32,000 nt of DNA from Candidatus Omnitrophota bacterium (GTDB lineage Bacteria; Omnitrophota; Gorgyraeia; Zapsychrales; JANLHA01), in NCBI GenBank assembly GCA_963662715.1, contig OY759724.1, positions 2,550,001 to 2,582,000 on the forward strand, in the 5' to 3' direction. The position numbers and the translations under genes were made by a program. Position 1 is the stretch's first letter. Every line of letters begins with the position of its first letter. Of this stretch, positions 1 to 32,000 are shown piece after piece. A model generated the notes under the pieces. That model was not told the DNA's origin, ran no database searches, and worked only from the letters and a program-made list of their open reading frames with translations.

Positions 1-64
1 TTTTTCCCGGGGGATTCTTGTCTTTAGCGAGACAGGCCGGGCGGAGAGGTGCGTTTTGATTGAA

Positions 65-102
65 GCCACCGCTTCTTAACGAGGCAGGTGGCATTTTTTT
101 TT
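65..102 (+). terminator. Rho-independent terminator of a + strand gene ending at or before the window start
   Basis: Stem GCCACCGCTTC / GAGGC(A)GGTGGC (65-92) with loop ttaac, followed directly by a run of nine T (94-102). Confidence 0.75.
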
Positions 103-187
103 GAAAGGATAACCGCCGCATGTTTAAGACGGCGTTGCTGAAAAGAAAGAGGGTGTTTGATGATAAATGTTAAAATGGTACTTTATC

Positions 188-237
188 ATCGTTTGTCAAT
201 AATAAATTATTGACAAACGATATCACTCTGCTATAAT
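188..237 (+). promoter_or_regulatory. Sigma70-type promoter with a palindromic operator over the -35 element
   Basis: TTGACA (211-216), 15-nt spacer, extended -10 TGcTATAAT (229-237). A perfect inverted repeat ATCGTTTGTCAATAAT / ATTATTGACAAACGAT (188-203 / 206-221) contains the -35. Confidence 0.6.
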
Positions 238-274
238 GCTATTCAGTCTAGATCATAAAAGAGGAGGATGCATT

Positions 275-817
275 ATGGATAACAGGTCAAAGATTCAAAA
301 ATTAAGTAAAATGTTTCACCGCTTTTTTTCTGTGCTTCTCGTTCTGATACCAATCTGCTATTTTTTCTATTGGACATTTATTAACTTCTTACCCGAGAGG
401 TTGATTACGGTCAACATGGATGCCAGTCCTTTAATTCCTCACAAAATTTCTTTTCATCTGCAGATGATAGGAGCCGCAGCATGTTTATTGCCTCTTTCTG
501 CCTTGGTTTTTGGAATTTTGAATTTAAGAAAACTTTTTTCCTATTATCAGGACGGGGTGATTTTTTCTGTTGAACAGGTGAAAATTTTTAAGAATATTTC
601 AAAAGCGCTCCTGTTATGGGCTGTTTTATCCATTGTCTATGAATCCATTAAAAGTGTGTTGTTCTCCTGGGGAAACCCTCCCGGCAGCAGAGTCTTAGAA
701 GTCGGCCTGAATTCAGGGCAAATAACGTCACTTATAATCGGGTTCCTTATGGTCGTTATTGCCTGGGTTATGGAAGAAGGGAGCGTTTTAGTTGAAGAAA
801 GGGAACTTGTTATTTAA
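275..817 (+). CDS. DUF2975-family integral membrane protein
   Basis: There are four or more hydrophobic segments, and the C-terminus (EEGSVLVEERELVI) is typical of DUF2975. AGGAGG at 262-267 precedes ATG 275. The ORF-track start at 236 lies inside the -10 box, so 275 is preferred. The position directly upstream of a small HTH gene is the canonical pairing. Confidence 0.8.
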   Translation: MDNRSKIQKLSKMFHRFFSVLLVLIPICYFFYWTFINFLPERLITVNMDASPLIPHKISFHLQMIGAAACLLPLSALVFGILNLRKLFSYYQDGVIFSVEQVKIFKNISKALLLWAVLSIVYESIKSVLFSWGNPPGSRVLEVGLNSGQITSLIIGFLMVVIAWVMEEGSVLVEERELVI

Positions 818-828
818 CAGGAGATGCT

Positions 829-1041
829 ATGGCCATCATAGTTAATTTGGATGTGGTTTTGGCTCAACGCAAAATGAAATCTGTGGATCTCGCAAGGCTC
901 ATCGGAATTACCGAGCAGAATTTGTCTATCCTGAAAACAGGAAAAGCCAAGGCGGTCCGCCTGACGACGTTAGACGCCATCTGCCGGCATCTTGATTGTC
1001 AGCCGGGAGATATCCTTGAATATAGACAGAATGGATCTTAA
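829..1041 (+). CDS. Small Cro/C1 (XRE)-type HTH transcriptional regulator, YozG-like
   Basis: 70 aa. The segment MKSVDLARLIGITEQNLSILKTGKAKAVRLTTLDAICRHLDCQPGDILEY matches the short HTH_26/YozG-type pattern. It starts 11 nt after the DUF2975 gene. Confidence 0.85.
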   Translation: MAIIVNLDVVLAQRKMKSVDLARLIGITEQNLSILKTGKAKAVRLTTLDAICRHLDCQPGDILEYRQNGS

Positions 1042-1131
1042 GCGGCGCAGCCATCCCGGAGCATTCATCTTATCGCAAAGAATAATGACTTTAAGAGTGT
1101 TGAAATTCTCGTTCAAGAGTGACCATGCCAT

Positions 1132-1308
1132 ATGAATGAAAACATGTTGGATCAGCTGAAACGGCTCGAAGCGGAACATGACGTGAGGATTTTATATGCG
1201 GTAGAATCCGGCAGCCGGGCATGGGGCTTTGCATCACAAGACAGCGATGGAGAAGGTGCCGGGGAGGGCTTTGTAAATAGAGTTTTTTGTCCACAAGTTA
1301 AATTTTGA
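1132..1308 (+). pseudogene. Truncated N-terminal remnant of a DNA-polymerase-beta-superfamily nucleotidyltransferase (PF10127-like)
   Basis: The translation MNENMLDQLKRLEAEHDVRILYAVESGSRAWGFASQDSD carries the family motif ESGSRAWGFxSxDSD. After about 39 aa it diverges into GEGAGEGFVNRVFCPQVKF-stop, whereas intact members are several-fold longer. Confidence 0.6.
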
Positions 1309-1332
1309 CTTTTCTATTAGTAAATATATACT
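1305..1332 (+). promoter_or_regulatory. Candidate sigma70 promoter for the tail-tube-like gene
   Basis: TTGACT (1305-1310), 16-nt spacer, TATACT (1327-1332). The spacer holds the inverted repeat ATTAGTA-n6-TACTAAT. Confidence 0.45.
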
Positions 1333-1421
1333 AATGATATATCAATTTTTTAAGTTATGGCGGTAGGCCCTGGCAAGGGCAGAGTTTTGTTTCAATGACC
1401 AGCAGATAGAAAGGAGAATGT

Positions 1422-1910
1422 ATGAAGGTATCCAGATTGACGGCAGCAATCATGGTATTGCTGCTTACCTGCGGTGCGGGGGTTGCCCAGAGTAAAGCCC
1501 CGGAAAGTGAAAAAAAGGATCAGGTTTATGCCGAAGTTGTGGTTCAAGGCGTCAACCTGGGAGACTTTCTGCTTGTCCAGATGCCTTCCGCGGAAACGGA
1601 AATCATCGAATATCAGGACGGAGACGATTCACTCTTAAGAAAAAGGCCGGGACGGACCCGTTACAGTAATCTTATCATCAAAAGATCTATTTCCGATGAT
1701 AACAGAATCATAGAGTGGTATGATGGTGTCAAGGCCGGTATGGTAGAGAGAAGAACAATCACTCTTATTGTAAAAGATGCTCGCGGTCAGGTTGTCGATA
1801 CACATACCCTGCTGAATGCTTGGCCGGCAGCATGGCAGGGCGGGGTTTTTGAAACAGCTGAATTCGTTCTTGAAGATATGGAGAGAGTTGTAGAAGAAGA
1901 GGAAGAATAG
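1422..1910 (+). CDS. Phage tail tube-like protein (T4 gp19 / TIGR02241 'conserved phage tail region' family) with an N-terminal signal peptide
   Basis: RBS AAAGGAGAA lies upstream of the ATG. The N-terminus MKVSRLTAAIMVLLLTCGAGVAQS is signal-like. The core EIIEYQDGDD..KRPGRTRYSNLIIKRSISDD..IIEWYDGVKAGMVERRTITLIVKDARGQVV..LLNAWPAAWQG follows the tube-family pattern E.IEY..G....K.PG..KY.N..LKR....D...W.....G...RR...I.L.D..G....L.NAWP..W.G. The C-terminus is acidic (EEEEE). Confidence 0.75.
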   Translation: MKVSRLTAAIMVLLLTCGAGVAQSKAPESEKKDQVYAEVVVQGVNLGDFLLVQMPSAETEIIEYQDGDDSLLRKRPGRTRYSNLIIKRSISDDNRIIEWYDGVKAGMVERRTITLIVKDARGQVVDTHTLLNAWPAAWQGGVFETAEFVLEDMERVVEEEEE

Positions 1911-1925
1911 ATCCGCGTTTGCGAA

Positions 1926-1972
1926 GGCCGGTGTTTTAACCAGCCGGCCGCAAGGCGGCAGGAATATTTTTT
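1926..1972 (+). terminator. Probable terminator region (two overlapping GC hairpins followed by a T run)
   Basis: Hairpin GGCCGG..CCGGCC (1926-1949) and hairpin GCCGC-aag-GCGGC (1947-1959), then aggaataTTTTTT. The gap before the T run makes it non-canonical. Confidence 0.4.
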
Positions 1973-2081
1973 CCTCCCTGTCCTACTTTGCCCTACTTCG
2001 TCATATTGACAGTCATCTGGTCTTCCGATAATATAAAAGGCTATTTTAACATTGCCTTGATATGAAATTTTTTAATGCGCA

Positions 2082-2111
2082 TTTTATCTGTTTCGGGATA
2101 AGCAGATAAAA
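2082..2111. repeat. 9-bp-arm perfect inverted repeat in an AT-rich promoter region
   Basis: TTTTATCTG (2082-2090) and CAGATAAAA (2103-2111) are separated by 12 nt, about 165 nt upstream of the lipoprotein gene. Confidence 0.5.
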
Positions 2112-2273
2112 ATTTGTTAAGATATTTTTAACTTCTATATTTGTCAGCCATCTTCCCGCCGTAGCCTGTCATAACTTTGACACTTTTTAATTTTCAACGG
2201 TGATAAAATTCACTTGAGAGGGAGATTGTTTGTTAAAAAATTATTGAGCTTAAAAATCAAAAAAGGAGGAGAC

Positions 2274-2756
2274 ATGAAAAAATCAGTTTTAACAGTACTA
2301 ATGGCGGGATTTATGGCGATGAGCCTTTCCGGCTGCGCAACCAGGCTTATAGATTTCACCATGATTTCTACCAAGAATGTCGATTTCACCAAAGGGGCCA
2401 GTTTTAAGCGGGGGAGAGAGCGAGTAGAAGGGATTGATGAAGTTTCTATTATCATTTTTATCCCGACCGGTACCCCGAATATTAAAGAAGCGATAGACCG
2501 GGCTATTGAAAGCGTCCCCGGAGCTGTTGCTTTAGTCGATGGCGTTGTGACCCAGAAATCCTGGTATATTCCTTATATTTTCGGCAAGAGCAGTTTTGTT
2601 GTTGAAGGAACCCCGCTGATTGATCCGAGTATGGCATCGGTTGAGAGAGAATCGGATTATATTGTAAGCAAGATGGATGAATCCGGAGAAGTTGAGGAAC
2701 TGCGGTATGTCAGTGCGAATGAGTATGCAGCTTTGAAGAAGGACTTGAATTTATAG
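2274..2756 (+). CDS. Lipoprotein of unknown function
   Basis: AAAGGAGGA (2262-2270) precedes ATG 2274. The N-terminus MKKSVLTVLMAGFMAMSLSGCATR contains the lipobox LSGC. The upstream extension to 2214 lacks an RBS. Confidence 0.8.
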   Translation: MKKSVLTVLMAGFMAMSLSGCATRLIDFTMISTKNVDFTKGASFKRGRERVEGIDEVSIIIFIPTGTPNIKEAIDRAIESVPGAVALVDGVVTQKSWYIPYIFGKSSFVVEGTPLIDPSMASVERESDYIVSKMDESGEVEELRYVSANEYAALKKDLNL

Positions 2757-2794
2757 TTCCGGATTTTTGGATATTGAAATAATGTTACAGTAAA

Positions 2795-2821
2795 CGGGCG
2801 CCTTAAGGCGTCCGCTTTTTT
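2795..2821 (+). terminator. Rho-independent terminator
   Basis: An 8-bp stem CGGGCGCC / GGCGTCCG (one G-U pair) with loop ttaa is followed by cTTTTTT. Confidence 0.75.
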
Positions 2822-3201
2822 GCACAGCCGGGGCAGGGCCTGCTTTTATATATCCCTTCTTATCCTGCATTTTTGTTGAAAAAGTGGAAATTATCCTGAG
2901 GAATCTTACCTTAATGTAGATTATTTCTCAGCCCTCATTATTAGAAAGATTTACCCGGTTCTGAGGGATATGTTGTAAGATATTCACTAATAAAACGTTA
3001 TATATCTTCGGGAAAAAGACGCTCTTTATTGGCACAATTGATGCTTTAGAATAATAATGTCTGAAAATAAAATTTTGGAGTAAGGGCTTATGAAAAAAAA
3101 TTGTTATGGCTGACCGCTTTTTCGGCCAGAGTATTTTTTCAGCTTTTATTTTTGGCTGGAAAATACCGGAGATTATTGGTATAAATCTTCAGGTGAAAAA
3201 G

Positions 3202-3262
3202 TCCGCGCTCCCTTGCCTGCGGATGATTGTGATGCCTCGGTGAGTCAGGAAAGGAGTCTTTG
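3202..3262 (+). promoter_or_regulatory. modA leader with a potential SD-sequestering helix and a competing hairpin
   Basis: CTCC (3208-3211) and CCTG (3216-3219) can pair with CAGG (3246-3249) and GGAG (3253-3256, the SD). A mutually exclusive hairpin TCCGC (3202-3206) / GCGGA (3219-3223) would place CTCC in its loop. Confidence 0.35.
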
Positions 3263-4042
3263 ATGAAGAAGAGAAGGTTTTTTTTATTGTTTTTATGGTT
3301 TTTATGGCCGATAATCGCGGGGGCGGGTCCCGCAGGAGCGGAACCCTCTTTCCGGGTCTATGCGGCAGCAAGTTTGACGGGGCCGTTAAAAGAGATCATC
3401 ACGGCTTTTGAACAGGAATCCGGAGTCCAGGTCAAAGTCAATTTTGCTTCGTCCGGAAATTTAGCCCGGCAGATCGAACTGGGAGCGTCGGCAGATGTTT
3501 TTATATCAGCTTCACAGAAATGGATGGATTATGCCCAAGAGAAAGAGACGATTGACCCGGAAACACGGATCAACCCTATAGGGAACGCCATCGTGCTGAT
3601 TTCCCCGCAAGGGATTGAGGCTGTGCCCGTGCGTTTTGATAAAGATTTCTCCTTAGCGGACGCTTTTAACGGAAAGTTCTCTATTGGAGACCCGGATCAT
3701 GTCCCGGCCGGCAAATACGCTCAAGAGGCCATGCAGGCTTTGGGATGGTGGGATCGCCTCAGTCCCCGTTTAATCCGTGCCAAAGACGTAAGGCAGGCTC
3801 TTCTTATTGTCGAGTCGGGGGAGGTTGAAATGGGAACTGTTTTTGCCTCTGACGCAGCAAAGTCCGCCAAGGTGAAGGTGGTGGGGGTTTTCCCGGAAGT
3901 TCTGCATGCTCCTGTCGTATATTCGGCAGCGCTTTGCACGCAGCGTACAGAAACAGCATTCAGTGAAAAATTTTTAAATTTTTTGCTGAGCGAAAAAGCC
4001 CAGAAAATATTTTTAGATTACGGTTTTGTGCAGGTGCCCTAG
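3263..4042 (+). CDS. modA: Molybdate ABC transporter substrate-binding protein ModA
   Basis: A signal peptide is followed by FRVYAAASLTGPLKEIITAFEQESGVQVKVNFASSGNLARQIELGASADVFISAS, which closely parallels E. coli ModA. GGAG lies 6 nt upstream of ATG 3263. Confidence 0.9.
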   Translation: MKKRRFFLLFLWFLWPIIAGAGPAGAEPSFRVYAAASLTGPLKEIITAFEQESGVQVKVNFASSGNLARQIELGASADVFISASQKWMDYAQEKETIDPETRINPIGNAIVLISPQGIEAVPVRFDKDFSLADAFNGKFSIGDPDHVPAGKYAQEAMQALGWWDRLSPRLIRAKDVRQALLIVESGEVEMGTVFASDAAKSAKVKVVGVFPEVLHAPVVYSAALCTQRTETAFSEKFLNFLLSEKAQKIFLDYGFVQVP

Positions 4043-4061
4043 GAGAAAGGTCTTGTCCTTC

Positions 4062-4760
4062 ATGTTCCGTTTATTCACCCCGGAAGAGATCAGCGCTTTA
4101 ATTCTATCTTTTAAGGTGGCGTTACTGTGCGCGGTTATTTCTGCTCCGCCGGCTATTTTCCTGGGATGGCTGTTCGCCCGTAAGGATTTTAAAGGGAAAA
4201 CGCTGCTGGATGCCCTTGTCCATATTCCCATGGTTCTTCCTCCTGTTACGGTCGGGTACCTGTTGTTGCTGACATTCGGAATCAAAGGATGGTTGGGCCG
4301 TTATCTGTTCGAGTGGCTCGAAGTCCGCCTGGCTTTCAACTTTTTTGCGGCCGTTTTGGCATCCATTGTTGTTTCTATGCCGCTTTTTGTCCGTGCTGTC
4401 CGTATCGCCATTGAAATGTCGGACCCAAAATACGAACAGGCCGCCAGGACTCTGGGGTGCGGCAGATGGAAGACTTTTTTTGCCGTGACCTTGCCGCTAT
4501 CCTTCCCGGGGGTGCTCAGCGGGTTTATCCTGTCTTTTTCCCGCAGCCTGGGAGAATTCGGGGCAACGATGATTCTGGCCGGTAATATTTACGGGGAGAC
4601 ACAGACAATCCCGCTTGCGATTTACAGCCTGATGCAATCTCCGGGAGGGGAAGCGGCGGCTATGCGGCTGGCCATTTTTTCTGTCATGATATCTATCGCG
4701 GCCTTCAGCATTTCGGAAGTTCTCGAGAGGCGTTCGATAAGGATGAGGCATGAACCTTAA
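4062..4760 (+). CDS. modB: Molybdate ABC transporter permease ModB
   Basis: MFRLFTPEEISALILSFKVAL...PMVLPPVTVGYLLL...FSRSLGEFGATMILAGN includes the EAA-loop-like motif. The start is ambiguous: ATG 4062 is preferred, and TTG 4026 or 4053 are possible. Confidence 0.88.
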   Translation: MFRLFTPEEISALILSFKVALLCAVISAPPAIFLGWLFARKDFKGKTLLDALVHIPMVLPPVTVGYLLLLTFGIKGWLGRYLFEWLEVRLAFNFFAAVLASIVVSMPLFVRAVRIAIEMSDPKYEQAARTLGCGRWKTFFAVTLPLSFPGVLSGFILSFSRSLGEFGATMILAGNIYGETQTIPLAIYSLMQSPGGEAAAMRLAIFSVMISIAAFSISEVLERRSIRMRHEP

Positions 4761-5826
4761 ACTGAACATATTCCTCCGGCAGGGGGCATTTGTCCTGGAT
4801 GCGGAACTCCGTATCCAGGACCAGGTCGTCGGCTTTTTCGGCCCTTCGGGAGCGGGGAAAAGCACCATGCTGCATCTGCTGTCCGGACTTAAAAGACCGC
4901 AGAAAGGTCATATTGTTTTGGGGGGCAAGACGCTGTGCGATATCGAGAACAGAATATACGTGCCCCCGGAGAAACGCGATATCGGAGTGGTATTCCAGGA
5001 GGCGCGGCTGTTCCCTCACCTGAATGTCGAAGAAAATATTCTGTTTGGCGTCAGAAACAGGATGGAAGGAAGTTTCCTGGAGGCGGTTATTGATACTCTT
5101 GAGATAGGGCACCTGCTTAAGAGGGTCATTTGCCATTTGTCCGGCGGAGAAAAACAGCGTGTCGCTCTGGCCCGTGCGTTAATCCGCAAACCCAGACTCT
5201 TGCTGCTTGACGAGCCGTTTTCCGCTATTGATGTTAACCTCCGGGCCATGCTTCTGCCGTTCATCAGCCGTGTCCGGCAGGAATTCAAATGCCCTATGAT
5301 TATCATTTCTCATGACCTGCCGGACCTTTTGTGCCTGACAAATGCCCTGGTGATTTTTAATGAGGGGAAAATTCTAGGCTACGGAAACTGTTCGGACCTG
5401 GTTTTTGACCCGCAGTGCTCAAGGCTTATTAAGCATGCCGGTATTTATGCCACATTTGACGCAAAGGTTACTTCTGTTGACCCCCAATCCGGGAGCGTTG
5501 CTTTTTGTCCTGAAGATAACGGGCAGGCGATAAGGGCTCCGTATAAGGAGGGTGTCCGGCCCGGTATGAATGTCAAAGCCCGTTTAAGGCCCGAAGACGT
5601 GGTCCTGGCCAGCGAGCAGGCTGATTTTATCACGTCACAGAACCAACTGAAAGCGACGATTGTGCGTGTGCGGTATTTTGAAGACGAAGTTCTACTTGAA
5701 CTTGACGCGGGATTTAAAATTTTGTCCGGAATTACTCATAAGGCCGCCAAGCAGTTTGAGGTTGCCGCTGGCAAGGTGATATGGATCATGTTTAAAAGTC
5801 TGGCCGTCGAATACTACATCCCCTGA
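4750..5826 (+). CDS. modC: Molybdate ABC transporter ATP-binding protein ModC with a C-terminal TOBE/Mop-like domain
   Basis: Walker A GPSGAGKST, signature LSGGEKQRVALARAL and Walker B LLLDEPFSAID are present, with a ~120-aa C-terminal extension. The gene overlaps the modB stop by 11 nt. Confidence 0.9.
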   Translation: MNLKLNIFLRQGAFVLDAELRIQDQVVGFFGPSGAGKSTMLHLLSGLKRPQKGHIVLGGKTLCDIENRIYVPPEKRDIGVVFQEARLFPHLNVEENILFGVRNRMEGSFLEAVIDTLEIGHLLKRVICHLSGGEKQRVALARALIRKPRLLLLDEPFSAIDVNLRAMLLPFISRVRQEFKCPMIIISHDLPDLLCLTNALVIFNEGKILGYGNCSDLVFDPQCSRLIKHAGIYATFDAKVTSVDPQSGSVAFCPEDNGQAIRAPYKEGVRPGMNVKARLRPEDVVLASEQADFITSQNQLKATIVRVRYFEDEVLLELDAGFKILSGITHKAAKQFEVAAGKVIWIMFKSLAVEYYIP

Positions 5827-5922
5827 AAGCCCGGCGGCCTATGCCTCTCACATGGGATATTCCGATGTGCAGTTCGGCGCCGTGATAATTTTTGCGCTTC
5901 GGAAAGTTATTTTGGATGGTTG

Positions 5923-5931
5923 TGATATAAT
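5923..5931 (+). promoter_or_regulatory. Candidate extended -10 promoter element upstream of the first MATE gene
   Basis: TGaTATAAT ends 14 nt before ATG 5946, and there is no SD. This implies a very short or absent leader. Confidence 0.35.
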
Positions 5932-5945
5932 AGAAAACTAATATT

Positions 5946-7340
5946 ATGAACGCTAAAAACCATCTTACTCAAGGCCGGGTCGCAGAAAAACTCCTTTCCC
6001 TGACCATCCCGATGGTATTCGGGATGCTTGCCATGGTGGTTTTTAACCTTGTGGACACCTTTTTTATTTCACGGCTGGGCACGAGACAACTGGCCGCCAT
6101 GGGGTTTACCTTCCCGGTTGTGATGTTTGTTGTCAGTATTGCCCTGGGCTTTGGCGTTGCGACTTCGTCCGTCGTTGCCCGGGCCATCGGCCGGGGAGAT
6201 TCTCATCAAGTGCAGCGGCTTACCACGGACAGCCTGATTATCTCGGTGTTTCTGGTGATTATTTTTGCTGTTCTGGGGTTGCTTTCCATGGACTGGATAT
6301 TCCCGCTTCTCGGAGCCGGCGACGAAACCATTCCCCTGATCAAGGAGTATATGCATATATGGTATCTGGGGGTTGCTTTTGTTGTTATCCCCATGGTCGG
6401 GAACAATGCGATCCGGGCCTGCGGGGACACTTTTTTCCCCAGTCTGATCATGACTGTTTCCATGGTCGTTAATGTCATTTTAGATCCTCTGCTGATTTTC
6501 GGCCTTTGGGGGTTTCCCCGTATGGAATTAAAAGGCGCGGCCATTGCCACCGTTGTCTCTCGTGCTGTCTCCATGATATTTTCTTTGCTGATTTTGCGCT
6601 TTAAAGAAAAGCTGATTGATTTTTCTTTGCCGTCTTTTAAAGAATTTATGGATTCGGTCAAACAGATTTTTTATGTCGGTATCCCTTCCGCCGTTTCCCG
6701 GTTGCTTGTCCCTGTTACCATGGCTGTCATTATGCGTCTGGTGGCCGGTTTCGGGGCGGCGGCTGTTGCCGCCTTCGGCGTGGCCGTAAAGATCGAGATG
6801 TTCGTGTTCATACTGATCATGGCTTTGGCTACGGCGTTAATCCCTTTTGTGGGGCAGAACTGGGGGGCAAAGAATTTCAGCCGCGTTAAAGAAGCCATAG
6901 AAAAAGCCAATACATTTTCTTTGTGGTGGGGGATAGTCAGTTTTTTCGGATTTTGGGCCATGGCTGTCCCTCTGGGCCACTTGTTCGGGAAGGATATAGA
7001 AGTGGCCAAACACATTACGCGATATTTATATATTATCCCTGTAAGTTACGGCCTGCTCGGCTGTTCATTTTTAGCGGGCGCGGTGTTTAATGCCGTGAAT
7101 AAGCCGCTCATCGCCATTGGCCTGGACTCCGTGAGGCTGTTTATTCTGTCTGTTCCGTTAGCGGTGATCGGGAGCCGGCTTTCAGGATTAACCGGCTTGT
7201 TTGCGGGATTGTGTTTGGCGAACCTGGGGGCAGGGACATTATCCGTTATGGCAGGGCGGATGTCGTTTCAGGAAAGGAAGAGAATAACAAAATTCGCTGT
7301 TAAACTGGAGGAGTCGAGTGAGCTTAGAGGAACGTGTTAA
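5946..7340 (+). CDS. MATE-family (MOP superfamily) transporter
   Basis: 464 aa with about 12 hydrophobic segments. The N-terminal pattern LSLTIPMVFGMLAMVVFNLVDTFFISRLGTRQLAAMGF is typical of MATE/NorM-type proteins. Confidence 0.85.
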   Translation: MNAKNHLTQGRVAEKLLSLTIPMVFGMLAMVVFNLVDTFFISRLGTRQLAAMGFTFPVVMFVVSIALGFGVATSSVVARAIGRGDSHQVQRLTTDSLIISVFLVIIFAVLGLLSMDWIFPLLGAGDETIPLIKEYMHIWYLGVAFVVIPMVGNNAIRACGDTFFPSLIMTVSMVVNVILDPLLIFGLWGFPRMELKGAAIATVVSRAVSMIFSLLILRFKEKLIDFSLPSFKEFMDSVKQIFYVGIPSAVSRLLVPVTMAVIMRLVAGFGAAAVAAFGVAVKIEMFVFILIMALATALIPFVGQNWGAKNFSRVKEAIEKANTFSLWWGIVSFFGFWAMAVPLGHLFGKDIEVAKHITRYLYIIPVSYGLLGCSFLAGAVFNAVNKPLIAIGLDSVRLFILSVPLAVIGSRLSGLTGLFAGLCLANLGAGTLSVMAGRMSFQERKRITKFAVKLEESSELRGTC

Positions 7341-7584
7341 AAAGATTATTGAAGAGAACCTGGAAGAAAAAGCGGAAATTACGCTGGAAACGGATTTGCG
7401 CGACGGTCTTAATCTGGATTCTTTCGCCATGGTTTTGATCGTTAACGCCCTGGAGGAGGAGTTCGGCATTACCATTGACGATCAGAGCTTCCGGGAGATT
7501 CATACGGTGTCGGATATTGTTCAGGCTTTAAAGCAGCGCTGTCCTGAACTGCAGGAATCTCAGCCGGAGAGGAAAATGTCTTAA
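7318..7584 (+). CDS. Acyl carrier protein (dedicated, non-housekeeping type)
   Basis: 88 aa. LNLDSFAMVLIVNALEEEFGI carries the phosphopantetheine serine (Ser35, codon 7420-7422). GGAGGAG (7307-7313) precedes GTG 7318. The gene overlaps the 3' end of the MATE gene by 23 nt. Confidence 0.85.
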   Translation: MSLEERVKKIIEENLEEKAEITLETDLRDGLNLDSFAMVLIVNALEEEFGITIDDQSFREIHTVSDIVQALKQRCPELQESQPERKMS

Positions 7585-7606
7585 CACATACTTAAGGGGG
7601 AGATTC

Positions 7607-8884
7607 TTGCGGAGAGTCGTTATAACAGGCCTTGGGCCGGTGACGTCATCCGGGACGGGTAAAGAGGATTTCTGGAAAAGTGTCCTGGGGAACAGAATCT
7701 GTCTTAAAAATATTCCGGAGAATTTTGAAATAGGGTATAAGTACAGGTCCCGTTATTACAGCCCGCATCCGGATGCCGATCTTTCAGGATACGGATTCCC
7801 GCCGTATTACGGCAAAGTTACCCAGGGGGAAGACAAGCTGGCTTTAATAGCTTCGAGCCTGGCCTTGAAAGATGCCGGTTTTCAAATAGACAAGGAGGGG
7901 AACCGGTTTGTCTTGCCGGAGCTGCGTTCGTGCGGAGTCATCGTGGGGATCGGCATCAGCAGTCTTGAAAACGGGTTCCATTCTTATCTGGCCCATGTGG
8001 CCCGTGACAGGGACGAAATCCCGCAAAGCCTGAACTCTGTCAAGATTCACTATAACCGCATGGTTGTGCCCATGCTCATGCCTAATTCGGTTTCAAGCTG
8101 GATTTCCATCGCCTATGGATTGAAGGGACCGAGTTACACGGTGAATGCCGCCTGCGCTTCCGGGATTTTTGCGATAGGGAATGCTTATCAAAGCATCAGA
8201 AACGGCACCGAGGACGTTATTTTGACCGGCGGTGTGGAGTGTTTGTCTGACAGTTTCGGCGGAGTGATGCGCGGTTTTGATGTGTTGGGTGTGCTGACCC
8301 AGTCCCCGGACGGAATCCCGTATCCGTTTTCGAAAACAAGTACGGGATTTCTGTTCTCCCAGGGGGCAGCCTGTATTCTTGTCCTGGAAGAATATCAGCA
8401 TGCCGTTAAACGCGGGGCCTCTGTTTATGCGGAGATAATAGATTTCCAAAGCAACAGTGATGCTTATAACATTGTTCAAATGGACCGTTCGGGCGTTCAG
8501 ATAAAACGGCTGCTCCACAACCTCAAGCAAGACCGCCGCATTGATTATTTAAATGCTCACGGCAGCGGCACGCATGTGAACGACAGCATCGAAGCCGAAG
8601 CGATCGCTGAAGTTTTTGGCCCTAAAGAGAGGCAGCCGTACATTAATTCTACAAAAGGAATCCTCGGCCATACACTTGGCGCAAGCGGAGCCCTGGAGAC
8701 AGCCGTGACGGCTCTTTCGATCAAAGAATCCCGGGTGCACGGACATCGTGTTCATGACCCCCGGGAAAATTTGAATTTGGTCGAAGAATCTATAGAGGCC
8801 AGCGTGAATGTGGCCATGTCCACATCTTATGGTTTCGGGGGGCATAATGCGGGGGTTCTCTTGAGCAGACATGACAGGCCTTAG
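7607..8884 (+). CDS. Beta-ketoacyl-ACP synthase, divergent KAS I/II (FabF/NodE-like)
   Basis: Present are RRVVITGLGPVT, the active-site Cys in TVNAACASG (codon 8153-8155), AHGSGTHVND, STKGILGHTLGASG and YGFGGHNAG. The start is TTG, preceded by AAGGGGGA. Confidence 0.88.
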   Translation: MRRVVITGLGPVTSSGTGKEDFWKSVLGNRICLKNIPENFEIGYKYRSRYYSPHPDADLSGYGFPPYYGKVTQGEDKLALIASSLALKDAGFQIDKEGNRFVLPELRSCGVIVGIGISSLENGFHSYLAHVARDRDEIPQSLNSVKIHYNRMVVPMLMPNSVSSWISIAYGLKGPSYTVNAACASGIFAIGNAYQSIRNGTEDVILTGGVECLSDSFGGVMRGFDVLGVLTQSPDGIPYPFSKTSTGFLFSQGAACILVLEEYQHAVKRGASVYAEIIDFQSNSDAYNIVQMDRSGVQIKRLLHNLKQDRRIDYLNAHGSGTHVNDSIEAEAIAEVFGPKERQPYINSTKGILGHTLGASGALETAVTALSIKESRVHGHRVHDPRENLNLVEESIEASVNVAMSTSYGFGGHNAGVLLSRHDRP

Positions 8885-8967
8885 GAGCTGTTGGCATTCC
8901 CGGCGTCTGCCCGGCAAAAACCAGCCCGCGATCTTCCTTAAAAAAACGTAATACGTTTTTTGTTTTT

Positions 8968-11900
8968 ATGAAAATGTTAAGAAGAAAATATGTGTTATGG
9001 CTCTGGACCTTTTTCGTCTTAGCCGGGGTTTGTTCCTCCGTTCATGGCGGGAACAAAAGACAGCAGACCTTGGCGGTCCTGGGGATCACTGCGGAACCTG
9101 ATATCCATCAGTCTGATAATCTGGTGTCTCTCCTTGAGGCCGGGTTGAGCGGGACGGATGATTTGACCCTTGTGGAAAGGCGCGAGATTGATCTTGTGAT
9201 TAAGGAACTGCAGCTTTCCATGGGGGATTTCTTAAGATCGGACCAGAAAATGCAGGCCGGCAGAATGCTTGGGGCTGATCTGATCGGGTATGGATTCCTG
9301 ACCCGGCAGAAAACCAGAATCCGTGTCAGGTTTCGTATCGTAGAGGTGGAGACCGGGCGTGTTGTCGGAAGTTTTCTGCTGGCGGAAAAAGATCCCGAAA
9401 CAATGTCTCATAAACTTTTAAGCGGTATGATAAAGTCCATAAAGACCGGCCCGGTTAAAAATCTCCCCACTTTTACGATAGCCTCTTTTATGAATGACAG
9501 TAATTACGACAGGTTTGATGATTTTGAAAAAATCCTGTTTGACAAAGCCTTTGACTTTGTCGCCGGAACAGGAAATTTTGTATTGCTGGAGAGAGAATCA
9601 ACGGGGTATTTGCTGGATGAAATTGATATGTTTAAGTCCGGTATCGTCGCTGAAGACCACGGGGCCAGGCCGGGCCGGGCTTTAAAAGCCGATTATGTGC
9701 TTAAAGGTTCTTTTGCCGAAGACCAAAGCACTCGGCAAAACGGACAATGGCTTATGAATGTTACGGTTGAATTGTGGGACTGCCGACACAGAAGAAGAGT
9801 CTGGTCTGAAATTTTTCAGTCGCCCTCTGATAGGCTCGAGCAGGAATTCACGGCCTTTTTAGAAAAAAACATGTCCCGTGTCCCGCGCGCAATATCCTTC
9901 CCTTTTAACCTGCAGCAAAAAGCTGAAAGCAGGGAATATTTAAGGAAAGGCCTGACCAATCTGTATGTCGGATCGCGGTTGCAGCAGGGGGGCATGTATG
10001 ATGCTTTGAATATAGAGGATTATTTGATGAAAAGTCATTTTTCCGGAGTGAAAATGGATGTCCTGGACCGGGATGATCCCCGGGCCTACAGACGCGCCCG
10101 GGCCGGGATTAACGACCTTGAGAATGCGCTCTTTTTGGATCCGGACAATACCGTTGCAAAACTCTACCTTGGAATGGCTTTGTGTGACTTGTACCGCGGA
10201 GATTTAAATCATAAAAGTATAGGGGTTCATGGACGACGGAGGCGTATTCTGACGATGTTGCGGGGTGCGGAGATGATCGGAAATGTCTTTCCCGCGGATA
10301 AGAAGACTTTTTCTACGGCTCTTTTTGAAGCTGTTTCCATTCTTGATTTCAGCCGGCCTCATTCCAATCCCGAGATCACCGCAGAGTATGAGGATGCGCT
10401 CTATCGACTGGTCAGGCTGGCCTTTGATAATCTCGAGGCGTTTTCCGGGGAAGCGCAAAGATTATTGAAAGACCGTTATGAAATCATTCTGACAAGGGGA
10501 TCACAGCAAGAGCTCATACATTTTACCCGTAAACGCCTCGCAGATATCCATAAAGACAAAGCGTTCGCCCGCCGTCATCCGGAAACGGCTTTTTATGTTT
10601 TTCAGAAGATCGCCGCCATGTGGAGAGAGGAATACCGCATGGACCCGGCCTGCGAAGTCGCCGGATTCTTTGAGGAGCAGTATGAGTCCGAGAATCCGGT
10701 CTATGCCCAGCTTGCGTATTTCTGGACCGCAAAATCATATCAGCGCATGAAAGATTATACGAAGGCGCGTGATTTTTACCGGAAAGCCCAGGACATATTT
10801 TATGCCCGTTTTGCCCAAGAGCCGTTAGAGACTTTTGAGAGTTCTTCGTGGGGAGTTTTGGAGGAGAGTTTTTTTCAGGAAGCCTACATGCACCTTGAAA
10901 ACAAAGAATATCAGAAGGCTATCGATGTCCTGGCCCCGTTTATCGAGGGGTGTTTTGAAAGGAATAGATATCAGGTTTTTGCTTATGATAATGCTTTAAA
11001 GCTGCTGGGCAGGGCTTATGAAGAGGAGGGGCTGATCGCCCAAGCCATTGAGTATTATCAGAAGGTCCTCGATGCCGAATATCCGAAAAATGTCTATGTT
11101 GATAAAGCGGCCATATCCTCAAGAATCAATAAACTGAAATTTGCCAGGGGGGACAAGACGGAAAATGCCGGCTTTGCCCTGTACAAGCTGGCTGATGTCA
11201 AAAACGCCAGGGAGATTGTCCGGCAAGGCTCCCAAATCTGGATTTTGAAAATGTCGGCGCTCTTCCCGGCAGCGGCCTATTCCAGCAGCAGTACGCATAG
11301 GGGAACTTACGAAGTATGGCAAGACGGGCCGGGGGGCTGGGTTAAAGCCGATGCCCCGTTACTGACAGATTCCCAAAAGATCAGCGTCCTGTTTTTGCAT
11401 GGGAATAATCTTTGGGTCGGGACTTACGGGGACGGTTTGTTCCGGCAGGACCTGGTGACGAAAAGAGTCGATTCCTTTACGACCGCATCGGGGTTGCTTT
11501 CAGATTATATCGTTTGTCTGGCAAGTTCGGCTCAAGAGCTTTTCATCGGCCTTTCGTCAAACAAAATGAACAGTGATCGGGGAGGCGTGTTGCGGTATCA
11601 TTATGGGAAAAGAATATTCAGTCCTTTCCCGGGGTTGAATTCCCGGGGGGTAAGGACATCCATGCCCATGGCCCTGCATTATGATGAGAAGCGGGATGCT
11701 CTTTGGGTCGGCTATCCCCGCTGGGAAAAGGCGATCCTGCACAGATATTCCCTGGCGAAAAAGCAATGGGACGCCTTTATGAGTAAGGCTTACGGGAAGT
11801 TTATCTTTCAGATATTGCCTTATCATGACGATTTATTATTCGGCATGGGCGATGAACTGGCAAGATATAATCTGCCGGAGGATGGCTGGGCCGATATCCG

Positions 11901-12168
11901 GGGGGGGAGAATCGACGGGTTTAAGAAATATAATATTTTTGAGACCCAGACCTCGCTTTTTTATGAAGTTTATGAGAATGTCCTTTTGACCGTAGCCGGG
12001 GGAAAAGGATCTCAGTTGCAAATATACAACCTTGAAACAGGAGAAATGAGGACAATGGATATTCTCTTCGGGAGGCAGGACACGCACATTACGGCCATTC
12101 AGACTGTGGGACAGGAACTGCTGATCGGTACGGATATGGCGGTCTACAAATTAACGATAAGTGAGTGA
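8968..12168 (+). CDS. 1066-aa secreted multidomain protein: two CsgG/LpoB/FlgO-like modules, a TPR-like helical region and a C-terminal beta-propeller-like repeat region
   Basis: The signal peptide is MKMLRRKYVLWLWTFFVLAGVCSSVHG. Two modules follow the pattern LAVLG...LVERREIDLVIKELQLS...GADL..G....RIVEVETGRVV (about 9070-9370 and about 9475-9830). TPR-like helices include YTKARDFYRKAQ, YQKAIDVLAP and AQAIEYYQKVLD. Reg_prop-like repeats include LWVGTYGDGLFRQD and ALWVGYP. No SD precedes the start. Confidence 0.7.
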   Translation: MKMLRRKYVLWLWTFFVLAGVCSSVHGGNKRQQTLAVLGITAEPDIHQSDNLVSLLEAGLSGTDDLTLVERREIDLVIKELQLSMGDFLRSDQKMQAGRMLGADLIGYGFLTRQKTRIRVRFRIVEVETGRVVGSFLLAEKDPETMSHKLLSGMIKSIKTGPVKNLPTFTIASFMNDSNYDRFDDFEKILFDKAFDFVAGTGNFVLLERESTGYLLDEIDMFKSGIVAEDHGARPGRALKADYVLKGSFAEDQSTRQNGQWLMNVTVELWDCRHRRRVWSEIFQSPSDRLEQEFTAFLEKNMSRVPRAISFPFNLQQKAESREYLRKGLTNLYVGSRLQQGGMYDALNIEDYLMKSHFSGVKMDVLDRDDPRAYRRARAGINDLENALFLDPDNTVAKLYLGMALCDLYRGDLNHKSIGVHGRRRRILTMLRGAEMIGNVFPADKKTFSTALFEAVSILDFSRPHSNPEITAEYEDALYRLVRLAFDNLEAFSGEAQRLLKDRYEIILTRGSQQELIHFTRKRLADIHKDKAFARRHPETAFYVFQKIAAMWREEYRMDPACEVAGFFEEQYESENPVYAQLAYFWTAKSYQRMKDYTKARDFYRKAQDIFYARFAQEPLETFESSSWGVLEESFFQEAYMHLENKEYQKAIDVLAPFIEGCFERNRYQVFAYDNALKLLGRAYEEEGLIAQAIEYYQKVLDAEYPKNVYVDKAAISSRINKLKFARGDKTENAGFALYKLADVKNAREIVRQGSQIWILKMSALFPAAAYSSSSTHRGTYEVWQDGPGGWVKADAPLLTDSQKISVLFLHGNNLWVGTYGDGLFRQDLVTKRVDSFTTASGLLSDYIVCLASSAQELFIGLSSNKMNSDRGGVLRYHYGKRIFSPFPGLNSRGVRTSMPMALHYDEKRDALWVGYPRWEKAILHRYSLAKKQWDAFMSKAYGKFIFQILPYHDDLLFGMGDELARYNLPEDGWADIRGGRIDGFKKYNIFETQTSLFYEVYENVLLTVAGGKGSQLQIYNLETGEMRTMDILFGRQDTHITAIQTVGQELLIGTDMAVYKLTISE

Positions 12169-12267
12169 AATCTATCCCCGGATACATTTCGCAACCCGTA
12201 TGAATAAGACTTCCCGGGCCGGGTTTTTAAAAAACAATCATAATCTTTAGCCCAAAAAGGAGTGCTT

Positions 12268-12843
12268 ATGATTAGAAAAACATTTTTATCCGCAGCGGTT
12301 TTCATCTTGCTTCTGACTGGCTACGGGACTCAAACCTATGCCGCCTCAGAGGAGCTGTCTGCGATGCTGCAGGACAATTGGGAGAATTATATGACCATTG
12401 AACCCAATTACGATGTTGACAGCGTTGAATACGTGAGCTATTTTCTCGATGATGAACCGATGAAGCTGGGTTTTTTTTATTACCGGGCTTTTAAATTCAA
12501 AACCCCGCCGTGGGAAGGGAAATTGATCTGGTCGTTCATCAACATAAAGAAGGATTTGGAAAATGTGGTGGGCTGGCAGATCCTGCCTGCACAGGGAAGC
12601 ATGACCGGATTCATCGGGATGGATTTCAAAAAACTTAAAAAGGATATCCCTCAGATCGCCCCGCAAGGCTCTGAAGTGCTTTTGCAGGAGATCCCTCCCG
12701 AGCGGCTGCAGCCGGATCAGTATTATATTATATGGTTCAATTGCAGCGATGCCCGTCCTGTGAAAATGGCTGTATCTTTGAATATTGTTGAGGATGTTCA
12801 TATGACCTACCATGAACTTTTTTCCGGCCTTGTTGATTTCTAG
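12268..12843 (+). CDS. Secreted protein of unknown function
   Basis: AAAAGGAG precedes ATG 12268. The signal peptide is MIRKTFLSAAVFILLLTGYGTQTYAAS. I recognised no family. Confidence 0.7.
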   Translation: MIRKTFLSAAVFILLLTGYGTQTYAASEELSAMLQDNWENYMTIEPNYDVDSVEYVSYFLDDEPMKLGFFYYRAFKFKTPPWEGKLIWSFINIKKDLENVVGWQILPAQGSMTGFIGMDFKKLKKDIPQIAPQGSEVLLQEIPPERLQPDQYYIIWFNCSDARPVKMAVSLNIVEDVHMTYHELFSGLVDF

Positions 12844-12895
12844 GAAGTCCGGATGTCGTTTGCGGGAGGAGTTGTTGAAGGCTTCCGCCATTGGT

Positions 12896-14521
12896 TCATG
12901 AAGAAAGGTCTTGGGGAGCGGCCATGTGCAGGACACGCTGGGGGAAGGGGATTTCAATGCCTGCCTGCTCAAAGGCTTCTTTTAAAATTTTCCTGAACGC
13001 ATAGGAAACGGAGAGGTGTTTCCCGGGGTTGACCTTAGTCACCATTCTAATGACTATCGCAGAATCCCCGAATTCTTTTATTCCTCTTATGATGGTTGGT
13101 TCAAGGGCATCTTCCTGCTCTTTAAGCAGTCTCCGGCCTGCTTCCGTAATGGTTTTATATACATGATTGATGTCTGATGTGTATGAAACGCCCACTTCGA
13201 CTACGGCGTAAGTGTATCCTTTGGAAAAATTGACAATATCTCCCAGCTGGCCGTTGCGCAGGATATGCAGTTGTCCGTTGGGGTCGCGCAGGCGTGTTGT
13301 GCGGATATCAATGGCCTCGACGAACCCTCTCGCGGTCGCCGTCTCGATATAATCCCCTACCAGGAAAAGATTCTCAAAAAGAATAAAAAAGCCGGAAACA
13401 AGATCGTTCAACACCGGCTGTGCGCCCAGCCCCACCACGATCCCCAGGATCCCGGCCCCGGCGAGAATGGGAGTGGGATTAAGCTGGAAGATTTTCATCA
13501 CGAAAACAAGGCCGAGGAAGATAATGATGTACTTAAGAAAACTTTTTAAGAGCGGCACAAAGGTCATACGTCTTTTCCGTTCAATGTCTGACAGGTCCCT
13601 GGGTTGGAACAACTTTTTTTCAATAAAAAAGTAGCAGATTTCAATCAGAAGCCGGCAGAGAAAGAAGACCCCTATGCTTTGAATGATCTGTGTGCCGAAC
13701 TTGGCGAACCGGGAAATCACTCCGATCTGCGCGATGACCAGGGTTGCGATAAAAACATAAATACTGTAAGCCAGGCAGCGCTGGAACAGGGGCATCAAGG
13801 AAGAGAATTCTTTGTAGAAACCGAGGACATTGTCATGTTTGGCGTACTTCCGGCTTAAGGCATCCAGGCTGTCGATGATGGCTGTGATCGATTTTACGAC
13901 AAGCGTTCCGACGGCTACGATAAGGTATATTTTCGTCAGTGTCCATAAGGTCGAGGCGATAATCGAGGGAAGGCCCAGCCAAAGGCTGGACAGCCAGAAA
14001 ACCCCCATCCAAAGGCCCGTGGTCTGTATGCGGTTTAATGATTCAAAGACCCGTTCAATGCTTTCATCGTTAGCTTTGATTCCCTCAAAAGCTTTGGCCT
14101 GGGTCTTGGCCTTCTTGAGCATTTTGCTGAATATCCGTACGCAGAAACGGACGGCAGTCATCAGAAGAACAACTTTTATAACCGCTAAAATCAGGTTTTG
14201 CCAGAAATTATACGGAATGTGCCTCAAAGCCCGGGACGTCAATTCAAAAAGATTTTCCCCCTGGTAAATAAGAAATCCGTTGATGGCCACGATGAACCCC
14301 GCCAGGACGGTAAAAAAGAAAAACAGGCGCCAGACGATCTGGTGGCGCAGGCGTTTAGCTTTTTGTTTACCGGCCGCAGATAATGCGGATGTCCCGATTT
14401 TTTGAAAGATGAGCCTAAGGCCGGCATTGAGGATGATGAAAATAGTGCCGACAAGCAATAATTCTACACCAATGACGGCAAGGTCCCGGTATATGCCATT
14501 GGCGGACTGTAAGAAATCCAT
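12896..14521 (-). CDS. Mechanosensitive ion channel, MscS family (large multi-TM type)
   Basis: The pore and beta-domain motif is GAGILGIVVGLGAQPVLNDLVSGFFILFENLFLVGDYIE..GFVEAIDIRTTRLRDPNGQLHILRNG. The N-terminus has multiple TM segments. GGAG lies 7 nt upstream of the ATG on the minus strand. Confidence 0.88.
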   Translation of the reverse strand: MDFLQSANGIYRDLAVIGVELLLVGTIFIILNAGLRLIFQKIGTSALSAAGKQKAKRLRHQIVWRLFFFFTVLAGFIVAINGFLIYQGENLFELTSRALRHIPYNFWQNLILAVIKVVLLMTAVRFCVRIFSKMLKKAKTQAKAFEGIKANDESIERVFESLNRIQTTGLWMGVFWLSSLWLGLPSIIASTLWTLTKIYLIVAVGTLVVKSITAIIDSLDALSRKYAKHDNVLGFYKEFSSLMPLFQRCLAYSIYVFIATLVIAQIGVISRFAKFGTQIIQSIGVFFLCRLLIEICYFFIEKKLFQPRDLSDIERKRRMTFVPLLKSFLKYIIIFLGLVFVMKIFQLNPTPILAGAGILGIVVGLGAQPVLNDLVSGFFILFENLFLVGDYIETATARGFVEAIDIRTTRLRDPNGQLHILRNGQLGDIVNFSKGYTYAVVEVGVSYTSDINHVYKTITEAGRRLLKEQEDALEPTIIRGIKEFGDSAIVIRMVTKVNPGKHLSVSYAFRKILKEAFEQAGIEIPFPQRVLHMAAPQDLSS

Positions 14522-14729
14522 AATTCACTCCTGTTTGGTGGAGAAATTATAACGCAGGGATGAGAGGGGGTCAAATGAATAATACTAGAGGGAGTATATA
14601 GATCATTTTTTTTGTTCTTTTCAGAAAAACAAAGGCAGAATAACTATTCAAAATTTTCCTTAAAAATCTTGTCCCCGGTCAAGCTATATGTTTTAATAAC
14701 TTGTTAACCCCCCAATTAAAGGAAAAATT

Positions 14730-15770
14730 ATGCGAATAAAAATTATCTTAATCACAAGTATTTTGCTGTTGAATTCAGCCGTTCATCCCGCCTTTTCCGC
14801 GGAACCCCGGGACTCCAATCTGCTGTGGCGGATTTTTGCCGATGCCGGAGAAAAAATCAAAGCCGCTTTCCAGTCGCTCCCTGAATTAAAAGATTCTTTC
14901 ATCAGGTCGCTGGGAAGAGACAATCCCAAGACAAAGTTTGAAATCGCCCAGGAAACTTATTATATGAAATATGAAGAACCGGACATTATGGAAAATGTCG
15001 GTATGATGTACGGTCTAAATATGGCTTTTTCTTACCGGGTAGAAAATCCGGTTTTTTTTAAATCCGTTTGGGAAAACATCGGGCAGGGAAAGACGAATAC
15101 CAAATTTTTGCTGGAAGCGCGCTGGGCCAGAGGAAAAGTGGATTATGATTCCAATTCAACCGGGTCTGATGACGGAATTACCGATATGGCTACGGAACTT
15201 CGTGGCATAGTTTGTTACGAAATCATGTTTTCGGAGAGGACCAGCCTTACGCCTTATGGCGGTATCGGTTTCCGCTATTTAAGCGATGACAGCCGGGGGC
15301 GCTACACGACGACCGGGAATTGGGGCTATCTGCGCGAATCAAAATATTTTTATATTCCCTTTGGCATGGAATTGAATCACGGCTTCAGCGAACGATGGAC
15401 TCTCAAGCTTAAAGGGGAATATGACCTGCTGCTGGAAGGAAAGCAGAAAAGCCATTTGGAAGACGGCGGCCCGTGGCTGCAAGACTCAACCAGCGGGCAA
15501 TATTATACGGTTGATACTGTGGAAAATGCCCAGGAAGTCGGGGTGGGGATCCGCGGATCCCTGCGTTTGCAGAGACAGTCAGAACGCTTTGATTTCTTCC
15601 TTGAGCCTTATGCACGCTACTGGCACATCAAAGAATCCGATCACGTGCAATTAACGTCTGAAGGCGGAAGCATTTTATGGTATGTCGGCAGTACCGATAC
15701 CCCGCTGACGGGATATGAGCCTGATAATAATACTCTTGAATACGGATTGGTTCTGGGGTTGAATTTTTAA
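14730..15770 (+). CDS. Outer-membrane beta-barrel protein
   Basis: The signal peptide ends in AFSAEP. The sequence has alternating amphipathic strands, is rich in aromatic residues and Gly, and ends in the OMP signature ...YGLVLGLNF (terminal Phe). Confidence 0.75.
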   Translation: MRIKIILITSILLLNSAVHPAFSAEPRDSNLLWRIFADAGEKIKAAFQSLPELKDSFIRSLGRDNPKTKFEIAQETYYMKYEEPDIMENVGMMYGLNMAFSYRVENPVFFKSVWENIGQGKTNTKFLLEARWARGKVDYDSNSTGSDDGITDMATELRGIVCYEIMFSERTSLTPYGGIGFRYLSDDSRGRYTTTGNWGYLRESKYFYIPFGMELNHGFSERWTLKLKGEYDLLLEGKQKSHLEDGGPWLQDSTSGQYYTVDTVENAQEVGVGIRGSLRLQRQSERFDFFLEPYARYWHIKESDHVQLTSEGGSILWYVGSTDTPLTGYEPDNNTLEYGLVLGLNF

Positions 15771-15859
15771 AAATATTTTAAAATAGTTGTTTGTTTTTTT
15801 GCCCGCTTTCTTAAGGTGCATGATTTAAATATCGGGAGCGGTTCTGATCTGTCCGTTTT

Positions 15860-16795
15860 ATGAAAAAAATCAAAAGAATCCTGACTTTTTTTCTTGTCGC
15901 CGGAATCCTCTGGTCCATTATCCCCATTCTTATTTTATATTTTAAAAAAGACCCTGTGCCTTTCAGCAACCGGGACATGATAGAGAAAATCAAAGAGAAC
16001 AGAGGACAACATTTCGGCTTTATTGTGTACGGGGACACGCATTCCGGCGTATTTATATCCGACAGCACATATTTGAAGCTGATACGTCATGCCAATTTAG
16101 AAGGCCGGTGGGGAAAGTTGCCGATTGATTTTGTGGCGGTTGTGGGAGACGTGACGAACCGGGGCACGCCGCGGCATTATAAAATATATAACAAGTTGCG
16201 CGCTGAAAGCAAATGGCCGGTATTGAGTTTGATGGGGAACCATGATGTTGATCACGAAGAAGGGGCGGCCCTGTTTGAGCGTTATATCGGGGAAAAAGAT
16301 TTTTCATTTGTTAACCGGAACTCTTATTTTATCGCCCTTGATAACGGCGCTCATGTTATTTCCGACGAACAGTTTCAATGGCTGGAAGAAGAGCTGAAAA
16401 AGTCGCAGCATTACAAAAATAGATTTGTTATGCTGCACAGATCTCCTATCTCGGCCTCTTTCCGGCATGATAACCAGCCGGAAGTCAGTCCCTGGGCCTA
16501 CCGGTTCATGAAATTGTGTGAACATTATCAGGTTGATATTGTGTTTGCCGGGCATGAACATTTTTTCAAAGAACACTCTTTCGGCGGGGTCAAGTATGTC
16601 GTAACCGGGGGCGCGGGTATGCCGTTGGACGTGCCCCGTTGGGAGGGGGGGTATTTGAATTATGTTGTGGTCAGGGTGAATGTTGACTATATCGATTATG
16701 AAATCAGAGAAGTTTTCCCGCCTCTTTGGAGGTTTTTTACTATCACAATAAGCCAGGATATTTTTTATTTCCTGAGAGACGCGTTTTTTAGATAG
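15860..16795 (+). CDS. Membrane-anchored calcineurin-like metallophosphoesterase
   Basis: An N-terminal TM segment (LTFFLVAGILWSIIPILILYF) is followed by the motifs VYGDTHSG, VVGDVTNRG, MGNHD, MLHRSP and AGHEHF. Confidence 0.85.
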   Translation: MKKIKRILTFFLVAGILWSIIPILILYFKKDPVPFSNRDMIEKIKENRGQHFGFIVYGDTHSGVFISDSTYLKLIRHANLEGRWGKLPIDFVAVVGDVTNRGTPRHYKIYNKLRAESKWPVLSLMGNHDVDHEEGAALFERYIGEKDFSFVNRNSYFIALDNGAHVISDEQFQWLEEELKKSQHYKNRFVMLHRSPISASFRHDNQPEVSPWAYRFMKLCEHYQVDIVFAGHEHFFKEHSFGGVKYVVTGGAGMPLDVPRWEGGYLNYVVVRVNVDYIDYEIREVFPPLWRFFTITISQDIFYFLRDAFFR

Positions 16796-17163
16796 AAGAA
16801 ACATCTCCGCCATCTAATATCTGTGCAGGCTATTCCAGGCGCCCCACTTAATTCTGCCGGAATTATCCCGGGACTGTCGTGATCAGGGTGTTGTTCTTAA
16901 ACATGAACGAGCGCTATGAGCGGATGTATCTTTTTGTCGTTAAAAGGGAGCGGGCCTTTTACACCTTTTGCCTTGAGAATATGCCTCTGGAGTATTACAA
17001 TGTATGCCATATTATTCGCTGATATTTGTCGTGAGTCCGGGGGATGTATTCCCGGGGGGAGCCGAACTATTGTATTTTTTGAGTCCGCCCCGGCTGCCGA
17101 ACGCCGGAAATCAGGGGATCAAAGAATTAAAACAAGCCATATTCAACAAAAGAAAGGGTGTTT

Positions 17164-17985
17164 ATGAAAAAGATGTTCCTGGGAATTCTTGTCCTGGTGT
17201 TGCTGTGTCCGGTGAGGCTGATGGCACAGGAACCCCGGGTTGCGGTCATTGAGGATGTTTCTGACGTTACGTCTGAGGTTTCGGAGATTGTTGTGTCCGT
17301 GTATTTTTACAAAGACGCGAAAAAGTTTACTTTCCCGGAAGTTCAGTACAGCGATAACCTGAAATACGTTGTTTTATCATCCGATCTTTTTGACGTGGCT
17401 GTCCCTGTGGACAGTATTGTCTCCCTGGAGGCCCGGGAAGGGCTTTTTGAAATGCGGTATTTGTGGAACGGCCAGGAGATTCTTAGTCAGGGAAAACCGG
17501 TGAATCAGGAAACCTTGCAAGCCAAGAGCGATTTCGGGGATTATAAAATCAAGCTGGAAAAAGTCAAACGATTAAGTTTTAAACAGCCGCCGCTTAGCGC
17601 GGAGATGCCCCGGTCTGCCCAAAAGAATTTTGCCCGGCTGACTTTTCTTGACGGCACAGAGCTTAATATTCAAGGGCTGCATGTCTATGATGAACATTAT
17701 TCGACCGATGGATACCTTGTCGGCGGCACCACGGTTTATGGCTTTAGAGACACATTCGGATTTAAGAGGGGGGAATCTGCCGCCGCTGTGAAATTTGACA
17801 CGATACAATCCATTGAATTTAAAGGCAGTGATCCGATTCAGGTCGAAGTTACGCTTAAAAACGGGAAAAAAGTTTCCGGGACTATCATGGGGGCTGCGGA
17901 TCTCTCTGGAGTTAGTGATAAAGGTTTTGTGTGTATCAACACGAAGAAGATTAAAAGTATTCAGTTCTTAAATGAAGAGCAGTAA
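17164..17985 (+). CDS. Secreted protein of unknown function
   Basis: The signal peptide is MKKMFLGILVLVLLCPVRLMAQEP. ATG 17164 is preferred over GTG 17158. The gene ends 26 nt before the next gene. I recognised no family. Confidence 0.7.
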   Translation: MKKMFLGILVLVLLCPVRLMAQEPRVAVIEDVSDVTSEVSEIVVSVYFYKDAKKFTFPEVQYSDNLKYVVLSSDLFDVAVPVDSIVSLEAREGLFEMRYLWNGQEILSQGKPVNQETLQAKSDFGDYKIKLEKVKRLSFKQPPLSAEMPRSAQKNFARLTFLDGTELNIQGLHVYDEHYSTDGYLVGGTTVYGFRDTFGFKRGESAAAVKFDTIQSIEFKGSDPIQVEVTLKNGKKVSGTIMGAADLSGVSDKGFVCINTKKIKSIQFLNEEQ

Positions 17986-18011
17986 AAGCAACAACGGAAA
18001 AAGGAGCCCCT

Positions 18012-20039
18012 ATGACCGGCATCTGTCAAAGATCAAATTTTTCTAAGATAGCAGATCTTTTCCTTATCAGTTTTATAACATTATTTTTTGAAATATTATT
18101 CATTCGCTGGGTTCCGTCCAGTATTCAAATCATTGCTTACTTCACGAATATCGTCCTTATTTCCGCCTTCCTGGGCCTGGGGATCGGCTGTCTCCTGGCC
18201 GAACATAAGTCCAAACTGATGAACCTTTTTCCGTTTTTTATGCTTGGGTATGTGACACTGGCCTTCTTATTCCATAACGTGGAGCTTAATGCCGCGTTCC
18301 TGCAGACCGAGTATTTGTTGGGGTTTTATAAGGGAAGAATCAACTTTTTGCTGGTTGTCATTATTGTTTTTATTTTCAATACGCTCCTTTTTGTCCCTCT
18401 GGGACAGAAATTAGGCCGGTGCCTGAAAGATTTTAAGCCGCTGGTTGCCTATTCCATCAATATTCTGGGCAGTATTTTGGGTATCGTTGCTTTTTCTTAC
18501 CTGTCCTACCGGATGCTGGAGCCGGTTTACTGGTTTTTGTTGGGAGGGGGCTTAACGCTGTGGTTCTACCGGTCTTCGGCAAAAATCCTGGCGGTTCAGT
18601 TTGTGTTTTTTACGGTTATTTTACTTGTTGTCCGTCCGCTGGGAGAGGGGGCGTACTGGTCGCCTTATTATAAAATTGACCTGAACCCTATTGTTTCACA
18701 AAAGTACAACAGGGTTATCGGATACCAGGTGGCCGCTAATAATATGTTTCATCAAAACGCCTTTGATTTATCGGAAGAGTCTGTGCTTAAGTCCCCGGGG
18801 CTCAGGCGTTATAAAGACGTTTATGAATTCCCCTACAAGCTTATCCACCCGCAGGATGTCTTAATCCTCGGGGCCGGTTCCGGGAACGACGCCTCTGCCG
18901 CCCTGAGAATGGGCAGTCAAGATATCTATGCGGTTGAGATCGACCCTTTTATCGGCAGTTTAGGCAAATCCCTGCATGAGGAGAAACCTTATTTGTCCAA
19001 GCGTGTTCACCTGGTGGTGGATGACGCACGGTCATTTATAAAAAGAACCGACAAACAGTTTGATCTGATCACTTTCGGCTACCTGGATTCCCACAAGGTT
19101 TTATCGCAATTTTCCAGCGTACGGCTGGACAATTTCATCTACACGAAAGAGAGCTTCCGTGATATCAAGTCCCGGCTTAAACCGGACGGGGTCTTATCGC
19201 TTACGTATTATGTGTTTAAAGAATGGGTCGCCTCCAAGCTGTATGTGGCTTTGAAAGAGGTTTTTAACGACGACCTTAAAGTTGTCCGGACGACGACCTA
19301 TGTCAAAGATGACACAGCCATATTCCTGGCCGGCCCGGGGGTGAGGAAGATCGGAAAAATTGACGCCCCTCATTTCAGAACTTATACGGGATTCGATGAA
19401 AAGGCCCGGCCTATCAGGGATGATTGGCCTTATTTATACTTGATGAAACGGGGTGTCCCGCAGCATTATCTTATCATCATTTTTGCCGTACTTGTTCTGT
19501 CTGTCCTGGGTGTGTTCTGCTTTAAAAAGCTGTCTATCAGGGATTTCAACCCGCATTTCTTTTTCCTCGGTTCAGGATTTATGCTGCTTGAGACGACCAG
19601 TATTACCAGGTTCGCGCTTTTGTTCGGCTCAACCTGGATCGTTAACTCCGCGGTTATTATATCCATATTAACGATGATTTTACTGGCGACGTTATATGTT
19701 GAGAAATCAAAAAGCATAAATATAAGATTTATCTATATATTGCTTGGAGCGGCACTCTTCCTTAACTGGCTGCTGAACCCGGAGTTTTTCTTGTCCTTTG
19801 ACCGGACCCTGGGAATCGCGGTATCGTCCTTTTTGTTGTCTCTGCCGATCCTGTTTGCCGGGATTATATTTGCCATCTCTTTCCGGGAGTCTAAAAACGT
19901 TTCCAGTGATTTCGCCTACAACTTATTGGGATCCATTGTCGGAGGCTGCTGCGAATATTTTTCGATGTTGACGGGCTTTAGATTTTTGTTCATCTTGGCG
20001 ATGGTGATGTATTATCTATCTTCCAGGGACCGTATTTGA
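18012..20039 (+). CDS. Polytopic membrane protein with a central spermidine-synthase-like (class I SAM/dcSAM-binding) domain
   Basis: AAGGAG is the RBS. About 7 N-terminal and about 6 C-terminal hydrophobic segments flank VLILGAGSGNDASAALRMGSQDIYAVEIDPFIGSLGK...VHLVVDDARSFIKRTDKQFDLITFGYLDSH, a PABS/SpeE-like fold motif. Confidence 0.75.
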   Translation: MTGICQRSNFSKIADLFLISFITLFFEILFIRWVPSSIQIIAYFTNIVLISAFLGLGIGCLLAEHKSKLMNLFPFFMLGYVTLAFLFHNVELNAAFLQTEYLLGFYKGRINFLLVVIIVFIFNTLLFVPLGQKLGRCLKDFKPLVAYSINILGSILGIVAFSYLSYRMLEPVYWFLLGGGLTLWFYRSSAKILAVQFVFFTVILLVVRPLGEGAYWSPYYKIDLNPIVSQKYNRVIGYQVAANNMFHQNAFDLSEESVLKSPGLRRYKDVYEFPYKLIHPQDVLILGAGSGNDASAALRMGSQDIYAVEIDPFIGSLGKSLHEEKPYLSKRVHLVVDDARSFIKRTDKQFDLITFGYLDSHKVLSQFSSVRLDNFIYTKESFRDIKSRLKPDGVLSLTYYVFKEWVASKLYVALKEVFNDDLKVVRTTTYVKDDTAIFLAGPGVRKIGKIDAPHFRTYTGFDEKARPIRDDWPYLYLMKRGVPQHYLIIIFAVLVLSVLGVFCFKKLSIRDFNPHFFFLGSGFMLLETTSITRFALLFGSTWIVNSAVIISILTMILLATLYVEKSKSINIRFIYILLGAALFLNWLLNPEFFLSFDRTLGIAVSSFLLSLPILFAGIIFAISFRESKNVSSDFAYNLLGSIVGGCCEYFSMLTGFRFLFILAMVMYYLSSRDRI

Positions 20040-20112
20040 CCCGGGGGGAGAAAAGCCTGTCTGCTCTTTGACTTTCGGCTGCTGTTTGAGCCGCAATCTG
20101 TCTTTTAATGAA

Positions 20113-20141
20113 TTTACATCGGTATCTGTATTCGTTATAAT
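20113..20141 (+). promoter_or_regulatory. Candidate sigma70 promoter
   Basis: TTTACA (20113-20118), 17-nt spacer, TATAAT (20136-20141), about 100 nt upstream of the lipoprotein gene. Confidence 0.5.
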
Positions 20142-20242
20142 AAAATAAAGTGATAGATGAAATCATGATGAATAACGGGAAAAAGCGCACTGTTGTTGCG
20201 TCTTAGAGCGTGTCTTGTGAGTCTTATGCGGAGATAGCGGTT

Positions 20243-20752
20243 ATGACGTCCTTCTTGAAAATCTTTCTGGTTTCCCTTCTATGTGTCTTCGGTACCGGGT
20301 GTTCCAAGCTCAAAGATCATTCTGTCTGCGAGTATCTGGAAAAACAGGCTGTTGTTGAAGCACAGTTGATTTATCTTGTTAAGGAAATGACGGGAAAAAG
20401 AGGGGGGTGGACGACTCCAGAAGGCATACAGGAAAATATGCATTGGTTTTTTAACAGATATTATGCCCTGATAGAGATACGTAAGAATTACATGAACGAA
20501 ACGGAAGAATTGATGAATGAACGCGTGCAGGATGTGCATGATTATCTGCTGAAATTGCTGGATCTTACGATTGAAACGGTAGAATACTTTAATGATCAGT
20601 CAACAGTCTGGGTTGTGACCCCGCCTTCCCGCGAAGAGCTCAATGAAAACAAGAAAAAGATGGACGGTTTTGAACTGACCTTTATGAATTATCATAAGGA
20701 AATGAAACAGGCCATCGAGAATTTACACTTCTATTCTGTCCTGTGCGATTAA
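20243..20752 (+). CDS. Lipoprotein of unknown function (predicted helical)
   Basis: MTSFLKIFLVSLLCVFGTGCSK contains the lipobox GTGC. GGAG lies 9 nt upstream of ATG 20243. The GTG 20210 extension is unlikely. Confidence 0.7.
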   Translation: MTSFLKIFLVSLLCVFGTGCSKLKDHSVCEYLEKQAVVEAQLIYLVKEMTGKRGGWTTPEGIQENMHWFFNRYYALIEIRKNYMNETEELMNERVQDVHDYLLKLLDLTIETVEYFNDQSTVWVVTPPSREELNENKKKMDGFELTFMNYHKEMKQAIENLHFYSVLCD

Positions 20753-20937
20753 GCTCGCCGGCTATTTTAAAAATCCAATAGAAAATAGGAACAGATAAAG
20801 TCAATAAGGAGTTTGTGTTCGCCCCGGGAAAAAACACGGCGCCGGTCCGGCGGCCATGCTCCTGATGCGTTTAAGGCAAATATGGCACGGTTAAACCTAG
20901 AACGATATAATGCCGTAATCATAGTGATAATAAAATC

Positions 20938-21909
20938 ATGGCCGATAAAAGAAAAGAGTCCGGCACTTCTATGAGAGAAGTAAATTATTTGCGTATTTCA
21001 GTGACGGATAGATGTAATCTGAAATGTTTTTATTGCATGCCGCAAAACGGCATTGAGCCTGTCCGGCCCTCCGATATGTTAAGCCTGGAAGATATCGAAA
21101 GACTGGCCAGAATCTTTGCGGGGCTTGGATTCAAGAAGATCCGGCTGACCGGGGGAGAGCCTCTTTTAAGAGTCGGGATCGTTGACCTGGTCAGGAGGAT
21201 CGCCCGTCTTAACGGTATCCGGGAGGTTTGCCTGACGACAAACGGGGTTCTGCTGGCGGATTATGCGGTCCCGTTAAGGCAGGCCGGTTTGACAAGCGTC
21301 AATGTCAGCCTTGATACCTTACAGGAAAAAAAGTTCAGGGCCATTACGCAGGCCGACGCTTTTAAACAGGTCATGCAGGGGCTTGCGAAAATAAAGGCGG
21401 CGGGTTTTTCTCCGGTAAAAATAAATGTCGTGGTGATGAACGGTGTTAATGATGATGAAATCCTGGACTTTCTTCACTATTCCCTGGAGAACGGTTTTAT
21501 CGTTAAGTTCATCGAACTGATGCGGATTGCCCCTTCCTGGAAAGCGGAGCGTTTTTTCCCCGTGGCCGATATTAAAGACAGGTGCCGGAGCATAGCTCCC
21601 CTGGATTTGATCGAAGGTTACAGCTCGGGGCCGGCGGAATATTATAAATTTAAAAACGGCATTATAGGATTCATCAGAACAGACGAAAATTTGTGCCGGG
21701 TCTGTTCCAGACTGAGGATGACCTCCACGGGGGAGCTGAAAGTTTGTCTTTATGAGAACGAAGGCATGTCTTTGCGGGACCTGATAAGACAGAAAACCCC
21801 CAACGGCTTTATCCGTCAGGTCATTCAGGAGAAGATCGCCCTTAAGGCATCGGTGAGTCATAAGAATTGGGAGTCTTCCCGGGTTTATATGTGTCGTGTC
21901 GGAGGGTAA
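20938..21909 (+). CDS. moaA: GTP 3',8-cyclase MoaA (radical SAM)
   Basis: YLRISVTDRCNLKCFYCMP carries the CxxxCxxC cluster. GGEPLL and the C-terminal CxxCxRLRMTSTGxLKVCL second cluster are also present. The start could instead be ATG 20971 (MREVNYLRIS). Confidence 0.92.
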   Translation: MADKRKESGTSMREVNYLRISVTDRCNLKCFYCMPQNGIEPVRPSDMLSLEDIERLARIFAGLGFKKIRLTGGEPLLRVGIVDLVRRIARLNGIREVCLTTNGVLLADYAVPLRQAGLTSVNVSLDTLQEKKFRAITQADAFKQVMQGLAKIKAAGFSPVKINVVVMNGVNDDEILDFLHYSLENGFIVKFIELMRIAPSWKAERFFPVADIKDRCRSIAPLDLIEGYSSGPAEYYKFKNGIIGFIRTDENLCRVCSRLRMTSTGELKVCLYENEGMSLRDLIRQKTPNGFIRQVIQEKIALKASVSHKNWESSRVYMCRVGG

Positions 21910-21925
21910 ACATGGAGCCGGATAA

Positions 21926-22363
21926 ATGAAAATGATTGATATTTCCGAAAAACCCGTGACAAAGAGAACGGCTTGGGTTGAGGCGACAGTGGTTCTTAAG
22001 CCTTCGGTCATACGGGCTGTTAAACAGAAGAAAATACCCAAGGGCGATGTCCTGGAAGCGGCGAGATTGGCCGGTATCCTTGCGGCCAAGAAAACATCCA
22101 TACTTTTGCCTTTATGCCATCCGGTCCCCCTGGAATACGTCGAGCTTGAATTTGTCCTTAAACGGAAAGAAATCGTTGTTAAGGCGATTGTTGAAGGCGA
22201 AGCCAAAACAGGGGTGGAAATGGAGGCCTTTACGGCGGCCTCCGTGGCTTGTCTGACCATTTATGACATGTGCAAATCCCTGGACCGGGCCGGGTGCATT
22301 TCCGGGATAAAATTATTAAAGAAAACAGGAGGCAGAAGCGGGTCTTATGAAAGAGCAGAGTAA
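21926..22363 (+). CDS. moaC: Cyclic pyranopterin monophosphate synthase MoaC
   Basis: KGDVLEAARLAGILAAKKTSILLPLCHPVPLEYVELEF...TGVEMEAFTAASVACLTIYDMCKS. GGAG lies 8 nt upstream. Confidence 0.92.
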   Translation: MKMIDISEKPVTKRTAWVEATVVLKPSVIRAVKQKKIPKGDVLEAARLAGILAAKKTSILLPLCHPVPLEYVELEFVLKRKEIVVKAIVEGEAKTGVEMEAFTAASVACLTIYDMCKSLDRAGCISGIKLLKKTGGRSGSYERAE

Positions 22364-22859
22364 GGGGGTTGTTGCGGCCGTGTCCGTTGCTGCCGAAAGG
22401 GGCATGAAAAAAAGAAATGTCCCTTTCGCGGTCTTGAAGAAAGATCATGGAATCATCGGAGACGCCCATGCCGGCGACTGGCACAGGCAGGTCAGTTTAT
22501 TGGCCATGGAGTCGGTTGAAAAGATGCGGCAGAAAGGGTTTGACGTTCATCCGGGTGATTTTGCGGAAAATATCAATGTTAAGGGCCTTGATCTTTTGCG
22601 GATCAAGGTGGGACAGAAAGTCCGGATAGGAGAGGACATCCTTCTGGAAATCAGCCAAATAGGAAAAGAATGCCACGAGCGATGCCGTATTTATTATCAG
22701 GCCGGGGATTGTATTATGCCGAGAGAAGGCTTGTTCGCAAAAGTCATAAGCGGAGGCAGGATCCGCGTCGGGGATGAAATAGAAATCCTGGAGAATCTTC
22801 CCGGAGGTATTCATGCCGGATGCCCGGAGAATGATCAGAATAAACATATCTGTTTATGA
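22347..22859 (+). CDS. MOSC domain-containing protein
   Basis: GIIGDAHAGDWHRQVSLLAMESVE...GDFAENINVKGLDL...GKECHERC...GLFAKVISGGRIRVGDEI is typical of short MOSC proteins in moa operons. The gene overlaps the moaC stop by 17 nt. Confidence 0.85.
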   Translation: MKEQSKGVVAAVSVAAERGMKKRNVPFAVLKKDHGIIGDAHAGDWHRQVSLLAMESVEKMRQKGFDVHPGDFAENINVKGLDLLRIKVGQKVRIGEDILLEISQIGKECHERCRIYYQAGDCIMPREGLFAKVISGGRIRVGDEIEILENLPGGIHAGCPENDQNKHICL

Positions 22860-23018
22860 TAAAAGAGCATGAAAAATGTTGGGGAAAAAGTTGTTGAGTG
22901 TGTTATAATTTTTCATTAAATTTCTGCTTTTTATGAAACAGGTGTTATGTCCAAGGCCCTGGACCTGAAAATCCAATAAAAGATCAAATCTTTTTACTAT
23001 ATTTTATTGTCCTTTCGG

Positions 23019-23756
23019 ATGAAGCTTATTATCAAAATATTTGTTTTTATCGAGAGCACAGTCATCCCGCTGCTGTTTTTCGGGGCGATTATGCGTCATA
23101 TCATCTTTCTCGTGTTTCATTTTCATATGTTTGTTTCCTGCCTGGCAAAGCTCGTCCAGGATTTTCACGATATTCATGTTCATATAGCCATAGCTGCATA
23201 CCTCACGACCGCGGCTTTAATGCTTTTCCATATAACCGTTTTTGCGGGGCTCATTATCCGCCGTAAAACACAAAAGGATCCGGAAAATTTTTTGGAGATT
23301 ATTGTCCCGCTGCTTTCGACATTCTTTTATCTTTTATTCGGTTTTACCCAATATTCCCCGCAGGCATTAAAGATTCTGCTTCTCCCCAAAGGATTTTTTT
23401 ACGTATCCATTCTTCTGGGCGCTTTTATCAATATGGTCGGTTTATGTATTGCCACAGCGGCGGCATACAATTTGAGATATTCCTTCAGTGTTTATGCGGA
23501 GGTAAGAGACATCGTTTCTCAAGGGCTTTACCGTTATGTGCGTCATCCGATTTATTTCGGCTACTGTCTAACGATGATCGGCCTGCTGATCATGAATGCC
23601 CGCCTGGATCACCTCATCTTGACGGTATGCGCCCTTTTGCTGAGCCTGTACCGCGCCCGTATTGAGGAAAAGAAATTATTGCTTAATTCTGAAGTTTACC
23701 GCGAATATGCCCAGAGAACGCCTTTCATCATTCCATCTTTAAAAAGAGTCTATTAA
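23019..23756 (+). CDS. ICMT/PEMT-family membrane methyltransferase (isoprenylcysteine carboxyl methyltransferase-like)
   Basis: A multi-TM protein with the C-terminal motif GLYRYVRHPIYFGYCLTMIGLLIM...RIEEKKLLLNSEVYREYAQRTP. The start is ATG 23019 or TTG 23007. An extended -10 TGtTATAAT lies at 22901-22909. Confidence 0.8.
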   Translation: MKLIIKIFVFIESTVIPLLFFGAIMRHIIFLVFHFHMFVSCLAKLVQDFHDIHVHIAIAAYLTTAALMLFHITVFAGLIIRRKTQKDPENFLEIIVPLLSTFFYLLFGFTQYSPQALKILLLPKGFFYVSILLGAFINMVGLCIATAAAYNLRYSFSVYAEVRDIVSQGLYRYVRHPIYFGYCLTMIGLLIMNARLDHLILTVCALLLSLYRARIEEKKLLLNSEVYREYAQRTPFIIPSLKRVY

Positions 23757-23869
23757 CCGGGATGACAAGCGGTGCGCCGGCCAGGAAACGAAGGAACTCC
23801 TGTCTTTTCTGCCTGACTCCTTTCGTCTCACGGGATCAGGATCAATCATCACATTGAGATATCGTCATT

Positions 23870-25270
23870 ATGAAAAATAATACATCCGGCAGTATGCGAG
23901 AAATGATCGTTATCGCTTTCCCGATGGTCGTATCGCATGCCTGCGACACGGTCATGATCTTTACCGACAGAGTGTTCTTGGCAAGACTCGGTTCGCTACA
24001 TATGACGGCGGCCATGGCCGGGGGCATGTCGTCTTTTATGCTGATGTCCTTTTTCCTGGGGCTCACCGGGTACTCAACGGCATTGGTGGCCCAGTTCTTC
24101 GGCGCCCGACAGAAGAACAAATGTGCTGTTGTAACAATTCAAAGTCTTTTAATTTCGGTATTGGCGTATCCGCTGGTTTTGCTGTGCCGCCCGCTTGTCT
24201 TATGGATTTTTCAGAATTCCGGGATAGACCCGCAGCAGGTCGCCTACCAGACCGTGTATTTTAATATCATTATTTTTTCTGTGCTTATCAGCCTGGCCCG
24301 CAGTTCTTTAAGCGGATTCTTTTGCGGTATTGGACGGACGAGAATCGTTATGATCGCGTCTATCATATCCATGGCCGCCAATATTATCCTGAACTACATT
24401 CTGATTTTCGGGAAATACGGGCTTCCGGCTCTGGGGATCCAGGGGGCGGCGATCGGGACGATCATCGGCAGCCTTATCGGCGTCCTTGTCCTGTTTGTTT
24501 CCTATCTCAGTAAAAAGTATGCGTTTGAATTTCAGACGGACAGTTCGTTTGCGTTTGATAAAGACATTATGCGTAAACTGCTGCACTTCGGCTATCCGTC
24601 AGGCATAGAATTATTCCTGAATTTTACAGCGTTCACCTGTATGATGTTTTTATTTCATGCCGAAGGCGCTGTTGCCGCAACCGCGACGACCATTATGATC
24701 AACTGGGATATGGTCTCTTTCGTGCCTCTGCTGGGCATCGAGATCGGGGTGACAAGTCTGGTCGGCCGGTATATGGGCGCCGGGCAGCCCCATATTGCCC
24801 ACCGTTCAACTTTGTCAGGTCTGAAGCTGGGAAGCATGTACTCCGCTGTTATTTTTATTTTCTTTATGTTTTTCCCCCAGCAGCTGGTCTCCTTTTTTAA
24901 ACCTGAGGATGTCAGCGTCATTTACCGGCAGGCGGTGCCTATTGCCGTATCGATGCTGCGCATAGCCTGCCTGTACGTTTTTGTGGAGACCGTTATCGTG
25001 GCGCTTGTCGGGGCCTTGAGAGGGGCAGGCGATACGTTTTGGGCCATGAGTTTGACGGTGGGCCTGCATGTATTTATTGTGATTGTTCAATTCCTTTGTT
25101 TAAGAATATACGGCATGTCTATTGAAAAAACCTGGCTGCTGCTTGTGATGTCATTCCTGGCAGGAACGTTTTTGATCGCCTGGAGATATTCTTCCGGACA
25201 ATGGAAGCGTTTAAAGGTTGTCAGTGCGACAGGTGACATTGTGCAGACAGACGGTTTTCACGAAGGATGA
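23870..25270 (+). CDS. MATE-family (MOP superfamily) transporter, second copy
   Basis: 466 aa with about 12 TM segments. MREMIVIAFPMVVSHACDTVMIFTDRVFLARLGS...ALVAQFFGARQ follows the MATE pattern. The sequence is clearly divergent from the first MATE. Confidence 0.85.
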   Translation: MKNNTSGSMREMIVIAFPMVVSHACDTVMIFTDRVFLARLGSLHMTAAMAGGMSSFMLMSFFLGLTGYSTALVAQFFGARQKNKCAVVTIQSLLISVLAYPLVLLCRPLVLWIFQNSGIDPQQVAYQTVYFNIIIFSVLISLARSSLSGFFCGIGRTRIVMIASIISMAANIILNYILIFGKYGLPALGIQGAAIGTIIGSLIGVLVLFVSYLSKKYAFEFQTDSSFAFDKDIMRKLLHFGYPSGIELFLNFTAFTCMMFLFHAEGAVAATATTIMINWDMVSFVPLLGIEIGVTSLVGRYMGAGQPHIAHRSTLSGLKLGSMYSAVIFIFFMFFPQQLVSFFKPEDVSVIYRQAVPIAVSMLRIACLYVFVETVIVALVGALRGAGDTFWAMSLTVGLHVFIVIVQFLCLRIYGMSIEKTWLLLVMSFLAGTFLIAWRYSSGQWKRLKVVSATGDIVQTDGFHEG

Positions 25271-25383
25271 ACCGTTGGTCCCCGGGGATATTTTTCCCTG
25301 AAAAAAGATAAAGGAAGGGAAGCCCCGTATTTTGTTTAAATTGCGGCTTTTTTTCCTTTTTTTTATGATTTTCCGTATTAGTA

Positions 25384-25411
25384 TTGATAGATATCATATC
25401 TATGCTATACT
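25384..25411 (+). promoter_or_regulatory. Candidate promoter with a palindrome in the spacer, upstream of the giant ORF
   Basis: TTGATA (25384-25389), 16-nt spacer, TGcTATACT (25403-25411). A perfect palindrome ATAGATAT-c-ATATCTAT lies at 25387-25403. Confidence 0.45.
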
Positions 25412-25489
25412 TAGAAAGTAGTAATCCTGTCTCCACCCTAAAAATTAATACCTATTTTCAGCTTGTTATATAGAGCAAAGGAGTGTGTT

Positions 25490-28400
25490 TTGTCTTTGGG
25501 AAGAATACTCTGTTCCAGAATTTTTAGTTATGTATTAACGATAATAATCACTTTCACCTTTGTTTTTTACCCTCTGACACCTTCCCGTTATGTTTTTGCC
25601 CGGGAAGCGGCCATCCTCGGTTTGCCTGTTCCAGGAACACAGCTCCGGACGTCTGAAAGCTATGAGCCGGCTCTTGTCAAAGGCATAACGATATATCCCG
25701 ACAAGCCTCTGCAATTTAATTTTATTGTTCATCCGGGGGATGACCGGTTGAAGGGTGAGGCCCTGCAGCAGGAATCTTTAAAGATGATTAAATATTTCCT
25801 GGCTACCCTGACTATCCCGAAAGACGAGATGTGGGTCAATTTGTCCCCTTATGAGAAGGACCGCATTATTCCTGAAAATCTCGGTATAACGGAAATAGGC
25901 CGGGACATGCTGGCGCAGGATTATCTTCTTAAGCAGTTAACCGCTTCCTTAATATATCCGGAAGAGTCCCTGGGCCGCCGTTTCTGGGACCGCGTCTATA
26001 ACAAAGTGTATAAGGAATTCGGATTAAAAGAGGTCCCGATCAACACCTTTAATAAAGTCTGGATCGTCCCGGATAAAGCCGTTGTTTACGAACATGACAA
26101 TACCGCGTTTGTCATTGACCAGCATTTGAAAGTCATGCTGGAGGAAGATTATCTTGCCTTGCAGGAAAGCCGGGGTTCGGATGTTTTCCGCAAAAAGAAG
26201 ATGGATGAAAAAGAGATTTCGGGCATCAACCACGTCTCCTCGGAAATTCTGCGCACCATTATTATCCCTGAGATAGAAAAGGAAGTTAACTCAGGCAGAA
26301 CGTTTGCCGACTTAAGGCAGATCTATAACGCCATGATTCTGGGTATATGGTACAAACAGACACTCAAGAATAGTTTGTTGGCGTCTGTTTATGCCGACCA
26401 AAATAAAATTGTCGGCGTGGATGTTGATGATAAGGAGATCAAAGAAAAGATTTACAGACTTTACATTGAAGCGTACGGGAAAGGGGTCTTCAATTATATC
26501 CGTGAAGATACTGATCCCCAGACGCAGGATGTCATCCCGAGAAAATATTTCTCCGGGGGACTGGTGGCCCCGGCCCAGGTTACGGTCAAGAACGATTTCG
26601 CTCAATTGAATACTGCCGAAAGGCGGAATGTCCGCACGATCGTCAGTTCCCCGATCCAGCATCAGGGGATTATTGTCAAAACTTTGGAGCTGAGCCGTCC
26701 GGATGCTGAGGCCCGGATTTTAGACATGCTGCGGCAGGCTCTGTTAAAAGATGAGGGGAGAACGTTCAGCGTTCTTCAGGACGTGGCCGATTTATTATCC
26801 CGGGACGACATGAGGACGATCCCTGATATTCGTGCGGCCCTGGAGCCCTTCAGGGGACGGTATTTTTATGACCTGGCCTACGGATATCAGAAAGACAGCC
26901 TTGTGCTGGAGCGGGGGGCGGAACTCTGGCTGGTCGTTGATGCGGCCAAGAGAGAAGGGGACCGGCTTTACCGGTACATCAAGGCCCGGGACAGTGTTAA
27001 GGAAGAAGGCGACAAAGATATCCGTGAGATCATGGATTTCCCGGAGAGTCACTGGCAGATCGTGCGGGTCCGCAAGGGCGACCTGGAACAGGACAAGCTT
27101 ATTGATCTGCAGTTGATCGAAGACCATGATTTCCGTGTTATTGACCTGGTGGAAGAAGGGCGGGATTTAAGAGAAGATGATATCGGGCAGGGTATCGAAG
27201 GAGCCAGAGACAGGATTATCGGGGAACTGGATTATCAGGATTATTTGCAGTCGTTTGTGTCGAGATTGCAGGGAAAAACGATAATGGACGAGAGCGGCCG
27301 GACCATCCCGTTATTTGTGAATGAAAAAATCCGGACCGGGGAAGATTTATTAACGGCTTTTGAACAGGCCCGTCCTTTTCTCGATCAGTTCGATGAGAGC
27401 GACCCTATGGAGGATGTGTATGCGCGTTTGCGGGATGTAGGCCTGGAACGCGGCTGGGGAGACACGCTGTCCGAAATGAAGACGAGGCTGGATTTGCTGC
27501 TGGAATCCGCCGGGGCTGCAGATTCCGTGAGCAGAAAAAGCCTTTTAATGGAACTGGATGACCTGACCCCCACAGCGTTATCAGCCGTCTTTGTGAGTAC
27601 CCATGGATGGTTTGTCCAGGAAAATGCTTTCGGGAAACCCGATACGGGCGGTCAGGTGAGTTTTGTGCGGGACGAAGCCAAAGCCATGGCTAAAGAGATC
27701 GCCGGTAAGATGGAAAGAGCCGGGATTCCCGGTAAAGCTGTCGCCCTGATATTCACGCGCCTGATTCCCAAAGCCGAGGACACGACCGCCGATCTTCCGG
27801 AGGAGTCGGTCTACGAGGATGACCGTCAGGTCGTTAAACTGGTCCGGGTGCCTTTTGAGGATCAGGAGCGGTCCGGGGAGGTCAGGGGCCGTCCGCAACC
27901 TAAAAATATTCTGGAAGTCATTCAGGCTTTTATCCGGCGGTTTGAAATATGGTCGTATATTACTCAGGAAGAATTTATTAATACGGCCGGAGCCAGGATA
28001 ACAGAGGTGATGAACAGGTACGGGCAGGAGGGGCCGGATATTATTATGGGGAATTATTCCGACGGGAACCTGCTGGCGGGCAAATTGTCGGACTATTATG
28101 GCGGGAACGTCCCGGTTGTCATGACAGCCCATGCCCTGGAATTGAGCAAATATTTTAAAAGCATGCTGGAAAACGGCCGCCTGATCGATAACTGGTTTGA
28201 GACGGAAGACGGCCGTTATTTGGCGGCCCAGGCTTTGATCGATGCCTGGGTGATGCGTAAGGCCGATATTATCGAGACGAGCACGTTGCTGGAAATACTC
28301 GGCCAGTATTCCTATTATGAATCATTTGAATTTGAAAATCTTTTCCGGGTGGATAACGGGATTAAACTTACGGACGGAAAGTTTGTCCTGAATGAACCCA

Positions 28401-29686
28401 GCGTTGACCAGCGGACAGTAACAAACCCGGACGGGCTGTTCTTCGCCTATGAAGGGCCTGATGATGTCCGCCGGCAGGAGTTTGCCGATGCCAATGCTCT
28501 CTGGCAGGCCAAGATTTTTGCTGCTCCTGATGGCAAAAATAAAGTCTACGACCGGTTCGCTGACTGGAAAGATTCATCCAAACCGGTTGTTTTCACGATG
28601 GCGCGTTTTGATTCCCGGAAAAATATTGCGGGCCTGGTTGAGGAGTTCGCTAAAGCGGGCCTTAAAGACAGGGCCAATCTGGTGATCGTCGGCGGCAACA
28701 CGGATTATATTATCGACGGAGACGGCAAGGTCGTCTTTAAAAGCCAGGACGGGTCTGACGACATGAACGCCGAGGAACTCGCTATCGCGGAAAAGATTCT
28801 TGCCTTAGTGGAGCAATACGGTTTAGACGGACACATCCGCTGGATTTCGGCCAGTACTATTGCCCGTGAATCGGCTGAATTGTACCGGGTTATGGAAGCC
28901 CATCCCCAGGGGGCGATTTTCGCCCAGCCGGCTATTTTTGAGGCTTTTGGTTTAACAATTCTGGAAGCTATGGTCACAAAACTTATGGTTGTGGCTACGG
29001 ATCAGGGAGGCCCGGCAGAGATCATCCGCCATCACCAGGACGGTTTTCTGGCCAATCCTGAAATCCCGGGAGAGTTCGGGGAACGGTTGGGGGAAGCTTT
29101 GGATGCCCTGGCCAACGCTGAACAGAAACAGGCGATTATCCATTCTGCCCTGGAACGGATCGCCAGTAAATACAGCTGGCGCAGGCGGGTGCAGAGAACC
29201 TTGCAGGCGACGAAATTGTTTTCCACGCTTAATGATGTTGACCGGAATCAGCGTCCGGACCACTGGCAGGCCCGGAAACAATCCCAGGAGAAGGTTTACC
29301 GGGATATCCTGGATATGATTGACAATCTGGTGTGGGTTCATAAACTGGACCTTATTCCGCCGGAAGCACAGCCGGAAATGGAAAACCTGATCGGTGAGCA
29401 ATTCAGAACGGGGGCGGAAGCCGTTTCAAGCCCGCTGGCTCAGGACGCCGAGACAGATGCCGGGTCTTATTACGGCGGTATCGATTTGAATTCAGATATG
29501 CTGGACCTGCAGATCAAACGTGACGGCCGGGGCGTGGCCCTGCCGCTTCCTCAGCAGCCGATTCAGAATATGACAATCCAGGGATTCATGCCGATCATCA
29601 TTGATGTTGTCCCGGTGAATGTTCCCTTGTTGTTAGGGACCTTGGAAAGCTCCTCTGATAATATGCCGTCCGATGACGAAACATAG
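25490..29686 (+). CDS. Giant chimeric protein: N-terminal hydrophobic segment, unrecognised ~400-aa module, full-length sucrose-synthase-like GT-B glycosyltransferase, and a C-terminal hydrophobic/acidic tail
   Basis: AAGGAG (25478-25483) lies 6 nt before TTG 25490 (the ORF is open from 25463). SuSy hallmarks occur in canonical order: GLERGWGDT (about 27440), FGKPDTGGQV (about 27638), GNYSDGNLLA (about 28047), TAHALELSKY, ADIIETSTLLEI, FTMARFDSRKNIAGLVE, IRWISA...AELYR and PAIFEAFGLTILEAM (about 28940). Confidence 0.8.
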   Translation: MSLGRILCSRIFSYVLTIIITFTFVFYPLTPSRYVFAREAAILGLPVPGTQLRTSESYEPALVKGITIYPDKPLQFNFIVHPGDDRLKGEALQQESLKMIKYFLATLTIPKDEMWVNLSPYEKDRIIPENLGITEIGRDMLAQDYLLKQLTASLIYPEESLGRRFWDRVYNKVYKEFGLKEVPINTFNKVWIVPDKAVVYEHDNTAFVIDQHLKVMLEEDYLALQESRGSDVFRKKKMDEKEISGINHVSSEILRTIIIPEIEKEVNSGRTFADLRQIYNAMILGIWYKQTLKNSLLASVYADQNKIVGVDVDDKEIKEKIYRLYIEAYGKGVFNYIREDTDPQTQDVIPRKYFSGGLVAPAQVTVKNDFAQLNTAERRNVRTIVSSPIQHQGIIVKTLELSRPDAEARILDMLRQALLKDEGRTFSVLQDVADLLSRDDMRTIPDIRAALEPFRGRYFYDLAYGYQKDSLVLERGAELWLVVDAAKREGDRLYRYIKARDSVKEEGDKDIREIMDFPESHWQIVRVRKGDLEQDKLIDLQLIEDHDFRVIDLVEEGRDLREDDIGQGIEGARDRIIGELDYQDYLQSFVSRLQGKTIMDESGRTIPLFVNEKIRTGEDLLTAFEQARPFLDQFDESDPMEDVYARLRDVGLERGWGDTLSEMKTRLDLLLESAGAADSVSRKSLLMELDDLTPTALSAVFVSTHGWFVQENAFGKPDTGGQVSFVRDEAKAMAKEIAGKMERAGIPGKAVALIFTRLIPKAEDTTADLPEESVYEDDRQVVKLVRVPFEDQERSGEVRGRPQPKNILEVIQAFIRRFEIWSYITQEEFINTAGARITEVMNRYGQEGPDIIMGNYSDGNLLAGKLSDYYGGNVPVVMTAHALELSKYFKSMLENGRLIDNWFETEDGRYLAAQALIDAWVMRKADIIETSTLLEILGQYSYYESFEFENLFRVDNGIKLTDGKFVLNEPSVDQRTVTNPDGLFFAYEGPDDVRRQEFADANALWQAKIFAAPDGKNKVYDRFADWKDSSKPVVFTMARFDSRKNIAGLVEEFAKAGLKDRANLVIVGGNTDYIIDGDGKVVFKSQDGSDDMNAEELAIAEKILALVEQYGLDGHIRWISASTIARESAELYRVMEAHPQGAIFAQPAIFEAFGLTILEAMVTKLMVVATDQGGPAEIIRHHQDGFLANPEIPGEFGERLGEALDALANAEQKQAIIHSALERIASKYSWRRRVQRTLQATKLFSTLNDVDRNQRPDHWQARKQSQEKVYRDILDMIDNLVWVHKLDLIPPEAQPEMENLIGEQFRTGAEAVSSPLAQDAETDAGSYYGGIDLNSDMLDLQIKRDGRGVALPLPQQPIQNMTIQGFMPIIIDVVPVNVPLLLGTLESSSDNMPSDDET

Positions 29687-29770
29687 TCTTTAGGTCTGCC
29701 CGAGAAATTGAGCATTCCTGTCGTGCTGGACGGGAATGCGGCATTTTTATGGCGGAGACAGGACATTTCA

Positions 29771-29805
29771 AAAAGAGATCAACCATAAGGTTGATCTCTT
29801 TTTTG
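29771..29805. terminator. Strong rho-independent terminator (A-tract / hairpin / T-tract, potentially bidirectional)
   Basis: aaaAGAGATCAACC-ataa-GGTTGATCTCTttttt is a perfect 11-bp stem. Confidence 0.8.
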
Positions 29806-29977
29806 TGTCCGGGAAGGGGCGTTGCGAATCGTAAGCCTAGGAACCGGAAACTGTGCTGTCGGGGGCAGCGTTCTTAACGGGGCAGGGCAAAGGGCCGACT
29901 TTAATGGTTGAGATTTCTATCTGCCGGTGTTACATTAAGAAGGAAATTTTTAACGACATAATTTGGAGAATAACTCT

Positions 29978-30736
29978 ATGAATATTAATTTTAGTAAACC
30001 CGCTGTTGAGATTAACGATTTGACCGTGGCTTATCAAGAGAGTCCTGTCTTATGGGATATTGATCTTAATATTCCCAAAGGGGTTTTATCCGCCATCATC
30101 GGGCCTAACGGAGCGGGTAAAAGTACGCTCATCAAGGCCATTTTGGGACTGCTGCGGCCCGTGGCCGGCGAGGTTTTTGTTTTCGGCGAGCCTTACAAAA
30201 AACAGCGTCAGGTGGTGGGGTATGTTCCTCAGAGAACCAGTGTTGACTGGGATTTTCCTGCCAGTGTTTTGGATGTCGTGATGATGGGGCTTTACGGCCG
30301 GTTGGGATGGATTAAACGCCCCGGTAAAGCGGAAAAGGATATGGCGCTGGAAGCTTTGCATAAAATGGGCATGGCGGAGTTTGCCGGCCGCCAGATCAGT
30401 CAATTATCCGGAGGGCAGCAGCAGCGGACCTTCCTGGCCCGGGCTCTGGTTCAGGATGCGCTGGTTTATTTTATGGATGAACCTCTGCAGGGTGTCGATA
30501 TCCACACGGAGAAAGCCGTTATCCGTTTGCTGCATGAATTGCGCGACCAGGGAAAGACCCTGATGGTGGTTCATCATGACCTGCAGACAGTTTCGGAATA
30601 TTTTGACTGGGTCGTGATGCTGAACAAACGTTTAACTGTGAGCGGGAAAGTGGAGGATGTTTTTACGGAAGAGAATCTTCGGCAGACATACCGCGGCATG
30701 ATGTCGTTCATGCATAAGACCGTACCGGCCAGTTGA
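29978..30736 (+). CDS. Metal (Mn/Zn/Fe) ABC transporter ATP-binding protein, TroB/MntB/ZnuC-like
   Basis: Walker A GPNGAGKST, signature LSGGQQQRTFLARAL, Walker B YFMDEP and H-loop VVHHDL are present. GGAG lies 9 nt before ATG 29978. Confidence 0.88.
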   Translation: MNINFSKPAVEINDLTVAYQESPVLWDIDLNIPKGVLSAIIGPNGAGKSTLIKAILGLLRPVAGEVFVFGEPYKKQRQVVGYVPQRTSVDWDFPASVLDVVMMGLYGRLGWIKRPGKAEKDMALEALHKMGMAEFAGRQISQLSGGQQQRTFLARALVQDALVYFMDEPLQGVDIHTEKAVIRLLHELRDQGKTLMVVHHDLQTVSEYFDWVVMLNKRLTVSGKVEDVFTEENLRQTYRGMMSFMHKTVPAS

Positions 30737-31878
30737 TCACAATTATGATTGATTTTATCCAGACAATTTGGGGGGATTACACTTTACGGACCGTTATCAT
30801 GGGAACAGCTCTGCTGGGCATGGTCAACGGGGTTCTGGGGTGTTTTGCCTTTTTGCGCCGTCAAAGCCTGCTGGGTGACTCCATCGCGCACGCGGCCCTG
30901 CCGGGCATCGCGTTGGCGTTTTTATTAACGGGAAGTAAGGCCACGATTGTTTTGATTATCGGTGCTGCTGTTTCGGGATGGCTGGGAATGCTGCTGGTGA
31001 TGTCTATTATCCGGATGACCCGGATCAAAGAGGACAGCGCCCTGGGCATGATGTTATCGGTCTTTTTCGGCCTGGGGATGGTGCTTTTGACATTTATCAA
31101 CCGTCTGCCCACAGCGAGCAAGGCCGGGTTACAAAAGTTTTTGTTCGGAATGGCCGCGACAATGCTGGAAAGTGATGTCCTGGCCATGGCCGTTCTGGGA
31201 TTGCTTGTTTTGTTTTTAGTGATTGTGTTCTGGAAAGAATTCAAGCTCTTGTCCTTTAACCCGGAGTACGGAGAAACATTGGGCTATCCGGTGCATCTTT
31301 TGGATGTTTTGTTAACGGCGATGATCGTTATGTCTATCGTGATTGGACTGGAGGCTGTGGGCGTTATTTTAATGAGTTCCCTGATCGTGGCCCCGGCCGC
31401 GGCCGCCCGGCAGTGGACAGACCGGTTGAACGTGATGGTCGTTTTGGCTGCTGTTTTCGGGGCCAGTTCCGGTATATTCGGCGCGCTGTTAAGCGGCGCG
31501 GTCAGCCGTTTGTCGACCGGGCCGACCATTGTTTTATTTGTTACGGCGGTATTTGTTGTTTCCTTTATTATTTCTCCTAAACGGGGTATCCTTTTTACCT
31601 GGATCCGCCGGGTGCAAAGCCGCCATAAAATCCGTTTTGAAAATGTCCTCACCGACCTTTATCATTTGTCCCTTCATCATGCAGAGCCGCGGGGGCATCC
31701 GGTGCCGGTTCTGCGGACGATGAACTCCAGGGGCGTCGGTATTCAAAGAAGTCTAAACCTCATGCAGCGTCTGGGGCTAGTCCGGCAGACGAAAAGGGAT
31801 CTCTGGATTTTGACGGAAAAGGGAACGGCCGAAGCTGAGAAAATATTGAAACAGCGGGGAGCACCGAATGGATATTGA
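30733..31878 (+). CDS. ABC-3 family metal transporter permease (TroC/MntC-like) fused to a C-terminal DtxR-like winged-helix domain
   Basis: The permease core includes FLRRQSLLGDSIAHAALPGIA. After the last TM (about aa 293) comes an ~88-aa tail, ENVLTDLYHLSLHHAEPRGHPVPVLRTMNSRGVGIQRSLNLMQRLGLVRQTKRDLWILTEKGTAEAEKIL, which resembles the DtxR/MntR N-terminal wHTH. TTG 30733 overlaps the upstream TGA; ATG 30745 is an alternative start. Confidence 0.8.
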   Translation: MITIMIDFIQTIWGDYTLRTVIMGTALLGMVNGVLGCFAFLRRQSLLGDSIAHAALPGIALAFLLTGSKATIVLIIGAAVSGWLGMLLVMSIIRMTRIKEDSALGMMLSVFFGLGMVLLTFINRLPTASKAGLQKFLFGMAATMLESDVLAMAVLGLLVLFLVIVFWKEFKLLSFNPEYGETLGYPVHLLDVLLTAMIVMSIVIGLEAVGVILMSSLIVAPAAAARQWTDRLNVMVVLAAVFGASSGIFGALLSGAVSRLSTGPTIVLFVTAVFVVSFIISPKRGILFTWIRRVQSRHKIRFENVLTDLYHLSLHHAEPRGHPVPVLRTMNSRGVGIQRSLNLMQRLGLVRQTKRDLWILTEKGTAEAEKILKQRGAPNGY

Positions 31879-32000
31879 AACCATTCAGATTATTCTGATT
31901 GCCTGTTTAACGGCAGCGACATGCGCGGTGCTGGGCGTTTTTCTTGTCCTGCGCCGTATGGCTTTAATGAGCGATGCGATCAGTCATTCGATTCTGTTGG
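31868..32000 (+). CDS. Second ABC-3 metal transporter permease (TroD/MntD-like), 5' partial (runs off the window)
   Basis: The translation MDIETIQIILIACLTAATCAVLGVFLVLRRMALMSDAISHSILL parallels the N-terminus of the preceding permease (LRR..L.GD.I.H..L). It overlaps the upstream gene's end by 11 nt. Confidence 0.7.
   Translation, partial: MDIETIQIILIACLTAATCAVLGVFLVLRRMALMSDAISHSILL

Follow-up and report, generated by a model that had tools for sequence, protein, structure and literature searches.

A divergent sucrose-synthase-type enzyme, very probably exported, carried by an apparently undescribed family of cassette proteins in Candidatus Omnitrophota

The stretch of DNA analyzed here (the window; 32,000 nucleotides of Candidatus Omnitrophota contig OY759724.1) encodes a sucrose synthase (SuSy) homologue set between additional N- and C-terminal parts, and the locus raises the question of what these parts do and on which side of the membrane the enzyme works. 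The complete homologue noticed in a first-pass annotation was borne out: it lies in a single 1407-aa ORF (25463-29686, + strand) with neither a stop codon nor a frameshift inside, and its catalytic motifs are all intact. A public protein (P0001) is 100% identical, has 1398 aa, 9 fewer than the longest ORF, and starts at TTG 25490. Because a strong Shine-Dalgarno sequence, AAGGAG, lies upstream (25478-25483; with the TTG at 25490-25492, the start region spans 25478-25492, + strand) and the public record uses the same start, the real protein probably begins there, 9 codons after the longest-ORF start; residue numbers below follow the ORF. The gene had also been credited with its own promoter and terminator, and both sites are present, but as consensus matches only: a promoter-like site (TTGATA, 16-nt spacer, TG-TATACT; 25384-25411, + strand; 10/12 positions, with an extended -10 TG) and a terminator-like hairpin (29712-29739; 11-bp stem with 6 GC pairs), which with its following T-run occupies 29712-29749 (+ strand).

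The SuSy-type GT-B core was identified at aa 608-1266 (27284-29260, + strand) from Pfam and NCBIfam matches and from alignment to 3S27 and 4RBN. The Pfam check of domain limits that had been proposed returned SUS_EPBD (aa 613-667), GT-B_Sucrose_synth (aa 702-984, E 6e-45; the GT-B N-domain), and Glycos_transf_1 (aa 1036-1214, E 3e-20; the GT-B C-domain). The NCBIfam sucrose synthase model TIGR02470 spans the entire core (E 1e-115), with SuSy models scoring 387 bits vs 118-138 bits for SPS models. All 6 motifs quoted earlier were found in canonical order, namely GLERGWGDT (aa 660-668), PDTGGQV (aa 726-732), GNYSDGNL (aa 863-870), the His motif AHALELSKY (aa 889-897), the Arg/Lys motif MARFDSRKN (aa 1046-1054), and the Glu motif EAFGLTILEAM (aa 1160-1170). 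In alignments to Arabidopsis SUS1 (3S27, E 4e-79) and Nitrosomonas europaea SuSy (4RBN, E 4e-74), PDTGGQV, AHALE, MARxDxxKN, and EAFGLTxxEAM are conserved, so the catalytic His, Arg/Lys, and Glu, which might have proved substituted, are not. Identity to any canonical SuSy is only 31-36%. Judged from these matches, the cargo is a deep-branching, very divergent SuSy-type GT-B enzyme with its nucleotide-sugar and catalytic motifs intact; its substrate may be other than sucrose, because the TIGR02470 score of 387 bits falls below the equivalog cut-off of 810 and identity is about 33%. Nothing favors the glycosylating role once suggested over a SuSy-type reaction.

The region upstream of GLERGWGDT had been likened to the SuSy regulatory N-domains, and this held for the C-terminal half of the EPBD only. 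Almost all of the 120 canonical SuSy matches nearest to this ORF carry the N-terminal domain PF24861, which was not detected in the ORF itself. A 209-aa cargo-specific extension (aa 399-607; 26657-27283, + strand) stands where that domain would be, conserved only in SuSy-cargo orthologues (P0002, P0003, and P0121) and absent from other family members. It has no match in Pfam, NCBIfam, or PDB sequences, and homology to the SuSy N-terminal domain was not detectable. The roughly 400-aa module described ahead of the enzyme is thus indeed unassigned, but it comprises 2 parts: this extension and a separate N module of 325 aa.

The N module (aa 47-371; 25601-26575, + strand) begins with (L)GLPVPG, ends with PRKYFSGG, and shares 50-63% identity with the N-termini of thousands of proteins bearing other cargos. 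Its AlphaFold2 model is a confident alpha/beta fold (pLDDT 80, pTM 0.78), and no relative was found in Pfam, NCBIfam, PDB sequences, or a Foldseek search of the model, in which the top matches, ClyA-type pore formers, were weak and not significant (E 0.24, TM about 0.1). The C module (aa 1338-1392, GGIDLNSDMLDLQIKRDGRGVALPLPQQPIQNMTIQGFMPIIIDVVPVNVPLLLG; 29474-29638, + strand) is about 55 aa long and starts with an invariant GG; of the 120 relatives with the best N-module matches, 117 carry it. It likewise had no Pfam, NCBIfam, or PDB-sequence match, in keeping with the earlier description of both flanks as unrecognized, and AlphaFold2 gave only a low-confidence beta-hairpin, with no confident fold or docking. 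A short acidic tail, TLESSSDNMPSDDET, and the stop codon follow (29639-29686, + strand); tails across the family are variable (median length 30 aa, mean net charge -2.8). Module junctions in the family are often marked by [AST]SSP[VIL], which in the SuSy-cargo gene appears on both sides, as V-SSPI between N module and cargo (aa 395-398; 26645-26656, + strand) and as V-SSPL 12 residues ahead of the C module (aa 1322-1325; 29426-29437, + strand). In the family, 168 copies of SSP[IVL] were observed against 7.1 expected, a 24-fold enrichment, and they cluster at module borders: among 65 relatives that carry the motif, 43 have its last copy no more than 40 aa from the C module.

Searching for the modules beside different cargo, as had been proposed, revealed that they bracket thousands of unrelated cargos. 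The N module matches at least 7,922 clusters at 50% identity (6,182 at E<=1e-30); in 150/150 listed matches, which are proteins of 420-5312 aa, its start lies no further in than about residue 110, and mostly at residue 30-50. In the reverse direction, among 44 complete ORFs from metagenome loci retrieved with only the C module, 38 also have the N module. A cargo census in 2 independent samples identified PGK, GAPDH, PGI, PGM, UGPase, hexokinase, starch synthase, GH77, ICL, radical SAM, REC, GGDEF, and HEAT between the N and C modules. All named N-module matches and all 6 genome-collection loci belong to Candidatus Omnitrophota; the source contig carries at least 4 paralogues and 1 MAG at least 9. 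A SuSy-specific chimera or dedicated machine is thus not supported, since the same modules flank unrelated glycolytic, glycogen, sugar-nucleotide, REC, GGDEF, and HEAT cargos; being so shared, they are generic handles rather than SuSy accessories. The protein is a member of a very large and apparently undescribed family, the exported cassette proteins, whose architecture is a predicted Sec-type signal peptide, an N module of about 325 aa, an interchangeable cargo, a C module of about 55 aa, and a variable acidic tail. No dedicated transporter or partner gene was found beside the SuSy-cargo gene or its orthologue, and the ICMT/MATE neighborhood is incidental, since the 68%-identical orthologue sits elsewhere in an unrelated context.

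The leader (aa 1-46; 25463-25600, + strand) is a predicted Sec-type signal peptide with a basic n-region, the h-region IFSYVLTIIITFTFVFYPL, and a c-region ending in VFA before R, its cleavage being judged from family statistics. Leaders of 150 relatives have an n-region net charge of +3.6 and a 15-aa hydrophobic core of 2.3 (Kyte-Doolittle), and 147 of the 150 carry an AxA-like site no more than 14 aa upstream of the invariant LNLPxPG. The leader, its VFA site, LQFNF, WVNLSP, and GGIDLN...PLLLG were all located as the first-pass annotation had them. Its view of the protein as membrane-anchored was not supported: the AxA-type cleavage site is conserved family-wide, and the C-terminal hydrophobic stretch contains 3 conserved prolines and runs into the acidic tail.

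The mature protein, about 1360 aa, contains no Cys at all, and its SuSy-type core differs in this from canonical SuSy (median 8 Cys; Cys 0.89%). Among 217 family members (321,634 residues), Cys amounts to 0.04% and 140 have none, vs 1.06% in the other genes of the window; 90 family ORFs in metagenome loci have 0.06% vs 1.12% in 270 neighboring ORFs on the same contigs. These neighbor controls argue against an Omnitrophota proteome that is Cys-poor as a whole. ORFs of the same window with a solute-binding-protein match and a weak CsgG match, their location being inferred from family only, keep their Cys; Sec export by itself would not purge Cys in this organism. The Cys left in cargos are the essential ones (GAPDH SCTTN, ICL KKCGH, and radical-SAM CxxxCxxC), and this sparing of catalytic residues indicates that the cargo probably stays catalytic. 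Because a Sec-type leader is combined with zero Cys in the mature protein, against about 1% in neighbors, the SuSy-type enzyme very probably leaves the cytoplasm. The paradox pointed out earlier, an NDP-sugar enzyme outside the cytoplasm, is therefore real and, as the same modules bracket unrelated cargos, family-wide.

We favor, at a probability of roughly 0.6, an exported, active enzyme of the cassette family with the N and C modules as cargo-independent handles. The leader would take the unfolded chain through Sec and be cut after VFA, and the modules, whose roles we infer from their invariance, would serve a later step common to all members, either anchoring or assembly in the envelope or a "coat" or the crossing of a further membrane. 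Free thiols or disulfides would be harmful on the export route, and the whole family would for that reason have lost every dispensable Cys. The cargo would then work outside the producer's cytoplasm (NDP-glucose + fructose <-> sucrose + NDP), beside sister proteins with glycolytic, alpha-glucan, and sugar-nucleotide enzymes. To our knowledge, nucleotide-sugars, ATP, NAD, and SAM are not expected in the periplasm or outside the cell, and the SuSy, PGK, GAPDH, radical SAM, REC, and GGDEF cargos need such cofactors. Extracytoplasmic activity is thus biochemically awkward unless prey cytoplasm supplies them; nucleotides might be prey-derived or met inside a prey cell.

A narrower version of this reading, treated apart as the most consequential, is a tentative one to which we give perhaps a quarter of the weight: the modules would form a translocation apparatus or signal by which the cargo crosses the outer membrane of the producer and reaches the cytoplasm of an attached prey or host cell, with SuSy and its sister enzymes there diverting sugar-nucleotide and glycolytic pools of the victim. 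The cofactors or partners that the cargos require (ATP, NAD, SAM plus reductant, phosphodonors, and DNA) are cytoplasmic, and an Fe-S radical-SAM cargo that had passed through Sec unfolded could presumably mature only by another cell's machinery. The Cys purge resembles that of substrates crossing the outer membrane unfolded, and the very high family diversity, the several paralogues per genome, and the ClyA-type character of the top Foldseek matches fit delivery too, although those matches are not significant. Against it, the genes have no linked injection machinery, enzymes of a housekeeping type make unusual effectors, and the source contig, at 3.36 Mb, is possibly large for a member that depends on a host. 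In its favor, one cultured member of the Omnitrophota is an epibiotic predator, and its RNA has been observed inside dead prey cells (PMC13153191; PMC10066038).

It is improbable that the leader is an uncleaved anchor, with the cargo in the producer's own cytoplasm and the modules acting as an inner-membrane scaffold for glycolytic and glycogen enzymes. This would remove the cofactor paradox and suit the cargos, which are normal cytoplasmic enzymes whose active sites are preserved, and separate cytoplasmic copies of these enzymes were not seen in the limited flanking DNA, a small and uninformative sample. However, a basic n-region before a 15-18-aa h-region predicts an N-terminus inside and the rest of the protein outside, AxA-Q cleavage sites are conserved in 147 of 150 relatives, and the roughly 20-fold, family-specific Cys purge has no explanation for cytoplasmic proteins. 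Slightly less probable still is a cargo reused as a ligand-binding or structural coat module, for instance binding prey sugars or nucleotides, with the SuSy core idle. Extreme divergence, the loss of the canonical N-terminal domain, and the lack of extracellular cofactors would agree with this, but the SuSy core retains every catalytic and NDP-binding motif, and the sparing of catalytic Cys alone across the family is difficult to account for unless catalysis is under selection. Finally, despite the odd architecture and uncultured source, an assembly or gene-calling chimera joining a normal SuSy gene to unrelated neighbors is effectively refuted, because assemblies made independently (ENA, Logan, and JGI) contain full-length orthologues with 68% and 57% identity at 99% coverage, the N-to-C arrangement is common to thousands of relatives, and the ORF is unbroken; it is 1 genuine gene of an Omnitrophota genome.

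Omnitrophota have been described as ultra-small, host-dependent or predatory epibionts (PMC10066038), and the same metabolic Pfams recur in their giant proteins, on faces predicted to be extracellular (bioRxiv 10.1101/2023.11.21.568195; 10.64898/2026.06.07.730766). The export signals of the cassette proteins, together with their near absence of Cys, suggest that these tiny, possibly predatory bacteria export metabolic enzymes from their own cytoplasm.

An ORF scan of the window identified the gene under study as one unbroken ORF of 1407 aa at 25463-29686 (+). Read from the sequence, an AAGGAG Shine-Dalgarno (25478-25483) lies 6 nt ahead of an in-frame TTG at 25490, where the public record of 1398 aa also begins; this places the probable true start 9 codons past that of the longest ORF, with position 25463 probably unused (residue numbers here follow the 1407-aa ORF). 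Full-length SuSy-cargo orthologues with 68% and 57% identity were present in separate ENA, Logan, and JGI assemblies. They rule out a chimeric assembly, and with the unbroken ORF they bear out the earlier claim of an uninterrupted single gene; the gene is real. A second member of the family to which this gene belongs was looked for, and the window holds this one only. Rfam and tRNA scans of the window returned no matches.

All 6 sucrose synthase (SuSy) motifs quoted in the first-pass annotation were found in canonical order (aa 660-668, 726-732, 863-870, 889-897, 1046-1054, and 1160-1170). Pfam recovered GT-B_Sucrose_synth (PF00862; aa 702-984, E 6e-45) and then Glycos_transf_1, the GT1 C-domain (PF00534; aa 1036-1214, E 3e-20), as in SuSy, preceded by the C-terminal half of SUS_EPBD (EPBD, PF24862; aa 613-667, 38.7 bits with a cut-off of 27.7). 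The NCBIfam sucrose synthase model TIGR02470 aligned with aa 608-1266 over model positions 164-761 of 784 at 387 bits, under its curated equivalog cut-off of 810 bits, while the NCBIfam models of sucrose-phosphate synthase (SPS) reached 118-138 bits, far below TIGR02470. In the alignment to 3S27 (Arabidopsis SUS1) and 4RBN (Nitrosomonas europaea SuSy), the PDTGG loop, the catalytic His, the NDP-binding Arg/Lys, and the catalytic Glu were conserved, leaving none of the catalytic positions substituted. Judged by these residues and scores, the SuSy-type core has diverged strongly while remaining catalytically intact. A search with the core alone returned, among the best 120 matches, only canonical SuSy, proteins of ~800 aa that belong to algae, plants, or several bacterial phyla and are roughly equidistant from the query core at 31-36% identity; these 120 omit the query's own record and three orthologues, which must score highest, so the missing closer SuSy-cargo relatives look like a quirk of word-index candidate selection and should not be over-read. 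By sequence, we assign the query core to a deep-branching SuSy-type lineage.

The segment in front of the core, aa 399-607, corresponds in size and position to a SuSy N-terminal regulatory domain, and its conservation is confined to the SuSy-cargo orthologues. Searched alone, it gave nothing meaningful in Pfam and NCBIfam at E<=10; homology to PF24861, the canonical SuSy N-domain, was undetectable, and Pfam did not recover PF24861 in the query. The likeness to SuSy regulatory N-domains that had been noted earlier finds support in the C-terminal half of EPBD, with PF24861 undetected.

The regions outside the cargo belong to a much larger set of proteins. In the whole-protein search, three orthologues were followed only by proteins sharing ~25% of the query at ~500 bits, with 50-60% identity in the shared part. 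The N module (aa 47-371, ending PRKYFSGG) sits directly behind the leader and was 50-63% identical to thousands of other N-termini, in each case at residue ~40-360. Among the 150 matches listed, whose proteins measure 420-5312 aa, it began no later than about residue 110 and in most at residue 30-50. Across 1.84 billion cluster representatives, an exhaustive phmmer scan identified it in 7,922 clusters, 6,182 of these at E<=1e-30. All named N-module matches were assigned to Candidatus Omnitrophota, as were all six genome-collection loci, the latter retrieved by a single N-module sequence, a scan in which poorly conserved peptides were picked. At least 4 paralogues were present on the source contig (3.36 Mb) and at least 9 in one hydrothermal-vent MAG.

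The C module (aa 1338-1392; GGIDLN..LDLQIKRDG.G..LP..QQP.....I.GF.P.II...P...LLLG) fits the family pattern for the C-terminal region, GGI[DN]L..LDLQIKRDG..PLP..QP..I.GF.P.II...P...LLG, and was located inside the last 200 residues in 117 of the 120 best N-module relatives. In the reverse test, metagenome contigs were fished by the C-module peptide pattern only (277 loci confirmed, 79 kept), and the N module was identified at the N-terminus in 38 of 44 ORFs with their 5' end inside the locus; a protein search by the C module alone yielded 9 short fragments only. The 2 modules therefore form a near-obligate pair around a variable cargo. The first-pass annotation had proposed a chimera particular to SuSy, which was not borne out, as the same N and C modules were found in both samples to enclose many unrelated cargos. 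The flanks are generic, paired, Omnitrophota-restricted modules, and the query gene is a new member of this N/C-cassette family. Family genes were often clustered, with three (L022, L032, and L053) on one 43-kb contig, ORJL010437495.1, and further family ORFs within 10 kb in several loci, also at L051, L081, and L023.

Among the 120 best relatives, precomputed Pfam assignments of the cargo included the enzymes PGI, PGK, GAPDH+FBA, PGM, UGPase, PPDK, hexokinase, PfkB kinase, starch synthase, isocitrate lyase + malate synthase, radical SAM, PP2C, metallophosphatase, and GNAT, along with REC, GGDEF, HTH, DnaJ, and HEAT domains. A fresh scan of 27 ORFs fished by the C module recovered PGM in 3, PGK in 2, and REC in 2, together with GH77, ICL, malate synthase, GAPDH, FBPase, UGPase, aminotransferase V, HEAT, and PP2C. 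A SuSy fits the sugar-nucleotide, alpha-glucan, and glycolysis theme of this family.

Cargos are often bordered by a recurrent short motif. SSP[IVL] occurred 168 times in the 120 relatives, with 7.1 expected from composition, and among the 65 motif-bearing proteins the last SSP motif lay <=40 aa from the C module in 43 and the first <=60 aa from the N-module end in 27. Junctions of the form [AST]SSP[VIL] were identified in about 45% of family members, and in multi-domain members the SSP motif encloses single enzyme domains, e.g., PGI in P0041 and PGK in P0078. The query carries VSSPI at aa 394-398 (SSPI at 26645-26656) and VSSPL at aa 1321-1325 (SSPL at 29426-29437), and its cargo is therefore bracketed exactly. 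Such junctions may serve in processing or glycosylation or may be structural only. At the nucleotide level, the 11-mer TCCTCGCCGGT occurred 29 times on the gene strand (0.2 expected) and 0 times on the other strand in 857 kb of loci. The [AST]SSP[VIL] junction is kept in nucleotide sequence in some relatives, e.g., at the metagenome loci L045:1-10226, L017, L021, L044, and L011, and one ORF has 14 junction motifs, 9 of which have the identical coding sequence GCCTCCTCGCCGGT amid unrelated flanks; in the window gene and several further relatives, different codons specify this junction peptide.

The first-pass annotation had left the flanking modules unassigned, and neither isolated terminal region gave a meaningful Pfam or NCBIfam match at E<=10. 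AlphaFold2 with a 50-sequence alignment modeled the N module confidently as an alpha/beta fold (pLDDT 80, pTM 0.78), for which Foldseek found no significant match in PDB or BFVD, and the alignment profile of the module retrieved only noise from PDB sequences, in cargo columns. The top Foldseek matches were toxins of the ClyA family (NheA, MakA/MakE, and Cry6Aa), to which the helix-rich model with its long beta-hairpin bears a likeness; a ClyA-type pore former was not supported, as these matches were insignificant (E 0.24-5, probability <=0.05, TM about 0.1, the best at E 0.24 and probability 0.04) and, unlike ClyA toxins, the N module has a charged rather than hydrophobic hairpin and shares no sequence similarity with them. 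In the full-length AlphaFold2 model of P0116, an 805-aa relative, the C module was undocked on the N module, but C module and cargo were of low confidence, the former except for one beta-hairpin. With the N fold unmatched and the C module modeled at low confidence, the mechanism of the modules is one that we infer. By eye, the C module did not fit the consensus of an RTX nonapeptide, an EF-hand/dockerin loop, a PEP-CTERM/sortase signal, or a BAM beta-signal, and the tail is acidic rather than basic or aromatic; these 4 identities were rejected. The cassette family matches nothing in Pfam, NCBIfam, or PDB sequences or by N-module fold, and neither the family nor its modules are described in the full-text literature searched.

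Three independent alignments showed an invariant GG at the N-module end and at the C-module start, represented in the query by SGG at aa 364-366 (26552-26560) and GG at aa 1338-1339 (29474-29479). C39 double-glycine peptidase domains occur in giant proteins of Omnitrophota according to the available portions of the preprints on these proteins, and the Gly-Gly module borders may, as an idea, be cleavage sites. Variable, acidic tails follow the C module (median length 30 aa, mean charge -2.8), and many end in ...LSAL, ...[SW]LN, or ...FWLE, hinting at an extra terminal motif; the tail of the window protein (29639-29683) is short and has none of these endings.

The leaders of 150 members were signal-peptide-like in sequence: the n-region was basic (mean net charge +3.6), the hydrophobic core spanned 15 aa (Kyte-Doolittle 2.3), and the c-region was Pro-rich. 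An AxA-like site, usually followed by Q, was located within 14 aa of an invariant LNLPxPG in 147 of them; the corresponding site in the query is VFA|R. The hydrophobic part of the C module, which has a central D or N and three prolines that are (near-)invariant and is followed by the acidic tail, does not resemble a stop-transfer helix leading into a cytoplasmic tail.

Cysteine content provided the strongest new evidence. The query has cysteines in its leader (aa 1-46) only and 0 in ~1360 mature residues (aa 47-1407). Across 217 family members (321,634 mature residues, median length 1301 aa), Cys accounted for 0.04%, and for 0.03% in the cargo alone; 140 of these members had none. By comparison, Cys made up 1.06% in 22 other window genes and 0.89% in 120 canonical SuSy, where the median is 8 per protein, the minimum among the ~800-aa proteins is 3, and the single 974-aa outlier P0269 has 1. 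In the metagenome loci, 90 family ORFs contained 0.06% Cys and 270 neighboring ORFs on the same contigs 1.12%. The few surviving cysteines are catalytic: P0036 retains those of the GAPDH active-site SCASCTTN, P0075 those of the radical-SAM CxxxCxxC, and P0096 that of the isocitrate lyase KKCGH as the sole Cys in ~2150 mature residues. The family has thus been purged of all but essential cysteines, which argues that the cargos are under selection to stay enzymes and that some step common to the whole family makes dispensable thiols costly. The window ORFs with a solute-binding-protein match and a weak CsgG match, presumably exported judging from their families, keep their cysteines, so Sec export alone does not explain the purge. 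Cysteine paucity reminiscent of that in the query family is a typical trait of proteins whose passage through a further membrane requires an unfolded state, such as autotransporter passengers and type I substrates, and also of proteins at work in an oxidizing exterior.

The gene has a promoter-like site and a terminator hairpin of its own, and no SPS, SPP, or fructokinase gene was identified among its neighbors in the window, both in agreement with the earlier reading. Upstream neighbors encode MoaA, MoaC, MOSC, a PEMT/ICMT-like methyltransferase, and MatE, and downstream neighbors an ABC ATPase and an ABC-3 permease. The 68%-identical orthologue sits in a wholly different gene neighborhood; the ICMT/MATE adjacency is therefore incidental, and a functional tie to these 2 genes was rejected. 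Elsewhere in the window, a 162-aa ORF at 1422-1910 (+) has a T4 gp19-like tail-tube domain (PF06841, E 1e-19) and, by eye, a signal-peptide-like N-terminus; it lies 23 kb from the SuSy gene, and no other contractile-injection-system genes were seen in the window. A 1066-aa ORF with TPR repeats at 8968-12168 (+) has a weak match to the CsgG-like curli secretion channel family and may hint at an envelope or secretion component.

In its core, the query is like SuSy (GT4; EC 2.4.1.13, sucrose + NDP <-> NDP-glucose + fructose; 3S27, 4RBN, TIGR02470) in having the GT-B fold and part of the EPBD, co-linear over ~660 residues, with PDTGGQV, the His of AHALE, the Arg/Lys of MARxDxxKN, and the Glu of EAFGLTxxEAM. 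Unlike SuSy, it has no detectable PF24861 N-domain and no cysteines (SuSy median 8), and it carries a leader and a 325-aa foreign module in front and a foreign C module behind; it also runs to 1398-1407 aa and is probably not cytoplasmic, in contrast to the soluble cytoplasmic enzymes of ~800 aa. P0269, a 974-aa SuSy-like protein (36% identical over 78% of the query core), begins, by eye, with a hydrophobic, signal-like stretch and contains one cysteine, with neither N module, C module, nor SSP motif, and may be an independent instance of an exported SuSy-type enzyme.

Two broader themes best frame the cassette family, namely Omnitrophota proteins with metabolic enzymes on the outside and secreted cargo with conserved trafficking ends. 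For the first, the available portions of 2 preprints describe giant "multi-enzyme" or "Archaeovorin" proteins of Omnitrophota with 10,000-147,000 aa and many predicted TM helices, whose domains include starch synthase, GT1, PGM, PPDK, aldolase, hexokinase, REC, radical SAM, and HEAT and for which post-translational cleavage is suggested (10.1101/2023.11.21.568195; 10.64898/2026.06.07.730766). These giants bear signal peptides, and their metabolic domains are predicted to lie outside the cytoplasm (West-Roberts et al. 2023; Nielsen & Lui 2026). The query shares with them the phylum, the cargo repertoire, and cytoplasmic-type enzyme domains on a signal-peptide-bearing protein, and differs in having 1.4 kaa rather than at least 10-30 kaa and, instead of many TM helices, 1 leader and 1 proline-rich hydrophobic stretch, with 1 cargo enzyme; no description of the N module, C module, SSP junctions, or cysteine purge was met in those portions. 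For the second, the family resembles T9SS CTD cargo, autotransporters, dockerin enzymes, and polymorphic toxins in its Sec leader, variable cargo, and terminal module conserved among paralogues. It differs from them in that both ends are conserved and in that its cargos are central-metabolism and signaling domains rather than hydrolases, adhesins, or toxins. Matches to the T9SS CTD (TIGR04183/PF18962), autotransporter barrel (PF03797), and dockerin (PF00404) models were absent from the query, including its N and C regions at E<=10.

We propose that Sec would export the query, that the N and C modules would serve a shared later step (anchoring, assembly, or further translocation), and that the SuSy core would work outside the producer's cytoplasm, alongside its sister enzymes. 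To this general reading of an exported active enzyme we assign a probability of about 0.6. The cargos require NDP-sugars, ATP, NAD, SAM, and phosphodonors, which points either to metabolites drawn from prey at the cell surface or to delivery into the prey cytoplasm. Cultured Omnitrophota are reported to be epibiotic predators whose RNA is able to enter prey cells (PMC10066038; PMC13153191), and actual delivery into prey, within or beside the exported-enzyme reading, is a tentative option that we hold to be less likely than not. In an equally speculative form, an undescribed, phylum-specific delivery system would use the N module, with a novel fold, and the ~55-aa C module to carry Cys-purged, catalytically competent central-metabolism enzymes out of the cell and into the prey or host cytoplasm or into a sealed predator-prey junction. 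The delivered set would then comprise enzymes of glycolysis, glycogen, and sugar-nucleotide metabolism, this SuSy included, the [AST]SSP[VIL] junctions would be processing sites that free individual enzymes, and the predator would conduct a large part of its carbon and energy metabolism within another cell or at that cell's expense.

A metabolon on the cytoplasmic face would keep these cytoplasmic-type enzymes inside the producer and is unlikely. Under the positive-inside rule, most of the protein would lie outside the cytoplasm with or without cleavage of the leader. Slightly less probable still is a non-catalytic cargo, against which the catalytic cysteines that survive the purge speak. An artefact of assembly or gene calling has a negligible chance, given the full-length orthologues and the unbroken ORF.

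The N and C modules and the cysteine purge provide simple sequence criteria by which the family, with at least 7,900 clusters, can be retrieved from metagenomes, and the 2 modules are candidate targeting tags. The query represents a cysteine-free, probably secreted SuSy lineage and a possible robust biocatalyst for nucleotide-sugar regeneration. If action of the exported enzymes outside the cytoplasm holds true, the phylum exports a whole set of enzymes that textbooks place strictly inside cells, which would bear on the role of the enigmatic giant "multi-enzyme" proteins and on how the ultra-small, uncultured, apparently host-dependent Omnitrophota feed.
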